The notes under the pieces are model-generated. The model searched no databases. It was not told the DNA's origin and worked only from the letters and a program-made list of their open reading frames with translations. 45,294 nt of DNA from an uncultured Gammaproteobacteria bacterium (lineage in GTDB: Bacteria > Patescibacteriota > Patescibacteriia > 2-01-FULL-39-33). Position 1 is the stretch's first letter. Each line of letters opens with the position of its first letter. Made by a program: the position numbers and the translations under genes. Of this stretch, positions 1 through 45,294 are shown piece after piece. The DNA is taken from positions 1 to 45,294 of the forward strand of contig CAYLUK010000001.1 of NCBI GenBank assembly GCA_964386875.1, in the 5' to 3' direction.

Positions 1-166
1 CCTTCAAATTGGCTGAAATCTCATTGACTGATTGACCAGATTCAACCCTGAAATATATCAAGTTTGACTCTTGACCGGCTGGTGAAGAGATCGTCAGTAG
101 AAAATAAACTGTCAAGATAATTGCCAGTATAATTATTAATATTATTATTGATTTTATTGTTTTCAT
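1..166 (-). CDS. N-terminal part of a membrane-anchored protein, possibly MltG/YceG-like endolytic transglycosylase (runs off the window)
   Basis: Own minus-strand translation from ATG 166-164: MKTIKSIIILIIILAIILTVYFLLTISSPAGQESNLIYFRVESGQSVNEISANLK. TM anchor followed by an F-x-V-x-x-G-x-S-x-x-x-I-x-x-x-L pattern as in YceG N-termini. Too short for the ORF track. Confidence 0.35.
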   Translation of the reverse strand, partial: MKTIKSIIILIIILAIILTVYFLLTISSPAGQESNLIYFRVESGQSVNEISANLK

Positions 167-263
167 AAGTAATTGTTCAGTATTCTTTGTTTGCATTATA
201 ACAACAATAAAATATAAAAACAATTATTATTATGCTATAATTAAAACAATTAAATACCTGTCC

Positions 264-1040
264 ATGCTAAAGCTGATCAAAAAAATACTGCTAATTTTGT
301 CAGTCATATTCATCTTATCAAAGCTTATTTTGGTGACAGCTATTTATTTATATCCAAAAATCACCATTGAGGATATTAACCTTAATGTGGGCGCCCAAGA
401 GCTGGTTGCTATGACCAACGGCTATCGGACAGATATGGGCCTTAATCCGCTGACTGTCAACGCCCGATTGACCCAAGCGGCAGTCAACAAAGCCAGAGAC
501 ATTTTGACTAAGCAATATTTCAATCACACCTCACCAGACAACAAGCCGTTTTCATATTGGATCAGGGAAGTCAATTACAATTACTTTTATGTCGGTGAGA
601 ATTTGGCCATAGACTTTGAAACCAACCAAGATGCTTTTAACGCTTGGCTGGCCAGTCCCAGCCATCGAGATAACATTGAAAAGCCTCAATACCAAGAAAT
701 CGGTATCGCTGTTCTACCAGGTAAGTTTGCCAATCATTCATCAATTGTAATTGTCCAATTATTTGGCACTAGAGTTTTAGGTGAACAAGACTCAAATAAT
801 AAAACAGGCCAACCAATACAAAATCCTTTTACTGATCTGGAATTAAATATCGGCCAAAACTACTGGGAAAAAATAATTTCTCTAAAAAATTTAGAGAAAT
901 TAAGCCAATTTGATAATTATTTACTGGTATTTGCTTTAGGGTTATATCTTATCATCTACACACCCAAAAAGAGAGTCCACCAAATCAATATTAAAAATCC
1001 AATTATTAATCGATACCAAGCAAAGATGTTTAAAGAATGA
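264..1040 (+). CDS. Membrane-anchored CAP/SCP (PR-1, YkwD-like) domain protein
   Basis: N-terminal TM helix. CAP-like motifs NGYRTDMGLNPL, HTSPDN, GENLA, WLASPSHRDNI. Second TM near the C-terminus. Last 85 nt overlap the convergent uppP. Confidence 0.7.
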   Translation: MLKLIKKILLILSVIFILSKLILVTAIYLYPKITIEDINLNVGAQELVAMTNGYRTDMGLNPLTVNARLTQAAVNKARDILTKQYFNHTSPDNKPFSYWIREVNYNYFYVGENLAIDFETNQDAFNAWLASPSHRDNIEKPQYQEIGIAVLPGKFANHSSIVIVQLFGTRVLGEQDSNNKTGQPIQNPFTDLELNIGQNYWEKIISLKNLEKLSQFDNYLLVFALGLYLIIYTPKKRVHQINIKNPIINRYQAKMFKE

Positions 1041-1774
1041 TCCTTAAAAAACTTCAATAAAAACCTAATCACCAAATACCCTGAAACTAACGACGATATA
1101 AATCCCAACAGAAGCAAAGTGATATTAATATCAGCAATTTGATTGATTTCAAAAATCTTTTTCAGTCCGGCGCCAAAAATAATTGGCATTGCCATAATAA
1201 ATGAAAATCTAGCCGCCTCGTCTCGCTTTAATCCTCGACCCATTGATGTTATAATAGTAATACCGGATCTTGAAGTGCCGGGAATAAAAGATAATATTTG
1301 CGCCAGACCGACAATTAAGGCGTCAACCTTACTCATCTGGCTGACATCTTTCTGACGCTGACTGTATTTTTCAAAAATAAAAAACAGGATAGCGACAATT
1401 ATCAGTGACCCTGCCACAACATAGATTGATCTGAAATATGTCTCAATCATATTTTCAAAGAAAAACCCGACTATAGCCGCTGGAATGGTGCCAATAATCA
1501 CTAGCCAAGCCAAATGTTGATTATAATTATGAGACAGATTCCAATTGAACAAGCTAGAAATAAATCCCCTGATAATTTTTTCAACATCTCTGTAAAAAAC
1601 AAGTAGTAGCGCCACCAGTGTGCCTAAATGCAACACCACATCAAATAATACATTGTCAGATAGGTCAAAATTAAACAGCTGATGAAAAATCACCAAATGA
1701 CCAGAGCTGGAAACCGGCAAAAATTCCGTCAGACCCTGGATAATGCCAGCCAAAATAGATAAAAAATAATTCAT
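956..1774 (-). CDS. uppP: Undecaprenyl-diphosphate phosphatase (BacA/UppP)
   Basis: Canonical BacA motifs GLTEFLPVSSSGHL and PGTSRSG. 272 aa, polytopic membrane protein. Confidence 0.93.
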   Translation of the reverse strand: MNYFLSILAGIIQGLTEFLPVSSSGHLVIFHQLFNFDLSDNVLFDVVLHLGTLVALLLVFYRDVEKIIRGFISSLFNWNLSHNYNQHLAWLVIIGTIPAAIVGFFFENMIETYFRSIYVVAGSLIIVAILFFIFEKYSQRQKDVSQMSKVDALIVGLAQILSFIPGTSRSGITIITSMGRGLKRDEAARFSFIMAMPIIFGAGLKKIFEINQIADINITLLLLGFISSLVSGYLVIRFLLKFFKDHSLNIFAWYRLIIGFLILIWWTLFLGV

Positions 1775-1778
1775 TTAT

Positions 1779-2210
1779 ATGTTTGAATTAATTATCATTC
1801 CAATCGTCGTTGCGCTCATTACTCAAGCGTTCAAGCTTATTATTGATGGTATACCAAATAACTTTAATTGGCAACACCTCATTAGTGATTATGGCGGCAT
1901 GCCGTCATCTCATACTGCTTATGTCTCGGCGCTAGTAATGGTGATCGGCCTAAGTCAAGGCTTTAATTCTGGCGTGTTTGCTGTCGCTTTTGTGGTGATG
2001 ATTATTGTGATGCGAGATGCAATTGGCTTTCGCCGAGAAATTGGTCGCAATGCCATATTTACCAATATTGTCGCCAAAGAAATATTTAAAAAGAAAAAAG
2101 CCGAGTATCTTAATGAACAGATGGGTCACTCATCCGCTGAAGTCTTGGCTGGATTTGTCATTGGCTCGGGACTGGCAATTCTATTGTATTTTTTGCTTAT
2201 GTTGATATAA
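1779..2210 (+). CDS. Divergent PAP2-family (DUF212-type acid phosphatase/haloperoxidase-related) membrane protein
   Basis: GGMPSSHTA and GHSSAEVLAG motifs, about 140 aa with 4 hydrophobic segments. ATG lies 4 nt from the divergent uppP ATG. Confidence 0.75.
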   Translation: MFELIIIPIVVALITQAFKLIIDGIPNNFNWQHLISDYGGMPSSHTAYVSALVMVIGLSQGFNSGVFAVAFVVMIIVMRDAIGFRREIGRNAIFTNIVAKEIFKKKKAEYLNEQMGHSSAEVLAGFVIGSGLAILLYFLLMLI

Positions 2211-2250
2211 ATTTACAATTCACGATCCAAAACCGCAGCCCACTGCGGTT

Positions 2251-3180
2251 TTAAGTTTGGCAAGATCCGCAAAAGTGAGTGCCACGACCGGCTAATTTTA
2301 TTTTTTTGATCGGTTGGTCGCATTTTTTGCACAATTGTCCTCCCCGACCGTACACCATAAGATATGGCACAAATCCACCTCGGCTACCGTCAAGCTGAAT
2401 ATAAGTATCAACTGATGTTCCTCTTTTACTAATGGCTAATTTTAAAATACGTCTTAGGCACTGATATATTTTTTTCAACTCCAGTTCGGTAATATCTTTG
2501 ACACGCCTCATAGGCAATACACGGGCGCAAAAACACGACTCATCAGCATAAATATTGCCAATGCCGGCGATAATTTTCGGATCCATCAAGGTCTGCTTGA
2601 TTTTGCGATTAGGATACCGGCTAATCGTTTGTTTAAAAACTTTAAAACTGAATTTATCGGACAATGGCTCGGGTCCAAAATTATTTTCTAGCTCATCTAT
2701 GTCCTGCTGACCAACCAACCTCATCCAACCGAATTTTCTAAGGTCATTAAAATATAATATTGATTTATCTTTAAAATCTATAATTATATGAGTGTGCTTA
2801 TTGGGTAATAGTAATAATTTCTGCTCCTGCCCTTGTCCGCCTGCCCCGCTATGATCTTTGGGGAGGGGGGAATTAGGAGGGGGAGGGAGAGGATGGCCAC
2901 CAATTATTAGCTTATGGCCGATGACATATGGCTTATAGATTAGTTGGCCGGTCATTTTCAAATGAATTAGAATATAATTACCATCGGATAATTTCAAGAT
3001 TAAAATTTTTGCCCGCCGATTAACACTGACAATCTTTTTATTTTTTAGTTTTTGCTGAAACTTGGCTGGTGAGAGCGGGTGTGTCATCTTTGGCCACTTG
3101 ATAGTGGCCAACTCGATAATTTTCCCTTTAATAACCGACAATTCACGTCGTAAAGTTTCTACTTCGGGTAATTCTGGCAT
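2251..3180 (-). CDS. mutM: Formamidopyrimidine-DNA glycosylase (Fpg/MutM) with a roughly 35-aa Pro/Gly-rich insertion
   Basis: N-terminal MPELPEVE catalytic motif, H2TH region, C-terminal zinc finger CKKCDQPI...HFCGSCQ. Insert between HLKMTG and KHTH. Confidence 0.9.
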   Translation of the reverse strand: MPELPEVETLRRELSVIKGKIIELATIKWPKMTHPLSPAKFQQKLKNKKIVSVNRRAKILILKLSDGNYILIHLKMTGQLIYKPYVIGHKLIIGGHPLPPPPNSPLPKDHSGAGGQGQEQKLLLLPNKHTHIIIDFKDKSILYFNDLRKFGWMRLVGQQDIDELENNFGPEPLSDKFSFKVFKQTISRYPNRKIKQTLMDPKIIAGIGNIYADESCFCARVLPMRRVKDITELELKKIYQCLRRILKLAISKRGTSVDTYIQLDGSRGGFVPYLMVYGRGGQLCKKCDQPIKKIKLAGRGTHFCGSCQT

Positions 3181-3265
3181 TTATTAAATAATTATACTCT
3201 AGAATATTCTATCATTTTTTCTGACATGAAGCCATCCCTCATCCTTATGAACAAAAGTAGACTGA

Positions 3266-3299
3266 TATAAAAAAGTCGCAACACCTGTGTGTCGCGACT
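3266..3299 (-). terminator. Intrinsic terminator downstream of the orphan gene 3312-3719
   Basis: Minus sense: AGTCGC-gacacacaggtgtt-GCGACT followed by TTTTTATATC. Confidence 0.6.
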
Positions 3300-3311
3300 A
3301 AAACAACATAC

Positions 3312-3719
3312 TTACAAATAAAAAGCTAATAATTCGCCAGTCGGCTTATCAACCGACGCATTGAGCTGACTGAAAAAATTAGCCCTTTGAAAATTTTCAA
3401 CGTCCAGACTATGACCGAGTTCTCTTACCCGACACCAATGCTGTGTCAAAACAATAGCAATCTGTTCTTTGATAATAAATGTTTCATTGGAATGACAACG
3501 GAGAAAATCCTTATACCAAGTGTTGAGCATTCCAATCCACACATCCATAACTTCTTTGGCTTGACCACGCTGGTCAGCCCGAGCAGTTGAGAGACGAATA
3601 CCTTCCAGCCGATTGGCCAAATTTCCGATTCCACCAGCAAGCTCCAATAACTCACTAGAAAATCGCCACGAAAGATCACCGGGAAATTCCACCAATAGTG
3701 TCTCATCCATGTGAGCCAT
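3312..3719 (-). CDS. Hypothetical protein (135 aa), stand-alone transcription unit
   Basis: ORF track 3312-3770. Start moved to ATG 3719 (MAHMDETLL) because GAGGAGG lies 7 nt upstream. Has its own promoter and terminator. I recognise no family. Confidence 0.6.
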   Translation of the reverse strand: MAHMDETLLVEFPGDLSWRFSSELLELAGGIGNLANRLEGIRLSTARADQRGQAKEVMDVWIGMLNTWYKDFLRCHSNETFIIKEQIAIVLTQHWCRVRELGHSLDVENFQRANFFSQLNASVDKPTGELLAFYL

Positions 3720-3773
3720 GCTTTGTCCTCCTCTTTTTTGGTTTTGGTCTAAATTTTCAATAAGCAACAAATG

Positions 3774-3802
3774 ATTTTATTATGTTGCTTATTATTTGAC
3801 AA
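3774..3802 (-). promoter_or_regulatory. Sigma70-type promoter of the orphan gene, embedded in a perfect 10-bp inverted repeat
   Basis: Minus sense TTGTCA-17 nt-TAAAAT. The inverted repeat ATAAGCAACA (3760-3769) / TGTTGCTTAT (3783-3792) brackets the -10. Confidence 0.5.
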
Positions 3803-3946
3803 ATATAAATATTACTCACCATGACACTTTTTGACAGACACTTTTTGAATTTTGACTATACCACATGGATTTGTTAATATTAATGTAGCTAAGCTGAAAG
3901 AGTTGGCCAGACTTTCGGCGCTCCCATGGGATAAAGCTTAAGGCTA

Positions 3947-4000
3947 GCCACAAGAGTTAGATGCTTAAATGCGTCAACAGAGTTCTTGTGGCTCTTTTTT
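3947..4000 (+). terminator. Terminator-like hairpin with its T-run in plus orientation, abutting the secA stop codon
   Basis: GCCACAAGA (3947-3955) ... TCTTGTGGC (3984-3992) followed by TCTTTTTTATT. In minus sense there is no T-run after the hairpin. Confidence 0.45.
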
Positions 4001-6746
4001 ATTCCCCATGACACCTCTTATACTTCTTACCTGACCCGCACGGACAAGGGTCATTGCGACCAACTTTGGCACCATCAAAATGTGTTTTGTCATCAATTAT
4101 TTTATCTTCTTTTCGATCAGCTAATCCTTGATCCGCTTCATAGGGCGACTTGGCCGAAGACTCTTTACTGGCGCCGAATAATTGCAAACTCTGCTTGGGC
4201 TGCCTTTGGCTCGCTCCACTTGGAGCGACCAGGCCGATTTTAAATATACTATAAGTGATTTGTTTATTAATTGCTGATAATAATTCCTTAAACATCCTAA
4301 TCCCTTCTTTTTTATATTCAACCAGTGGATCCCTTTGGCCATAGCCACGAAGACCAATGCCGGTTCTCATGTATTGCATAGTCTCAAGATGTTCCACCCA
4401 AAGCATATCAATAGTGCGTAGAAGTATGCCCTGTTCTACTTGTTGCATCGGACTAATATCTTGTTTTGGGTTGGCATTAATAACTGCCTCGGCTAATTTA
4501 TTTATTCTTTTTTCCAGATCATTGTAAGCGACAGTGGCCTGTTTGATTAAATACCCGACAATTTTGCGTCGAGCCATATTGTCTTCCTGACTGTCGCCGG
4601 CCTCATCTTCCATATCTTCAATCTTAATTTTGGCTTCCGGTTGAATTGGAAAAATTGTTGCCATCACTTCATAAATCTCGTCCAGATTCCACTCGCTTTC
4701 AGCCGGACTTTGAGTGTGAAAGTTGACCACGTCTTTAATTTCACCATACACCGAATCCAACACCACCTGTTTAATCTCCTGGCCGTCAAGAATCTCACGA
4801 CGCTTGCGATAAATAGTTTCACGCTGTTTATTCATCACATCATCATATTCAACTAAGTGTTTTCTAATATCAAAATTATTGCCCTCCACCTTTTTCTGAG
4901 CGTTTTCAATCGAATGAGAAATAACGCCATTTTCAATCGGCATATCATCTGGTACCCGTAGCGTAGTCATGATGGACTTCATCCTCTCTGAGCCGAATAT
5001 CCGCATCAAATCATCATCCATTGAAATGAGAAATTGTGATACGCCTGGATCACCCTGACGACCACTTCGACCACGAAGCTGATTATCAATTCGGCGAGAC
5101 TCATGACGCTCGGTCCCGATAACACACAGCCCACCAGCCTTAATCACTCTTTGGTATTCGCTTTCATTATATGGATAACCACCAAGGATAATATCAACCC
5201 CGCGTCCAGCCATATTAGTCGCGACCGTCACAGCACCGAATTTACCGGCTTGAGCAATAATATGAGCTTCATGTTCATGTTGTTTCGCATTTAACACTTG
5301 GCATTCAATCCCCTCACGCAACAACGCATCAGCAATCTGCTCATTCTTCTCAATTGAAATTGTGCCGATCAGTATCGGCTGACCTGTCTGGTGTCGCTGT
5401 TTAACGTCAGCGACGAGCGCCTGAAATTTACCAGACTCATTCTTATATATTTTATCATTTAAATCTCGACGCACCATTGGCTTGTTGGTTGGTACCACGG
5501 TGACATCAAGCTTATAAATTTTGGAAAATTCCTCCGCTTCAGTCGCGGCCGTACCGGTCATACCCGCCAATTTCTCATAAAGCCGAAAATAATTTTGAAA
5601 AGAAATTGTCGCGAGTGTCCGACTTTCCCGCTGGACTTTGACACCCTCTTTGGCTTCAATCGCCTGATGCAAACCCTCACTATAGCGCCGGCCAAACATC
5701 ATCCGACCGGTAAATTCATCAACAATTATAATTTCACCGTCTTTGATTACATAATCCCGATCTTTTTTAAATAAAACTCCGGCTCGCAGTGCCTGCTCAA
5801 CATGATGAACATCAGAAATTCCTCGATCAGTATAGATATTGTCCACGCCCAAAGCTTTTTCCACTTTTTCTATGCCGGCTTCAGTCAAAGTCGCAGCTTT
5901 CATTTTCTCATCGATATTATAATCCTCATTGGCTTTCAAGTTTTTAACAATTTGAAAAAATTGATGATATTTATCAGTTGATTCCATATCCGGCGCCGAG
6001 ATAATCAGTGGGGTTCGCGCTTCATCAATTAAAATAGAATCCACTTCATCGACAATTGCAAAGTGGAGTGGACGTTGGGCCATATCTTCTACCGACTGGA
6101 CCATATTATCGCGCAAATAATCAAAACCAAATTCATTATTAGTGCCATATAAAACATCACACGCATAAGCTTCTTTCCTGGTACAAGGATTAAGATATTG
6201 AACATCTAAAACTTCATCATCGGCTGATTCGCCACTCACTACTTTGTCTGAATTAAATTTAAATGATACACCTTGTTGCTGGATACAGCTTACGCTCATC
6301 CCTAAAAAATTATATATCTTACCCATCCAATCGGCATGAATCCGAGCCAGATAATCATTGACTGTCACCAAGTGAGTGCCACGGCCGGTTAAAGCATTGA
6401 GATAAATCGGACAAGTCGCCGCCAAAGTTTTACCTTCACCGGTTTTCATCTCGGCGATTTGGCCACGATGAAGCGCAATCGCGCTGATCAACTGGACATC
6501 ATAATGACGCTGGCCAATCACCCGCCTTGACGCTTCCCTGACTGTGGCAAATGCAACAGGCAAAATATCATCCAAAGTCTTACCATCTTCCAATTCTTGT
6601 TTGAGTTTGACGGTTTGATTTTTCAACTCTTGGTCGGACAACTTCATAACCTCTGACTCAAGTTGATTGATGGCATCAATAATAACCCTAATGTCTTTTA
6701 AAACTTTTTCATTGGGATCGCCGAAAATTTTATTAATTAAATTCAT
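3999..6746 (-). CDS. secA: Preprotein translocase ATPase SecA
   Basis: Motifs MKTGEGKTL, DEVDSILIDEARTPLIIS, TNMAGRGVDI. C-terminal zinc motif CPCGSGKKYKRCHG. Start moved from the track's 6848 to ATG 6746 (MNLINKIFGDPNEK, canonical SecA N-terminus). Confidence 0.95.
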   Translation of the reverse strand: MNLINKIFGDPNEKVLKDIRVIIDAINQLESEVMKLSDQELKNQTVKLKQELEDGKTLDDILPVAFATVREASRRVIGQRHYDVQLISAIALHRGQIAEMKTGEGKTLAATCPIYLNALTGRGTHLVTVNDYLARIHADWMGKIYNFLGMSVSCIQQQGVSFKFNSDKVVSGESADDEVLDVQYLNPCTRKEAYACDVLYGTNNEFGFDYLRDNMVQSVEDMAQRPLHFAIVDEVDSILIDEARTPLIISAPDMESTDKYHQFFQIVKNLKANEDYNIDEKMKAATLTEAGIEKVEKALGVDNIYTDRGISDVHHVEQALRAGVLFKKDRDYVIKDGEIIIVDEFTGRMMFGRRYSEGLHQAIEAKEGVKVQRESRTLATISFQNYFRLYEKLAGMTGTAATEAEEFSKIYKLDVTVVPTNKPMVRRDLNDKIYKNESGKFQALVADVKQRHQTGQPILIGTISIEKNEQIADALLREGIECQVLNAKQHEHEAHIIAQAGKFGAVTVATNMAGRGVDIILGGYPYNESEYQRVIKAGGLCVIGTERHESRRIDNQLRGRSGRQGDPGVSQFLISMDDDLMRIFGSERMKSIMTTLRVPDDMPIENGVISHSIENAQKKVEGNNFDIRKHLVEYDDVMNKQRETIYRKRREILDGQEIKQVVLDSVYGEIKDVVNFHTQSPAESEWNLDEIYEVMATIFPIQPEAKIKIEDMEDEAGDSQEDNMARRKIVGYLIKQATVAYNDLEKRINKLAEAVINANPKQDISPMQQVEQGILLRTIDMLWVEHLETMQYMRTGIGLRGYGQRDPLVEYKKEGIRMFKELLSAINKQITYSIFKIGLVAPSGASQRQPKQSLQLFGASKESSAKSPYEADQGLADRKEDKIIDDKTHFDGAKVGRNDPCPCGSGKKYKRCHGE

Positions 6747-6855
6747 AATTATAGCTGGTAGTTTGTGGGTTGTAGGTTGTGGTTTATAACGGATTAAACT
6801 ATACCAAAAAAACATAATATTTGCAACAAAAAAAGCCGACGTATGCAAACGTCAG

Positions 6856-7086
6856 CTATAATGATCCATGTCCAGCCAAAAAGAAATATCGGCCGTTAGA
6901 AGCCAAAAACCTTTCTCTGACTAAGATAGCTAATCTCTCCTTAGCATCAGTCACGGCGATATTGGCTGTTTTAGCAACCTGTTCTAATGTCAGTTTGATT
7001 CCTTTGGTTGGAAACTGACGAAATATCACCTGGTATTTTGGCCGACATAAGAAAGTTTGATACTCTCTCGGTGGTGGTGCAACCAT
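6856..7086 (-). CDS. Small hypothetical protein (76 aa), possible helix-turn-helix
   Basis: ATG 7086 preceded by GGAGGG. Segment LTLEQVAKTANIAVTDAKERLAILVRE looks HTH-like. Family not recognised. Confidence 0.4.
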   Translation of the reverse strand: MVAPPPREYQTFLCRPKYQVIFRQFPTKGIKLTLEQVAKTANIAVTDAKERLAILVRERFLASNGRYFFLAGHGSL

Positions 7087-7155
7087 TAATAAACCCTCCG
7101 ATTGATAATTGCAACCCCAAAACACCTTAACACAGAAATCCTAAATAGTCAACTA

Positions 7156-7452
7156 CTAATGCAAATCTTTATATTTTATTAATTCGTTTTTCAGAATATT
7201 CCTCACCTTATTAATAGACTTAGTGACGTCATCGGTTTCGGCGGACGCGCGTAAAATTTTCTTGGGCACAGACAAATTAACTTCGGCCCGATAGATATCG
7301 CCTTTTTGGTGATGAAATGAGGTCAAGCCGACTTCAACATCAGCACCAATAATGCAATCACAATATTTTGACAAGCTGGAAATTTTGTCTTCAATAATCT
7401 CGTGCGCTTCGGGTGTTAATTTGGCGTTTGTCGCTTTGATGTTTATTTGCAT
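7156..7452 (-). CDS. hpf: Ribosome hibernation promoting factor / YfiA family (short form)
   Basis: 98 aa. MQINIKATN...LTPE...I..K...L.KY......V.V..... pattern typical of S30AE/HPF proteins. Confidence 0.85.
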   Translation of the reverse strand: MQINIKATNAKLTPEAHEIIEDKISSLSKYCDCIIGADVEVGLTSFHHQKGDIYRAEVNLSVPKKILRASAETDDVTKSINKVRNILKNELIKYKDLH

Positions 7453-7506
7453 GTGTTTAGTAAGAAAATAAAAAAATAAGAAATTAATTTTTTATTTTTT
7501 AATTTA

Positions 7507-8475
7507 TTATTTAAAGCCGAGATACTCAATCTCCTCCATTAGTTGCAGATTGAATTTACTTCTGACTTTTTGTTTAATGATGCTTGTCAGTATTATAACA
7601 TCTTCGGCAGTAGCCTGACCAGCATTGATGATAACGTTGGCATGTTGGTCTGAAACCTGCGCCCCACCGATCTTTTTACCCTTCAGATCACATTCTTCTA
7701 TCAGCCAACCAGCTGGAATTTTTCTACACCGCAAAAACTCATCAGGTAAATTAGGCCATTTCTTTTTTATCTCACTCCACTCATTTTCACTAATCTCAAT
7801 ATTTTTAAAAACGCAACCGGCACACGAATAATTATTAAATTTCTTATTTCGCTCCATTATAATCTCTTTCATTTTTTGTTTGATTTTAGCACGGTCACCA
7901 CTTTGCAGTTCAAACACAACAGACAGAATAATGTCCTTATTATCAACATCCTTAAAAATACTATGACGATATGAAAAATTACATTCTTTATTGGTCAGAT
8001 TTTTTGCTTTGCCCCGTCGCAAGACTGTCACGCTTTTGACATTATCTGATATTTGACTGCCATAAGCGCCAGCATTACCTCGGATTGCCCCGCCGACAGT
8101 ACCGGGAATTCCGGTTGCCCAATCAAGCCCAGCTAGGCCAAAAGAAAGAGCTTCTCCAACTGCCTTCGACAGCGCCGCACCAGCATCGCATTCAATTAAA
8201 TTATCTTTAATTTTCAACCGACTAAAGCCAATCTTCATCACTAAGCCGTCAAATCCATTATCACTGACCAACACATTACTGCCACCAGCCAAAATAAAAT
8301 ACGGCAAATTATTTTTTTCTGCCAAGTCAACCAACTTAATTAATTCTTCACTAGATTCTACAACACAAAAATATTTGGCTGGGCCACCGATTTTAAATGT
8401 CGTGTAGGAGGCCAAGGATACATCTTTTTGGATTGTGTTGGACACTAATTGACTAAGCTTATCTATGAATTGCAT
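7507..8475 (-). CDS. murB: UDP-N-acetylenolpyruvoylglucosamine reductase MurB
   Basis: FAD-binding N-terminus (SYTTFKIGGPAKYF, LAGGSNVLV), MurB C-terminal domain, dcw context. Confidence 0.92.
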   Translation of the reverse strand: MQFIDKLSQLVSNTIQKDVSLASYTTFKIGGPAKYFCVVESSEELIKLVDLAEKNNLPYFILAGGSNVLVSDNGFDGLVMKIGFSRLKIKDNLIECDAGAALSKAVGEALSFGLAGLDWATGIPGTVGGAIRGNAGAYGSQISDNVKSVTVLRRGKAKNLTNKECNFSYRHSIFKDVDNKDIILSVVFELQSGDRAKIKQKMKEIIMERNKKFNNYSCAGCVFKNIEISENEWSEIKKKWPNLPDEFLRCRKIPAGWLIEECDLKGKKIGGAQVSDQHANVIINAGQATAEDVIILTSIIKQKVRSKFNLQLMEEIEYLGFK

Positions 8476-8568
8476 AATATGTTTTTAATTTTTCAATTTT
8501 CAAACAATTTCAAATTTCTCAATTTTATAATTTCCAAACCCCCGCTTGAATACTTGGTAACAATGAAT

Positions 8569-10173
8569 TTAAAATTTTGACTTATTATTACTTCTCTTTG
8601 TTTTGTCAACTAATTTAACTTTTGCCTTCCAGGTGCCGGAAAAATTACGATTTTCTTCAATAATTTGCTTTTGCTTAGCAAAGCCGGCTCCGACCACCTT
8701 TGGCTTGCGACTTTTATCTCTTTCAATGTCATCACTATACTGATTTTCCAACTCATCTTCAAAATCAAGCTGGTCGTCCAAGTCATCATTAATAACTTTT
8801 GCGTCAATCACATTACTTATTAATTTTTTAGCTAGATTATAGATATCGCCCGCGCCGATTATAAGGATTACATTAAAATCATTTATTTTCTGACGAACCA
8901 ACTCTTCAGTTTGTTCCAAGTCGCCGCCATATTCAATATTGGCAGCTTGAGCTAGCTTCTTTGAACTGACATCAAAATCCTGCGGGTCTTCCCGACCATG
9001 AACATAAAAAATATCACTAATAATGGCCTGATCAGCTTCACTAAAACTAATAGCAAACTGATTAAAAAAATTCTTGGTCCGATTATACTGGTGGGGTTGG
9101 AAGACGATTAAAACCTTCTGGCCCGGGTAAAATTCTTTCGCCGCCGAAATGGTCTGACTTAAGGCACTGGGCGTATGAGCATAATCAGTAATAATCACAC
9201 TGTCACCAACTTTACCTAGTTTCTGCCACCGTCGCCAAGTCCCAGTAAATTCCGCCAAAGATTTTTGACTAATCTTAAAATCAATTTTCACTGCCATGGC
9301 AACAGAAATAGCGCACAGGGCATTGTATATATTATACCGAGCAGGAATAGAAAGCTTAATCTGCCCCAAATTTACATCATCATGGATAAGATCAAAAATC
9401 TGCTGACCGTTTTCTAGCTTAATATTACTTGCCATCAAATTTGCCTGACTGGCGATACCATAAGTTATGATTTTTGTTTTCACGCCTTTGGCCACGTCCA
9501 AAGAATTTTTGTCATCATTATTAATGACGACGAATCCGCCTTTGGGAACCTGTTTTAAATACTGACTAAAAGTATGTTTAATTTCAGCTAAGTCCTGATA
9601 ACAGTCAAGATGATCAGCCAAAATATTTGTAATGGCGGCGATTTGGGGTTTGTAGTTTAAGAACGCTTTCTGATATTCATCACTTTCAAAAATAAAATAC
9701 TTGTTATTACCGACTCGAGAATTACCACCCAAGAAATCTACCTTACTGCCAATGACCACGGTCGGATCAAAACCAGCATCAATTAAAATTTTACTAATCA
9801 TCGCCGTGGTGGTGGTCTTGCCGTCCGTACCTGACACGCCAATACCATATCTGTCTTTTAATAATAGTCCCAAAAGTTGTGGATAGGTCAACTGATTAAT
9901 TCCGAGCTTTTGGGCGGATTGCCGTTCAATATTATCTACTGGCACTGCCACCGAATAAACCACCAGCTCAATGTCACTATTAATATTGTCTTGACTCTGC
10001 GGTATTAAAATTTTGATTCCCTCTTGCTCCAGCTGTTCAGTAATTTCACTACTGGTCGCATCACTGCCAATTATCTTATGTTGACCATCATTTAATATCC
10101 GAGCAACAGCGGAAATTCCAATCCCGCCAATGCCGATAAAATGAATCTTTTTTATTTTTTTTAAATTAATCAT
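8569..10173 (-). CDS. murC: UDP-N-acetylmuramate--L-alanine ligase MurC with an ~82-aa C-terminal tail
   Basis: HFIGIGGIGISA and GTDGKTTT motifs. Start moved to ATG 10173 (MINLKKIKKIHFIG), 1 nt from the murG stop. Confidence 0.92.
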   Translation of the reverse strand: MINLKKIKKIHFIGIGGIGISAVARILNDGQHKIIGSDATSSEITEQLEQEGIKILIPQSQDNINSDIELVVYSVAVPVDNIERQSAQKLGINQLTYPQLLGLLLKDRYGIGVSGTDGKTTTTAMISKILIDAGFDPTVVIGSKVDFLGGNSRVGNNKYFIFESDEYQKAFLNYKPQIAAITNILADHLDCYQDLAEIKHTFSQYLKQVPKGGFVVINNDDKNSLDVAKGVKTKIITYGIASQANLMASNIKLENGQQIFDLIHDDVNLGQIKLSIPARYNIYNALCAISVAMAVKIDFKISQKSLAEFTGTWRRWQKLGKVGDSVIITDYAHTPSALSQTISAAKEFYPGQKVLIVFQPHQYNRTKNFFNQFAISFSEADQAIISDIFYVHGREDPQDFDVSSKKLAQAANIEYGGDLEQTEELVRQKINDFNVILIIGAGDIYNLAKKLISNVIDAKVINDDLDDQLDFEDELENQYSDDIERDKSRKPKVVGAGFAKQKQIIEENRNFSGTWKAKVKLVDKTKRSNNKSKF

Positions 10174-10174
10174 A

Positions 10175-11230
10175 TTATTTGGCGATATCGAGCAAAAGCT
10201 TGGCGACATTGGCCGCGCCGTTAAGATCCATCATTTTGGCAATATTTCTTGACAAATTCTCACGGTTGGATTGATTAAACATAAACTCTTTAATAGAACT
10301 GACGAAAATCTCCTTATTAAGTGACTCTTGTCTCATTACAAAAGCAGCATTATTTTTCTGAAAATAAGCGGCATTATATTCTTGATGTCCCGGCAGTGGT
10401 ATAAGAATTGTTGGCTTATGTAAAATGACCAGCTCTGACAAAGTGGACATGCCAGCCCGAGACACCACCATGTCGGCCGCGCATAATGCTTCCGTCATAT
10501 CATTAGTGAGAAATTCAAATTGCTGATAACCGTCAGCTTGAATATCCAGTTGCTTGCCATGACCAGTAAGATGAATCACTTGAGTAAATTGTAAAATATC
10601 AGCCAATGATTGAGACAGCACCTCATTAATTTTTTGCGAACCAGTACCGCCACCCAACACCAAAAGCACTGGCCGATCTGATTTGAGCTTGAATATCTGC
10701 CGACCCCGTTCTTGACTACAACTGTAATATTCATCTCTAACTGGATTGCCAGTTAAGACCGTCTTACCCGGAAAGAAATCTTTGGCTGATATCTCATAAG
10801 AGATAGATATCTTGGTGGCGAAATTTGCCATCAGCTTATTAGCCAACCCAGTAATGACATCTTGCTGATGGATTAAAAGCGGCCGGCGTAATATCCCAGC
10901 CATCCAAGCGACTGGCACGCCCACAAAACTGCCGGCCACCATCACCACATTGGGCCGAAATTTTATAATAATAAAAAAGCTTTGGATAAAGCCAAACAAA
11001 ATTCGAATTGGGTCAGTAAAATTATACCAACTGAAATACCGCCTCAATTTTCCGGCCGAGATCGCTTGAAATTTCAAATTATAACTTTCAACGGCCTTTT
11101 TCTCTGGTCCGTTTTTTGAGCCGACAAACAAAACTTCAATATTTGGGTCAGTCTGCTTCAGCTTCTCATAAACAGCGATTAATGGGCTGACTGATCCCAT
11201 TGTACCGCCACCGGCAAGTAGTATCTTCAT
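10175..11230 (-). CDS. murG: Lipid II synthase (undecaprenyl-PP-MurNAc-pentapeptide GlcNAc transferase) MurG
   Basis: GT28 N-terminal G-loop (LAGGGTMGSVSP), C-terminal GGGTGSQ, dcw context. Confidence 0.92.
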   Translation of the reverse strand: MKILLAGGGTMGSVSPLIAVYEKLKQTDPNIEVLFVGSKNGPEKKAVESYNLKFQAISAGKLRRYFSWYNFTDPIRILFGFIQSFFIIIKFRPNVVMVAGSFVGVPVAWMAGILRRPLLIHQQDVITGLANKLMANFATKISISYEISAKDFFPGKTVLTGNPVRDEYYSCSQERGRQIFKLKSDRPVLLVLGGGTGSQKINEVLSQSLADILQFTQVIHLTGHGKQLDIQADGYQQFEFLTNDMTEALCAADMVVSRAGMSTLSELVILHKPTILIPLPGHQEYNAAYFQKNNAAFVMRQESLNKEIFVSSIKEFMFNQSNRENLSRNIAKMMDLNGAANVAKLLLDIAK

Positions 11231-11303
11231 AATGATATTTTAAAATTAAAAATTTGCCTTATAACCCTGCTCAACCAAAGACGACAGCTAGTACAAACTA
11301 CTA

Positions 11304-12461
11304 TTAATCTTGTGGACCGACTTGCTTTGATATATTAACCAAAATCCCCGCTGCTGCCAAGCAGGTCATCAATGCCGTGCCACCATATGAAATAAATGGC
11401 AGTGGTACGCCAGTGAGTGGCAAGAGGCCAATAATCGCCCCGATATTTAGAAATGCCTGAACTGTAAACCAAATAATAATGCCAATCGCCAGCAGACGCC
11501 CAAAAGGATCACGACAACTCTGCGCCATCTTTATTACCCGAATAAAAAGCATAATAAAAGCAACTACTACTAAGGCCGAAATTATAAAACCCAGCTCCTC
11601 GGCAATCACTGCAAAAATAGAATCACCAGTCACCTCCGGCAAATAGGCAAATTTCTGCCTTGAGTGGCCAAACCCACGACCCAACCAACCACCAGAACCG
11701 ACTGCCAGCAGGGCCTGACTAATATGATAGCCAATGCCTTGGGGGTCAAGCTCGGGGTGAAGGAAAGTGGTCAGTCGATCTGCCCGATATTTCGAAGTCT
11801 TAATCATTAATACTAATCCACCAACCCCGACCACGGTCAGCCACGAAAGATGCATTAAACTACCACCCGCCACATAATACACTAAAAGCGAAGTGACCAC
11901 AATAATTGACATAGTGCCGAAATCAGGCTGAGAAATTATCAAGCCGGTGATAATGACCAAGACTGACAAAAACGGCAAAAATCCATAATGAAAATCCTTA
12001 ATATGCTTCTCACCCCGTGCTGACAGCCAAGCCACTAAATAAATTAAAAATGTCAGCTTGACGATTTCTGACGGCTGGAGTGAAAAACCAAAAAAATTAA
12101 TCCAGCTATGGGCGCCAGTTTGGTTGGCAGAACCAATTCCCGGAATAAAGACCAAAACCAACAAAACAATTGAAATAATCAAAAACGGTCCGGCTAGTGC
12201 CTTAAGCTTATAATAATCAAGCCGGGAAAAAATAATAAACAACAGCAGTCCCGGTAAAAGACCAAACAAAATTTGGTGCTTCACATGCCAATAACTGTCA
12301 CCAAAATTCTGCCAGCCCATGGCGGCGCCAGCTGATGATAGCATCACCAAACCAAACACAGTCAAAAAACCGATCAACCCGACCAAATACCAATCTGGCG
12401 GTTGGTTTTTTTGACCATAGATAATATCTTTGACAAATGATTTTAGATTTATTTTGCTCAT
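11304..12461 (-). CDS. ftsW: SEDS-family peptidoglycan polymerase FtsW
   Basis: About 10 TM segments. SEDS motifs (QPSE..K, PDFGT, LPLTGVPLPFISYGGT). Located between murD and murG. Confidence 0.9.
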   Translation of the reverse strand: MSKINLKSFVKDIIYGQKNQPPDWYLVGLIGFLTVFGLVMLSSAGAAMGWQNFGDSYWHVKHQILFGLLPGLLLFIIFSRLDYYKLKALAGPFLIISIVLLVLVFIPGIGSANQTGAHSWINFFGFSLQPSEIVKLTFLIYLVAWLSARGEKHIKDFHYGFLPFLSVLVIITGLIISQPDFGTMSIIVVTSLLVYYVAGGSLMHLSWLTVVGVGGLVLMIKTSKYRADRLTTFLHPELDPQGIGYHISQALLAVGSGGWLGRGFGHSRQKFAYLPEVTGDSIFAVIAEELGFIISALVVVAFIMLFIRVIKMAQSCRDPFGRLLAIGIIIWFTVQAFLNIGAIIGLLPLTGVPLPFISYGGTALMTCLAAAGILVNISKQVGPQD

Positions 12462-12520
12462 TATTTATTTTACCTCATTGAATAGACAACTTGAATTGTC
12501 AAAAATTATTTCAGAATTTT

Positions 12521-13954
12521 TTATTCAATAGGGTAAATTCTACTAACTATCTTTTTAAACTGGTCACCTCGGTCAAATTCATTCTTAAAAAGTCCAAAAC
12601 TGGCACAAGCCGGACTAAGAAGTATTATATCACCTTTTCTGGCAAAACTTCCTGCCAGCCCAACCGCATCAGTTATAGATGACACCTCGGTAACTGGCAA
12701 CTGATAATTAATAACTGATAACTTTTTCCACAATCTATCTGTGCCTAATCCTTTCAGCAGTATCACTGCTTGGCAGTGCTTTTTTATTTCTTTGGCCAAC
12801 TGTTTAAAATCTAAGCCCTTGTCACTGCCACCAGCAATCAAAATAATTCTACCCCCTCCCAGCCTTCTCCTTGTAAAGGTGGGGGAAGTTAGGGCGCGAA
12901 GCGCCGCCATTGTCGCTTCGGGCGTGGTAGAAGTGGTGTCATTATAATATTTTACGCCCTTAACTTCGCGGATTAGTTCAAGTCGATCAGCAATGCCTAC
13001 GAAAGCACCGACAATCTTTTTGATCACACTAGTTTTGACACCAAAAATCATACCAACACAAATCGCTGATAAAGCGTTATAAAGATTATGCTCACCCAAT
13101 AATTTAATGTCACGAGTCGCCATGACTTTCTCCATCTTCTCGTCTCGCCGGAAATAAATATAATTATCCCGCACAAAACAGCCATTCTCAACTTTAAAAT
13201 CTTTCAGTGATATCCAAAATCGTTGAGCTGGTACTTTTTGACCTAGTTGACGCGTATATTTATTGTCACGATTAATCACCACAAAATCTTGGGCGTTCTG
13301 CCACTTGAATATATTTTCTTTAGCAGAGATATAATCCTTCATATCGCGGTATGTATTGAGGTGATCAGGATAAATATTGGTAAAGACTGAAATGTGCGGA
13401 CTGATCTGATGCGACTCCAAGCTTTCCAACATCCAAGACGATAACTCCAACACTGCCAATCCATGTTTTTTTATCTTACTCAACTGTGATAATGGCGATC
13501 GGCTGATGTTGCCACCAAGAATTGATTTTGGCTCGACATATTTAATAATATCATAAATCAAGCTGGTCGTGGTGCTTTTGCCTCTGGTGCCGGTGATGCC
13601 AATTATTCGTTTGCGGTCTACTAATTGGAAAAAGATTGAAATATCGGTCTCAATTGGAATTTTATATTTGGTCGCAATTTTCAAATATTTAGATGAGCTG
13701 GGCACGCCCGGATTTTTGACTACCAACGTCACGTTTTTGAAATCTTGCTCTTGATGTCGGCCGAGAATAAATGTAATTTTCTTAGCGGACGGACCGAATC
13801 GCTTAATCTGCTGGTCTAATTCCTGGTTAGATTTTAAATCAGTCACTGTCACTTTGGCGCCCCGCTCAACTAAAAACTTAGTAGCAGAAATTCCGCTACC
13901 ATAGAGATATAGGCCAAGGCCCATTACAGTCACTTTTTTATCTTTGAAGTCCAT
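12521..13954 (-). CDS. murD: UDP-N-acetylmuramoylalanine--D-glutamate ligase MurD
   Basis: ITGTRGKSTTT P-loop, Mur ligase middle and C-terminal domains, dcw context. Small GC-rich in-frame insert at 12851-12889. Confidence 0.92.
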   Translation of the reverse strand: MDFKDKKVTVMGLGLYLYGSGISATKFLVERGAKVTVTDLKSNQELDQQIKRFGPSAKKITFILGRHQEQDFKNVTLVVKNPGVPSSSKYLKIATKYKIPIETDISIFFQLVDRKRIIGITGTRGKSTTTSLIYDIIKYVEPKSILGGNISRSPLSQLSKIKKHGLAVLELSSWMLESLESHQISPHISVFTNIYPDHLNTYRDMKDYISAKENIFKWQNAQDFVVINRDNKYTRQLGQKVPAQRFWISLKDFKVENGCFVRDNYIYFRRDEKMEKVMATRDIKLLGEHNLYNALSAICVGMIFGVKTSVIKKIVGAFVGIADRLELIREVKGVKYYNDTTSTTPEATMAALRALTSPTFTRRRLGGGRIILIAGGSDKGLDFKQLAKEIKKHCQAVILLKGLGTDRLWKKLSVINYQLPVTEVSSITDAVGLAGSFARKGDIILLSPACASFGLFKNEFDRGDQFKKIVSRIYPIE

Positions 13955-14000
13955 ATATTATTAATGGTAATGAGATAATTATTGCTACGCAACATGGTAA

Positions 14001-14119
14001 AATTTAGATATTTTGAGGCAAGACGAGAAAAACCAGAAAAATGATTTGAAGCGTAATAGAGGTTACGGTGAAAATCATTTTTTGCAGTTTGACGACGTAT
14101 TGCCTTAAAATAGCAAATT
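14001..14119. repeat. 119-nt structured intergenic repeat, copy A (overlaps the last 5 codons of the CofE-like gene)
   Basis: Aligns without gaps to 14887-15005 with 12 mismatches (hand count). Nested inverted repeats. Confidence 0.85.
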
Positions 14120-14779
14120 TCTAACAATTGCAATAGGGGTTTGTTCGTCAGACTGCCCCAGCGGATTATCAGCAAATAATTTCACTGCCAATTCCTTATC
14201 TGCCCCAACACTGGCACCCAACACATCCACACCCAGATCATTAGCATCAATAATAATTACTTTGACGTTATATCTATCACTCAACTTCTGCGCCACATAG
14301 TCGGGATCTTTGGGGCCGAGCACAGCATATTTATTGTAAGGTGGCAGGGTATAATCACACGGTCCGTCAATCGCATTGACCCCATGGCCAGCCACATGAT
14401 AAAAAACTCCTTTAATGCCAAATAGTTTAGTGATAGCTGATACAACTGCGGCTAATAAGATTCTAATTGCGCCCGCTTCATTAATTGCCAGTTGCATCGT
14501 CTGAGGCCGAGCTAGTCCAATACCATAAGGTGATTTGTAAACGAATTTGACCAGTAGCTTTGCCAGCCGTCCGACTTTAATCTCATCAATCTTATAAGCC
14601 CGGCCTTGGGTAATTGCCACGACTCGTTCGGAAATAAATAGATAGTCCTCCGGCTTCAGCTGATCACTAGCGTATTTTTCTACCACTTCAAAAATATCAT
14701 CGTCTTTGGTGATAATATGAGTCCGGATATGAATCCGATTATAATTTTGATCGCCGACTTTTATTTGCGTTATAGTCAT
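14105..14779 (-). CDS. CofE-like (F420-0:gamma-glutamyl ligase family) protein
   Basis: 224 aa. ISERVVAITQGR, IIIDANDLG and NPLGQSDEQTPIAIVR resemble the F420_ligase fold family. The substrate here is unknown. Confidence 0.7.
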   Translation of the reverse strand: MTITQIKVGDQNYNRIHIRTHIITKDDDIFEVVEKYASDQLKPEDYLFISERVVAITQGRAYKIDEIKVGRLAKLLVKFVYKSPYGIGLARPQTMQLAINEAGAIRILLAAVVSAITKLFGIKGVFYHVAGHGVNAIDGPCDYTLPPYNKYAVLGPKDPDYVAQKLSDRYNVKVIIIDANDLGVDVLGASVGADKELAVKLFADNPLGQSDEQTPIAIVRNLLF

Positions 14780-14886
14780 CTTTATATAAAAAATTAAGAA
14801 ATTTAAAAAATAAAAAATTATTTTTTCTATCGACGAAATAATTATAATTATCTCGACGAGATGATTAGATAACTATTTTATAGCAG

Positions 14887-15005
14887 AATTTAGATATTTT
14901 CAGGCAAGACGAGGAAAACCAAAGAAATGATTTGAGGCGTAATAGACATTACGGTGATAATCATTTCTTGCAGTTTGACGAAGTATTGGCTGAAAATAGC
15001 AAATT
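14887..15005. repeat. 119-nt structured intergenic repeat, copy B (21 nt downstream of the FG-GAP/Ldt gene stop)
   Basis: See copy A. Confidence 0.85.
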
Positions 15006-15026
15006 ATGATGAAAATAGTTATGTAA

Positions 15027-16412
15027 TTATCTCGTAACATCTATTCTATCACCGATTTGAATCCAACTGAAAAATTTGTCAGAGGCATCGTCAGCCAATC
15101 TTACACAGCCATGACTGACTGCCGTGCCAAGCGACCGGGACCCTTCTTTGACGCCATTGATATAAGGCAAACTGTGAATGCCATTTTCCAAATTACCAGA
15201 AGTGTAAAAACCGACAAAATTTGGCATACCCCAAGTCTGACCGTCACCAGCGCCATAGGCCATGGTATATTTTGAGATCGCCTTAAACTGACCCAGTCGA
15301 GTTGGCGTTGACGGCTTGCCAGTGGACGTAATCAGCCTTGCCAGTTCATAACCATTGTCATAATAAGTAAAGGTCTGATCTGATATATCAATATTTAAAT
15401 AATGCCCCAGGGGAATGCTACGATTTTTCCGTCGAGCAATAATTGATGTCAGCTCCAATTTACCATCACCAGTCAAATCGCCAACACCGATATTTAAGCC
15501 ATTATCATCTTTTTCATCCCCAACCAAAAAACTGGCTCTAACTTTAAATTGATTATCAAATATTTTTATGTGCAGTGCACCGGTAAATCCCGGCGAAGTA
15601 ATAATCTCTTCTTTACCGTCACCATCAATATCTGCTCCAATAGCCATGACTCCGCCTCGAAATTCTTTCTCATACGCCAAAAATTCATTCCTCAAACTAC
15701 CGTTTCCTCGATACACTGTCACCTTAGGCACACTGCCATATGATCCGGAAATCAAAATCTCATCAACACCATCACCATCAATATCAACCTCAGCAACATT
15801 AATCCCTCGTGTGCCACCAAAATCATCCACCTCAAAATCGCCAACCATCTCCCCTCGAAAATTAAATATTCTAACCTGGGGCTTGGCGCCATAGCCAGAT
15901 GCCACCACAATTTCATCTTTATCGTCGCCATCAATATCAGCCGTTGCAACGCTAACACCATTACGATATAAAGCCTCATTAAACGCAAAAAATCCAGACT
16001 GAACCGCAATTCTACCATAGCTATCAAATATTCTAATCTGCGGTCCTCCGCCCTCGCCCGCGCCGGTAATAATCTCACGCTTGCCATCACCATTAATATC
16101 ACCCACTGCCACACTGACGCCACCTTTAAAATTCTGGCCGTAAGCATAAAACTCATTCAACTTTGAACCATCAGCGCGATAAAGATAAACTTTCGGTTCT
16201 TGTCCAGACAGCGAACCCAAGATGATTTCACTTTTGCCATCACGACCCAAATCAGCAATCACCATGTTATACCCCTGAACGCCCCAAAAAGGCAAATCCA
16301 GACTGCCAATACTCCTTAATCCATCAAAGCTGATGAGATTAAGTGGCACCGCCAATGAAATCGTAACAAAACCAAAAATAAACACCGACGCAAACAATAA
16401 CACCAATTTCAT
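15027..16412 (-). CDS. Secreted FG-GAP/VCBS-repeat protein fused to a C-terminal L,D-transpeptidase (YkuD) domain
   Basis: YkuD signature ...LGTAVSHGCVRL near the C-terminus. Repeats of type DINGDGKREII, DIDGDDKDEIV, DIDGDGVDEIL, DIDGDGKEEII. Signal/TM MKLVLLFASVFIFGFVTISLA. Start uncertain: ATG 16412 chosen, the track uses TTG 16457. Confidence 0.8.
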   Translation of the reverse strand: MKLVLLFASVFIFGFVTISLAVPLNLISFDGLRSIGSLDLPFWGVQGYNMVIADLGRDGKSEIILGSLSGQEPKVYLYRADGSKLNEFYAYGQNFKGGVSVAVGDINGDGKREIITGAGEGGGPQIRIFDSYGRIAVQSGFFAFNEALYRNGVSVATADIDGDDKDEIVVASGYGAKPQVRIFNFRGEMVGDFEVDDFGGTRGINVAEVDIDGDGVDEILISGSYGSVPKVTVYRGNGSLRNEFLAYEKEFRGGVMAIGADIDGDGKEEIITSPGFTGALHIKIFDNQFKVRASFLVGDEKDDNGLNIGVGDLTGDGKLELTSIIARRKNRSIPLGHYLNIDISDQTFTYYDNGYELARLITSTGKPSTPTRLGQFKAISKYTMAYGAGDGQTWGMPNFVGFYTSGNLENGIHSLPYINGVKEGSRSLGTAVSHGCVRLADDASDKFFSWIQIGDRIDVTR

Positions 16413-16602
16413 TCTATTTCCCAACATAAAAAATAAAGATAAAGATACAATAAACAAGGGTACAAGGATACAAACAAATTACAAATGTTTAATAATCAAA
16501 CATTTTTTTAATCAAGATACAAATAGATTTTGTTTTTTTGATATTTAATTCCTTGTATTTTGTTTGTTTCTTGCTTTCTTGTAACTTGTCTGTTGCTATT
16601 CA

Positions 16603-17658
16603 TTAGTTCCACCCACCCCGATCCATCAAAAATACCACTAGCCCAATCACGGACATCATCCCGGCAATCACCCAAAACCTCATCACCACTTTAGTCTCGG
16701 GCCAACCCTTGGCCTCAAAATGATGATGAATCGGCGCTGATAAAAATATTTTTTTGCCTTGACGCAATTTCTTTGATGATATCTGAATGATTACTGATAA
16801 TGATTCAACTACAAATAAAAGGCCAATCACCGGCAAAAGAAAAACCGCATTGGTCATCAACGCAATAATCGCCAAAGTGACACCAAGTGACATTGCGCCA
16901 GTATCACCCATAAAGAACCTAGCTGGCGCAATATTAAACCATAAAAACGCTAACAGCGCTCCAGCAATCACGCCACAAAATGTTGCCAAATCATAACGTC
17001 CTTGGACAAACGCAATCGTGCCAAATGATAAAAAAGCCGCCATCAGCGTCCCGCCGGCCAGGCCGTCCAAACCGTCTGTTTCATTGACAGAAAAAGCCGT
17101 TCCCACAACAATGAAAATAACAAACGGAATAAACCACAAGCCGATATTATATGTTGCCAAAAAAGGAATTCTAATAAAATCCCAGTCCAGTTTGAAATAA
17201 AACCACCAAGCCACCACCAGTGATATCACCGTATAAACCATTAGCCGATGTTTAATTGATAATCCGCCACCATAAGGCCCAATCTTTTTGACATTTAAAA
17301 AGTCATCTATCAACCCAACAAACGCCGTCGCCACCAGTGCTCCCAAAGGCAACCAAGTCTGGGATCTACTTAGAAAATCAAATTTAGAAAATTCACCACC
17401 AAACCAAACACCAAGATAATGGAACACCACTGCAAAAACTAAAACCGTCACCCAAACCAACAGTCCACCCATTACTGGCGTGCCTGATTTATTCTCATGT
17501 AATTGTGAATAGATTGGCGCTTTATTAGAAGTCCTAATCTGCTTGCCTAATTTGTACTTATATAAAAAATAAGTTAAGAGTGGCGTCCAGCCAATGGCCA
17601 CGATAAATGATAAAAAAGTGAGAAAAAAAATCTTGATCACGTAGAATTCAATAGTCAT
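16603..17658 (-). CDS. mraY: Phospho-N-acetylmuramoyl-pentapeptide transferase MraY
   Basis: LIDDFLN, NETDGLDGLA, FMGDTGAMSLG and HHHFE motifs. Confidence 0.95.
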   Translation of the reverse strand: MTIEFYVIKIFFLTFLSFIVAIGWTPLLTYFLYKYKLGKQIRTSNKAPIYSQLHENKSGTPVMGGLLVWVTVLVFAVVFHYLGVWFGGEFSKFDFLSRSQTWLPLGALVATAFVGLIDDFLNVKKIGPYGGGLSIKHRLMVYTVISLVVAWWFYFKLDWDFIRIPFLATYNIGLWFIPFVIFIVVGTAFSVNETDGLDGLAGGTLMAAFLSFGTIAFVQGRYDLATFCGVIAGALLAFLWFNIAPARFFMGDTGAMSLGVTLAIIALMTNAVFLLPVIGLLFVVESLSVIIQISSKKLRQGKKIFLSAPIHHHFEAKGWPETKVVMRFWVIAGMMSVIGLVVFLMDRGGWN

Positions 17659-17815
17659 AATAATAAAAAATTAAGAAATTAAGAAAATAAATTCCAAATC
17701 ACAAATCACAATTTTAAAATAAATATCAAATTTCAATTTAAAACATTTTTTATAATTTAATATTGATAATTGAGTTTTGTTTATAATTTGGTGTTTGATT
17801 ATTGATAATTTTTCT

Positions 17816-18190
17816 CTACAAGTTTATATAAATGATCAATCCTACTGCCACCAACATTATTAAATTAACCACCGTCATACCAAACGTCAAAAAATAACTT
17901 AAGATTTGTTGCTTCAAATAAAAATACAAACTTAATAAAAAATTAACCATAATTATCACGAGTCCCAACAGTGGAATTACCAATAGTGCATACCAAGGCC
18001 CCAAAGCACTAATACCAAAATAAATATTATAATGAAGGGTGATGTATTCTGATTCTAGCCAAAAATTATAAATTATCGCCAGCCAAACTGCGACATTCAT
18101 TAAAATACTTAAAGCTACGTTCATAAGGATAATCCGATCTCGTCTGGCAACACTGGTGAAAATAAATTCCTGTAATTTAAATAAGATCAT
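17816..18190 (-). CDS. Hypothetical integral membrane protein
   Basis: 3-4 hydrophobic helices. ATG 18190 preferred over the track's TTG 18238. No family recognised. Confidence 0.45.
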   Translation of the reverse strand: MILFKLQEFIFTSVARRDRIILMNVALSILMNVAVWLAIIYNFWLESEYITLHYNIYFGISALGPWYALLVIPLLGLVIIMVNFLLSLYFYLKQQILSYFLTFGMTVVNLIMLVAVGLIIYINL

Positions 18191-18248
18191 ATCTGAAATT
18201 ATAATATTTTTTTTGTCTTTTGTCCAATTGCCAGCCAAAGTTAAAATA

Positions 18249-18277
18249 TTGACTTTTTCTCCATATTATGCTAATAT
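18249..18277 (+). promoter_or_regulatory. Promoter of the surface-glycan operon
   Basis: TTGACT-17 nt (ending TGC, extended -10)-TAATAT, 55 nt upstream of ATG 18333. Confidence 0.55.
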
Positions 18278-18332
18278 AAAACATTAATTAAGAAATTAAT
18301 ATTATAAAAACTAACTAAATTTAGCCAAAATT

Positions 18333-19151
18333 ATGAACCAAGAAAACATCATAAATTCTAAAAACGTCAAAACTATAGTTATTATCACTATCGTAATGAT
18401 GCTTTTAAGCTTGGCAATTAGCGCTGTCCAGACGCCAAAATATCAGTCTTCAGCTAAATTACTCATTGTTATCAACCAAGGAGAAATCGATCCTTATACT
18501 GCCAGCCGTAGCTCTGACTATGTGGCGGGAATTTTGAGTGAAGTGATTTATTCACACTCATTTATTGATGTTGTGCTCAAAACTAATTTTGAATTAAAGG
18601 ACGAACTTGGCTTCAACCGAGAAAAAAGATTGAACAACTGGGAAAAAATGATCAAAACCAAAACCAAAGAAAATCGAGGCATTATTTATATTAATGTCAT
18701 CCATCCGGACAAAAATCAAGCCAACCAATATGCCCAAGCCATCAGCTATGTGCTGATTACCAACCATGACCAGTACCACGGACTCAAAGACAAGGTGACA
18801 ATCAAAATGATCGACAGCCCGACCATATCAGAAAATAAAGTTCAGCCAAAAATTCTATTCAACACCTTACTAGGTTTAATCGTCGGCTTAATTGTCAGCT
18901 TTACTTTTGTAATCGTATTTCCCGAGCAAGAGCTGATTGCCGTCGCTACTTTCCGTAACCGGCCAAACAAAAAAGACGAAACCATTGAACTTGTTGCCAC
19001 CCAAGATCAAAATCCAGAAGAATTTAACGACCAATTCTCAAATACTCAAACACCTGAACAAAATCAGGATGAAGGATTCTTCTTTAATGGTCAGGACAAC
19101 TATGAAAGTTCAGATCCAAATGACCAAACCGGAGAAAATCAAAACTGGTAA
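18333..19151 (+). CDS. Wzz/CpsC-like polysaccharide chain-length determinant with an N/Q/D/E-rich tail
   Basis: TM - periplasmic-type domain (PKYQSSAKLLIV) - TM topology, followed by a roughly 70-aa low-complexity acidic tail. Confidence 0.6.
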   Translation: MNQENIINSKNVKTIVIITIVMMLLSLAISAVQTPKYQSSAKLLIVINQGEIDPYTASRSSDYVAGILSEVIYSHSFIDVVLKTNFELKDELGFNREKRLNNWEKMIKTKTKENRGIIYINVIHPDKNQANQYAQAISYVLITNHDQYHGLKDKVTIKMIDSPTISENKVQPKILFNTLLGLIVGLIVSFTFVIVFPEQELIAVATFRNRPNKKDETIELVATQDQNPEEFNDQFSNTQTPEQNQDEGFFFNGQDNYESSDPNDQTGENQNW

Positions 19152-19157
19152 ATAAAT

Positions 19158-20621
19158 ATGGAACATATTAAGGCATCAAGCGCAATCAACCAATTTTACA
19201 GTATTGCTGCCTACGTCTATCTGGCAGCAATTATTGTAGTTGCAATGTTTTTGGGCATGTCACCCTTAATCTTTTTAGCTTTTGTGCTGATGGCAATAAT
19301 ATTTATTCTGCCTTCAAGCTTCTTGGGGTTGACCATAATTGTCAGTTTTACAATGATCTTTGAAAGATTTTTTACTCTGCAATCTTTGGTCTTAAACCAA
19401 GACATTTATAAAATTTATCCTTTAGATATTATCATTGGTCTGGCAGTAATCGCTTGGCTAATCAGCTTGCGGATCAACAAAAAACCATTCAAAATTCTAT
19501 TTGACTGGCCGGAAAGAATTTTGCTTATTTTTATCATCATTACTTGCGCCTCGTTTTTCCGCAGTCTGGCCAACATTAATACTGAACTGGCAGTCGCTTT
19601 CAGCACTTTCAAAAATTATGCCCTTTATCCAATCTTATATTTCCTGGTAATCTTTATTGTCCAAAATAAAGAACAATTCAAAAAACTTATCAACACCATC
19701 TTATTGTCTGGGCTAGCAATTATCACCTTTATTGTGATTGGTGCCATCAGGGGTCAGGGCTTATGGACTGAATTTACTCCCCTATCCACCACCGGCGTCA
19801 GGCTACTGGCCAGCACCCATGCTTTCTATCTGCTCCTCGTCATTTTAATTGCAACCAGCTTAGTTATTTTTGATCGCTTTTGGAACAAGGGAGTAATATT
19901 TTTAATCATTTGGGTGTGGATAATCGGCATTATGACTTCAATGATGAGGCACTTATGGCTGGCTCTGCCCTTTGGGCTGATGATAATCTTTTTACTGCTG
20001 AAAAAAAACAACCAGAAGAAAGCCCTGGTTTTTGCGGGCAAAAATATTCTAATTGCCTTGTCAATAATTGCCATTATTATCATGGCAGTTGTCATCTTCA
20101 ACCAGCAAGATAATTTTGACAATATCAGTGGTAATATTAAAAACATTGAAACCAGATTTATTTCTATCTTAGAAACCGGCCAAGATACTAGTGTTAATTG
20201 GCGCATCGGCCTTTGGCAATCAGCCAAAAAGTCATGGCAAGCCAGTCCAATCTTTGGTATTGGCCTAGGACGCAACATTTCTCTGGAAGTCGGCGACTGG
20301 CGCGCGTATGAAGAAGTCAGAAATTTGCATAATTCACTTCTGGCGATCACAATTCAAATGGGAATCTTGGGCATTACTGCCTTTGGTCTATTTATCTTGT
20401 CAGTTTTAGCAAAAAGCTGGAAGGTTGCCATGTCTGACCCGGAACTCAAGCCATACTTTATCGGAATCATCGCCTGCATTCTGACAATTTTATTTTGTAG
20501 TTTGTTTCAACCATATCTTGAGACTAATTTGACCGGCATTTTTCTTTGGCTGATGCTTGGTATCTTACGAACCAGCGCGATAATTATCAACCAACATGTT
20601 AAAAATACTACAAGTCAATAA
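19158..20621 (+). CDS. O-antigen ligase/polymerase-like (Wzy_C domain) membrane protein
   Basis: About 11-12 TM segments. Large loop with NLHNSLLAITIQMGILG, typical of the Wzy_C family. Confidence 0.7.
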   Translation: MEHIKASSAINQFYSIAAYVYLAAIIVVAMFLGMSPLIFLAFVLMAIIFILPSSFLGLTIIVSFTMIFERFFTLQSLVLNQDIYKIYPLDIIIGLAVIAWLISLRINKKPFKILFDWPERILLIFIIITCASFFRSLANINTELAVAFSTFKNYALYPILYFLVIFIVQNKEQFKKLINTILLSGLAIITFIVIGAIRGQGLWTEFTPLSTTGVRLLASTHAFYLLLVILIATSLVIFDRFWNKGVIFLIIWVWIIGIMTSMMRHLWLALPFGLMIIFLLLKKNNQKKALVFAGKNILIALSIIAIIIMAVVIFNQQDNFDNISGNIKNIETRFISILETGQDTSVNWRIGLWQSAKKSWQASPIFGIGLGRNISLEVGDWRAYEEVRNLHNSLLAITIQMGILGITAFGLFILSVLAKSWKVAMSDPELKPYFIGIIACILTILFCSLFQPYLETNLTGIFLWLMLGILRTSAIIINQHVKNTTSQ

Positions 20622-21813
20622 ATTCTTTTATCATCGTGGCGGGACAGAATCCTTCTTCTTTGACTTGTCAAAACTACTCCGCCAGCATGGCAATGAGGTG
20701 GTATTCTTTTCTCAACATAACCCGCGCAATCAATCCGACCAAGATGAAAAATATTTTATCCCAAATATTGAGCTGGGTAAATTCAACTGGCCGGCTTTAA
20801 TAAATCTAGGACGAATGTTCTGGTCTTTTACCGCCCAGAAAAAAATTAAACAGTTAATAAAAACCGAACAGCCTGATATTGCTCATATTCACAATATTTA
20901 TCATCAAATCTCACCCTCAATTTTGCCGATACTAAAATCAGCTGGCATACCAATTGTAATGACTGTGCATGACTTTAAGCTGATTAAGCCGGATTATACT
21001 TTACGGGCTGACAACAAAAAAGTAATCCACAAAAATTCAATTGTGGCTGACACTATATTGAAGTTAGAATTTTACTGGCATAAACTGCTCAAAATTTATC
21101 AAAAAAATGTTGACTTGTTCATCGCGCCGTCAGAATTTGTCAAAAACAAATTAATCGCGGGTGGCTTTGATAATAAAAAGATACAAGTCGTCCCCCATTT
21201 TATTGACACTAGTAATTATCCAAACGCCAGTGCCAAAATCGGCAATTATATCTTGTATTTTGGCCGACTGGATGAGAGCAAGGGCATTGATACACTGATT
21301 AAAGCATTAGCTGATACTGATGATAAAAGTATTATGCTCAAAATTGTCGGCAGTGGCCCGATGGAAAATGATCTTAAATCGTTAATCAGAGATTTAGATC
21401 TAAATAGTCGAATAGAACTGCTCGGTCAAAAAGATAAGGCGCAACTGATTGAAATTATCAGTGACTGTATGTTCACTGTTGTGCCCTCGCGTGTCCACGA
21501 AACTTTCGGTTTAAGCGCGCTTGAGAGCATGGCCTGTGGCAAGCCGGTCATTGCTACTTCAGCCGGCGCTCTTGATGAACTGGTAAAAGATCGTCAAACC
21601 GGACTAATTGTCAATGTAAATGACGCCAGTGGACTGACAGAAAAAATTAATTATCTTATCAGCAACCAAACTGAAATAATCAACTTGGGCAAAAATGCTC
21701 GCAAGCTAGCTGAAGAATATTCACCCCAAAGACATATCGACGCCATAACAAAAATATATCAATATTGTCATTCGGCTCCTCGCGAGGGGCTGAACCCAGC
21801 CCCTAATTTATGA
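20596..21813 (+). CDS. GT4-family glycosyltransferase
   Basis: MLKILQVNKFFYHRGG N-terminus and E-x7-E motif ETFGLSALESMACGKPVI. The GC-rich palindromic 3' end encodes the last 13 aa. Confidence 0.85.
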   Translation: MLKILQVNKFFYHRGGTESFFFDLSKLLRQHGNEVVFFSQHNPRNQSDQDEKYFIPNIELGKFNWPALINLGRMFWSFTAQKKIKQLIKTEQPDIAHIHNIYHQISPSILPILKSAGIPIVMTVHDFKLIKPDYTLRADNKKVIHKNSIVADTILKLEFYWHKLLKIYQKNVDLFIAPSEFVKNKLIAGGFDNKKIQVVPHFIDTSNYPNASAKIGNYILYFGRLDESKGIDTLIKALADTDDKSIMLKIVGSGPMENDLKSLIRDLDLNSRIELLGQKDKAQLIEIISDCMFTVVPSRVHETFGLSALESMACGKPVIATSAGALDELVKDRQTGLIVNVNDASGLTEKINYLISNQTEIINLGKNARKLAEEYSPQRHIDAITKIYQYCHSAPREGLNPAPNL

Positions 21814-23858
21814 AAAAAATAATTACCACAATTGGTATTTTGATTATATTAATCCCCTTCCATCTGGGGCAGGCTTATAATCTGCCAGATCATGATTTCC
21901 CCCGACTGGTTAATCTATATTGGAAAACACCACTTACCAAGACTGATGCCACAAAATTGGCCAAATGGGATATGGTGGCCTTAGATATGCAAGCCCAAAC
22001 TAACAGCCGAGAGGCAATCAACTATCTAAGGCAATTAAATCCCAATATTATTATTTTGGCTTATACCTCTGCCAATGAAGTGCCAAAAGAACGGCTGAAG
22101 ATTATTGAGCCCAACGGCCAAGGATTATGGCACAACCTAGTATCTGAAATTAATGACCAATGGTATTTAAAAACCACTTCCGGAAAGAATATTTCTTGGT
22201 GGGCAGGTAATGTGTCAATGAATTTATATACCCAAAACAGCCAAGGTCAAACTTACGCTGATTATCTGGCTGATTTTTATACTGATCAAGTATTATCAAC
22301 CGGCCTGTGGGACGGATTACTTTTTGACAATACTTGGCAGAATGTATATTGGGTCAATAAAGACATTGACATTGATGGCGACTCATATCGAGACAATGAA
22401 GAAGAAATTGACCGACGTTGGCGCGAAGGACACATCAACTTATTTGAAAATTTGAGAAATAAATTTGGCTCGAAATATCTGATCTTGGGCAATGGTGATG
22501 GCCAATTTGAATTCGTCACCAATGGCCGAGTATTTGAAGGCTTTCCGGAATATTATGAAGGTGAGTGGACAGGATCAATGAGTCGCTACCAAGACACCAA
22601 TCAATCCGGCTATAATCCCAGAATAAATATTATCAACAGTGACACCGACAATACCGGTAATCGCTCTGATTATCGGGCGATGAGATACGGCCTAACCAGC
22701 ACCCTGCTTGCTGACGGCTATTACAGCTTTGATTATGGCACCCAGCTTCGAGAGTATTTCTGGTGGTATGATGAATATGATGTAAATTTGGGTAAACCCA
22801 AAACTTCAGCTTTTGACCTGCTAAACAATAAAAAAACTGATATTGCCAAAAGTATTTGGCAAAGGGATTTTGAGAGTGGCGTTGTGTTGGTAAATTCAAC
22901 TGATAATTCCCAAAAAATTAAATTCAATTCAGAATATGAAAAACTTCACGGCACTCAGGACCAAGCAATTAACAATGGCGCGATTATCAACCAGCTTACT
23001 ATTGCTCCAAAAGACGGCATCATTCTACTCCGTCCAATTGAAAAAATCATCAATGCGGTTTTTACCAACGGCTCATTTGCTCGAATTTTCAACGGCTCCG
23101 GCCACAATATTAGAACCGGATTTTTCGCTTATGATGAAAACTTTCGTGGCAGTACCAAAATCATCTACACTGATATTGATCATGATACCAGAGCTGAAAC
23201 CATTGTGGCCAATAGTAATAAAGTTGAAATTTATAATGAATATAATGACAAATTGAAAACCATTTATCCATACGGCCACAATTATCAGTCGGGAATTTCA
23301 CTCGCTACTGCCGACATCAACGGCGACGGCCAGATTGAAATAATCACCAGTCCGGAAATTGGCATGTCCAATGAAATCAAAATTTTTAACTGGAAAGGCA
23401 ATGAACTATTCAGTTTCTACGCCTTCAATCAAGCTTGGGTGAATCTGGGAGCTAATGTTGCCGTCGGTGATATTAGTGGCGACGGTGAAGTGGAAATTAT
23501 CGCTTCAGCCAGCAATAAAGGCGGTCCGCACGTGAGAATTTTTGATAAAAATGGTAAACTAATATCAAATGGCTTCTTTGCTTATGATTCGGCTTTCCGC
23601 GGTGGTGTCAATTTGGCCACTGGTGATATCAACGGTGATGGCATTAACGAAATAATTACCGGTCCAGGTTTTGGCGGTGGTCCGCACGTGAGAATTTTCA
23701 ATCAAGCCGGCGAAGCGCTCGGCCAATGGTTTACGGCTGATGCCAATATTCGCGAAGGCATCAAAGTGGCTGTGTCTGATATTGACAACGACGGCACTGA
23801 TGAAATCATCACTTTGACCACCAATGTTTTTACTTATAGCTCGTATATAAGAAATTAA
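21810..23858 (+). CDS. Secreted putative glycoside hydrolase (GHL15/GH114-like TIM barrel) fused to FG-GAP repeats
   Basis: Signal peptide. WDMVALDMQ..., GLWDGLLFDN. C-terminal repeats ADINGDGQIEIIT, GDISGDGEVEIIA, GDINGDGINEIIT, SDIDNDGTDEIIT. ATGA overlap with the upstream GT gene. Confidence 0.65.
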   Translation: MKKIITTIGILIILIPFHLGQAYNLPDHDFPRLVNLYWKTPLTKTDATKLAKWDMVALDMQAQTNSREAINYLRQLNPNIIILAYTSANEVPKERLKIIEPNGQGLWHNLVSEINDQWYLKTTSGKNISWWAGNVSMNLYTQNSQGQTYADYLADFYTDQVLSTGLWDGLLFDNTWQNVYWVNKDIDIDGDSYRDNEEEIDRRWREGHINLFENLRNKFGSKYLILGNGDGQFEFVTNGRVFEGFPEYYEGEWTGSMSRYQDTNQSGYNPRINIINSDTDNTGNRSDYRAMRYGLTSTLLADGYYSFDYGTQLREYFWWYDEYDVNLGKPKTSAFDLLNNKKTDIAKSIWQRDFESGVVLVNSTDNSQKIKFNSEYEKLHGTQDQAINNGAIINQLTIAPKDGIILLRPIEKIINAVFTNGSFARIFNGSGHNIRTGFFAYDENFRGSTKIIYTDIDHDTRAETIVANSNKVEIYNEYNDKLKTIYPYGHNYQSGISLATADINGDGQIEIITSPEIGMSNEIKIFNWKGNELFSFYAFNQAWVNLGANVAVGDISGDGEVEIIASASNKGGPHVRIFDKNGKLISNGFFAYDSAFRGGVNLATGDINGDGINEIITGPGFGGGPHVRIFNQAGEALGQWFTADANIREGIKVAVSDIDNDGTDEIITLTTNVFTYSSYIRN

Positions 23859-23870
23859 GAAATTAATTAT

Positions 23871-25772
23871 ATGACTAACAACGGAAAACAACCAACTGAC
23901 ATCCGGGAGATAAAACCGGAACAAACCAAAATCATCGAGGCTAACGATCAGTCAGCAGTTATAATTGAACCCCAAAAATTAGATGTCAGAAAGGGTGGCA
24001 ATATTATTATTGGCACCTTAAATATCTTTGCCACGCCGGTCAAAAACCGCTGGCAAAAACATTATCATCCCAAAAACAAAAACTGGCATATTCACCTGAT
24101 TATGGATGCGATTTTAGCCATCATTATTTTAGGACTGATTACCGTTAATATTTATATTTTGAGCTATGGTGAATTTGGTCCGACCAGTAAAGTGGAAATT
24201 ACCATTACAACTAATAGTGAACTGATAATCAGTGGACAAAAAACCAGTTTTGTGATTGATTATAAAAACGGCTCCAAAACCAAACTGACTGATGCCAGCT
24301 TAACTGTTAATCTGCCGGAACACTTCATTATCAATGAAGTATCGCTCCAGACAATATTTACCAACCACAGTAATACATTTTCTCTTGGTGATTTAAATAG
24401 CGGCAGTAATGGCGAAATTACAATTACCGGTGTTGTCCTCGGCCAAACAGATCAAGCCCAAAACATTGACGCATCATTAAGCTTCAAACTTGAAAACTCA
24501 AACCGGAGACAAAGCAAACCAACCAGCTACCAATATGTTATAGCCGGATCAAATCTATCCTTGGCAATAGAAATGCCAAGCCAAGTGTCAAATGGCCAAA
24601 CATTTAATGGTCAAATCAAATACCAAAATAATTCATCAATTGATATTGCCAAACTAATTATCAATTACAGCGCCAACGGCAATAATTTTCAACTGACTGA
24701 TTCATCGCAAATTATCAAAGATAACTCCTGGACAATTATTTACCTTAAAGCCGGCACTGACGGCCAAATTAATTTTTCCGGTAAATTTATCAACTCGCCG
24801 GATGAAAGCGACGCGTCAATAGAATATATGATGGCGATTGGCCTGGGCAATAATGAATTAATCCAACAAAAAATCACCAAAGAAATAACTATCGCCCACT
24901 CAAAATTTAATTTGGAAATTACCGGCCAAAACAACAATATTGATTCCGATAAAGACAGTCAATATAATATCAGCTATCTTAATCAAGAAAATTTTACTCT
25001 GCAAAATGTCACTATCTCGGCCAAATTTGATTCTAATTTGGTTGACAACAATATAATCACTTGGACCAAAGCCGACTTGCCGGAATTGGCCAATATCGCG
25101 CCGGGACAAACCGGAGCAATTTCTTTTCCCATTAAAATCAAATCCACTATCAGTCAACTGACCGAAACTGACAAAAACTTTACGCTCCAAGCCGTGGCCG
25201 AAGCCACCTACCAAACCGCTGATGGCACCAATAATAAATTTTACAGTTTTTCCGACCGGCTAATTCAAAAACTAAATACCGACCTCAATCTCAAAGCCTT
25301 TGGCCGGTATTATACCCAAGAAGGCGACCAGCTTGGCATTGGACCAACACCGCCGATAGTCGGGCAAGTCACTAAATATTGGATATTTTTTAATCTGGAA
25401 AATAAATATAATGATGTTAGTGACGTTATGGTGTCGGCTCGGTTGCCTGAAAATATCTCCTTCACCGGCAAAACCAGCACCACCGAAGATCAACCACCAA
25501 TATTTAACGCCAACAACCGACAAATAAGCTGGCAGATAAATACTGTGACAGCGCCATCTGAATTTTTCTCCAGTATTGGGGCGACATTTGAAATAGAGCT
25601 TATTCCGCAAAATACCGACATTGGCAAAACTGTTGATTTAATAACAAACATTTCAATCACTGGCAATGATGTGTTTACTGGCTACAAAATAATTAAAACT
25701 GTGGATAATATCACGACTAATTTGACCAACGACACCAAGGAAAATAGTGGAGGTGTTGTTCAAGGACAATAA
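23871..25772 (+). CDS. Large membrane-anchored surface protein with repeated beta-sandwich (DUF11/CARDB-like) modules
   Basis: Roughly 75-aa cytoplasmic N-terminus, one TM (IHLIMDAILAIIILGLITVNIYIL), then about 530 aa rich in N/T/S/I with a periodic beta-strand pattern. Confidence 0.55.
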   Translation: MTNNGKQPTDIREIKPEQTKIIEANDQSAVIIEPQKLDVRKGGNIIIGTLNIFATPVKNRWQKHYHPKNKNWHIHLIMDAILAIIILGLITVNIYILSYGEFGPTSKVEITITTNSELIISGQKTSFVIDYKNGSKTKLTDASLTVNLPEHFIINEVSLQTIFTNHSNTFSLGDLNSGSNGEITITGVVLGQTDQAQNIDASLSFKLENSNRRQSKPTSYQYVIAGSNLSLAIEMPSQVSNGQTFNGQIKYQNNSSIDIAKLIINYSANGNNFQLTDSSQIIKDNSWTIIYLKAGTDGQINFSGKFINSPDESDASIEYMMAIGLGNNELIQQKITKEITIAHSKFNLEITGQNNNIDSDKDSQYNISYLNQENFTLQNVTISAKFDSNLVDNNIITWTKADLPELANIAPGQTGAISFPIKIKSTISQLTETDKNFTLQAVAEATYQTADGTNNKFYSFSDRLIQKLNTDLNLKAFGRYYTQEGDQLGIGPTPPIVGQVTKYWIFFNLENKYNDVSDVMVSARLPENISFTGKTSTTEDQPPIFNANNRQISWQINTVTAPSEFFSSIGATFEIELIPQNTDIGKTVDLITNISITGNDVFTGYKIIKTVDNITTNLTNDTKENSGGVVQGQ

Positions 25773-25810
25773 TTCAACTCAATTAAAAACGTTTAATAAA
25801 TACCCAAATT

Positions 25811-25845
25811 ACCCGATTTTAAGCATCTAAAATCCGGGTTTTTTG
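25811..25845 (+). terminator. Intrinsic terminator of the glycan operon
   Basis: ACCCGATTTT-aagcatct-AAAATCCGGGT followed by TTTTTT. Confidence 0.65.
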
Positions 25846-25922
25846 ATTAAAAAATATCTAAATTTATACAAATATACCAAAAAATAAAAATACCAATCAC
25901 TGATTACTTTTTAAGGGCTGTC

Positions 25923-25977
25923 TAGTTAACATTAGTCACCCTTATCTTATCAAAAAGTAACCCTTTAATGTTAACTA
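25923..25977. repeat. Perfect 12-bp inverted repeat, its right arm ending 9 nt upstream of the P1 -35 hexamer
   Basis: TAGTTAACATTA (25923-25934) and TAATGTTAACTA (25966-25977), 31-nt spacer. Confidence 0.85.
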
Positions 25978-25986
25978 TACAATGGC

Positions 25987-26015
25987 TTGACAAAATATAA
26001 TATATTTGCTAAGAT
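25987..26015 (+). promoter_or_regulatory. Promoter P1 of the first GC-rich block
   Basis: GGCTTGACA-17 nt (ending TGC)-TAAGAT. 15/15 nt AATGGCTTGACAAAA identical to P2. About 180-nt leader. Confidence 0.6.
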
Positions 26016-26199
26016 ATTCCATTAAGCAGGTTTTTAACCTTGCTTATAAATTAAGGAGAAATTGAACCTTGAAAACAATCCAGTCAGAAAATGACTGGTG
26101 AAAATATATATAAGGGAAGAGAGGTAACAAAAACCAAACAACAACAGGGACAAAGGGTTCCCTAAAACTGGCTAAAAACCAGCAGAAAAGGAGACAAGA

Positions 26200-27639
26200 A
26201 TGAATAAGTATGGATTGTTGATTGGAATGTGTGTATTAGTAGCGGGTCTAACCGGCTGTCCCGAAGGGACGCCGGTGCCGTCGGCAACATTTGAAATCGT
26301 TGACGGCGACTTGTGGCTGAATGTGTATGTCGGCCACACCCCGCTCCAGCGGGTGTTCTATGGCGTGCCATGGGACTTCCGCGAAAAGCGCGAGGAGTTT
26401 CGCCTCGGCCCGATTATGTGGTACGATGATGATGAAATTCCCGGTTTTGTGAACACCGAACCGCTTAGACGCGGTGACACGATGAGCTTCAACCTCGGCG
26501 CGACTACTCCTGACCGGGTTGAGTCACTTCGAGTGACATTGTGTGGAACGTTTAACCGATTGCTTTACGACGATGTATTTCCCAACTGGGGAATCTTGTC
26601 TGATTACCGGGCTCAAAGCTACTTTGAGATTCCGGGCGTCGGTATTTTCAGCTGGGCCAAGATTGGAGAATGGTCGGCCAGCTACAACGGCGTCGCCCTA
26701 GGCGAAGCAGTTGATGCCAGTGGCAATGGACTCGGCTACTGGCAGATTGATCTGCCTCAAGCGCCACCTCCGCCCCAAACCTTTACCTTGACGACCGGCG
26801 TGGTTGGACAGGGCACGGCAACAGGTGGTGGCGTGTATCCAGCCGGAACCAATGTTGTCATCACAGCGAATCCGGCGATTGATTGGCATTTCGTGCGCTG
26901 GCAAGGCGATATTGTGGGCACGGACAATCCGGCGACCGTCACTATGAACAGTAATGTTCTGGCCACGGCCGTATTTGCCCAAGATACGCCACCTCCACCC
27001 GATAACTACACCTTGACGACTAATGTGGTTGGACAAGGCAGTGTCACCGGCGCCGGCGTTTACAACAGCGGAGCTATCGCAACGCTCACAGCGAATCCGG
27101 CGATTGGTTGGCGTTTTGCCGGCTGGACTGGCGATCTAGCTGGATTGCAAAATCCGGCCAATGTCACAATGAACACCAACAAGGGTGTCACGGCGACGTT
27201 TGAACAGATCCCGGAGCCACACACAGACGCGATGGTTGTGTTCACTACGGCTGACAGTGATTCGGTCCAGATGACAATTCTTCCCGGTCAAGAAGACCTG
27301 GGGGGCATCATCTCGCCGGCATCAAACTTGCCGAGTGGAGCAACTTTCGCGGATGTAGCGAGAGTTGGTATCCAATGGATGAGTGTTGGCCACTATCCGT
27401 ACTTCATTCAAGAGGACTATGCCGCGACGATGACAGCATCGGGCTCGCAAATCAAAGCGTTTGGTGCCGACGGCTTTATCCTAAGTAGCCGGCCAAATGA
27501 CTTCAAATGCGTGCCCTATGTGATGGTGACAGGCGATGCCAATACTCGCTACTATGTCAACACCTCAATGGTGCCTGGCAAGTGGGATGGCGTCGCCTTG
27601 ACCCGTCTAATTGACGGGCACAGCTACGACATGAACTAA
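26200..27639 (+). CDS. Lipoprotein with two InlB-B-type (Listeria-Bacteroides) repeats flanked by unknown domains
   Basis: Lipobox LTG|C (residues 17-20). Repeats at about residues 193-335 (TFTLTTGVVGQGTATGGGVY...DWHFVRWQGD...ATAVF; YTLTTNVVGQGSVTGAGVY...GWRFAGWTGD...TATF). AAGGAGA SD. GC-rich after codon ~18. Confidence 0.8.
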   Translation: MNKYGLLIGMCVLVAGLTGCPEGTPVPSATFEIVDGDLWLNVYVGHTPLQRVFYGVPWDFREKREEFRLGPIMWYDDDEIPGFVNTEPLRRGDTMSFNLGATTPDRVESLRVTLCGTFNRLLYDDVFPNWGILSDYRAQSYFEIPGVGIFSWAKIGEWSASYNGVALGEAVDASGNGLGYWQIDLPQAPPPPQTFTLTTGVVGQGTATGGGVYPAGTNVVITANPAIDWHFVRWQGDIVGTDNPATVTMNSNVLATAVFAQDTPPPPDNYTLTTNVVGQGSVTGAGVYNSGAIATLTANPAIGWRFAGWTGDLAGLQNPANVTMNTNKGVTATFEQIPEPHTDAMVVFTTADSDSVQMTILPGQEDLGGIISPASNLPSGATFADVARVGIQWMSVGHYPYFIQEDYAATMTASGSQIKAFGADGFILSSRPNDFKCVPYVMVTGDANTRYYVNTSMVPGKWDGVALTRLIDGHSYDMN

Positions 27640-27710
27640 GTCGGATCGGGGCAGTCAGTAATTGCGCTGACTGCTCCGCCTCCCTTACCTCAACCCAGAA
27701 GGAGACAGCT

Positions 27711-27938
27711 ATGTCACCAGAAGAAGGCTTAGCGATATTGCTCTTGATAGGATTAACTTCGGTGCCGATTTTCTTGATTGGCGGCCGATTTATCCTCGCC
27801 ACGGGCGCGGCAGTTTCCACCGCTATTACCGCGACCAAGCTGGTTGCGGCCGGCACTTTGGCGACCGTCGGCAGTGTCATTCTGCCCATTGGTCAATTTC
27901 TTCAGGATTTTTTTACTTATGTAAAATATCCCCACTAA
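27711..27938 (+). CDS. Small hydrophobic Gly/Ala/Thr-rich membrane ORF (75 aa)
   Basis: AAGGAGACA SD 4 nt upstream. 2-3 predicted TM helices. The last ~14 codons run from GC-rich into AT-rich DNA. Confidence 0.5.
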   Translation: MSPEEGLAILLLIGLTSVPIFLIGGRFILATGAAVSTAITATKLVAAGTLATVGSVILPIGQFLQDFFTYVKYPH

Positions 27939-27974
27939 TTTTATTTTTTTATTTCGTCCATAAATGGACAATTC

Positions 27975-28005
27975 GGACTATCAGATCGCTGGTAGTCCTT
28001 TTTTA
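27975..28005 (+). terminator. Intrinsic terminator ending the first GC-rich block
   Basis: GGACTATCAG-atcg-CTGGTAGTCC followed by TTTTTTATTT. Confidence 0.7.
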
Positions 28006-28097
28006 TTTAAATTTAGCTAATAATATACAAAAATATCTTCAAAATAACGTTATAAATTATGCGTTACACGTGCGGTTATAAACCCACCCCAAATGGC

Positions 28098-28126
28098 TTG
28101 ACAAAACTATTAATCTTTGCTAAAAT
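28098..28126 (+). promoter_or_regulatory. Promoter P2 of the second GC-rich block
   Basis: GGCTTGACA-17 nt (ending TGC)-TAAAAT. About 140-nt leader. Confidence 0.6.
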
Positions 28127-28270
28127 ATGCTGTTAAACATTATTAGCTGATTAAGCTAAAGATGTTTACTGCACGTTAAAAATCAACCTGTAAAACAGGA
28201 GAATTAGATATAGCAACTTAAAAACCACACCCAAACCACCATCCGATTACTCGGAACAAGGAGACAACCA

Positions 28271-29443
28271 ATGGCAATGAGGAAAAGAAGTTCTTCAATT
28301 TTTTATGTAGTGGTACTGATGGTTATTTCTACATCTTTAGGCAATAGCAGTATTATTGCTGCCAAAGATGTTAAACATGAGCAATTCCCAGCAAAATTGT
28401 ATGCGAATGAGGATGTCAACCAAAGCGGATCTGTCGATGCGCTAGACATTCAGATAGTAATCAATGTCGTTCTGGGGCTAGGCTACGACGCGTGCCTGCC
28501 TGATGTTAACCGCAGTGGCGCAGTTGATGCCATTGATATCCAGATGGTGATCAATGCGGTTTTAAGACTACACATCACCTATCCCCCACCCGCCAGCGCC
28601 TACGCAAACTACAACGACGCCTCCGACGAGTTGTGGCTGACGCTTGACTTGGGCGGCGAGACTATGAGTAACGCTTTCATCGGCCTTGATGATGTCGCAG
28701 ACATTACCGAGGTTGGAGTAGCGTCGTGGCTGCCGGAGAAGCAGGCTTGGGATGTCTATTCCACTGCTTCACTCTGGCCTGATGGCTGGCCCGTGGATGT
28801 CCAAGTGGCAAGTTTTCAACCGCCGATCGTGATTCTCAATATTATTGCAATCGGTCCGGTGACTCTTAATCACCCCGACGGCATCTACTGGGGCAACTTG
28901 GACTGGTGGGCATTTTCCTCTAACAAGGAAGTACTGCCAAGGAATCCGGGCGAACCGCAGAAGATTGATTTGGGAGTTGTCTTTGAGCCCGCCAGCGCCT
29001 ACGCAAACTACAACGACGCCTCCGGCGAGTTGTGGCTGACGCTTGACTTGGGCGGCGAGACAGTCCAAAACGCTTTCATCGGCCTTGATGATGTCGCAGA
29101 CATTACCGAGGTTGGAGTAGCGTCGTGGCTGCCGGAGAAGCAGGCTTGGGATGTCTATTCCACTGCTTCACTCTGGCCTGATGGCTGGCCCGTGGATGTC
29201 CAAGTGGCAAGTTTTCAACCGCCGATCGTGATTCTCAATATTATTGCAATCGGTCCGGTGACTCTTAATCACCCCGACGGCATCTACTGGGGCAACTTGG
29301 ACTGGTGGGCATTTTCCTCTAACAAGGAAGTACTGCCAAGGAGTCCCGGTGAGCCCCAGAAAATTAATTTGGGGTTTAACGCTTATCATCTCACCATTGA
29401 AATTATCGGCAATGGCTCAGTGCAAACTAGAGAACTGCCGTAA
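28271..29443 (+). CDS. Secreted protein: signal peptide, two dockerin-type Ca-binding repeats, and a tandemly duplicated 133-aa domain
   Basis: Signal MAMRKRSSSIFYVVVLMVISTSLG. Dockerin repeats DVNQSGSVDALDIQIVINVVLG and DVNRSGAVDAIDIQMVINAVL. Two copies of PASAYANYNDAS.ELWLTLDLGGE... AAGGAGACAA SD. Confidence 0.8.
   Translation: MAMRKRSSSIFYVVVLMVISTSLGNSSIIAAKDVKHEQFPAKLYANEDVNQSGSVDALDIQIVINVVLGLGYDACLPDVNRSGAVDAIDIQMVINAVLRLHITYPPPASAYANYNDASDELWLTLDLGGETMSNAFIGLDDVADITEVGVASWLPEKQAWDVYSTASLWPDGWPVDVQVASFQPPIVILNIIAIGPVTLNHPDGIYWGNLDWWAFSSNKEVLPRNPGEPQKIDLGVVFEPASAYANYNDASGELWLTLDLGGETVQNAFIGLDDVADITEVGVASWLPEKQAWDVYSTASLWPDGWPVDVQVASFQPPIVILNIIAIGPVTLNHPDGIYWGNLDWWAFSSNKEVLPRSPGEPQKINLGFNAYHLTIEIIGNGSVQTRELP
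28589..29386 (+). repeat. In-frame 399-bp tandem duplication (2 copies) inside the dockerin protein gene
   Basis: Copy 1 at 28589-28987, copy 2 at 28988-29386. 274 nt (28670-28943 vs 29069-29342) are identical by hand alignment. Confidence 0.95.
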
Positions 29444-29537
29444 TTTCGCCAAGCAAAAATACTCGGAGTTAGACAGTATGTTTGGCTCCGAGCTAAACTA
29501 CAACAACAGCAAAAAACCAACAAAAAGGAGAAGCAGA

Positions 29538-30734
29538 ATGAACAAGAGCTTGATGATGGTGATTTTGATGGCGCTGGTGTCGGCAATTGCCAGTGCCCAA
29601 GGAACGGTCATTGCAACCGAACGCTACTATGGAGAAGGCGTGGTCGTCAAAGTGGAGGCCGTGCCTGATGCCGGCTGGGTGTTTAGCCACTGGGAAGGCG
29701 CTCTGACTGGCTCAATCAACCCGACGACCATTACCATGAACGCTGATCAAACGGTCCGGGCCGTGTTTATTGAAGAACCGGCTACCACCTTAACAATCAA
29801 TCTTAATGGATATGGCTCGGTAACTCCTAATCCGACCGGTCCTGACTATGTCACCAACACCTTGGTGACGCTCACAGCCACGGCCGATCCTGGCTGGCGC
29901 TTTGACCACTGGGAAGGCGATCTGACCGGCTCAATCAACCCGACGACCATCACTATGGACACGGACAAGACTGTCACGGCCGTATTTGTGGAAATTCCGA
30001 TTGTCAGCTTGACGCTCAACACTATGGGCAGTGGATCTGTCAATCCCAATCCAGCCGGCCCCGATTACTATCAAGGCACTGTCGTGACGGTCACAGCCAC
30101 GGCTGGTATAGGCTGGGCGTTTGACCACTGGGAAGGAGATTTGACTGGGTCAACAAATCCGACGACCGTCGCCATGGACACAAGCAAAACGGCCACGGCT
30201 GTATTTGTGGAAATTCCGGTCAATACTCCGGAGTTTCGCCTGCTAAACAATGGTGGCGCCTTGGATGCCAGTTTCAACGCCAACGGCGTGCCAATCAACA
30301 CTCTCCTCAATGGCGGACTGGCTGCCAATGAAGTAGTGGATCGTCTGGCTATGTGTTTTATGTGGCCAAGCGATGTTCCAAACAATCTGGCCATTGAGCA
30401 TGAACCTCTGCCTGGAGGATTGCCAGCTAACGCTTTCTCGGCAACGGTGAATTTCAACGGCACCAACTGCCTTGATACAAACTATACTGGCGACCGAGAT
30501 TTTCCTTTCGGTGAAGAAGATTCATATTTAGTGTATGGAGTTGTCCGTATCACTAATACGGCCACTGGCAACACTAGGTTTGACTCCATGAACACCGACC
30601 TGATCAACCTCACTTTTGACGGGGTGAGCCAAAATCGGGTTGGCACCAATTTCTTGCTAGTGTTGCGTACCACCTTTGCCCTCACCATTGAGGTAGAAGG
30701 GTCAGGCACAGTCAACACAAATATTGTTCCTTAA
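29538..30734 (+). CDS. Secreted protein with three InlB-B-type repeats and an unknown C-terminal domain
   Basis: Start moved to ATG 29538 (AAGGAGAAG SD; signal MNKSLMMVILMALVSAIASA|QG). Repeats contain GWVFSHWEGALTG, GWRFDHWEGDLTG, GWAFDHWEGDLTG. The track's 29349 start overlaps the upstream gene. Confidence 0.8.
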   Translation: MNKSLMMVILMALVSAIASAQGTVIATERYYGEGVVVKVEAVPDAGWVFSHWEGALTGSINPTTITMNADQTVRAVFIEEPATTLTINLNGYGSVTPNPTGPDYVTNTLVTLTATADPGWRFDHWEGDLTGSINPTTITMDTDKTVTAVFVEIPIVSLTLNTMGSGSVNPNPAGPDYYQGTVVTVTATAGIGWAFDHWEGDLTGSTNPTTVAMDTSKTATAVFVEIPVNTPEFRLLNNGGALDASFNANGVPINTLLNGGLAANEVVDRLAMCFMWPSDVPNNLAIEHEPLPGGLPANAFSATVNFNGTNCLDTNYTGDRDFPFGEEDSYLVYGVVRITNTATGNTRFDSMNTDLINLTFDGVSQNRVGTNFLLVLRTTFALTIEVEGSGTVNTNIVP

Positions 30735-30748
30735 CTCGAGTTTCAATG

Positions 30749-30782
30749 GGCGACAGATAACACATCTGCCGCCTCTTTTTTT
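30749..30782 (+). terminator. Intrinsic terminator ending the second GC-rich block
   Basis: GGCGACAGAT-aacac-ATCTGCCGCC (one mismatch) followed by TCTTTTTTT. Confidence 0.7.
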
Positions 30783-30813
30783 ACCCGATGGAATAAAAAT
30801 TATTCCATCGGGT
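30783..30813. repeat. Perfect 13-bp palindromic hairpin immediately after the terminator T-run
   Basis: ACCCGATGGAATA-aaaat-TATTCCATCGGGT. Confidence 0.9.
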
Positions 30814-30919
30814 GAACCCTTAAATCTATTAATATATTTACCTAAATTTGACTAAACATATAAAAATATCCTCAAAATATTACTCATTACCCATTACTTT
30901 TTCTTTACTTTTTTCTGGC

Positions 30920-30948
30920 TTGACAATTTTTTTCAGATATGGTAAGAT
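30920..30948 (+). promoter_or_regulatory. Promoter P3 (glycosyltransferase gene)
   Basis: GGCTTGACA-17 nt (ending TGG)-TAAGAT, 19 nt upstream of ATG 30968. Confidence 0.6.
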
Positions 30949-30967
30949 GATACATCAATTTAAAAGT

Positions 30968-32119
30968 ATGAAAATAGCGTTTATCGGACAAAAAGGCATC
31001 CCAACCAAGCAGGGCGGGATCGAAAAACACGTTCAAGAGCTTAGTACCAGACTGGCTAAAGCTGATTTTGACGTGACTGTATATTCTAGGCCTTATTATA
31101 CTGGTAGCCACCGAACAAAATACGGCCAAATTAAAATTGTTAATTTGCCATCTTTAAAAACTAAAAATTTTGATGCCATCAGTCACACCTTTTTGGCCAG
31201 TATTCATGCTATTTTCCAAAACTACGACATTATCCATTATCATGGCGTCGGCCCATCATTAATGTCATGGATTCCCAGACTATTCAATCCTTGTGCCAAA
31301 GTAATCGCCACTTTTCATTGTGTTGATCGAAAACATCAAAAGTGGGGACTAATCGCCAGAACTATGCTCGGACTTGGCGAATGGGCCACTTGCCGTTTTC
31401 CCCATGAGACAATCGTCGTATCTGAAACTTTGAAAAAGTATTGTGAATATAGATTTGATCGACAAACCACCTACATCCCCAATGGTGTTCAAATCAATCA
31501 CAGCAAACAAAAAAGTGATATTATTGCTAACTATGGTCTAAAGCAAGACCGGTATTTACTGATAGTTTCTCGACTGGTCAAACATAAAGGAATTCACACT
31601 TTAATTGAAGCGTATCAAAAAACCAAGACCAACCAGAAACTGGTAATCGTTGGTACTGGTTCAAATACCAATAATTATATTGACTACTTGAAAGAACTGG
31701 CTCAAGGCAATGAAAATATTATTTTTACCGGCCAGAAAAGTGGCAATGATCTAGAAACCCTATTTCGTGGCGCCTATGCCTTTGTCCAGCCATCAGAAGC
31801 GGAAGGACTGTCAATCGCCTTACTTGAAGCGATTGCTTATGGCCTGCCAGTGATAATCAGCAACATTGAAGAGAATATTGAAGCGGCTAATGGCTTTGGC
31901 ATTGTATTTGAAAATCGTAACATTAATGACTTAAGTAATAAAATTACTTGGGTAATTAAAAATAAAGCCCTAATTAAGAAGCAAGCACGAGTAGCAAAAA
32001 ATAAAATTAACCAAAAATATAATTGGACTGATATTGCCAGCCAAACCAGCGAACTATACCAAAACATTGTTGCAGAAAACAGAAACAGAAAATATCTGCC
32101 CAAGATTATTTTGAAATAA
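30968..32119 (+). CDS. GT4-family glycosyltransferase
   Basis: Start moved to ATG 30968 (MKIAFIGQKGIPTKQGGIEKHV); the track's upstream extension covers the promoter. E-x7-E motif EAEGLSIALLEAIAYGLPVI. Host-like AT-rich composition. Confidence 0.85.
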   Translation: MKIAFIGQKGIPTKQGGIEKHVQELSTRLAKADFDVTVYSRPYYTGSHRTKYGQIKIVNLPSLKTKNFDAISHTFLASIHAIFQNYDIIHYHGVGPSLMSWIPRLFNPCAKVIATFHCVDRKHQKWGLIARTMLGLGEWATCRFPHETIVVSETLKKYCEYRFDRQTTYIPNGVQINHSKQKSDIIANYGLKQDRYLLIVSRLVKHKGIHTLIEAYQKTKTNQKLVIVGTGSNTNNYIDYLKELAQGNENIIFTGQKSGNDLETLFRGAYAFVQPSEAEGLSIALLEAIAYGLPVIISNIEENIEAANGFGIVFENRNINDLSNKITWVIKNKALIKKQARVAKNKINQKYNWTDIASQTSELYQNIVAENRNRKYLPKIILK

Positions 32120-32147
32120 AATTAGCATCAATAAACAAAATAATTAA

Positions 32148-32185
32148 AAGCCCCGAACCAAAACGTGTTTGGGGCTTTTATTTTC
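32148..32185 (+). terminator. Intrinsic terminator after the GT4 gene
   Basis: AAGCCCCGAAC-caaaacgt-GTTTGGGGCTT followed by TTATTTTC. Confidence 0.65.
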
Positions 32186-32439
32186 TAAAAAAGTCTTCAA
32201 AATAATGCGGTCTTGAAAGATTTAACCACAAAACTAAGGCGAAGACGAACGATTTTGCCATCGTTTATGGCAAAAAGATTTTTACTGTTTAAAACCGCCG
32301 ATTAAAATCAAAAAAAAAGCGGTTGAGCTAAAAAATCTAATGAAGATGAGCAGTTAGGTTTTGTCTATTTTTTTCAACAGTTGCGATTTTGGCTCCACCC
32401 TCATAAAAAGATGGGGATGATATTTAGAATATTTTATTT

Positions 32440-32468
32440 TTTTATTTAATCCTGTTTTGTGTTATAAT
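32440..32468 (+). promoter_or_regulatory. Probable extended -10 promoter of the pilus operon
   Basis: TGTTATAAT at 32460-32468 with a poor -35 (TTTTAT). Only 25 nt to ATG 32494 and no obvious SD. Confidence 0.4.
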
Positions 32469-32493
32469 ATATACAATAATATAACTTCTCCCC

Positions 32494-34221
32494 ATGCTAA
32501 ACCAAAAAGACTTAGAACAAATTTTAAGTAAAAACGAAATCCTAACTGACAAGCAGATCAAGGATTTTGCAACCAATGCCAGAAAGCGAGGCGAGACTCT
32601 AGAAGAATACACCCTAGAACAAAAAGTAATCTCGCCGGCTTTACTTTATGAAAAAGCAGCCAAATTCTACAAATTGCCTTTTATTGATCTTAAAAATCAA
32701 AACATTAGAAAAGACATCCTACAATTAATCCCAGAAATCACGGCTCGCGCCCATCAAACCGTCGCGTTTAACAAAACCGACAAAGAGCTTCATATCGCCA
32801 CCTTAAACATATCAAATATTGAACTGTTTGACTTTTTGGGCAAAAAAACCCAGCTAGAAATAAAACTCCATATCACTAGTCCGGAAAACATCCAAAACGT
32901 TTTAAAAAATTACCACCGAGGACTTAGCGCTGAATTCAAGGACATTGAAAAAGAAAGCGAAAAAAAAGACTCTACTAAGCCGGAAGAACTTAAGAATTTG
33001 GCCCAAGATCTGCCAATTGTCAGAATTGTGGACACACTGCTAGAATACGCCGTTTTAGAAAAAGCGTCAGACATCCATATTGAACCATCAGAAAAAGAAG
33101 TCGGCGTCAGATACCGAATTGACGGCATATTGAAGAATGTTATGACTCTGCCCAAAAACACTCATGCCGGCGTCACTGCCAGAATTAAAATTCTATCAAA
33201 TTTGAAGTTGGACGAGCACCGTCTGCCTCAAGACGGACGATTTAAAATAAAAACCGCCGAATATCAAGTTTCATTCAGGGTTTCTATTATTCCCACTTTT
33301 GACGGTGAAAAAATAGTTCTGCGACTACTGCCGGACCAAAACCAACAACTCACTTTAAGCCAGCTTGGCTTTCATGAAAAATCATTTGAAATTGTCAAAA
33401 ACAATATCGCCAAACCGCATGGTATTATTTTGGTTACCGGGCCGACCGGATCCGGCAAAACCACCACCTTATATACCATCCTGGGCGTTTTAAACAAGCC
33501 GGAAGTCAACATCTCCACGATTGAAGACCCGATTGAATACCGTATGGCCGGCATTACCCAAAGCCAAGTTCAGCCTAAAATCGGCTTTACTTTTGCTTCC
33601 GGATTAAGGTCGCTGATGAGGCAAGACCCGAATATTATTATGGTTGGCGAAATCCGCGACCAAGAAACCGCGGAAATCGCCATCAATGCCGCCATGACCG
33701 GCCACTTAGTATTGTCAACTCTTCACACCAACGACGCTGTCACCGCTATCCCCCGCTTGACTGATATGAAAGTACCAACATTTTTAATCGCTTCCACCAT
33801 TAATCTCATTATTGCCCAACGACTGGTACGAAAAATCTGCCAGGACTGCATTGAAAGCTATAATTTGGACAAAAGCACGATCAAAGAATTAGAATCGCAA
33901 TTTGACTTAGTTAAGCTGGAAAAAAATCTTTCCGACCAAGGTTACTTATCCGGCAAACAAAATATCCGATCAATTTTATTTTATCGGGGCAAAGGTTGCC
34001 AAAAATGCAATGACTCTGGTTATAAGGGTCGAATTGGTATTTATGAAACTCTAGAAGCCGATGATAAAATCTCTGAATTAATCATGAAAAAAGCATCTCG
34101 TGAAGAGCTTAAAACAGCCGCCTTGGCAGGCGGGATGATTACCCTACTTCAGGACGGATTTATTAAAGCCAAGGAAGGCGTGACCACGATTGAGGAAGTA
34201 TTGCGGGTCACCCAAGAATAA
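32494..34221 (+). CDS. pilB: Type IV pilus assembly ATPase PilB (GspE family)
   Basis: N-terminal GSPII_E_N-like domain, Walker A GPTGSGKTTT, Asp/His boxes, tetracysteine motif CQDC...CQKC. Confidence 0.93.
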   Translation: MLNQKDLEQILSKNEILTDKQIKDFATNARKRGETLEEYTLEQKVISPALLYEKAAKFYKLPFIDLKNQNIRKDILQLIPEITARAHQTVAFNKTDKELHIATLNISNIELFDFLGKKTQLEIKLHITSPENIQNVLKNYHRGLSAEFKDIEKESEKKDSTKPEELKNLAQDLPIVRIVDTLLEYAVLEKASDIHIEPSEKEVGVRYRIDGILKNVMTLPKNTHAGVTARIKILSNLKLDEHRLPQDGRFKIKTAEYQVSFRVSIIPTFDGEKIVLRLLPDQNQQLTLSQLGFHEKSFEIVKNNIAKPHGIILVTGPTGSGKTTTLYTILGVLNKPEVNISTIEDPIEYRMAGITQSQVQPKIGFTFASGLRSLMRQDPNIIMVGEIRDQETAEIAINAAMTGHLVLSTLHTNDAVTAIPRLTDMKVPTFLIASTINLIIAQRLVRKICQDCIESYNLDKSTIKELESQFDLVKLEKNLSDQGYLSGKQNIRSILFYRGKGCQKCNDSGYKGRIGIYETLEADDKISELIMKKASREELKTAALAGGMITLLQDGFIKAKEGVTTIEEVLRVTQE

Positions 34222-34232
34222 TAAGAATAATT

Positions 34233-35303
34233 ATGAAAAGTCTCAATCAACTCTATACCGACATGCAAAAAATTCCGGCTAAGGCAAAAATATTTTTGTT
34301 GCAAAATTTGTCACTCATGATCAAAACCGGCATTCCTCTGGCTGAAGCGCTCCAAACCATTGAGAATCAAACTACCAACAAAAAACTCAAAAAAATCATC
34401 AAAGAAGCTCACCTTCAAGTTGAACAAGGAAAGACATTTAGTGAAAGCTTAAAGCCATATCAGAAAGATTTTGGCGATATGTTTATTAATATGATTGAAG
34501 CCGGAGAAGCGTCTGGCCGACTAGAAGAAATATTAAAGCGTCTATACAAAGACACTAAAAGAGAACATGAAATCAAAACCAAGATTAGAAACGCTCTGAC
34601 TTATCCGACAATTATTATACTCGCCATGATCGGTATCGGCACTTTTGTGATATTTTTTGTGTTGCCAAATATTACTCAAGTCTTCGATGAAATCGGCACC
34701 GATCTACCAATTGCCACCAGAATTTTAATCGGCATCAGCGATATCGCTCAACAAAACGGCTTGCTGGCTGGTACCATCGCCCTAATTCTATTGGCAATAT
34801 TTGTTAGAATAATTAGGACTAAATCCGGAAAAAAGATGTTAAGTTATCTTTCATTAAATCTGCCTATTCTCTCTTCAATTGTCAAGCAGATTAATCTTGC
34901 CAGGATCGGCCGAAGTTTAAGCTCACTAATCAAAACTGATATTGCAATTGCAGATAGCATCATCATCACCTCCAAAATAGTCAAAAACTATTATTATAAA
35001 CAAGCCTTGGTTGAATCAGCTGTCCAAGTGAAAAAGGGTGAAAAATTAGAACTTATTTTCAAAAAATATCCAAAACTTTTTCCTCCTATTATCACCCAAA
35101 TGGTGGCAGTCGGCGAAGAAACTGGGGCCTTAGACGATGTTTTGTCACAACTGGCAAATTTTTATGAAGAAGAGGTGTCGCAAACCATGGACACTCTGCC
35201 AATAATTATTGAACCACTGCTGATGCTTCTTATTGGCGTCGCCGTGGCTGGAATCGCTTTGGCAGTACTAATGCCAATGTACTCTCTTACTCAAAGCATC
35301 TAA
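34233..35303 (+). CDS. pilC: Type IV pilus platform protein PilC (GspF family)
   Basis: Two GspF repeats (MIEAGEASGRLEEIL, MVAVGEETGALDDVL), 3 TM segments. Confidence 0.9.
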   Translation: MKSLNQLYTDMQKIPAKAKIFLLQNLSLMIKTGIPLAEALQTIENQTTNKKLKKIIKEAHLQVEQGKTFSESLKPYQKDFGDMFINMIEAGEASGRLEEILKRLYKDTKREHEIKTKIRNALTYPTIIILAMIGIGTFVIFFVLPNITQVFDEIGTDLPIATRILIGISDIAQQNGLLAGTIALILLAIFVRIIRTKSGKKMLSYLSLNLPILSSIVKQINLARIGRSLSSLIKTDIAIADSIIITSKIVKNYYYKQALVESAVQVKKGEKLELIFKKYPKLFPPIITQMVAVGEETGALDDVLSQLANFYEEEVSQTMDTLPIIIEPLLMLLIGVAVAGIALAVLMPMYSLTQSI

Positions 35304-35336
35304 ATTAGAGATAATTAAAAAAATATCTCTCTAATA

Positions 35337-35801
35337 ATGACCAACACCAAACTTCAAATAAATAAAATAACCAAGGGCTTTACCTTGGTCGAGCTTTTGA
35401 CTATCATCGCAATTATTGGAATAGTATCAGCCATTAGTATTCCAATGTATCGCCAGCTTCGCCCCAATCTAGATTTGAACGCCGTTGCTCGTGACATCAC
35501 CTCTGATCTGCGTTATGCTCAACAGCTGGCTGTCACCGAACAAGATATTCATTCGGTTAATTTTGATATTCTCGCTAATAGCTACACCATCATCAATGAA
35601 GATAGCGCCATAACTGTAAAGACAGTTAGTATTAATCCACAAATTGTAATTTCCACTATCAACGACTTAACTGGTAATTCTGTCAGCTTCAACGCCACTG
35701 GTGGCGCCAGTGAATCCGGTATTATTACACTCACTAATATTGATAATGTCACCACCACCATCGAAATCAAACCATCCGGCTATGTCAAAATCCAAAACTA
35801 A
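35337..35801 (+). CDS. Prepilin-type protein, FimT/GspH-like minor pilin
   Basis: Class III signal KG|FTLVELLTIIAIIGIV with Glu+5. DITSDLRYAQQLAV resembles the GspH domain. Confidence 0.75.
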   Translation: MTNTKLQINKITKGFTLVELLTIIAIIGIVSAISIPMYRQLRPNLDLNAVARDITSDLRYAQQLAVTEQDIHSVNFDILANSYTIINEDSAITVKTVSINPQIVISTINDLTGNSVSFNATGGASESGIITLTNIDNVTTTIEIKPSGYVKIQN

Positions 35802-36210
35802 CAACCAGGGCATCACAATTATTGAGGTGCTAGTGACAATAACTGTCGTGGTCGTCGGACTAATGGCAATTGTCCAAACATTTCCAGTTGCTTTTAAATT
35901 AAGCCGAACATCAGAACAAGCCACCATCGCCACCAACTTAGCTCAAGCCAAAATTGAAGAGATGTTTTATCTTGACTATGACAACATTCCAATTGGCGTG
36001 GCCGAGGCTAGACACAGACTATCAAGCAATCCAGACAACCAATTTTATCAATATCAGAGAGAAACTTCTGTTGAATATGTCGACGGCGATCTCAATCCAT
36101 CAATGTCTGAAACTGGAATAAAAAAAGTGACCGTGACAACATATTGGAATAGTGTCATATTTTCGATGGAAAAAAGTATTTCCATTATAATTTTAATTAG
36201 TGAAAAGTAA
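35782..36210 (+). CDS. Prepilin-type minor pilin (PilV/GspI-like)
   Basis: Start moved to ATG 35782 (MSKSKTNNQG|ITIIEVLVTITVVV), 20-nt overlap with the upstream gene. Confidence 0.7.
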   Translation: MSKSKTNNQGITIIEVLVTITVVVVGLMAIVQTFPVAFKLSRTSEQATIATNLAQAKIEEMFYLDYDNIPIGVAEARHRLSSNPDNQFYQYQRETSVEYVDGDLNPSMSETGIKKVTVTTYWNSVIFSMEKSISIIILISEK

Positions 36211-36213
36211 AAC

Positions 36214-36801
36214 ATGATAATGAAATACCAGAAAAAAATATCAAATATAACAAATGGATTTACAATTATTGAAATTTTAATTGCGCTCACAATTTCCATA
36301 ATTTTATTTTTAATTATTACCAATGTCTATAGCATTAGTCAAAACGCTTACGTTCAGACCGACATTAGAGCCGAAATATCTCAAAACGGACGGGTAATCT
36401 TAGATCGGCTAATTCGTGAACTTAGGCAAACTCAAGATATTGTGACAACTATCCCCGAGACCAATGTTGATCCTGACGCCATGCCTGATGAAATAATGTT
36501 TCAAGATGGACATGATACAACGATCATTAAATACATCAGATATTATCTTGACAATTCTGATATTAGACGACAAATAATTGTCTATTACTTTGATGACAAC
36601 CCCGGAGAGTATACCTACTGGTATACCACTGACCCCGTAGGCAACCCGCCCAGTATGGAGATTTTAGAAGACAAAATAATCGGCGAATATGTGTATGACC
36701 TTGAATTTTGGGGAGACGACCTAATAAACATCAATTTATATTTACTCAAAAACAACAAAACTGCCACCATTAACACTGCTGTATATGGTCGGAACTTATA
36801 A
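36214..36801 (+). CDS. Prepilin-type minor pilin (PilW/GspJ-like)
   Basis: Signal ...ITNG|FTIIEILIALTISIILF. Confidence 0.7.
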   Translation: MIMKYQKKISNITNGFTIIEILIALTISIILFLIITNVYSISQNAYVQTDIRAEISQNGRVILDRLIRELRQTQDIVTTIPETNVDPDAMPDEIMFQDGHDTTIIKYIRYYLDNSDIRRQIIVYYFDDNPGEYTYWYTTDPVGNPPSMEILEDKIIGEYVYDLEFWGDDLININLYLLKNNKTATINTAVYGRNL

Positions 36802-36819
36802 TCACCTAATTATGAGTCA

Positions 36820-38157
36820 ATGAATTTAAAATTCAAAAATAAACCCCTAATCAAGCGACATTTAGTTGGTGCCTTTCAACCATCTACTTCAACTGCTATA
36901 TCTATATCCACAACTCCGCCAAAACATTTTTGGTTACTGGGTAAACAAGGATTTGTACTGATGACTTCTGTCCTCGTGATGTCAATCCTTTTACTATTGT
37001 CTATATATGTAGTGAGTTTTACTATTACTGAATATAAAATATCAAACAGTCACTCCATCGCAACCAAAACATATTATCTGACGGAAAGCGGTATTGCTGA
37101 AGCCATTTGGCGCATTAAAAATGATGCCACTTGGAAAAGTAATTTTGAAACCGACCCAAACTGGTCTATCACCTTCACTCGCGATCCCGCGTTATATTCA
37201 AATGGTTCCTATCAAATTCAAATAGACAATAGCAGTCTGGCTCGTGGTATGATTACAGTCACCGGCTACATTCAAATTGGCGACAGCACTGCTCAACGAG
37301 TCGTCCAAACATCAGTCTATAAAGCAATTGGCGAGACCGGCTTAATTGATAACGGCGAAGTCGCTGATGGCGTTGTCAACCTGACTGGTACGGTACTCAA
37401 CATTCACAATGGCAGTATGCATGCCAATAGCAACATTATTGTTGATTTTTGGAGCATAATAAACGCTGACAATGAAGTCAGGGCCACCGGTAATATTAAT
37501 ATTAATTGGAACTCATCTGTCGTGGCAACAGCCAAAAGGTCATCAAATTATCCGCCAGCGCCCGACTATCTGCCTATTCCAGCGGTTTCTTTTGATGACC
37601 CGAGCGATCCTGACTCATACCTTAATCAAGCAACTTTGGCCGGACAGGTGTATGATGATGATGATTTTGAAGATTTGATGTGGGCCAATCAAAACCTGAC
37701 CTTAAACGGCGTCACTTATGTGATGGGCGATATTGAAATAAAAGGCGACCAAAACTTGACTATCAATGGCGTGTTGGTAGCTGACGGCGATATTGAGGTG
37801 GGCAAAAATACCATTTTTTGCTGTTGGGGCGCCAGATGTGGCCAGTCAGAAGTGACCATAGATCAAACATCTTCTACTTCACCGGCTGGACTACTGTCAA
37901 AGGGTCGAATAGATTTTGAGTTATGCCTAGACTCATACCAAGCTGATGGCTTGACCTATGCCACCGACAAAATAAACGTCTTAGGTGTCCCCGGTGATTT
38001 TGATGTTTGGGGCGCTTTAGTGTCTCGAAAACTCACCCTAACCAGCATCTGGCAAAACATAGATATTTTTTTTGATAATTATGCAATTGCTTATACCATG
38101 GGTGATCCGGCGTATTCACCGGTCGTCACAGTGGAGCATTGGGAAGAGGAATATTAG
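36820..38157 (+). CDS. Large PilX_N-like pilus-associated protein with a beta-helix-like C-terminal region
   Basis: Hydrophobic segment GKQGFVLMTSVLVMSILLLLSIYVV without Glu+5. Following TEYKISNSHSIATKTYYLTESG resembles PilX N-terminal domains. Repetitive N/G/V-rich C-terminal half with a CCWGARCG cluster. Confidence 0.55.
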   Translation: MNLKFKNKPLIKRHLVGAFQPSTSTAISISTTPPKHFWLLGKQGFVLMTSVLVMSILLLLSIYVVSFTITEYKISNSHSIATKTYYLTESGIAEAIWRIKNDATWKSNFETDPNWSITFTRDPALYSNGSYQIQIDNSSLARGMITVTGYIQIGDSTAQRVVQTSVYKAIGETGLIDNGEVADGVVNLTGTVLNIHNGSMHANSNIIVDFWSIINADNEVRATGNININWNSSVVATAKRSSNYPPAPDYLPIPAVSFDDPSDPDSYLNQATLAGQVYDDDDFEDLMWANQNLTLNGVTYVMGDIEIKGDQNLTINGVLVADGDIEVGKNTIFCCWGARCGQSEVTIDQTSSTSPAGLLSKGRIDFELCLDSYQADGLTYATDKINVLGVPGDFDVWGALVSRKLTLTSIWQNIDIFFDNYAIAYTMGDPAYSPVVTVEHWEEEY

Positions 38158-38279
38158 AGAAAATTTCTAATTCACCTAATTTCTAATTATTTTTTTATCA
38201 CAAATCTGTTATAATAAGTAATAAGCTAGATAAATTTAATTTTTTATTTTATTAATTTTTTAATTTCTTAATCTAGGTT

Positions 38280-39341
38280 ATGTCATTTTTTACCACCAAA
38301 GAAATTGCCTTCGGACTTGATATTTCAGACCATAAGCTTCGTCTGATTCAATTGGCACAAAAAGGCAGAAACATAAATGTTCAATTATATAATGAGGTAG
38401 ATTTAATACCTGATTGTCTTGTCAGTGGTGATATCAAAAAACCAGAAGCGTTATTAAGCTCGCTTAAAAAACTGACCAAAACCGTCCATGGCAAAGGCAA
38501 GCTTAGCGATGAAGTGATAGTCGTACTGCCGGAAGAGAAAACATTTCTCAAAACTATAGCTATGCCGATCACAGAAAATAAGAATATGGATCAAGAGTTA
38601 AAAAAAAATTTACCTCAACATGTACCGATAAATTTTGATAATGTCTACATTGATTGGCAAATAATAAAAACCAGTGACACCAGTCAGACCGTACTAATCG
38701 GTTCTTCGCCCAAAGAAATCGTGGACTCTTATGTTAATATTCTCAACCGGGCCAACCTGATGCCGACTGTGGTTGAAATTGAAGCTACTGCCATTGCCCG
38801 AGCTTTAATTGATGCCAAAAATAATCAAAATGCCCAAATTATTATTGACATCGGCGCCAATCGGACCGGGCTATTCCTATACGACGAAGATACCATAAAA
38901 TTTACCATCAGTCTGCCACTATCAGGCAAACAAATTACTCAGCTGATAGTTGATACTTTAGATCTTGATTGGCAAAAAGCTGAACAAGCCAAAATCGTCT
39001 GTGGTCTTGATCGTGAAAAATGTCATGGCGCACTGCTTGAAATATTTACCGATACCATTAATAAATTAGAAAATCATATCAAACAAACAATGGAATTCTA
39101 CTACAACAACTATGGCAGTGAGAAAAAAGTTGAAAAAATCATTCTATGTGGTGGTGGCGCAAACTTTATCAATATCACTCAAATTTTAGAAGAAAGACTT
39201 GGCATTACCACCGCCATCAGCAATCCATGGGAAAGGATCAAAAATCCAAATCCCGACTACTTTAATTGCCACCGAACCCAATCATTCATTACTACCCTTG
39301 GACTGGGTCTTCGTGGCCTTAATCCTGAAACTTTCCTATGA
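38280..39341 (+). CDS. pilM: Type IV pilus assembly protein PilM (actin-like ATPase fold)
   Basis: GLDISDHKLRLIQL, IIDIGANRTGLFLY, ILCGGGANF. Confidence 0.85.
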   Translation: MSFFTTKEIAFGLDISDHKLRLIQLAQKGRNINVQLYNEVDLIPDCLVSGDIKKPEALLSSLKKLTKTVHGKGKLSDEVIVVLPEEKTFLKTIAMPITENKNMDQELKKNLPQHVPINFDNVYIDWQIIKTSDTSQTVLIGSSPKEIVDSYVNILNRANLMPTVVEIEATAIARALIDAKNNQNAQIIIDIGANRTGLFLYDEDTIKFTISLPLSGKQITQLIVDTLDLDWQKAEQAKIVCGLDREKCHGALLEIFTDTINKLENHIKQTMEFYYNNYGSEKKVEKIILCGGGANFINITQILEERLGITTAISNPWERIKNPNPDYFNCHRTQSFITTLGLGLRGLNPETFL

Positions 39342-39874
39342 TCAATATTAATCTATTGTCACCAACCCAAAAGAGTGAGCTAAAGACAAAAAGAATTTAT
39401 ATTGCCATCAAAGAACTAGTGATGCTGATTTTGCTATTTACAATTATTATGGCGATTATGCTTCTGACTTCCCGCTATTACTTGGAAATTCAACTGGCAG
39501 ATTTAATAGAGCAAAATGCCGTCAGTATCAATATCGGCCAACAAACCTCACAAAAAATCAAAGACATCAACCAAAAAATTAACAGTGCTTTAGACATTCA
39601 AGCCAAGTTTAAAAAATGGTCAATGTTTATGACTGAACTGTCAAACATTACTCCGGACAATATCAGCTACAGCTTTGTCAAAGTGTATCATCAAGCTGGC
39701 ACGCTAGAACTCCAAGGAACTTCTGCCACCCGTCAAGATTTGATTAGACTGCAAGGAGCATTAGAAAATAGCGACCTACTAACAGAAGTAAATGTACCAA
39801 TTAACAACCTTCTAGCCAAAGAAAAGAATAATTTTAGTATTCAAGCAAAAATTAATTTGGATTATATAAAATAA
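39338..39874 (+). CDS. pilN: PilN-like bitopic pilus assembly protein
   Basis: ATGA overlap with pilM. MININLL N-terminus, single TM, and size typical of PilN. Confidence 0.7.
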   Translation: MININLLSPTQKSELKTKRIYIAIKELVMLILLFTIIMAIMLLTSRYYLEIQLADLIEQNAVSINIGQQTSQKIKDINQKINSALDIQAKFKKWSMFMTELSNITPDNISYSFVKVYHQAGTLELQGTSATRQDLIRLQGALENSDLLTEVNVPINNLLAKEKNNFSIQAKINLDYIK

Positions 39875-40419
39875 TGAGCTTTTACCAGAAAAAATTTTTA
39901 ATCTCAATTGGTGTCACCTTAGTAGTTATGCTAGGTCTGGTTGGTTTGATAATATATCCTGCTTTACGTCAGATAAATCAGATTAAAGTAGATATTTCCA
40001 ATGAAAAAGACAAGCTGGAAAGAAAATTAAATCTGGGACTCAACTTAAAAAATATTCAAAGAGATTTGGCTAGTATTGAAAATGAAATCGGCCAGCTAGA
40101 TCATATATTTATTGCTGAAAATCACGAGCTGGAATTTATCACCACGCTGGAAAACTTGGCCAGTAAGAATCAAATAATGTTAAATATTAATCCTGACTTT
40201 ACAATCACTAAAGAAGACAGCACAAAAATCAAAACTATTCCGGTCCAACTAAATATTTCCGGCAGTTACAACCAAATTTTAAAATTCCTTCAAGATGTAG
40301 AAACACTGCCCTACTACTATAATGTTGATCTGGCCATTGCTTCAAACCGATCAAATTCCACTGGCCAACCAATGACTTTGCAACTCATCGGACAAACATA
40401 CTTAAAAACGAATCACTAA
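39874..40419 (+). CDS. pilO: PilO-like bitopic pilus assembly protein
   Basis: Single TM, coiled-coil, then alpha/beta domain. Position after pilN. Confidence 0.6.
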   Translation: MSFYQKKFLISIGVTLVVMLGLVGLIIYPALRQINQIKVDISNEKDKLERKLNLGLNLKNIQRDLASIENEIGQLDHIFIAENHELEFITTLENLASKNQIMLNINPDFTITKEDSTKIKTIPVQLNISGSYNQILKFLQDVETLPYYYNVDLAIASNRSNSTGQPMTLQLIGQTYLKTNH

Positions 40420-40426
40420 CAGATTA

Positions 40427-40774
40427 ATGAACACAATAAAGCTCAAATTTAATTTGAATAAAATCAAACTAAAAAAAGTGCATATTAATTATTTTGCGCT
40501 AGTGCGATATTTTTATCCAATAACAATTATTATTATAATTATTGTTTTGGGATTTTTTATGTTGTTCTTATATAATAATGTTTATCAAACTATCGCCCAA
40601 GCCGAGGCCTTAACAGATCTACGCAAACATGTTTCCGATGAACAATTGCTAAAAGAAAATTTCGAGGAAATTATAGAAAATATTGAACAAAAAAAGCAAC
40701 CAACCGACATTGATTTTAACAATCTAAAAAATCCATTCCTAGATCTGTCGGTTACTCCAGTTGTTGAACAATAA
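40427..40774 (+). CDS. Small bitopic membrane protein at the end of the pilus operon
   Basis: One TM (YFYPITIIIIIIVLGFFMLFLY) followed by an acidic coiled region. Family not recognised. Confidence 0.45.
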   Translation: MNTIKLKFNLNKIKLKKVHINYFALVRYFYPITIIIIIIVLGFFMLFLYNNVYQTIAQAEALTDLRKHVSDEQLLKENFEEIIENIEQKKQPTDIDFNNLKNPFLDLSVTPVVEQ

Positions 40775-40801
40775 AAACATTAATCTCCTAGTAATACTAA
40801 A

Positions 40802-40824
40802 AAGCGGACAAAATCCGCTTTTTT
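40802..40824. terminator. Bidirectional intrinsic terminator between the convergent pilus and isc operons
   Basis: AAGCGGA-caaaa-TCCGCTT flanked by an A-run upstream and a T-run downstream. Confidence 0.7.
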
Positions 40825-40898
40825 ATATTGTATTTTGATATTTAAATTTTTTTGTATCTTGTTTTTTGTTCCGTGTTATACGTTTTGCGTTATGTATT

Positions 40899-42158
40899 TT
40901 AATCCAGGGGTGACATCTTTCTCAACTTCTTAATAATCGGCGGAAGTTCCTTGATCAACGCCTTGACATCTTGTTTGGTTGTAAACCGACCCAAAGTGAC
41001 ACGCAGACTGCCATGAGCCAACTCTGGAGCGATACTCATCGCGGTCAGAACATGAGACGGCTCAAGCGAGCCAGATGAACAAGCCGATCCAGTAGACACC
41101 GCAATCCCCTTGTCTGATAACATTAAAACCACACTTTCACCTTCAACGCCCTTGAAAATAAAATTAGCATTGCTCGGCACCCGGAATTTCATATCACCAT
41201 TAACTATGGCGTCTGGTATTTTATTTTTTATTTGTCTAATTAAGTAATCCCTTAATAATTGAGTTTTCTTAATTTCTTGATTTTTCCCGCCTGCAACGCT
41301 ATCGCTTGCATTGCGGACAGGTAATTTTTTATCAGCAATTAATTCAATTGCCTTTGCCAGTCCTACAATCCCCGACACATTATAGGTACCTGGTCTAACA
41401 TTATCTTGCTGATGACCGCCATATATCATTGGCACGATTGGCGTACCCTTTTTAATATAAATCACTCCAATGCCTTTGGGACCATATATTTTATGCGCGG
41501 ACAAAGACATTAAGTCTACGCCTAGCTTGTTAATATCACAATTGCAATAGCTTGGCGCTTGTGTCGCATCAGTGTGGAAGTATATTCTCCCACCCTTACT
41601 AAGGGAGGAACTAATGGGTGATTGTCCAAATCCCCTGCTTTTATTTAAATCAGCGATAAATTTACCAATTTGCGCAATAGGTTGAATCGTACCCACCTCG
41701 TTGTTGACATACATAATAGAAACTAAAACCGTGTTCGGTCTAATCGCCTTTTTGAGCTGACTTAATTCCACCAATCCTTTTTTATTAACTGGCAGATATG
41801 TCACCTTTACCCCGGAACTCTCTAATTGATGACTTGGCTCCAAAATCGCATCATGCTCAATCTGTGATACAACAATATGAACCGGTTGCGCTCCATTTAA
41901 TGCCCCAGAGACCCCCAAAATGGCCATATTATCGCTTTCAGTCGCTCCTGAGGTGAAATATACTTCCTCTTTGGCACAGCCCAAAAACTGAGCAATTTTG
42001 GCTTGGCTCCGGTCAATCACCACCCGATTATCAAGTCCTGCTTGGTACAAAGATGAAGCATTGCCAAACTTATTGGTAAAATAAGGCAACATTGCTTTGA
42101 GCACGCGCGGATCTACCGGCGTAGTAGCTGAATTATCTAAATAAATTAATTTCTTCAT
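40899..42158 (-). CDS. iscS: Cysteine desulfurase (NifS/IscS group I) with GC-rich in-frame insert(s)
   Basis: PLP-lysine motif SLSAHKIYGPKG, active-site loop SSGSACSSG. Roughly 20-aa insert LNKSRGFGQSPISSSLSKGGR. Confidence 0.92.
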   Translation of the reverse strand: MKKLIYLDNSATTPVDPRVLKAMLPYFTNKFGNASSLYQAGLDNRVVIDRSQAKIAQFLGCAKEEVYFTSGATESDNMAILGVSGALNGAQPVHIVVSQIEHDAILEPSHQLESSGVKVTYLPVNKKGLVELSQLKKAIRPNTVLVSIMYVNNEVGTIQPIAQIGKFIADLNKSRGFGQSPISSSLSKGGRIYFHTDATQAPSYCNCDINKLGVDLMSLSAHKIYGPKGIGVIYIKKGTPIVPMIYGGHQQDNVRPGTYNVSGIVGLAKAIELIADKKLPVRNASDSVAGGKNQEIKKTQLLRDYLIRQIKNKIPDAIVNGDMKFRVPSNANFIFKGVEGESVVLMLSDKGIAVSTGSACSSGSLEPSHVLTAMSIAPELAHGSLRVTLGRFTTKQDVKALIKELPPIIKKLRKMSPLD

Positions 42159-42179
42159 AAAAACATTATGCGTTACACG

Positions 42180-42425
42180 TTATGAGTTTTGCGCTAACAC
42201 CACTTCCTTAACCTCCGAGATTTTTTCTTTAATCGCCCGACCGATACCGTCTTGTAAAGTAATTTGCGACATCGGACAGCCAATACAAGCTCCTTTTAAA
42301 CTGACTTTCAAAATCCCTTTTTTATCATCAAAATCAATAAACTCAACATCGCCATCATCTCGCTGGAGATGTGGCCGTATTTGATCTAAACTTTTTTTAA
42401 TCTTGGCCATAGTTTGTTTTGACAT
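42180..42425 (-). CDS. NifU C-terminal-domain (Nfu-type) Fe-S carrier protein
   Basis: 81 aa, GACIGCPMSQITL CxxC motif. Confidence 0.85.
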   Translation of the reverse strand: MSKQTMAKIKKSLDQIRPHLQRDDGDVEFIDFDDKKGILKVSLKGACIGCPMSQITLQDGIGRAIKEKISEVKEVVLAQNS

Positions 42426-42436
42426 AGTTATTTGAC

Positions 42437-42829
42437 TTATAATTTAAATTTTTGTTTTTGATTATAATAATCATCAATCGCTTTTTGCAGGCCGTCATGA
42501 GCCAAAAGTGAGCAGTGAAGCTTTGGCTTTGGCAAACCGCCAAGCTCATTGGCAATATCTAATTTGCCAATTTTTACCGCTTCTTTAATTGTCTTGCCTT
42601 TTACCATTTCTGTCAACATTGACGAGGTGGCAATGGCCGCCCCGCAACCAAGGGTTTCAAATTTGATATCCTTAATCACTCCTTGTCCTTTGACATCTTT
42701 GACACGAATATAAATCTTCATTATATCACCACAGACAGGATTGCCGACTTGGCCAACGCCGTCGGCGTCCTTGATGACGCCCTGATTACGTGGATGTCTA
42801 AAATGATCTAATACTTTATCGCTGTACAT
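42437..42829 (-). CDS. iscU: Fe-S cluster scaffold IscU/NifU N-terminal type
   Basis: Three conserved Cys contexts: NPVCGD, GCGAAIATSS, LHCSLLA. Confidence 0.92.
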   Translation of the reverse strand: MYSDKVLDHFRHPRNQGVIKDADGVGQVGNPVCGDIMKIYIRVKDVKGQGVIKDIKFETLGCGAAIATSSMLTEMVKGKTIKEAVKIGKLDIANELGGLPKPKLHCSLLAHDGLQKAIDDYYNQKQKFKL

Positions 42830-42841
42830 TATATTTAAGTG

Positions 42842-43264
42842 TTATAATTTTTTATTTTTTACTAAATCTGCTAGCGTAAATCCTCTTAAGGTCTTGAGAA
42901 TGCTTCGTTGAAGCTCGTGCCAGACTTTTTGCGTCAGACATTTATCCGGCGAGCACAAACAGTCAAACTTTTTCTTGTCAGTGCCAACACAATAAAAAAC
43001 TGACAACGGCCCGTCTAAGGCCTCGACAATTTCAAAAATACTAATCTGCTTCGGCTTTCTCGACAGAGTATAACCGCCGGCAGCACCCTTATTACTAACC
43101 ACCAAATCATCAGCCATCAACTTAGCAAATAGCCGTTCCAAATATGATAGTGAAATATGTTCCTGCTTTGATATCTGCGACAACGGAAGTGGTTTGTCAC
43201 TGCTGTTTTGAGCCAAGGCGACCATCGCCCTTAAGCCATATTCAGTTTTGGTAGTAAACATCAT
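42842..43264 (-). CDS. Rrf2-family transcriptional regulator (IscR-like)
   Basis: N-terminal wHTH (TEYGLRAMVALA...ISLSYLERLFAKL) and a Cys cluster C-x9-C-x-C-x4-C. First gene of the isc operon. Confidence 0.88.
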   Translation of the reverse strand: MMFTTKTEYGLRAMVALAQNSSDKPLPLSQISKQEHISLSYLERLFAKLMADDLVVSNKGAAGGYTLSRKPKQISIFEIVEALDGPLSVFYCVGTDKKKFDCLCSPDKCLTQKVWHELQRSILKTLRGFTLADLVKNKKL

Positions 43265-43278
43265 ATAATTATTAACTT

Positions 43279-43312
43279 CTTCCGCCAGAGACGGATCCGC
43301 CTCTAGCGGAAG
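43279..43312 (-). promoter_or_regulatory. GC-rich 34-bp near-palindrome in the 5' UTR of the Rrf2-isc operon
   Basis: CTTCCGCCAGAGACGGA|TCCGCCTCTAGCGGAAG, 15 of 17 positions pair. Ends 14 nt before the start codon. Confidence 0.6.
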
Positions 43313-43333
43313 CTGGTAGAAAACCTATTATAT

Positions 43334-43350
43334 CCGACTAATTTAGTAGG
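43334..43350 (-). promoter_or_regulatory. Candidate Rrf2/IscR operator
   Basis: Inverted repeat CCGACTAA-T-TTAGTAGG (7 of 8 positions symmetric), just downstream of the predicted -10. Confidence 0.5.
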
Positions 43351-43358
43351 TATTAGTA

Positions 43359-43387
43359 ATACTAACAATAAAAAAAAAACCTGTCAA
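43359..43387 (-). promoter_or_regulatory. Candidate promoter of the Rrf2-isc operon
   Basis: Minus sense TTGACA-17 nt-TAGTAT. An alternative perfect TATAAT lies at 43326-43331 (minus sense) without a good -35. Confidence 0.45.
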
Positions 43388-43491
43388 GAGGATGATTTAC
43401 TTCATAAATATATAAATTTTAGAAACCAAGCTACTTTTAATTTATAATTTTTATTAGGTGAATTAGAAATTAGATAAGTTAGATGAATTTT

Positions 43492-44283
43492 TTAATAATT
43501 ATTCCCTTCCACGACGATCATAACTTTCTCTCCCATCATTATCTCTGCTTCAGTCATCCCATCCTCGGCCAAAGCATGATCCCAATCATGAATAGCATTG
43601 ATAATAACTTGGTATTTGTATTTAAACTTTTCACCTTTAGTATTGGTGCCAACATCATTGGTGATAAAATTCTTGCTATCATAGCCACGAATTACCAGCA
43701 TATGATAAATCGGACCATCACCGCTAAAATACGGATTGCCCAGCATCCGGCCAGCCGTCGGAACAATGATCGGATTGCCTTGAGACAATTCATACTTTAT
43801 CCGGTCCGCTGTCACTTCCGTCGCTAGTCTGGCGTTAAGTTTGAAATATTTCTGCAATATCCCTACCACTTCTGACGCGCTAGCGTCTATCTTATAACCA
43901 TTTTTTTCTTCCCAGTCCATTAAAGCCAAAATATTTTGGTCGATTGTGTTGCTATCAGTCGGTGAGTGATCATAAAATTTGGCAACCGAAATCATTGACG
44001 CCTCTTCACACGCTTCCTGATATGGCATGTCCCAATTTTGTAATGGTGCTTGTGACACAAACGGCACGCCTAAATCTAGCTGAGTTGGAATTTCAACTTT
44101 TACTAGGCCGTCTGAATTGCTATTTGTATTATTATTGTTGCCATTGGTCTGAAGTGCATCATCATCTGATTGTGCTATCACATCAGAATTAATATTGACG
44201 CTAACGACATTGGTCTGACGCCCGCACGCCGATAATAATAAGAAAATAAAAAAACAAAAAATTAAAAAAATAATTTTTTTCAT
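43492..44283 (-). CDS. Lipoprotein with a C39-like (Peptidase_C39_2/YvpB-type) cysteine peptidase domain
   Basis: Lipobox LLSA|C. VPFVSQAPLQNWDMPYQEACEEASM (Cys) and YHMLVIRGYD (His) match the family pattern. Confidence 0.7.
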   Translation of the reverse strand: MKKIIFLIFCFFIFLLLSACGRQTNVVSVNINSDVIAQSDDDALQTNGNNNNTNSNSDGLVKVEIPTQLDLGVPFVSQAPLQNWDMPYQEACEEASMISVAKFYDHSPTDSNTIDQNILALMDWEEKNGYKIDASASEVVGILQKYFKLNARLATEVTADRIKYELSQGNPIIVPTAGRMLGNPYFSGDGPIYHMLVIRGYDSKNFITNDVGTNTKGEKFKYKYQVIINAIHDWDHALAEDGMTEAEIMMGEKVMIVVEGNNY

Positions 44284-44322
44284 AAATGGCGTTATGTGTT
44301 TTATGTTATGCGTTCTGTGTTT

Positions 44323-44907
44323 TTAACAAGGATTCTGCTTAGTATCAGTCCTTATCACCTCATCAGAAATCGTCTTGCCGACTATATTCACCTCGCCTTC
44401 ATAGGCTTTCAAAACGCAACACTGACCATCAATGAAATTAAACTGGTAATTGCCACCCTTTATCTCTGTCAATAATACACCGTTGAGTTGTTTGATTTTA
44501 TTGTAAACAGCCAAATCACTTATTAAATTATATTTACTTCTTAATAATTGGGATAACTCTGGATTGCGAACAATCATACCACTGACTGACTCGTCAGTCA
44601 CTGGAGACGGCGTGCCATAACATATGCCCGGATTATATTTATCAACCAAGTAAAACTTTATTTCTAGCTCTTGGGTGACGGTAAAATTTCTACTTTGATC
44701 AAATGGAATATTGTCGGCTGGTTTGTTAATATTACTTGAATCAGGATAAAACTTCTGAAAATCTGTATTTACATTGTTATTACTGGGTTGATTATTATTA
44801 GCTACTGGCTCACTAGCCAAATTATCATTAGCATTCTTTGTCCCCAAACACCCAGCCAAAAATACCGCCATGAGCAATATCACAATAGAAAAAAGATACT
44901 TTTTCAT
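44323..44907 (-). CDS. Hypothetical Cys-containing lipoprotein
   Basis: Lipobox FLAG|C, N-rich linker, about 130-aa globular part with 5 Cys. Family not recognised. Confidence 0.55.
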   Translation of the reverse strand: MKKYLFSIVILLMAVFLAGCLGTKNANDNLASEPVANNNQPSNNNVNTDFQKFYPDSSNINKPADNIPFDQSRNFTVTQELEIKFYLVDKYNPGICYGTPSPVTDESVSGMIVRNPELSQLLRSKYNLISDLAVYNKIKQLNGVLLTEIKGGNYQFNFIDGQCCVLKAYEGEVNIVGKTISDEVIRTDTKQNPC

Positions 44908-45100
44908 AGAACAAAATTATTTGTAATACATTAATTATATCAAAATTAGATCATAAAAACAAATATTTACCCGGTAGAAGAATTTTAACCTTATAATTTA
45001 ACATAAAGCTATTTTTGCCCAAAATGTCCATTTTACGATACATTATACTCGTTTAAATTTGCCACCTTTGGTGGCTAGTCAAAATTTCTTTCTACTGGGC

Positions 45101-45129
45101 TTGACTTTTACTATAATTATGGCTATAAT
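45101..45129 (+). promoter_or_regulatory. Promoter of rpmA
   Basis: GGCTTGACT-17 nt-TATAAT, 39 nt upstream of ATG 45169. Confidence 0.55.
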
Positions 45130-45168
45130 ACCTCTTGTTGATTATTACATAAATAAAGATCAAATTAT

Positions 45169-45294
45169 ATGGCGCATAAGAAAGCTGGCGGCAGTACCAG
45201 ATTAGGGCGAGACTCAAACGCCCAACGGCTTGGAATTAAGCTATCTGGCGGACAACACGCCAAACCCGGAGCAATCATTCTCCGACAACGAGGC
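45169..45294 (+). CDS. rpmA: 50S ribosomal protein L27, 5' part (runs off the window)
   Basis: Own translation [42 protein letters not shown], the canonical L27 N-terminus. Confidence 0.9.

Follow-up and report, generated by a model that had tools for sequence, protein, structure and literature searches.

A variable, GC-rich slot for surface-protein genes between glycan and type IV pilus genes in Buchananbacteria-like Patescibacteria

Four adjacent genes of a Buchananbacteria-like Patescibacterium are much richer in GC than the genes around them, raising the question of whether they are recent arrivals or long-standing residents. Within the 45,294-nt stretch analysed (the window), these ORFs (26200–30734, + strand; hereafter the slot genes) have 50–54% GC (ORF1 0.544, the candidate 75-aa ORF1b 0.496, ORF2 0.508, ORF3 0.520), compared with 38.7 ± 3.2% (mean ± sd, maximum 0.433) in the 39 other ORFs. 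GC-rich blocks stood out from the remainder of the window in a sliding-window check, with GC of 0.50–0.55 at 26.5–28.0 kb and 28.5–30.5 kb and 0.26–0.46 elsewhere (500-nt windows), peaking at 0.607 in 150-nt windows. Third-position GC (GC3) was likewise raised (ORF1 0.592, ORF1b 0.526, ORF2 0.563, ORF3 0.574; other ORFs 0.383, sd 0.035, maximum 0.443). The preliminary description was right about the GC-rich ORFs, and about a GC3 of ~0.43 for pilB, but its GC3 of ~75% for the slot genes was too high: they measured 0.53–0.59, and 0.77–0.83 was reached only in local 30-codon windows.

The exported or surface character claimed for the products proved real (Table 1): lipobox, InlB-B repeats and dockerin are all present, with Pfam matches to Flg_new_2 (two in ORF1, three in ORF3) and Dockerin_1 (ORF2), and signal peptides on ORF2 and ORF3. 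ORF1 consists of a lipobox (LTGC), a variable N-domain (residues 21–193), two InlB B-repeats (194–340) and a C-terminal β-sandwich (341–479) that is conserved clade-wide; a confident model of this C-domain had no significant PDB match (best TM-score 0.40, to FnIII domains). ORF2 begins with a signal peptide and a type I dockerin (45–104) whose calcium-binding loop and helix occur twice (DVNQSGSVDALD and DVNRSGAVDAID); behind these lie a 133-aa domain in two copies, which matches no assigned family, and a tail similar to strand one of an InlB B-repeat. ORF3, which starts at ATG 29538 and not at GTG 29349, has a signal peptide ahead of three InlB B-repeats, of which the first is missing strand one, and then a C-terminal domain of ~150 aa matching no assigned family and a truncated repeat-like tail. 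ORF1b shares the GC-rich block and transcription unit of ORF1 and was also predicted by gene callers in five more assemblies from this population; no counterpart was found in sibling lineages.

Table 1. Features of the slot and its flanks (window coordinates).
Feature	Coordinates	Strand	Remarks
p633, 633-aa membrane or surface protein, upstream flank	23871..25772	+	native GC 0.385
p633 intrinsic terminator	25812..25845	+	hairpin and T run, read from sequence
Promoter P1	25984..26015	+	GGCTTGACA-N17-TGCTAAGAT, extended -10
Predicted ORF1 5' leader, ~178 nt	26022..26199	+	5'-end hairpin, C/A-rich tract, unpaired AAGGAGA Shine-Dalgarno site
ORF1, 479-aa lipoprotein	26200..27639	+	GC 0.544, GC3 0.59
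ORF1b, candidate 75-aa ORF	27711..27938	+	two hydrophobic segments, own AAGGAGA site
Transcription unit 1 intrinsic terminator	27975..28004	+	10-bp stem (27975–27998) with 5 GC pairs, then TTTTTTATTT
Promoter P2	28095..28126	+	GGCTTGACA-N17-TGCTAAAAT; 11/12 consensus positions, extended -10
Predicted ORF2 5' leader, ~138 nt	28133..28270	+	5'-end hairpin, C/A-rich tract, strong Shine-Dalgarno site
ORF2, 390-aa secreted protein	28271..29443	+	dockerin by Pfam, signal peptide
ORF2 internal tandem repeat, 399 bp	28589..29373	+	2.0 copies, 96% identical
ORF3, 398-aa secreted protein	29538..30734	+	own AAGGAGA site; co-transcribed with ORF2
Transcription unit 2 intrinsic terminator	30748..30782	+	hairpin GGCGACAGAT...ATCTGCCGCC, then T run, read from sequence
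Promoter P3	30917..30948	+	GGCTTGACA-N17-TGGTAAGAT; drives GT4 flank gene
GT4 glycosyltransferase, downstream flank	30968..32119	+	native composition; pilB, pilC and pilin genes next

That fragments of another organism were joined to a patescibacterial contig during assembly is extremely improbable. Nothing but the composition jump itself speaks for such a chimera, and ten contigs assembled independently from six or more samples (JGI, ENA MEGAHIT and SPAdes, Logan) cross all composition boundaries at 99.5–100% identity, confirming the contiguity that had been presumed. The sampled population was invariant at this locus outside the ORF2 repeat, where there were 1 or 2 copies depending on the assembly, with copy-specific variants swapped between them.

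The architecture, moreover, is found in other lineages, which also argues against a chimera. GT4 served as the anchor for retrieving sibling loci; the arrangement was seen in L011, in 16 metagenome loci and in five further loci reached via the C-domain family. At least 21 related Patescibacteria lineages have the same slot, with 1–4 lipoprotein or secreted genes, between a Wzz/Wzy/GT4/GHL15-FG-GAP/p633 glycan cluster upstream and a GT4-pilB-pilC-pilin operon downstream; p633 homologues lie directly 5' of it in L029, L031, L033, L035, L040, L105 and L108. PilB in these lineages is 62–80% identical to that of the window (where measured) and GT4 54–74%. Slot genes are all on the + strand, the first nearly always encoding a lipoprotein whose lipobox reads ...GC-P and later ones secreted proteins. 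In L011 this position is occupied by a full-length orthologue of ORF1 with unchanged domain order, 30% identical and at GC 0.55 in a 0.40 host. The slot, then, is variable in content and fixed between glycan and type IV pilus genes. Its composition is steady too: slot GC was 54.3 ± 3.6% (range 0.46–0.62) across the 21 lineages while host GC, estimated from ≤10 kb either side of each slot, ran from 31% to 57% (regression slope 0.34), such that slot GC exceeded that of AT-rich hosts and was at or below that of the GC-richest. Slot GC3 was below or equal to host GC3 in L108 and L109, the latter being the GC-richest host (0.65–0.71 compared with 0.74–0.83). Composition and synteny conserved over 21 lineages are those of an old resident locus.

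Slot genes are also set apart by their expression signals. The two-unit organisation described earlier was found to be real, with its terminators and three promoters. In the whole 45 kb there are just three exact copies of the 9-mer GGCTTGACA, each belonging to a TTGACA-17-TGnTAAnAT promoter (P1–P3), and P1 lies within a ~150-nt spacer module that can be aligned to the spacers 5' of ORF2 and GT4. The three spacers are paralogous, suggesting that the array grew through recombination or duplication inside the slot. The predicted ORF1 leader, with its transcription start placed from the -10 position, had a fold z-score of -3.6 and the ORF2 leader one of -4.6 (0/200 shuffles folded as well in either case). 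A further inverted repeat lies at 30780–30816, beside the ORF3 terminator. Promoters are host-style, as had been proposed, but ribosome-binding sites are not: AAGGAGA precedes 4/4 slot genes and 0/38 other window ORFs (42 in total), and GT4, driven by P3, has a short leader without a Shine-Dalgarno site. Among 840 genes from 63 loci, a Shine-Dalgarno motif was present in 62% of GC-rich genes and in 11% of all others (Fisher p = 1e-19). In 13 loci, all slot genes except the co-transcribed ORF3 had TTGACA-N16-18-TAnnnT 98–241 nt upstream, mostly with an extended -10 (TG), and most had a strong ribosome-binding site; the flanking GT4 promoter lay 46–69 nt upstream (129 nt in L011), and the gene was without a strong site.

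How far does protein sequence account for the composition? Slot proteins are enriched in G, A, P, T, V and W and depleted in K, I, E and Q, with GC at codon positions 1+2 of 0.50 compared with 0.40 in native genes. Were such β-sandwich modules simply to need GC-rich codons, no separate DNA process would be called for; their amino-acid composition, under native codon choice, does lift expected GC3 from 0.38 to 0.43, and hosts with GC3 ≥0.5 mostly show no significant synonymous excess (z < 1 in L025, L026, L035 and L038). Observed GC3 is 0.575, however, with all synonymous codon families shifted evenly to G/C endings, leaving a residual excess of +0.14 to +0.16 (4.3–4.9 sd of native genes). In AT-rich hosts the excess is large (+0.14 to +0.30, 4–6 sd, in the window, L011, L031, L033 and L036; in L105 slot GC3 is 0.61 and host GC3 0.19–0.28), and the window's native surface proteins (p633, GHL15/FG-GAP) keep host composition. 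The slot GC excess is therefore partly due to amino-acid composition, the remainder being a uniform synonymous shift. As a complete cause, amino-acid composition is very improbable, being refuted by the synonymous excess; it remains a partial contributor.

The preliminary description had proposed recent acquisition of the four genes from a GC-richer donor, perhaps a host or neighbour, under native promoters. The jump does affect every codon position, the synonymous shift being uniform and 4–5 sd in size, and Shine-Dalgarno sites of this kind are unusual in the host. ORF2 opens with ~45 codons at native GC3 (0.27–0.40; remainder 0.5–0.8), suggesting a recombination junction, and L073 carries in the corresponding position 8.6 kb at 62–65% GC (GC3 0.80–0.90) that does resemble imported DNA. 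In L105, the closest relative, there is a single slot gene, so that ORF1b, ORF2 and ORF3 are either gains in the window lineage or losses in L105. Against this, slot, gene class and composition are common to 21 lineages, ORF1 orthologues included, and the non-repeat domains had no relatives outside the clade, and hence no donor homologues, among 5.8 billion word-indexed proteins or 1.84 billion representatives searched exhaustively (self-hits only in one database search). Among those representatives the ORF1 C-domain had 16 relatives; all that were looked up and had informative flanks were in this slot. The ORF1 family forms seven protein clusters, one named Candidatus Buchananbacteria. The weak matches of the ORF2 and ORF3 domains are to slot modules of sibling lineages and not to outside proteins. 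Mobility features are absent, as first noted: no mobility genes, tRNA, flanking direct repeats, or phage or plasmid similarity were found at the slot, and an Rfam search gave no match. Recent import is thus unlikely for the array and largely refuted for ORF1, and acquisition specific to this genome is not supported, given synteny in 21 lineages, ORF1 orthologues, clade-only domains and vertical descent in close pairs.

Probably, then, this is a resident, lineage-wide, highly variable surface-protein locus of a Buchananbacteria-like clade, and the earlier idea of a variable surface module beside glycan and type IV pilus genes is borne out by gene types and synteny. A GC of ~54% is a conserved trait of the slot gene class, kept through vertical descent and not the result of recent import. 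Non-repeat segments of slot proteins match each other across lineages and gene positions, and sibling slot proteins contain Ig, surface-Ig and InlB domains: slot proteins are made up of shuffled β-sandwich modules from a gene pool restricted to the clade (InlB B-repeats, Ig I-set, bacterial surface Ig-like, dockerin-like calcium loops and several unassigned domains). At the DNA level, descent in close lineage pairs is vertical: in every pair measured, slot DNA identity was at most ~2 points above that of flank DNA. Across 22 lineages, DNA comparison gave no sign of recent transfer from one to another, and a shared pool would consequently be very old or rarely exchanged. C-domain identity did not correlate significantly with GT4 identity (rho 0.28), and the C-domain of L011 clusters with the L035 and L109 ones although its GT4 is nearer those of L025 and L105, which shows some exchange or old allele classes. 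Ongoing diversification was seen only between lineages.

What holds the composition steady is a matter of more tentative judgement. The GC effects of biased gene conversion reported for bacteria are far smaller than the slot's GC3 offset, which reaches up to +0.38 in L105. G/C-biased conversion has been proposed for recombining bacterial genes (PMC4450053). The slot would here be a recombination hot spot where heteroduplex repair favours G/C at all sites, and the uniformity of the G/C-ending shift over codon families, the 59% GC of the 71-nt non-coding gap between ORF1 and ORF1b, and the frequent recombination implied by module mosaicism and ORF2 repeat-copy swaps all accord with this. On its own, however, such conversion does not predict slot GC3 at or below that of the host (L109, L108), and within the population there is no polymorphism to convert, the ORF2 repeat excepted; we consider it an unlikely explanation, whether of the locus or of its stable composition. 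Selection tied to a special expression regime is a possible cause, if a doubtful one; the evenness of the synonymous shift looks more like mutational or conversion bias than codon selection. Favoured, though still tentatively, is an old slot-specific pool of alleles or modules, with occasional recombination via the conserved flanks and a partial pull to host composition.

As to function, each transcription unit combines a near-consensus sigma-70 promoter with extended -10, a structured leader of 90–240 nt with a 5'-end hairpin, a strong AGGAG site absent from native genes and its own terminator; this combination would suit the production of abundant, stable mRNAs. Judging from sequence signals and domain types, ORF1 would be tethered to the membrane, with its InlB spacer repeats holding the C-domain off the cell surface, and ORF2, with its dockerin, and ORF3 may be secreted partners that join it there. 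Fast module turnover between lineages would fit surface recognition under diversifying pressure, which could be host-cell attachment alongside the pilus, or phage escape.

Among known systems, O-antigen and capsule clusters of Enterobacteria and flexible or 'metagenomic' islands of marine bacteria are hypervariable surface loci with conserved flanks and persistently atypical GC. The slot resembles them in its fixed position between conserved genes, content varying among close relatives, surface-exposed products, lack of mobility genes, and composition off the host's in every lineage. It differs in that its cargo is proteins, not sugar-pathway genes, its GC is offset upwards in AT-rich hosts, an offset that disappears or changes sign in GC-rich ones, and each gene has a private strong promoter, long leader and genome-rare ribosome-binding site. 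The vlp, vsp and vsa families of Mycoplasma are variable surface lipoprotein loci of Mollicutes and, like the slot, belong to small-genome, host-dependent bacteria, with clustered surface lipoprotein genes, paralogous per-gene promoter regions and internal tandem repeats of varying copy number. Slot modules, however, are folded β-sandwich domains, not short low-complexity repeats, and vary between lineages, not inside a clone; no variable homopolymer tract or invertible element indicative of phase-variable promoters was found at the slot, where assemblies were identical outside the ORF2 repeat. The type I dockerin of ORF2 recalls cellulosome-type cohesin-dockerin assemblies, but no cohesin partner was found, Pfam showing no cohesin in the window, ORF2 has no attached glycoside hydrolase, and the model of the ORF1 C-domain shows no match to cohesins. 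Non-cellulosomal dockerins are common, with mostly unknown partners. The InlB B-repeats (Listeria-Bacteroides repeat, Flg_new / Flg_new_2, TIGR02543) of ORF1 and ORF3 score well over the Pfam threshold and are placed, as in other such proteins, spacer-like between extracellular modules; unlike Listeria internalins, these proteins lack leucine-rich repeats, GW modules and LPXTG anchors, and their flanking domains, unlike those of other InlB B-repeat proteins, are clade-specific.

The slot between the glycan cluster (GHL15 and the 633-aa flank protein p633) and the downstream glycosyltransferase gene GT4, itself followed by pilB, pilC and the pilin gene, holds four genes (ORF1, ORF1b, ORF2 and ORF3) whose composition departs from that of the rest of the window. 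The window has a mean GC of 39.6%, but values of 50-61% are reached in two blocks (~26.2-27.9 kb and ~28.4-30.7 kb). The 39 other ORFs of the window had a mean GC of 0.387 (sd 0.032, maximum 0.433) and a mean GC3 of 0.383 (sd 0.035, maximum 0.443), compared with a GC of 0.50-0.54 in the slot ORFs. Judged by these per-ORF values, the jump in the preliminary description is real and its GC3 of ~75% too high, per-ORF GC3 being 0.526-0.592 and values of 0.77-0.83 being reached in some 30-codon windows only. Its further argument, that the blocks are not a chimeric assembly, was borne out by ten independent contigs recovered through exact-protein look-ups (JGI sample 3300009031, ENA ERZ5996431, several PRJNA292723 groundwater runs and Logan assemblies), which were 99.5-100% identical to the window and traversed every composition boundary.

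Positions of features in the window and, where a locus handle (L) is given, in related Patescibacteria loci
Feature	Position	Strand	Length	GC	GC3	Remarks
ORF1	26200-27639	+	479 aa	0.544	0.592	
ORF1b, hydrophobic ORF	27711-27938	+	75 aa	0.496	0.526	
ORF2	28271-29443	+	390 aa	0.508	0.563	
ORF3	29538-30734	+	398 aa	0.520	0.574	
Gap between ORF1 and ORF1b	27640-27710		71 nt	59%		Hairpin GCAGTCAG...CTGACTGC
Start of ORF2 (signal peptide and linker)	28271-28405		~45 codons		0.27-0.40	GC3 0.5-0.8 in remainder of ORF2
ORF2 tandem repeat	28589-29373					
ORF2 end	29380-29443					HLTIEIIGNGSVQTRELP
ORF3 end	30675-30734					ALTIEVEGSGTVNTNIVP
AT-rich spacer	25830-26030					Terminator tail, A/T-rich box AAAAATATCYTCAAAATA, GGCTTGACA promoter
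AT-rich spacer	27985-28140					As preceding
AT-rich spacer	30820-30965					As preceding
9-mer GGCTTGACA	25984, 28095, 30917					Heads promoter
GT4 promoter spacer	30920-30948					TTGACAATTTTTTTCAG...
AAAAATATCYTCAAAATA, 2 mismatches	32187					Upstream of pilB
GT4 of glycan cluster, separate gene	20596-21813					Overlaps GHL15/FG-GAP
GHL15/FG-GAP, separate gene	21810-23858					Overlaps GT4
GT4 fused to GHL15/FG-GAP	L035:3898-7170		~1090 aa			One ORF
GT4 fused to GHL15/FG-GAP	L040:2063-5329		~1090 aa			One ORF
GT4 fused to GHL15/FG-GAP	L108:3829-7095		~1090 aa			One ORF
Block upstream of GT4	L073:1401-10000		8.6 kb	62-65%	0.80-0.90	Neighbourhood 38% GC
Distant GC-rich set	L058:3998-7091					
Distant GC-rich set	L069:2698-6038					
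Distant GC-rich set	L078:2096-5297					
Distant GC-rich set	L082:1033-4088					
Distant GC-rich set	L084:2441-4644					

The GC excess of the slot ORFs had two parts, amino-acid composition and a synonymous shift. Slot proteins are enriched in A, G, P, T, V and W and depleted in K, I, E and Q, and this composition accounts for the rise in GC at codon positions 1 and 2 from 0.40 in native genes to 0.50. Combined with native codon choice it would give a GC3 of only 0.43, compared with 0.575 observed; the shift towards G/C-ending codons was present in every synonymous codon family, and the synonymous excess amounted to 4.3-4.9 sd of native genes. In composition and codon usage, then, the slot deviates from its host as a genomic island does. 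No ribosomal-protein gene was available for codon-usage comparison among the ten ORFs scanned. The first part of ORF2 has native GC3, a step that may mark a recombination junction within coding sequence and is found in neither ORF1 nor ORF3. The hairpin in the gap following ORF1 may be a structure between two cistrons.

The same class of gene occupied the slot in 21/21 syntenic lineages examined. Database records for window PilB and p633 read 'Patescibacteria group bacterium', and relatives of PilB are labelled Candidatus Buchananbacteria. The closest species-representative genome locus, L011 (PilB 72% identical), has the order Wzz-Wzy-GT4, lipoprotein, ppa-GT4-PilB-PilC; the lipoprotein here is homologous to ORF1 over its full length (30% identity, in the order N-domain, two InlB repeats, C-domain) and is encoded at 55% GC in a neighbourhood of ~40%. 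With the downstream GT4 as anchor, a scan of metagenomes gave 80 loci. In 15/15 of those with a GT4 54-65% identical to the window's and upstream sequence retained, one or two + strand lipoprotein or secreted-protein genes, generally GC-richer than their flanks, filled the space before GT4. Five more loci were reached through the family of the C-domain, the conserved C-terminal β-sandwich of ORF1 (L105, L107, L108, L109 and L110); the placement was the same, with both sides informative, in 4/5, while L110, whose contig ends at the slot gene, was informative on its upstream side only. In L105, the closest relative (GT4 74%, PilB 80% identical), a single slot gene of GC 0.55 and GC3 0.61 sits in a host of GC 0.28-0.34 and GC3 0.19-0.28. 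Only in the more distant relatives L043 and L100 does p633 directly adjoin GT4. The preliminary description had proposed a foreign cassette placed on host promoters, and held that like composition and synteny throughout the lineage would instead mark an old resident locus; with gene class and composition shared by 21 lineages, that proposal fails on its own terms. Four of the loci compared (L011, L017, L018 and L019; CAZEKG010000001.1 and others) are titled 'uncultured Gammaproteobacteria bacterium', yet encode PilB proteins 60-72% identical to the window's, and in L011 the complete glycan-slot-pilus synteny is present as well; the records appear to be mislabelled.

Across the 21 lineages, native GC ranged over 0.31-0.57 (sd 0.076) and slot GC over 0.46-0.62 (0.543 ± 0.036); native GC3 spanned 0.24-0.79 and slot GC3 0.46-0.75 (mean 0.61). 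When slot values were regressed on native ones, the slopes were 0.34 (GC, r = 0.71) and 0.29 (GC3). Among hosts, the AT-rich ones had a highly significant synonymous excess (L011, L031, L033 and L036, z about 5-6), and those with a GC3 of at least 0.5 mostly a non-significant one; in L109, the GC-richest host, slot GC3 (0.65-0.71) fell below that of the host (0.74-0.83). The foreign look of the slot is therefore confined to hosts that have left ~55% GC: slot composition is buffered, rather than foreign. GC-biased gene conversion (PMC4450053) is a very unlikely cause of this stability, since L109 and the magnitude of the offset both speak against it. For screens of horizontal transfer the slot serves as a caution, since a compositionally foreign-looking island can be an old resident, here with a composition steadier than that of the surrounding genomes.

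Expression signals also set these genes apart. Two transcription units lie within the slot (ORF1 with ORF1b, ORF2 with ORF3), each with its own promoter and with a terminator formed by a hairpin and T run, as the preliminary description had it. The 9-mer GGCTTGACA occurs exactly three times in the window, each time heading a TTGACA-17-TGnTAAnAT promoter, the third of which serves the downstream GT4 gene. Alignment of the three AT-rich spacers runs from the preceding terminator through the promoter and shows them to be copies of one regulatory module. The box AAAAATATCYTCAAAATA, found upstream of ORF2, GT4 and, imperfectly, pilB, was rejected as a shared regulatory element, being barely above chance (three matches in 2/100 shuffles) and not conserved in siblings. 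Predicted leaders of ~178 nt (ORF1) and ~138 nt (ORF2) both carry a 5′-end hairpin, with fold z-scores of -3.6 and -4.6 that beat all 200 shuffles in each case. The GT4 promoter spacer contains a run of seven T, a type of tract prone to slippage variation; it was identical in all covering assemblies.

A point overlooked by the preliminary description is the AAGGAGA Shine-Dalgarno site, present in 4/4 slot ORFs vs 0/38 other window ORFs; the true start of ORF3 is the ATG at its first position, preceded by AAAGGAGAAGCAGA. In 13 loci, all slot genes but the co-transcribed ORF3 had TTGACA-N16-18-TAnnnT 98-241 nt upstream, mostly with an extended -10 (TG), and most had a strong AGGAG site, whereas the adjacent GT4 lacked an AGGAG site, its promoter lying at an upstream distance of 46-69 nt (L011: 129 nt). 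Over 840 ORFs from 63 Patescibacteria loci, a Shine-Dalgarno-like motif preceded 14%, comprising 62% of GC-rich ORFs (those exceeding the median of their own locus by 8 GC points or more) vs 11% of the rest (Fisher p = 1e-19), the chance rate being ~6-15% by our own estimate from base frequencies. In the same 63 loci (L011-L110), where Shine-Dalgarno sites are rare overall, the GC-rich genes on which they cluster tend to encode exported proteins. If the link between GC richness and Shine-Dalgarno sites held genome-wide, there would be two modes of translation initiation in one small genome. Selection tied to a special expression regime would fit this link and the maintenance of slot composition through vertical descent, but as the source of stable GC it seems somewhat unlikely, given a shift that is even across codon families and the absence of any known mechanism. 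Broader, and doubtful, is the proposition that Patescibacteria maintain a distinct class of exported-protein genes with compositional and translational rules of its own, in which each gene would combine a private promoter of high strength, a long and structured leader, a canonical but otherwise uncommon Shine-Dalgarno site and ~55% GC in hosts of 31-57%, a composition that would stem from selection on mRNA or DNA with no gene flow; the slot beside the pilus genes would be its clearest example, and the fast-evolving slot lipoproteins would determine to which host cell these episymbionts attach.

The slot genes encode exported, modular β-sandwich proteins, and the lipoprotein, InlB-repeat and dockerin products of the preliminary description were all recovered. 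ORF1 begins MNKYGLLIGMCVLVAGLTG|C, a signal peptide ending in the lipobox LTG|C (consensus [LVI][ASTVI][GAS]C), and a ...GC-P motif is shared by the first slot gene in most siblings whose N-terminus is present. InlB B-repeats of ~70 aa (PF18998, Flg_new_2; cut-off 23.6 bits) were detected in ORF1 (95.6 bits, two divergent units) and ORF3 (137.1 bits, three units). ORF2 has a type I dockerin at residues 47-98 (PF00404, 49.9 bits vs cut-off 22.9), with the duplicated 22-residue calcium-binding loop and helix, two D-x-N-x-S-G-x-x-D-x-x-D loops being visible in the sequence, followed by a 399-bp tandem duplication encoding a 133-aa domain of unknown family; no sequence relative of ORF2 was found in the PDB, nor any counterpart of ORF1b in sibling lineages. 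AlphaFold modelled ORF1 with pLDDT above 90 across the InlB repeats, although the full-length model, from a seven-sequence alignment, was poor outside them (pLDDT 63.5). The C-domain, modelled from 14 sequences, gave an all-β sandwich (pLDDT 81, pTM 0.79) without a match below E = 1e-3 in a Foldseek comparison with the PDB (best TM-score 0.40, FnIII domains). This comparison rejects a cohesin identity, and the modelled fold is a generic Ig/FnIII-like sandwich of a new sequence family. Pfam likewise found no cohesin in the slot or its flanks. The final ~20 residues of ORF2 and of ORF3 are similar to the first β-strand of InlB repeats, and the first InlB repeat of ORF3 lacks exactly this strand, which suggests past breakage or joining within repeats.

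Conserved flanks enclose variable content. GT4 was 54-74% and PilB, where measured, 62-80% identical to the window's, compared with 26-62% for the ORF1-type C-domain, in slots of one to four genes; slot proteins were usually far more diverged than flanks (window vs L105: C-domain 41%, GT4 73%). All-against-all comparison with InlB repeats removed resolved N-domains, two types of C-domain and Ig-like modules in differing orders, and modules also shifted between the first and second slot gene. Pfam families in sibling slot proteins were I-set/Ig_3, Bact_surface_Ig-like and InlB, with TSP3 below threshold; in L027 and L040 dockerin-like N-termini were visible in the sequence without a Pfam call, and the ORF2 repeat domain and ORF3 C-domain weakly matched sibling slot modules. 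With atypical GC in all lineages, these are the features of a hypervariable surface-antigen locus, and the earlier reading, a variable module for the surface or for attachment, is upheld: the slot is a conserved resident locus whose content turns over quickly.

Slot inheritance in close pairs is vertical, slot DNA identity matching that of the flanks or falling behind it: slot and flank values were 82% vs 80% in L026/L029, 81% vs 86% in L032/L040 and 66% vs 81% in L031/L033, and no recent transfer was visible. L037 and L039 were a candidate for such transfer, their slot domain being 81% identical in protein compared with 59% for GT4, yet slot and flank DNA were both ~70% identical; the protein identity therefore reflects protein conservation rather than recent transfer. 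C-domain and GT4 similarity were not significantly correlated (rho 0.28); the L011 C-domain shared 57-62% identity with its L035 and L109 counterparts, although the L011 GT4 was closer to those of L025 and L105. Such incongruence suggests old allele classes or occasional exchange. We tentatively favour, as a possible source of the stable GC, an old pool of alleles or modules exchanged at intervals through the conserved flanks and only partly pulled towards host composition. Such a pool is consistent with slot GC nearing one common value from above and below, with the mosaicism of modules and with the incongruence, even though no recent transfer was seen. Causes other than such a pool, expression-linked selection and biased conversion are unlikely.

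Searches for a foreign source were negative. The four unassigned domains of ORF1-3, joined as one query, matched only themselves among 5.8 billion proteins, and a profile that took in sibling sequences matched seven clusters, of which one bears the name Candidatus Buchananbacteria. When 1.84 billion representatives were searched exhaustively by HMMER, the C-domain had 16 matches; full-length ORF1 matched InlB repeats only, in many phyla (26-59% identity over the repeats). No compositionally matching donor taxon emerged, the non-repeat domains matching only themselves or Buchananbacteria-like slot proteins. Nor were there mobility signatures, in agreement with the preliminary description: Rfam and tRNA scans of the window returned nothing, no direct repeats flanked the slot, no phage or plasmid DNA similarity was found, and integrases and transposases were absent from Pfam matches of the four slot proteins and immediate flanks and from the families listed for genes 10 kb either side. 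Atypical composition is thus the one mark of a horizontally acquired island that the slot bears, sporadic presence, mobility and donor homologues all being lacking. An integron cassette array was likewise rejected, each unit having its own promoter and terminator, with no integrase among scanned proteins or neighbouring-gene listings and no attC-like repeat family between slot genes.

Differences among the ten contigs were confined to the ORF2 tandem repeat, the rest being identical over up to 21 kb; they consisted of a single copy in place of two, or of copy-specific variants exchanged at a spacing of 399 bp, and could be real intragenic recombination or an artefact of short-read mis-assembly. 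The only repeats seen at the slot were this one and the InlB units. The slot was rejected as a target of a diversity-generating retroelement, which would require a reverse transcriptase and a template/variable repeat pair differing at adenines; no reverse transcriptase was present in gene calls or Pfam listings for ~10 kb either side.

For the recognition and holding of host cells by ultra-small episymbiotic Patescibacteria the slot supplies concrete candidates. These are lipoproteins, predicted to be tethered to the membrane, and their putative secreted partners; they diverge far more quickly than the proteins around them, are encoded beside a type IV pilus operon and bear every sequence sign of heavy expression. 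Near-consensus promoter, leader hairpin at the 5′ end and strong ribosome-binding site lead us to infer that the slot genes are highly expressed. The ORF1 lipoprotein would be tethered to the membrane with its conserved C-domain displayed beyond the repeats, ORF2 and ORF3 would join it on the cell surface, and the system may act in recognition at the cell surface together with the pilus and glycan genes next to it. Among known systems it most resembles the variable lipoprotein loci of Mollicutes and those hypervariable surface-antigen loci, such as O-antigen loci, whose GC is persistently atypical. What is new by comparison is constant composition across hosts of 31-57% GC and near-exclusive use of Shine-Dalgarno sites, composition and expression signals being clade-wide properties of this gene class. 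A literature search found no paper joining Patescibacteria and InlB; the nearest, on a hypervariable repeat gene in a Gracilibacterium (PMC6851277), concerns a different phenomenon.

Neighbouring and more distant loci showed further variation. The GT4 of the glycan cluster and GHL15/FG-GAP, overlapping genes in the window, are fused into one ORF in three related loci (L035, L040 and L108). In the more distant L073, a very GC-rich block lies directly upstream of GT4; its products are lipoproteins or secreted proteins carrying MopE-type metal-binding and Dictyostelium-type repeats, and the block looks like a true import or a mis-join. In distant Patescibacteria, a different GC-rich set of two to three genes lies between Wzz-like and Wzy-like genes, encoding a lipoprotein together with secreted proteins, of which one has a LysM domain; most of these genes carry Shine-Dalgarno sites.

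Follow-up and report, generated by a model that had tools for sequence, protein, structure and literature searches.

Composition boundaries inside the reading frames of a GC-rich surface-protein slot beside the pilus operon of a CPR-like bacterium

Within a stretch of 45,294 nucleotides from an uncultured bacterium (the window, by which we mean the whole of the DNA analysed), secreted-protein genes begin with AT-rich signal-peptide codons and continue as GC-rich sequence, raising the question of what is being joined to what inside these reading frames. A sequence-only reading of the locus took the GC-rich parts for foreign passenger domains recombined behind pre-existing native modules of promoter, leader and signal peptide. 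If true, a splice of native signal peptides to foreign domains would neatly illustrate modular gene assembly. The evidence points instead to an ordinary contrast between the head and the body of a gene, exaggerated by bodies that are unusually GC-rich.

Four open reading frames, ORF1, ORF1b, ORF2 and ORF3, sit in a slot that has surface-glycan genes on one side and a type IV pilus operon on the other, with pilB, pilC and pilin genes lying downstream of the GT4 gene (Table 1). The Flg_new_2 family (PF18998) was matched by ORF1 with 95.6 bits (2 units) and by ORF3 with 137.1 bits (3 units) against a Pfam curated cut-off of 23.6, and the type I dockerin (PF00404) of ORF2 scored 49.9 bits against 22.9. 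The lipobox of ORF1 is LTG-C, of the pattern [LVI][ASTVI][GAS]C. LspA is located at C24:10405-10797; no Lgt (PF01790) turned up in this genome, which is 90% complete. Promoters P1 and P2 have in common AATGGCTTGACAAAA...TTTGCTAA[G/A]ATAT, the start of the ORF1 transcript being placed by the position of the -10 box; the long leaders gave no Rfam match to a riboswitch or known RNA at E<=1. An assembly chimera was ruled out, since at least six other metagenomes have yielded the same locus at 99.5-100% identity.

Table 1. Coordinates of the slot, its flanking genes and its signals within the window
Feature	Coordinates	Strand	Properties
Left flank gene, conserved	23871..25772	+	633 aa, no Pfam family; GC3s 0.39, host-type; homologs adjoin slot genes in relatives
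Promoter P1	25987..26015	+	TTGACA-17-TAAGAT + TG extension, host consensus type
ORF1 leader, inferred	26020..26199	+	Long, A-rich; 5' stem-loop 26023-26046 (z=-2.5); Shine-Dalgarno (SD) AAGGAGA
ORF1	26200..27639	+	Predicted lipoprotein, 479 aa: N-domain, 2 Flg_new_2 (InlB B-repeat) units, family-specific C-domain; GC 0.54
ORF1 signal peptide, codons 1-19 (MNKYGLLIGMCVLVAGLTG)	26200..26256	+	GC 0.40; GC3s 6/17; codon 20 is the lipobox Cys
GC-rich block 1	26242..27894		About 0.55 GC; both edges within ORFs; changepoints 26242 (2-lnL support 26224-26252) and 27895 (support 27873-27909)
GC-rich hairpin, ORF1-ORF1b spacer	27648..27677	+	-29.2 kcal/mol, z=-3.4
ORF1b	27711..27938	+	Hydrophobic orphan ORF, 75 aa; final 15 codons AT-rich (GC3s 0.20 vs 0.70)
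Intrinsic-terminator-like hairpin and T-run, end of unit 1	27975..27998	+	
Promoter P2	28098..28126	+	TTGACA-17-TAAAAT + TG extension
ORF2	28271..29443	+	Secreted, 390 aa: signal peptide, dockerin pair, 399-nt tandem duplication of orphan domain (28589-29386)
ORF2 AT-rich head, codons 1-42 (signal peptide + 11 codons)	28271..28396	+	GC 0.34; GC3s 0.21
GC-rich block 2 (ORF2 body + ORF3)	28403..30791		Changepoints 28403 (support 28358-28475) and 30792 (support 30772-30828)
ORF3	29538..30734	+	Secreted, 398 aa; 3 Flg_new_2 repeats
Hairpin, 17-nt arms, end of unit 2	30780..30816	+	94% complementary
Right flank gene, conserved: GT4 glycosyltransferase	30968..32119	+	Behind promoter P3 (30920-30948); 59-66% aa identity to relatives

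The island ORFs have GC contents of 0.51-0.54 against 0.39, and the GC3 of ORF1-3 lies about 3 sd above the genome mean. Amino-acid composition alone was rejected as the source of the GC-rich bodies, because their GC at synonymous third positions (GC3s; Met and Trp codons excluded) is 0.54-0.57 versus 0.34-0.42 in the flanks, and because the 71-nt non-coding spacer between ORF1 and ORF1b reaches 0.59 GC. Codon optimisation for high expression was likewise rejected, with a GC3s of 0.27-0.39 in ribosomal-protein and elongation-factor genes. The intergenic region between the two transcription units, started by P1 and P2, is host-like (0.32 GC vs a genome intergenic mean of 0.31). In all relatives the promoter-bearing intergenic regions of the slot are AT-rich, and the short intra-operon spacers are GC-rich.

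The count of 20 G/C made by hand for the first 54 nt of ORF1 proved exact (26200-26253, 20/54 = 0.37). In the following 54 nt the count is 34/54 (0.63), and none of the 1330 54-nt windows in the mature part is as AT-rich as the first. A nucleotide changepoint model places the GC step about 42 nt into the ORF, at codon 14-15, and this position beats a step at the start codon by 6.1 lnL units. With the changepoint in ORF2 falling past codon 42, we agree with the earlier claim that the composition boundaries lie within the ORFs and not at gene borders. The AT-richness of the ORF1 head was upheld only for total GC; at synonymous sites the dip is weak (6/17 = 0.35 in the head vs 252/436 = 0.58 in the rest, Fisher p=0.08), and a dip at least as large over the first 19 codons occurs in 6.7% of the 610 genes of this genome. 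The total-GC contrast of ORF1 derives mostly from amino-acid composition. Signal-peptide genes native to this genome have a total GC of 0.305 in the signal peptide versus 0.418 in the remainder (a dip of -0.114), and the genome-wide GC3s dip over the first 19 codons is -0.033 in 530 non-secreted genes and -0.069 in 80 signal-peptide-like genes (sd 0.13). In the pooled slot genes of relatives, GC climbs from 0.32 to 0.46, 0.54 and 0.62 across the lipobox, as it does in ORF1. The ORF1 dip is thus of ordinary size against both genome-wide and family-wide norms.

ORF2 departs further from the norm. Its signal peptide is AT-rich, as had been read from the letters, and the dip is strong: GC3s is 8/39 = 0.21 over codons 2-42 versus 0.57, and further in it is 0.52 for the dockerin and 0.60 for the repeats. 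Taken by itself, the signal peptide shows the synonymous dip (p=0.0006), the change is step-like, and just 0.5% of genes have a dip to match; amino-acid usage in the head is host-like. The signal peptide of ORF3 was correctly described as not AT-rich, with 12/17 = 0.71 at synonymous sites. At the opposite end of a gene, the first GC block has its right edge within ORF1b, whose 3' dip of -0.5 is likewise in the 0.5% tail. No ORF1b homolog was found in the 33 other family genomes searched, and a pseudogene relic in 27640-27895 was discarded for lack of a blastx match. A search of 5.8 billion proteins gave no homolog of ORF2, and its repeat may match the ORF1 N-domain (BLASTP E of 0.037 over 28 residues). 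The 399-nt duplication is recent and holds all the differences among six assemblies; thus ORF2 is evolving in place, and the assemblies are uninformative on the junctions.

The slot is conserved across a family of small (0.6-1.4 Mb) CPR-like genomes, a label that for the bacterium studied follows from its genome size, gene content and groundwater source. Relatives of ORF1 occur in 17 of 33 family genomes and in 0 of 27 genomes of other families, and in at least 11 genomes they are flanked by a homolog of the 633-aa gene on one side and by GT4/pilB on the other. In at least 11 genomes of the family the slot holds lipoproteins of the ORF1 type, with a signal peptide ending in a G-C-P lipobox, a variable N-domain, InlB B-repeats and a C-terminal domain. 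Slot content ranges from 0 to 5 genes, G019 having the only empty slot among the genomes inspected. ORF1 aligns over its full length, signal peptide included, with the slot protein of G016; its N-domain and C-domain match family members only and have different closest relatives (G016 and G032 for the former; G010, G006 and G029 for the latter). Relatives are just 30-45% identical in protein, and the DNA is unalignable beyond the genus that we call g13. In almost every relative the slot genes have a raised GC, with a GC3s of 0.58 in mature parts versus 0.42 in the flanks. The signal peptides of the relatives' slot genes are themselves GC-enriched (0.51 versus 0.42 in the host and 0.58 in the mature parts), and those of G016, G023, G010 and G013 reach 0.56-0.83.

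Because full-architecture relatives of ORF1 occupy the same slot and the G-C-P lipobox is shared by 14 of 14 slot lipoproteins, the supposed passengers are not foreign. No closer relative of ORF1 outside the family was found in 5.8 billion proteins, where outside matches span the B-repeats only, and a donor search of 185,579 species genomes returned a single weak B-repeat match and nothing else. The native export modules proposed as acceptors did not appear either: neither promoter-leader-signal-peptide segment has a paralog in the 90%-complete genome, in which comparison by blastn-short, nhmmer and tblastn gave only a 15-nt match between P1 and P2 in the -35 region, and neither the bodies nor the heads of the ORFs had a paralog there. 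A Pfam scan of the ORFs in the 45-kb window yielded no integrase, transposase or recombinase, flanking direct repeats were not found at the island, and no tRNA was noted in or beside it. Among the marks of recent horizontal transfer, the locus shows an atypical composition and codon usage; absence from the relatives' site, distant closest homologs and mobility genes were not observed. We conclude that the GC-rich parts are not foreign DNA: they come from a surface-protein locus, common to the relatives, that has long been resident and shuffles fast.

Closely related genomes give a finer view. Within g13, DNA identity is 71% in the promoter, 49% in the leader and 65% in the signal peptide and lipobox, then 32% and 28% straight after the lipobox. 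The N-domains of congeners are unrelated; the orthologous C-terminal parts share 55-72% aa identity, similar to that of neighbour genes, and their GC3s is 0.05-0.16 over that of their hosts. The GC elevation of the slot genes is therefore old, as it persists in vertically inherited parts. The g13 signal peptides are host-like in GC3s (0.24-0.42) and the bodies are higher. The conserved head with alternative bodies is seen between g13 species and not inside a population. The conservation break, the differing N-domains and the mixed relatives of ORF1 together indicate that bodies have been exchanged or have diversified behind a conserved head, and they come from the family's own pool. The modularity at the lipobox that the sequence-only reading had proposed stands in part: in g13 similarity collapses past this point, and domains shuffle within the family. 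A foreign source of the bodies is not supported.

Our preferred reading, which we regard as somewhat probable, is that the boundary divides an AT-rich, unfolded, conserved head serving export and initiation from a GC-rich, unusually folded, diversifying body. The slot would be a hypervariable surface-protein site; its genes are persistently GC-richer than the rest of each genome, synonymous sites included. Each transcription unit opens with a host-type consensus promoter and a stem-loop near its predicted 5' end, followed by a leader that is long and A-rich and by a strong Shine-Dalgarno site. The in-ORF boundary would be functional, not a place where foreign sequence meets native sequence. 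The head, comprising the leader and the first 13-40 codons, would be AT-rich because signal peptides use Lys/Asn/Ile/Leu/Phe codons, because the ribosome-loading zone stays unfolded and because the head is vertically conserved; the body would remain GC-rich and folded while diversifying by divergence and by domain shuffling inside the family. Predicted folding is consistent with this. The start zones (-20 to +40) of all four ORFs have predicted energies of -4.7 to -10 kcal/mol, compared with -15 to -18 for interior windows, and the bodies are predicted to fold more than their shuffled versions, with z of -4.0 to -5.0 against synonymous-codon shuffles and a mean z of -1.2 to -1.5 against dinucleotide shuffles. 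For comparison, z is -0.2 to -2.8 in host flank genes and +0.4 to -1.7 in GC-matched native genes of G032, and falls as low as -8.4 in the relatives' slot genes. We infer that the bodies stay GC-rich through selection acting on the structure or stability of their mRNA, and that the slot encodes abundant adhesin-like surface proteins, although the predicted folding excess could be a by-product of something else. The start of ORF3 is also predicted to be unfolded without AT-rich synonymous sites, so AT-rich synonymous choice is not required. Against the division into functional head and body stand the head of ORF2, which at 42 codons and a GC3s of 0.21 is longer than the usual 5' ramp, and the right edge of block 1 inside ORF1b, a 3' boundary that an initiation zone does not explain.

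Both of these features would fit an exchange of cassettes within the family, in which GC-rich bodies recombined from the pool of slot genes behind a resident head, with junctions at or close to the lipobox for ORF1, behind codon 42 for ORF2 and near 27895 within ORF1b. Block 1 has an ORF running across each of its edges, and two dips fall in the 0.5% tail; this account is also favoured by the collapse of g13 identity past the lipobox, by unrelated N-domains on related C-parts, by the split affinities of the ORF1 N- and C-domains, by host-like g13 signal peptides on GC-richer bodies and by the host-like DNA between the units. The same break would, however, be given by purifying selection on the head and diversifying selection on the exposed N-terminus, and the GC elevation extends to vertically inherited C-parts and, in four relatives, to the signal peptides; a repeated junction sequence, a silent cassette and a recombinase were all not found. 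We therefore think such exchange rather unlikely as the cause of the boundary. For ORF2 by itself, one may suppose that an orphan GC-rich body, having lost or lacked its own start, took over its signal peptide and opening 42 codons from AT-rich native sequence upstream or from the 5' end of a resident gene. The low GC3s, host-like amino-acid usage and step of this head would suit such an origin, as would the want of any homolog and the recent duplication in a gene evolving in place, but no source sequence was found in this genome or its relatives, and the value, from a single gene, could be an overdispersed tail (one relative's slot gene is at -0.25). This we consider improbable.

Least credible, and in our judgement very improbable, is an origin outside the family, whether by fusion of GC-rich passengers behind native export modules or by recent import of the whole 4.6-kb island followed by amelioration of its non-coding parts. 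The extreme GC3 of ORF1-3, the empty slot of G019 and the 40-47% identity of the B-repeat domains to Chloroflexi-type and other bacteria speak for it. It is opposed by the full-architecture relatives at the same locus, the confinement of outside matches to the B-repeats, the elevation kept in vertically inherited parts and the lack of mobility genes in the 45-kb window; as to block transfer, amelioration cannot take intergenic DNA to 0.30-0.32 GC yet leave GC3s at 0.54-0.57.

The head-and-body division shares features with several known systems. In bacteria, 94% of ORFeomes are fitted by a 5' ramp in hydrogen bonds per codon (PMC7426154). As with such ramps and signal-peptide codon biases, in which AT enrichment spans roughly 10-20 codons at the start, the opening 13-15 codons of ORF1 show AT enrichment, four unfolded start zones are predicted, and the dip is genome-wide and larger in signal-peptide genes; unlike them, the dip of ORF2 extends over 42 codons and is much deeper than usual, ORF3 lacks a synonymous dip, and the contrast is amplified by bodies unusually GC-rich for the genome. 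Replacement-type flexible genomic islands such as O-antigen and capsule loci also combine a fixed slot and conserved flanks with variable content, atypical composition and surface function, but this slot holds a related family of secreted proteins instead of sugar-pathway genes, and its high GC is persistent and found also in vertically inherited parts.

Among surface antigens, the M proteins of streptococci (emm genes) join a conserved signal peptide to a hypervariable mature N-terminus. The g13 genes resemble them in the sharp conservation break at the end of the signal peptide and lipobox and in the conserved C-terminal part; the slot proteins differ in being lipoproteins of CPR-like bacteria with InlB B-repeats and orphan domains, and in a GC elevation of variable and conserved body parts alike, which is not known as an emm feature. 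In Mycoplasma expression sites for variable lipoproteins (M. pulmonis vsa, M. bovis vsp), site-specific recombination places alternative bodies behind a single head of promoter, signal peptide and lipobox. The sequence-only reading amounts to the same model of a conserved lipoprotein head with exchangeable bodies, but here no recombinase gene (45-kb window), silent headless cassettes or repeated junction site was found, and the arrangement is the same in 6 of 6 assemblies. The E. coli ompA and lpp genes and S-layer genes have stable mRNAs for abundant envelope proteins, with 5' stem-loops and long leaders. The slot units have consensus promoters, stem-loops near predicted 5' ends, leaders of 145-180 nt, a strong SD and heavily folded bodies (predicted), a likeness drawn from sequence, with 5' ends placed by promoter position.

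For ultra-small bacteria, the locus indicates that a GC-rich patch of secreted-protein genes beside a pilus operon is not necessarily foreign; detection of horizontal transfer by composition would misclassify this slot. It is possible, and we suggest it tentatively, that throughout the family slot bodies stay G+C-rich whatever the genome composition, their mRNAs being selected for heavy folding and hence long-lived, with an AT-rich 'landing pad' of leader and signal peptide that is exempt and conserved. Such islands would then mark a native trait of expression architecture and not horizontal transfer, and the lipobox-coding GGxTGCCC would be a fixed joint for the shuffling of bodies within the family. 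With their B-repeats and dockerin, and their position beside type IV pili, the slot proteins are plausible candidates for a role in attaching to host cells, and attachment is the central unknown in CPR biology.

The window, contig C1, belongs to a 929-kb genome (90 contigs, 39.4% GC, 90% complete) that is probably CPR/Patescibacteria-like, judging from this size, from its groundwater sources and from a gene content with type IV pilus, peptidoglycan, glycan and SecA genes. GC per kb is 0.45-0.52 between 26.2 and 30.8 kb, compared to 0.32-0.43 in other parts of the window, and GC3 is 0.56-0.59 in ORF1, ORF2 and ORF3, compared to a genome mean of 0.40 (sd 0.065; 498 long ORFs). Judging from promoters and terminator or hairpins, this island is predicted to form two transcription units (table). 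An assembly chimera was rejected because six other metagenomes gave the same locus at 99.5-100% identity. All sequence differences among these six independent assemblies (up to 21 kb) fall within the ORF2 399-nt tandem repeat (28589-29386), and the locus is otherwise invariant. They consist of a copy number of 1 versus 2, which gives an ORF2 of 241/257 versus 390 aa, and of patchy exchanges between the copies. An inverted repeat with 16-nt arms (25919-25934 and 25966-25981; 94% complementary, spacing 31 nt) lies 5' of the P1 -35 box, its end a few bases away from it. It is not present at P2 or P3 and could be an operator-like site.

Features of the GC-rich island in the window, and the segments of relatives (genus g13) used to compare heads
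Feature	Position	Description
Promoter P1, unit 1	25987-26015	TTGACA-17-TAAGAT
Unit 1 leader		~180 nt, upstream of ORF1
ORF1	26200-27639	predicted lipoprotein, two Flg_new_2 (InlB B-repeat) units
ORF1-ORF1b spacer		71 nt, GC-rich, strong hairpin
ORF1b	27711-27938	75 codons, unit 1
Unit 1 terminator	27975-27998	
Promoter P2, unit 2	28098-28126	
Unit 2 leader		~145 nt, upstream of ORF2
ORF2	28271-29443	dockerin pair and 399-nt tandem duplication
ORF3	29538-30734	three B-repeats
Hairpin at end of unit 2	30780-30816	
g13 head-comparison segments	L031:3874-4233; L033:5365-5724(-); L035:6920-7279(-); L036:1211-1570(-)	

The sequence-only reading had counted 20 G+C in the 54 nt at 26200-26253, which is exact; the following 54 nt hold 34, and no 54-nt window of the ORF1 mature part is equally AT-rich. 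Its placement of the composition boundary within the ORFs, not at gene borders, also held. In a two-state changepoint model, the left edge of the island is 26242 (support 26224-26252), inside ORF1, which beats a step at the ORF1 start codon by 6.1 lnL units; ORF2 changes after codon 42, at 28403 (support 28358-28475); and the first GC block ends at 27895, within ORF1b, whose last 15 codons have a GC3s (GC at synonymous third positions) of 0.20 versus 0.70 upstream, a 0.5% tail genome-wide. This end lies 44 nt before the stop codon of ORF1b, which encodes a hydrophobic protein of 75 aa behind a good SD. No ORF1b homolog was found in the 33 other family genomes; the ORF could be of recent origin, or might not be a gene.

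The contrast between AT-rich signal peptides and GC-rich mature parts is real in total GC, but at synonymous sites it varies among the ORFs. It is weak in ORF1 (6/17 versus 252/436, p=0.08, Met and Trp codons left out), strong in ORF2 (GC3s 0.21 in codons 2-42, against 0.52 for the dockerin and 0.60 for the repeats) and absent from ORF3, whose signal peptide had correctly been called not AT-rich and is, with 12/17 GC at these sites, GC-rich if anything. ORF2 had been said to behave like ORF1; it does have an AT-rich start and a step inside the ORF, but a dip as large as that of ORF2 occurs in 0.5% of genes in the window genome, whereas 6.7% of 610 genes have a first-19-codon dip at least as large as that of ORF1.

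Much of the contrast in total GC is ordinary. Native signal-peptide-like genes of the window genome (n=78) have a total GC of 0.305 in codons 2-19 versus 0.418 in the remainder, compared to 0.363 and 0.400 in other genes; the synonymous dip is -0.033 genome-wide and -0.069 in signal-peptide genes (sd 0.13). Pooling 19 slot genes from relatives gives a total GC of 0.32, 0.42, 0.46, 0.54 and 0.62 over codons 2-25 before a plateau of 0.53, and a GC3s that rises from 0.47-0.52 to 0.57-0.61. Because native signal-peptide genes and these slot genes show a comparable rise, we conclude that the class as a whole has a GC jump at the lipobox. Codons for Lys, Asn, Leu, Ile and Phe make up the n- and h-regions, and a linker rich in Gly, Cys and Pro comes next. 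Bacterial ORFeomes fit such a 5' ramp in 94% of cases (PMC7426154). Predicted folding in the start zones (-20 to +40) of all four island ORFs is -4.7 to -10 kcal/mol, compared to -15 to -18 in interior windows.

The island occupies a slot, a conserved site between surface-glycan genes and the type IV pilus operon. Relatives of ORF1 were found in 17 of 33 same-family genomes (G numbers) versus none of 27 genomes of other families in the class. Their location is the same: to one side is a homolog, shorter in some cases, of the 633-aa gene upstream of the island, and to the other a GT4 gene (59-66% identical to that of the window), after which come pilB, pilC and pilin genes. Slot content ranges from zero genes (G019) to five (G003); the empty slot (locus L043, G019:C15, 4145-4264) consists of a 618-aa gene, 118 nt and then GT4, and other relatives have 1 to 5 secreted genes. 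The signal peptide ends in G before CP (Pro at +2) in 14 of 14 slot lipoproteins (window 26254-26262 and 13 genes in L029-L042). A Gly-Cys-Pro lipobox is also present in another GC-rich lipoprotein of the window genome (C5:26819-27595). LspA (signal peptidase II) is encoded at C24:10405-10797; a search for Lgt (PF01790) in the 90%-complete genome came up empty.

The ORF2 (29387-29443) and ORF3 (30678-30734) C-termini show an apparent first B-repeat strand and then Pro-stop (LTIEIIGNGSVQTRELP and LTIEVEGSGTVNTNIVP, each before the stop), and several relatives' slot proteins finish in LP, VP or WP. A 17-nt match (88-94%) between 26304-26320 and both 28624-28640 and 29023-29039 encodes G-[DE]-LWL, which falls early in the ORF1 N-domain and in each ORF2 repeat; the protein similarity is marginal (E=0.037). 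A second multi-dockerin gene lies at C2 35697-36074, minus strand.

The sequence-only reading took the GC-rich parts for foreign passengers recombined behind native export modules. They are not foreign: relatives of ORF1 sit at the same family locus, the best non-self matches to ORF1 among 5.8 billion proteins span B-repeats alone, and the window has no recombinase, transposase or integrase. ORF2 has no homolog besides itself in that protein set, and one weak B-repeat match was all that 185,579 species genomes yielded. Transfer from outside the family, or of the block as a whole, thus seems highly improbable to us. Nor did a search of the window genome for the head segments (promoter, leader and signal peptide with lipobox) find any paralog, so the proposed pre-existing modules fall away too; what survives of the proposal is the module boundary. 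A 5' end recruited by ORF2 alone, the ORF with the strong synonymous dip, is unlikely.

Pairwise DNA comparisons within the genus g13 gave identities of 71% for the promoter, 49% for the leader and 65% for the signal peptide and lipobox; directly 3' of GGTTGCCC the identity drops to 32% and next to 28%, close to the random level. Conserved parts of the g13 slot proteins are the B-repeats and the C-terminus, but G025 and G022 have N-domains that lack counterparts in their g13 congeners, that of G022 being weakly like G003 proteins. ORF1 residues 1-467 align with a G016 slot protein, and its N-domain is related to G016 and G032 only, whereas its C-domain recurs in G010 (43%), G006 and G029, and G032 has another C-domain type. 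Because identity collapses after the lipobox and N- and C-domains have different relatives, these alignments identify the lipobox as a real evolutionary joint and the bodies (mature parts) as mosaic inside the family. Exchange of bodies within the family behind a resident head is consistent with this pattern, but purifying selection on the head plus diversifying selection on the exposed N-terminus could make the same break, and we regard such exchange as possible but doubtful. Other surface antigens, with a conserved head and a diversifying exposed N-terminus, are one possible parallel. We lean towards a boundary intrinsic to native genes, between the head and a persistently GC-rich body that is predicted to be over-folded.

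The GC elevation is not recent. Nearly every relative has slot genes of raised GC, with a mean mature GC3s of 0.58 versus 0.42 in flanking genes. Four g13 slot proteins are orthologous over the C-terminal ~185 residues (55-72% identical), comparable to the neighbouring gene (50-67%; GT4 80-83%), and these parts have GC3s of 0.40-0.54 versus 0.25-0.42 in their hosts. Relatives' slot signal peptides, at 0.51, exceed the host value (p=0.01) and fall a little short of the mature parts (p=0.03). Long promoter-bearing intergenic regions within slots are AT-rich throughout (GC 0.31-0.47), and short intra-operon spacers are GC-rich (0.55-0.59). Amelioration of an imported island was ruled out because island intergenic GC is at host level (0.30-0.32; genome intergenic mean 0.31) while adjoining GC3s stays at 0.54-0.57.

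Codon optimisation was excluded as the cause because ribosomal-protein, EF-Tu and EF-G genes have a GC3s of 0.27-0.39. Translation-machinery genes are not among the highest-GC3 ORFs of the genome, and further GC3 outliers in it are likewise predicted secreted proteins or lipoproteins (C2:28646-29629, C33:4744-5976, C6:19209-19889, C5:26819-27595). Compared to synonymous-codon shuffles, the ORF1, ORF2 and ORF3 bodies (26290-27636, 28406-29440 and 29628-30731) have a predicted folding excess of 4-5 kcal/mol per 120 nt (z -5.0, -4.9 and -4.0), versus z -0.8 to -2.8 for four host genes; when dinucleotides were shuffled locally instead, the window z averaged -1.2 to -1.5 for the bodies and -0.2 to -0.8 for host genes. 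For nine slot genes of relatives (L029, L037-L040), z ranged from -0.9 to -8.4, compared to -0.6 to -1.5 for the flanks; it was +0.4 to -1.7 for seven GC-matched (0.51-0.54) native genes of the GC-richest relative. The predicted excess thus marks slot-gene bodies in this genome and in relatives, but neither flanking genes nor those GC-matched native genes, and mRNA folding may be what keeps the bodies GC-rich. Each of the two leaders also begins with a stem-loop, close to its predicted 5' terminus (z -2.5 and -3.4). With consensus promoters, strong SD sites, 5' stem-loops and bodies predicted to be folded, the two island units may share the architecture of stable mRNAs for abundant envelope proteins.

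Follow-up and report, generated by a model that had tools for sequence, protein, structure and literature searches.

The stretch of DNA analysed here (the window, 45,294 nt) is contig C1 of a 929-kb genome in 90 contigs, with 39% GC, 13% non-coding DNA and an estimated completeness of 90%. Four ORFs of this window (26200-30734), which we refer to as the island, have a GC content of 50-54% and a GC3 of 0.53-0.59 (0.59 in ORF1 and 0.53 in ORF2, vs 0.31-0.41 in the native rpsG and fusA). ORF1 is a lipoprotein with two InlB B-repeat domains (Pfam PF18998), ORF2 is 75 residues long, ORF3 is a dockerin protein and ORF4 carries three InlB B-repeat domains. The rise in GC is confined to the ORF interiors, past the signal-peptide codons, and the control regions (leaders and promoters), at 23-39% GC, share the AT-richness of the host. 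Because four independent metagenome assemblies contain these junctions too (99.3-99.99% identity), an assembly chimera is excluded and the island, in its context, is real. No relative of ORF3 turned up among 5.8 billion proteins or 400 Patescibacteria genomes that were sampled, nor was any close relative of ORF1 found among the genome contigs searched; the nearest relative of ORF1 and ORF4 (P0002) lies on a visibly GC-rich contig, with an upstream region that, by eye, is unlike those of the window. Gene calls are crude longest-ORF calls throughout the genome, hand-corrected within the window. The features of the island and of the intergenic regions around it (IG1 to IG4) are collected in Table 1.

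Table 1. Positions of the island units, promoters, leaders and repeat copies in the window.
Feature	Positions	Strand	Remarks
IG1 degenerate box and heptad copy (CTAAATTTA...ATACCAATCACTGATTACTTTTT)	25857-25912	+	3' of the terminator-like hairpin of the 633-aa ORF; weak copy
P1, predicted extended -10 sigma-70 promoter	25981-26028	+	-35 TTGACA 25987-25992; TG; -10 TAAGAT 26010-26015; 10/12
Leader 1 (~178 nt)	26022-26199	+	predicted start; 5' hairpin 26023-26046; hairpin 26080-26098; C/A tract ~26127-26187; SD AAGGAGA 26188-26194
Leader 1, internal SD-like AAGGAGA	26053-26059	+	possible 10-codon uORF 26069-26101
Island unit 1	26200-27938	+	ORF1 26200-27639; ORF2 27711-27938
Intrinsic terminator, unit 1	27975-28004	+	10-pair stem, then TTTTTT
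IG2 copy	28008-28085	+	A-rich lead-in; degenerate box ATACAAAAATA 28025-28035; box TCTTCAAAATA 28036-28046; CGTTAT-type array 28047-28085
P2, predicted extended -10 sigma-70 promoter	28092-28139	+	-35 TTGACA 28098-28103; -10 TAAAAT 28121-28126; 11/12
Leader 2 (~138 nt)	28133-28270	+	predicted start; 5' hairpin 28134-28168; C/A tract ~28213-28257; SD AAGGAGA 28258-28264
Leader 2, second hairpin	28187-28199	+	overlaps SD-like AGGAGA
Island unit 2	28271-30734	+	ORF3 28271-29443; ORF4 29538-30734
IG3 copy	30843-30915	+	ATATAAAAATA and TCCTCAAAATA (30858-30879); ATTAC-type array 30880-30915, ending exactly at P3
P3, predicted extended -10 promoter of the native GT4 gene	30914-30961	+	-35 TTGACA at 30920; -10 TAAGAT 30943-30948; 10/12
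IG4	32183-32311	+	box TCTTCAAAATA 32194-32204 after the GT4 terminator; opens a 119-nt repeat

An earlier note on this DNA had described a reiterated arrangement of spacer, promoter and long C/A-rich leader in front of the island units, and had read it as a duplicated expression cassette, possibly with leader-based regulation. The arrangement exists, and every sequence named for it is in place. When the local alignment scores of the intergenic regions were compared with those of 3000 random intergenic pairs from this genome, a comparison which the earlier note had proposed, the similarity proved better than random (top 1-4%): IG1-IG2 falls in the top 1.0% of random pairs, with the promoter as the aligned part, IG2-IG3 in the top 1.5% and IG1-IG3 in the top 4%, both with the spacer as the aligned part. 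This similarity is limited to modules of 45-55 nt. The reading that we favour, and hold to be the more probable one, is that 28008-28270 and its counterparts (25857-26199 and 30843-30967) are junctions between transcription units, built of three independent layers. The duplicated cassette is thereby retained in part only: the promoter module is plausibly a local duplicate, since P1 and P2 tie for the best promoter pair of the genome, and the rest does not follow, the spacer being a genome-wide repeat and the leaders being unique.

P1, P2 and P3 are the outstanding set of the + strand in our promoter scan, each having its -35 and -10 17 nt apart and a TG preceding the -10, and on these sequence criteria (with predicted start sites) they classify as near-consensus extended -10 sigma-70 promoters. 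With the bacterial extended -10 (TGn) sigma-70 promoters they have in common TTGACA, the 17-nt spacer, the TG and TAAGAT/TAAAAT; what P1 and P2 have in common beyond ordinary promoters of this class is AATGGC on the 5' side of the -35 and the stretch between the start and about +12, which reaches into the first bases of the 5' hairpin (TTAAGCA / TTAAACA). The shared sequences that had been reported for P1 and P2 were confirmed, and AATGGCTTGACAAAA is unique to the pair (two occurrences in the 929-kb genome). Defining a strict promoter as TTGACA-N14-TGnTAnnAT (34 in the genome), the cores of P1 and P2 are identical at 21 of 32 non-fixed positions, which ties for rank 1 of 496 strict-promoter pairs (z = 3.35), and P1-P3 ranks 12th of the same 496. 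One strain has TGAC for TGGC in P2, so that the extra shared bases are not strictly conserved. The extra identity of P1 and P2 suggests duplication rather than convergence alone, and their module (~48 nt, from -41 to about +12) probably consists of local duplicates over a strong genome-wide consensus.

Assuming the predicted starts, 6-8 nt after the -10, the leaders have the lengths given in Table 1, and both hairpin pairs and the C/A tracts that the earlier note had described are present; what they share is an architecture, not a sequence. They are long but not exceptional, because for 9 of 44 intergenic strict promoters the next gene lies 130 nt or more away (strict-promoter leaders have a median of 57 nt and an interquartile range of 43-123). 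Leader 1 folds with z = -3.05 and leader 2 with z = -3.45 relative to shuffled sequence, and the SD of each is unpaired in both the minimum-energy and the centroid fold. The 5' hairpins begin 0-2 nt from the predicted start and rank 14th (leader 1) and 3rd (leader 2) in energy among 66 promoters. A second, small hairpin occurs in each leader besides, as does an internal SD-like AGGAGA, which in leader 1 is followed 9 nt on by a TTG opening a 10-codon uORF that ends inside hairpin 2, and in leader 2 is followed by no start codon; no credible small ORF was found in the leaders. The C/A-rich tracts are unpaired, with AAGGAGA lying 5-6 nt before the ATG. Searching the whole genome with blastn-short returned no paralogue of either leader, the matches being to the box and the promoter core only. 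The control regions are nearly invariant in four other strains, with two changes within the leaders proper and two more beside the ORF3 SD; one of the two changes within the leaders, G26149A, breaks a pair in a small predicted hairpin of leader 1.

The AAGGAGA-type SD reported for all four island ORFs is indeed there in 4/4, vs 50 of 846 genes of the genome with AAGGAG upstream (choosing the most favourable start codon); the native GT4 and pilB have no SD and leaders of ~13-18 nt (~13 for GT4). The 16S rRNA 3' end (anti-SD) was not found in the assembly. The C+A content of positions -60 to -13 lies, for the four island ORFs, at the 97th, 79th, 100th and 98.7th percentile; the genes with strict promoters are not C/A-rich as a class (p = 0.16), so that the C/A tract is the more island-specific feature. 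A strong promoter, an exposed strong SD and a C/A tract together distinguish the island genes from the native genes around them. The combination of promoter and AAGGAG cannot, however, be regarded as private to the island, since it recurs before GC-rich genes throughout the genome. The mean GC of genes behind a strict promoter is 0.452 vs 0.399 (Mann-Whitney p = 6e-6), 46% of these genes exceed a GC of 0.46 (vs 8% of all genes), and many start with a signal peptide or a lipoprotein signal motif. AAGGAG precedes 10/27 strict-promoter genes vs 44/827 others (p = 1.6e-6), and 11/44 GC-rich genes generally vs 43/810.

The spacer is a repeat with a recognizable layout, in which an A-rich lead-in precedes an 11-nt box, TCTTCAAAATA, that is as a rule present twice, 11 nt apart; a variable module comes next. 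The commonest module is a 7-nt-period array (RTTAYNN, 3-6 heptads) of two heptad types, GCGTTAT-like and GATTACN-like, which on the opposite strand reads (NNRTAAY)n and thus presents TAA in all three frames. The recurrence of the spacer at 28008-28046 and 30843-30879 was verified (~33 of 39 aligned columns match by hand, 32 of 39 according to the earlier note), as was the remnant TCTTCAAAATAA, at 32194-32205; the looser version near 25868-25905 also exists, as a degenerate and weak copy at ~25857-25912, which aligns with IG3 from CTAAA to ATTACTTTTT and includes the repeat families D6 and D16. The closest match of the IG2 copy is a 22-nt exact one on another contig (C12:14766-14787), the IG3 array has its closest match at C33:2835-2863 (rank 3 of 435 copy pairs for the downstream part), and the 119-nt repeat of IG4 is 85% identical to C21:11066-11184. 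Some local copying among the spacers of the window, besides the genome-wide spread, is nevertheless likely on sequence grounds, because the upstream box flanks of IG1, IG2 and IG3 are more alike than those of most copies (ranks 3-5 of 435, with IG1-IG2 3rd).

A search of the genome for further spacer copies, as the earlier note had suggested, showed that the box recurs on many contigs, and we curated ~29 copies on ~20 contigs. The exact 11-mer has 16 non-coding occurrences and no coding one, and the double box, at up to 2 mismatches, has 14 copies in the genome and none in the reversed control. Of 30 relatives belonging to other genera, 29 gave no match to it and one gave two 2-mismatch matches, and 596 Gb of genome contigs gave 19 single matches only; among the genomes searched, the family of box and heptad array is known from this genome only. 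Heptad arrays of at least 3 units number 36-39 in the genome vs 13 in the reversed control. The 27 copies that could be placed (after correction of two mis-called window genes) lie in 18 co-directional, 9 convergent and 0 divergent spacers, compared with 76%, 10% and 13%, respectively, among background spacers 60 nt or longer. Both orientations relative to transcription occur; by inspection, the box side is mostly 3' of an intrinsic terminator or a REP-like hairpin, and every copy in the window comes after the terminator that closes the unit before it. In the 16 copies listed, the array begins at an opposite-strand stop codon or overlaps it, and ~22/30 intergenic heptad arrays abut a stop codon, with the same polarity in those that have no box; the few exceptions, which face a promoter instead, include the arrays of IG2 and IG3. 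The rpsG-fusA spacer measures 121 nt here (array, box and AT-rich sequence) vs 6-20 nt in six relatives; at the same spot other genera have different heptad arrays, and one genome (G004) has a CGTAATN array without a box, so that this site turns over from lineage to lineage. A separate REP-like family, GTCATTGCGAG...GGCAATCC, is found next to some box copies.

Because the copies lie after terminators or against stop codons, the spacer is assigned to the 3' end of the unit that comes before it and not to the promoter or to an island cassette, of which the earlier note had made it a part. The distribution fits an insertional, gene-end-associated repeat rather than an upstream promoter element. 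Like the REP/BIME, ERIC and Correia repeats, the RUP/BOX MITEs and the cyanobacterial STRRs, the family is short, strictly intergenic and multi-copy, and it is likewise over-represented in convergent spacers and at the 3' ends of genes, with no match in 29/30 sampled relatives; it differs from these dispersed repeats in that its core is a direct 11-nt double box, with no palindrome. With the STRRs it has in common tandem 7-nt units that are intergenic and occur at many loci; the heptad units seem to differ from those of the cyanobacterial STRRs, and the array here, compared with STRR-type repeats, is polar and phased for TAA in three frames directly after the stop codon. Assignment to the REP/REPIN class was rejected, the box being a direct repeat and not a hairpin palindrome, and no RAYT/Y1 transposase having been found (PF01797 gave no hit in the genome, which is 90% complete). 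Assignment to MITEs was rejected as well, since an anchored alignment of 27 copies has no conserved inverted termini and has information content in the two boxes only. This is, then, a new repeat family, with a direct 11-nt double box and a polar heptad array that gives three-frame stops right after genes.

Other explanations of the promoter likeness and of the leaders must be weighed against this reading. It seems extremely unlikely that the likeness is just that of any two AT-rich intergenic regions with consensus promoters, with no common origin. Nine of the 15 shared bases of AATGGCTTGACAAAA are TTGACAAAA, the commonest non-coding 9-mer outside the larger repeat families (35 non-coding segments), TTTGCTAAGAT-like -10 regions are also found at other promoters (on C20 and C33), and the flanks of P1 and P2 have no significant similarity, all of which would agree with chance. 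However, the tied first rank of P1-P2 is reached once the fixed consensus positions are removed, and of the 8 copies of TGGCTTGACA in the genome the 3 in the window are the only ones with a proper extended -10; moreover, the three intergenic pairs each exceed chance, as the ranks given above indicate. Quite unlikely too is the possibility, raised in the earlier note, that the leaders are regulatory (as a riboswitch, an attenuator or a leader-peptide control through the uORF) and tune the expression of the secreted proteins. Their length relative to the genome median, the better folding of both than shuffled sequence and the succession of SD, TTG uORF and hairpin 2 in leader 1 would be expected of such a device. 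Yet the Rfam scan that had been proposed gave no match at the gathering threshold and none in the leaders even at E <= 5, a level at which four weak sub-threshold matches appear outside them (three at 32106-32193 and one at 25879-25927), no leader hairpin is followed by a + strand U-run, the SD is open in the predicted folds, no start codon stands behind the SD-like site of leader 2, the two leaders are unlike in sequence, the genome has no paralogue of either, and with 9/44 intergenic strict promoters having gaps as long, the length itself is unexceptional. Specific candidates fared no better: a riboswitch or other curated cis-regulatory leader was rejected for want of an Rfam covariance-model match in the leaders, and an attenuator because there is no + strand terminator-like site in 26016-26199 or 28127-28270 and the sequence after the leader hairpins is A-rich. 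The proposal of leader-based regulation is accordingly not supported, in view of the missing Rfam match, terminator and paralogue and of the unpaired SD.

For the spacer, the alternative would be a genuine role in the upstream control of P2 and P3. The double box, as a pair of 11-nt direct repeats spaced by one helical turn, would then serve as operator for a DNA-binding regulator specific to the lineage, and the island units would be co-regulated with ~25 other loci, which we regard as unlikely. Hexamer-N5-hexamer direct repeats are the geometry of OmpR/PhoB-type response-regulator sites, which TCTTCA-N5-TCTTCA fits; the boxes occur in non-coding DNA only and cluster round the island, and the distance from the box start to the -35 is 62 nt for P2 and 51 nt for P3, a difference of exactly 11 nt. 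An operator, however, sits badly with 0 copies in the divergent, promoter-rich spacers and 9/27 in convergent ones, with both orientations to the flanking genes and many copies against stop codons, with a box-promoter distance that varies elsewhere (C22, IG1 and IG4, by inspection) and with a genome, 90% complete, in which no Trans_reg_C (PF00486) domain turned up. A constant helical phasing of box to -35, considered as a rule, is true for P2 and P3 and fails in other copies. The box and heptad array could instead be sites of recombination or insertion, the island having been built from promoter-bearing cassettes inserted there, so that its units are bracketed by them. A 6.4-kb part of the window has three or four box copies, where the average density in the genome predicts ~0.2, the arrays of IG2 and IG3 belong to the few facing a promoter and not a stop codon, and the end of the IG3 array is the exact start of P3. 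We judge this very unlikely all the same, as the boxes have no clear tie to GC-rich genes outside the window (the association is weak by inspection), no empty site or alternative cassette was seen in the four other assemblies, the boxes are direct repeats, whereas recombinase core sites are typically inverted, and no Y1 transposase was found. A purely selfish repeat nonetheless leaves the clustering of boxes in the island unexplained, and there may be room for a link between the box and island assembly. In its most far-reaching form, which we consider decidedly doubtful, the double box and the TAA-phased array would be an undescribed functional gene-end module of the lineage (for instance a protein-bound 'full stop' that combines three-frame stops with a block to transcription run-through), and the island would owe its assembly to recombination at these modules, with every incoming unit gaining its own copy of the host consensus promoter. 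A literature search on intergenic repeats in Patescibacteria returned nothing on point.

Going back to the reading of the junctions as independent layers, we think it rather probable that constitutive high-expression signals have been placed beside a gene-end repeat. The repeat would be a selfish or structural filler of the REP/MITE/STRR kind, a bystander at the end of the previous unit, and P1 and P2 would fire constitutively. The leaders look built for a stable, well-translated mRNA rather than for regulation. Known 5' stabilisers of mRNA include the 5' hairpin of E. coli ompA, the B. subtilis aprE leader and the STAB-SD of B. thuringiensis cryIIIA; the island leaders would resemble them in having a hairpin 0-2 nt from the predicted 5' end and an internal SD-like AGGAGA far upstream of the start, and have no sequence similarity to them. 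Against 5'-end-dependent decay the mRNA would be shielded by its 5'-terminal hairpin, and a ribosome bound to the internal SD-like sequence might protect it further. Unstructured A/C-rich leaders that enhance translation are also known, among them CA-repeat enhancers and ribosome standby sites, and the G-poor, unpaired C/A tracts of 45-60 nt, directly 5' of an exposed SD and at the 97th-100th percentile, may be comparable to these, although they are not simple CA repeats. The open C/A tract and AAGGAGA would together give efficient initiation in a genome in which most genes lack such a site. Genome-wide, strong promoters and AAGGAG sites would preferentially drive genes that are GC-rich, compositionally foreign and often coding for secreted proteins.

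Neither the promoters nor the leader features are of an unusual kind, and the novelty lies in the repeat family. Its spacer copies should be annotated as a dispersed gene-end repeat and not as a promoter element, and the family itself provides a well-defined case of heptad arrays that are polar, abut stop codons and are found in this genome only. For the island genes, strong constitutive expression of surface or secreted proteins is to be expected, in an ultra-small bacterium. More generally, the association of perfect promoters and AAGGAG sites with GC-rich secreted genes suggests how a reduced, regulator-poor genome puts foreign genes to work.

Across the source genome, the genes downstream of strict consensus extended -10 promoters are preferentially GC-rich ones (p = 6e-6; examples in the table), and many of the genes so placed encode signal peptides or lipoprotein signal motifs. 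These strict promoters also co-occur with AAGGAG sites (p = 1.6e-6). The hairpins in the predicted leaders of ORF1 and ORF3, two genes of the GC-rich island, are followed by T-rich runs when read on the minus strand and are scored there as terminator-like, but, since no minus-strand gene lies downstream of them, these scores probably just reflect the A/C richness of the sense strand.

Comparison with other metagenome assemblies carrying the island shows strain variation in ORF3, the dockerin gene. An in-frame 399-nt tandem duplication (28589-29386) is strain-variable, the unit being present only once in L036, and a 6-nt patch (29062-29068) has the other copy's version in both L035 and L036, which is consistent with gene conversion. 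In L002, ORF1, ORF2 and leader 2 (upstream of ORF3) are nearly invariant, and the signal-peptide codons of ORF3 carry the differences listed in the table; the N-terminus of the 633-aa ORF preceding the island (23928-23996) is a second variable patch.

Coordinates of the features discussed (window positions unless a contig, C, of the source genome is named).
Feature	Position	Remarks
Strict promoter with GC-rich gene, examples	C6:19209; C5:26816; C33:4744-5976; C2:28646-29629; C3:17549-18013	
Leader hairpins, terminator-like by scan	26080-26098; 26145-26164; 28187-28199	minus strand; then T-rich runs
ORF3 signal-peptide codons, L002 vs window	28265-28357	~28 differences; a 3-nt in-frame deletion is among them
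119-nt repeat	32193-32311; C21:11066-11184	two loci, 85% identical
GYGTTWT heptad array	40875-40902	gene boundary
GYGTTWT heptad array	42165-42192	gene boundary; 7 nt upstream of minus-strand start codon
GYGTTWT heptad array	44291-44311	gene boundary

The 119-nt repeat opens with a TCTTCAAAAT box, the motif of the dispersed intergenic repeat, and contains a terminator-like hairpin (TTTTGCCATCGTTTATGGCAAAA). Its orientation relative to the flanking genes is opposite at the two loci, and it could represent a small RNA or else an extended version of the box repeat. Among the three further GYGTTWT arrays of the window, two were scored as abutting minus-strand stop codons.

Besides the box repeat, the genome holds two other abundant intergenic families (e.g. 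at C2:24608, C25:8629 and C48 ~3830), namely the TTAGAAATTAGGTGAATTAGAAATT family, with ~30 segments, and the REP-like GTCATTGCGAG...CGTGGCAATCC family, with ~25-30 occurrences. Members of both families often lie next to box copies, so that spacers are pieced together from several repeat modules. In 19 relatives (L040-L058), the spacer between rpsG and fusA is 6-139 nt long and is filled with short tandem arrays that depend on the genus (CGTAATN, ACGAATN, TTTTCAA, CTTTATAAA and others); that different genera carry different arrays there indicates that one and the same operon junction has been colonised independently.
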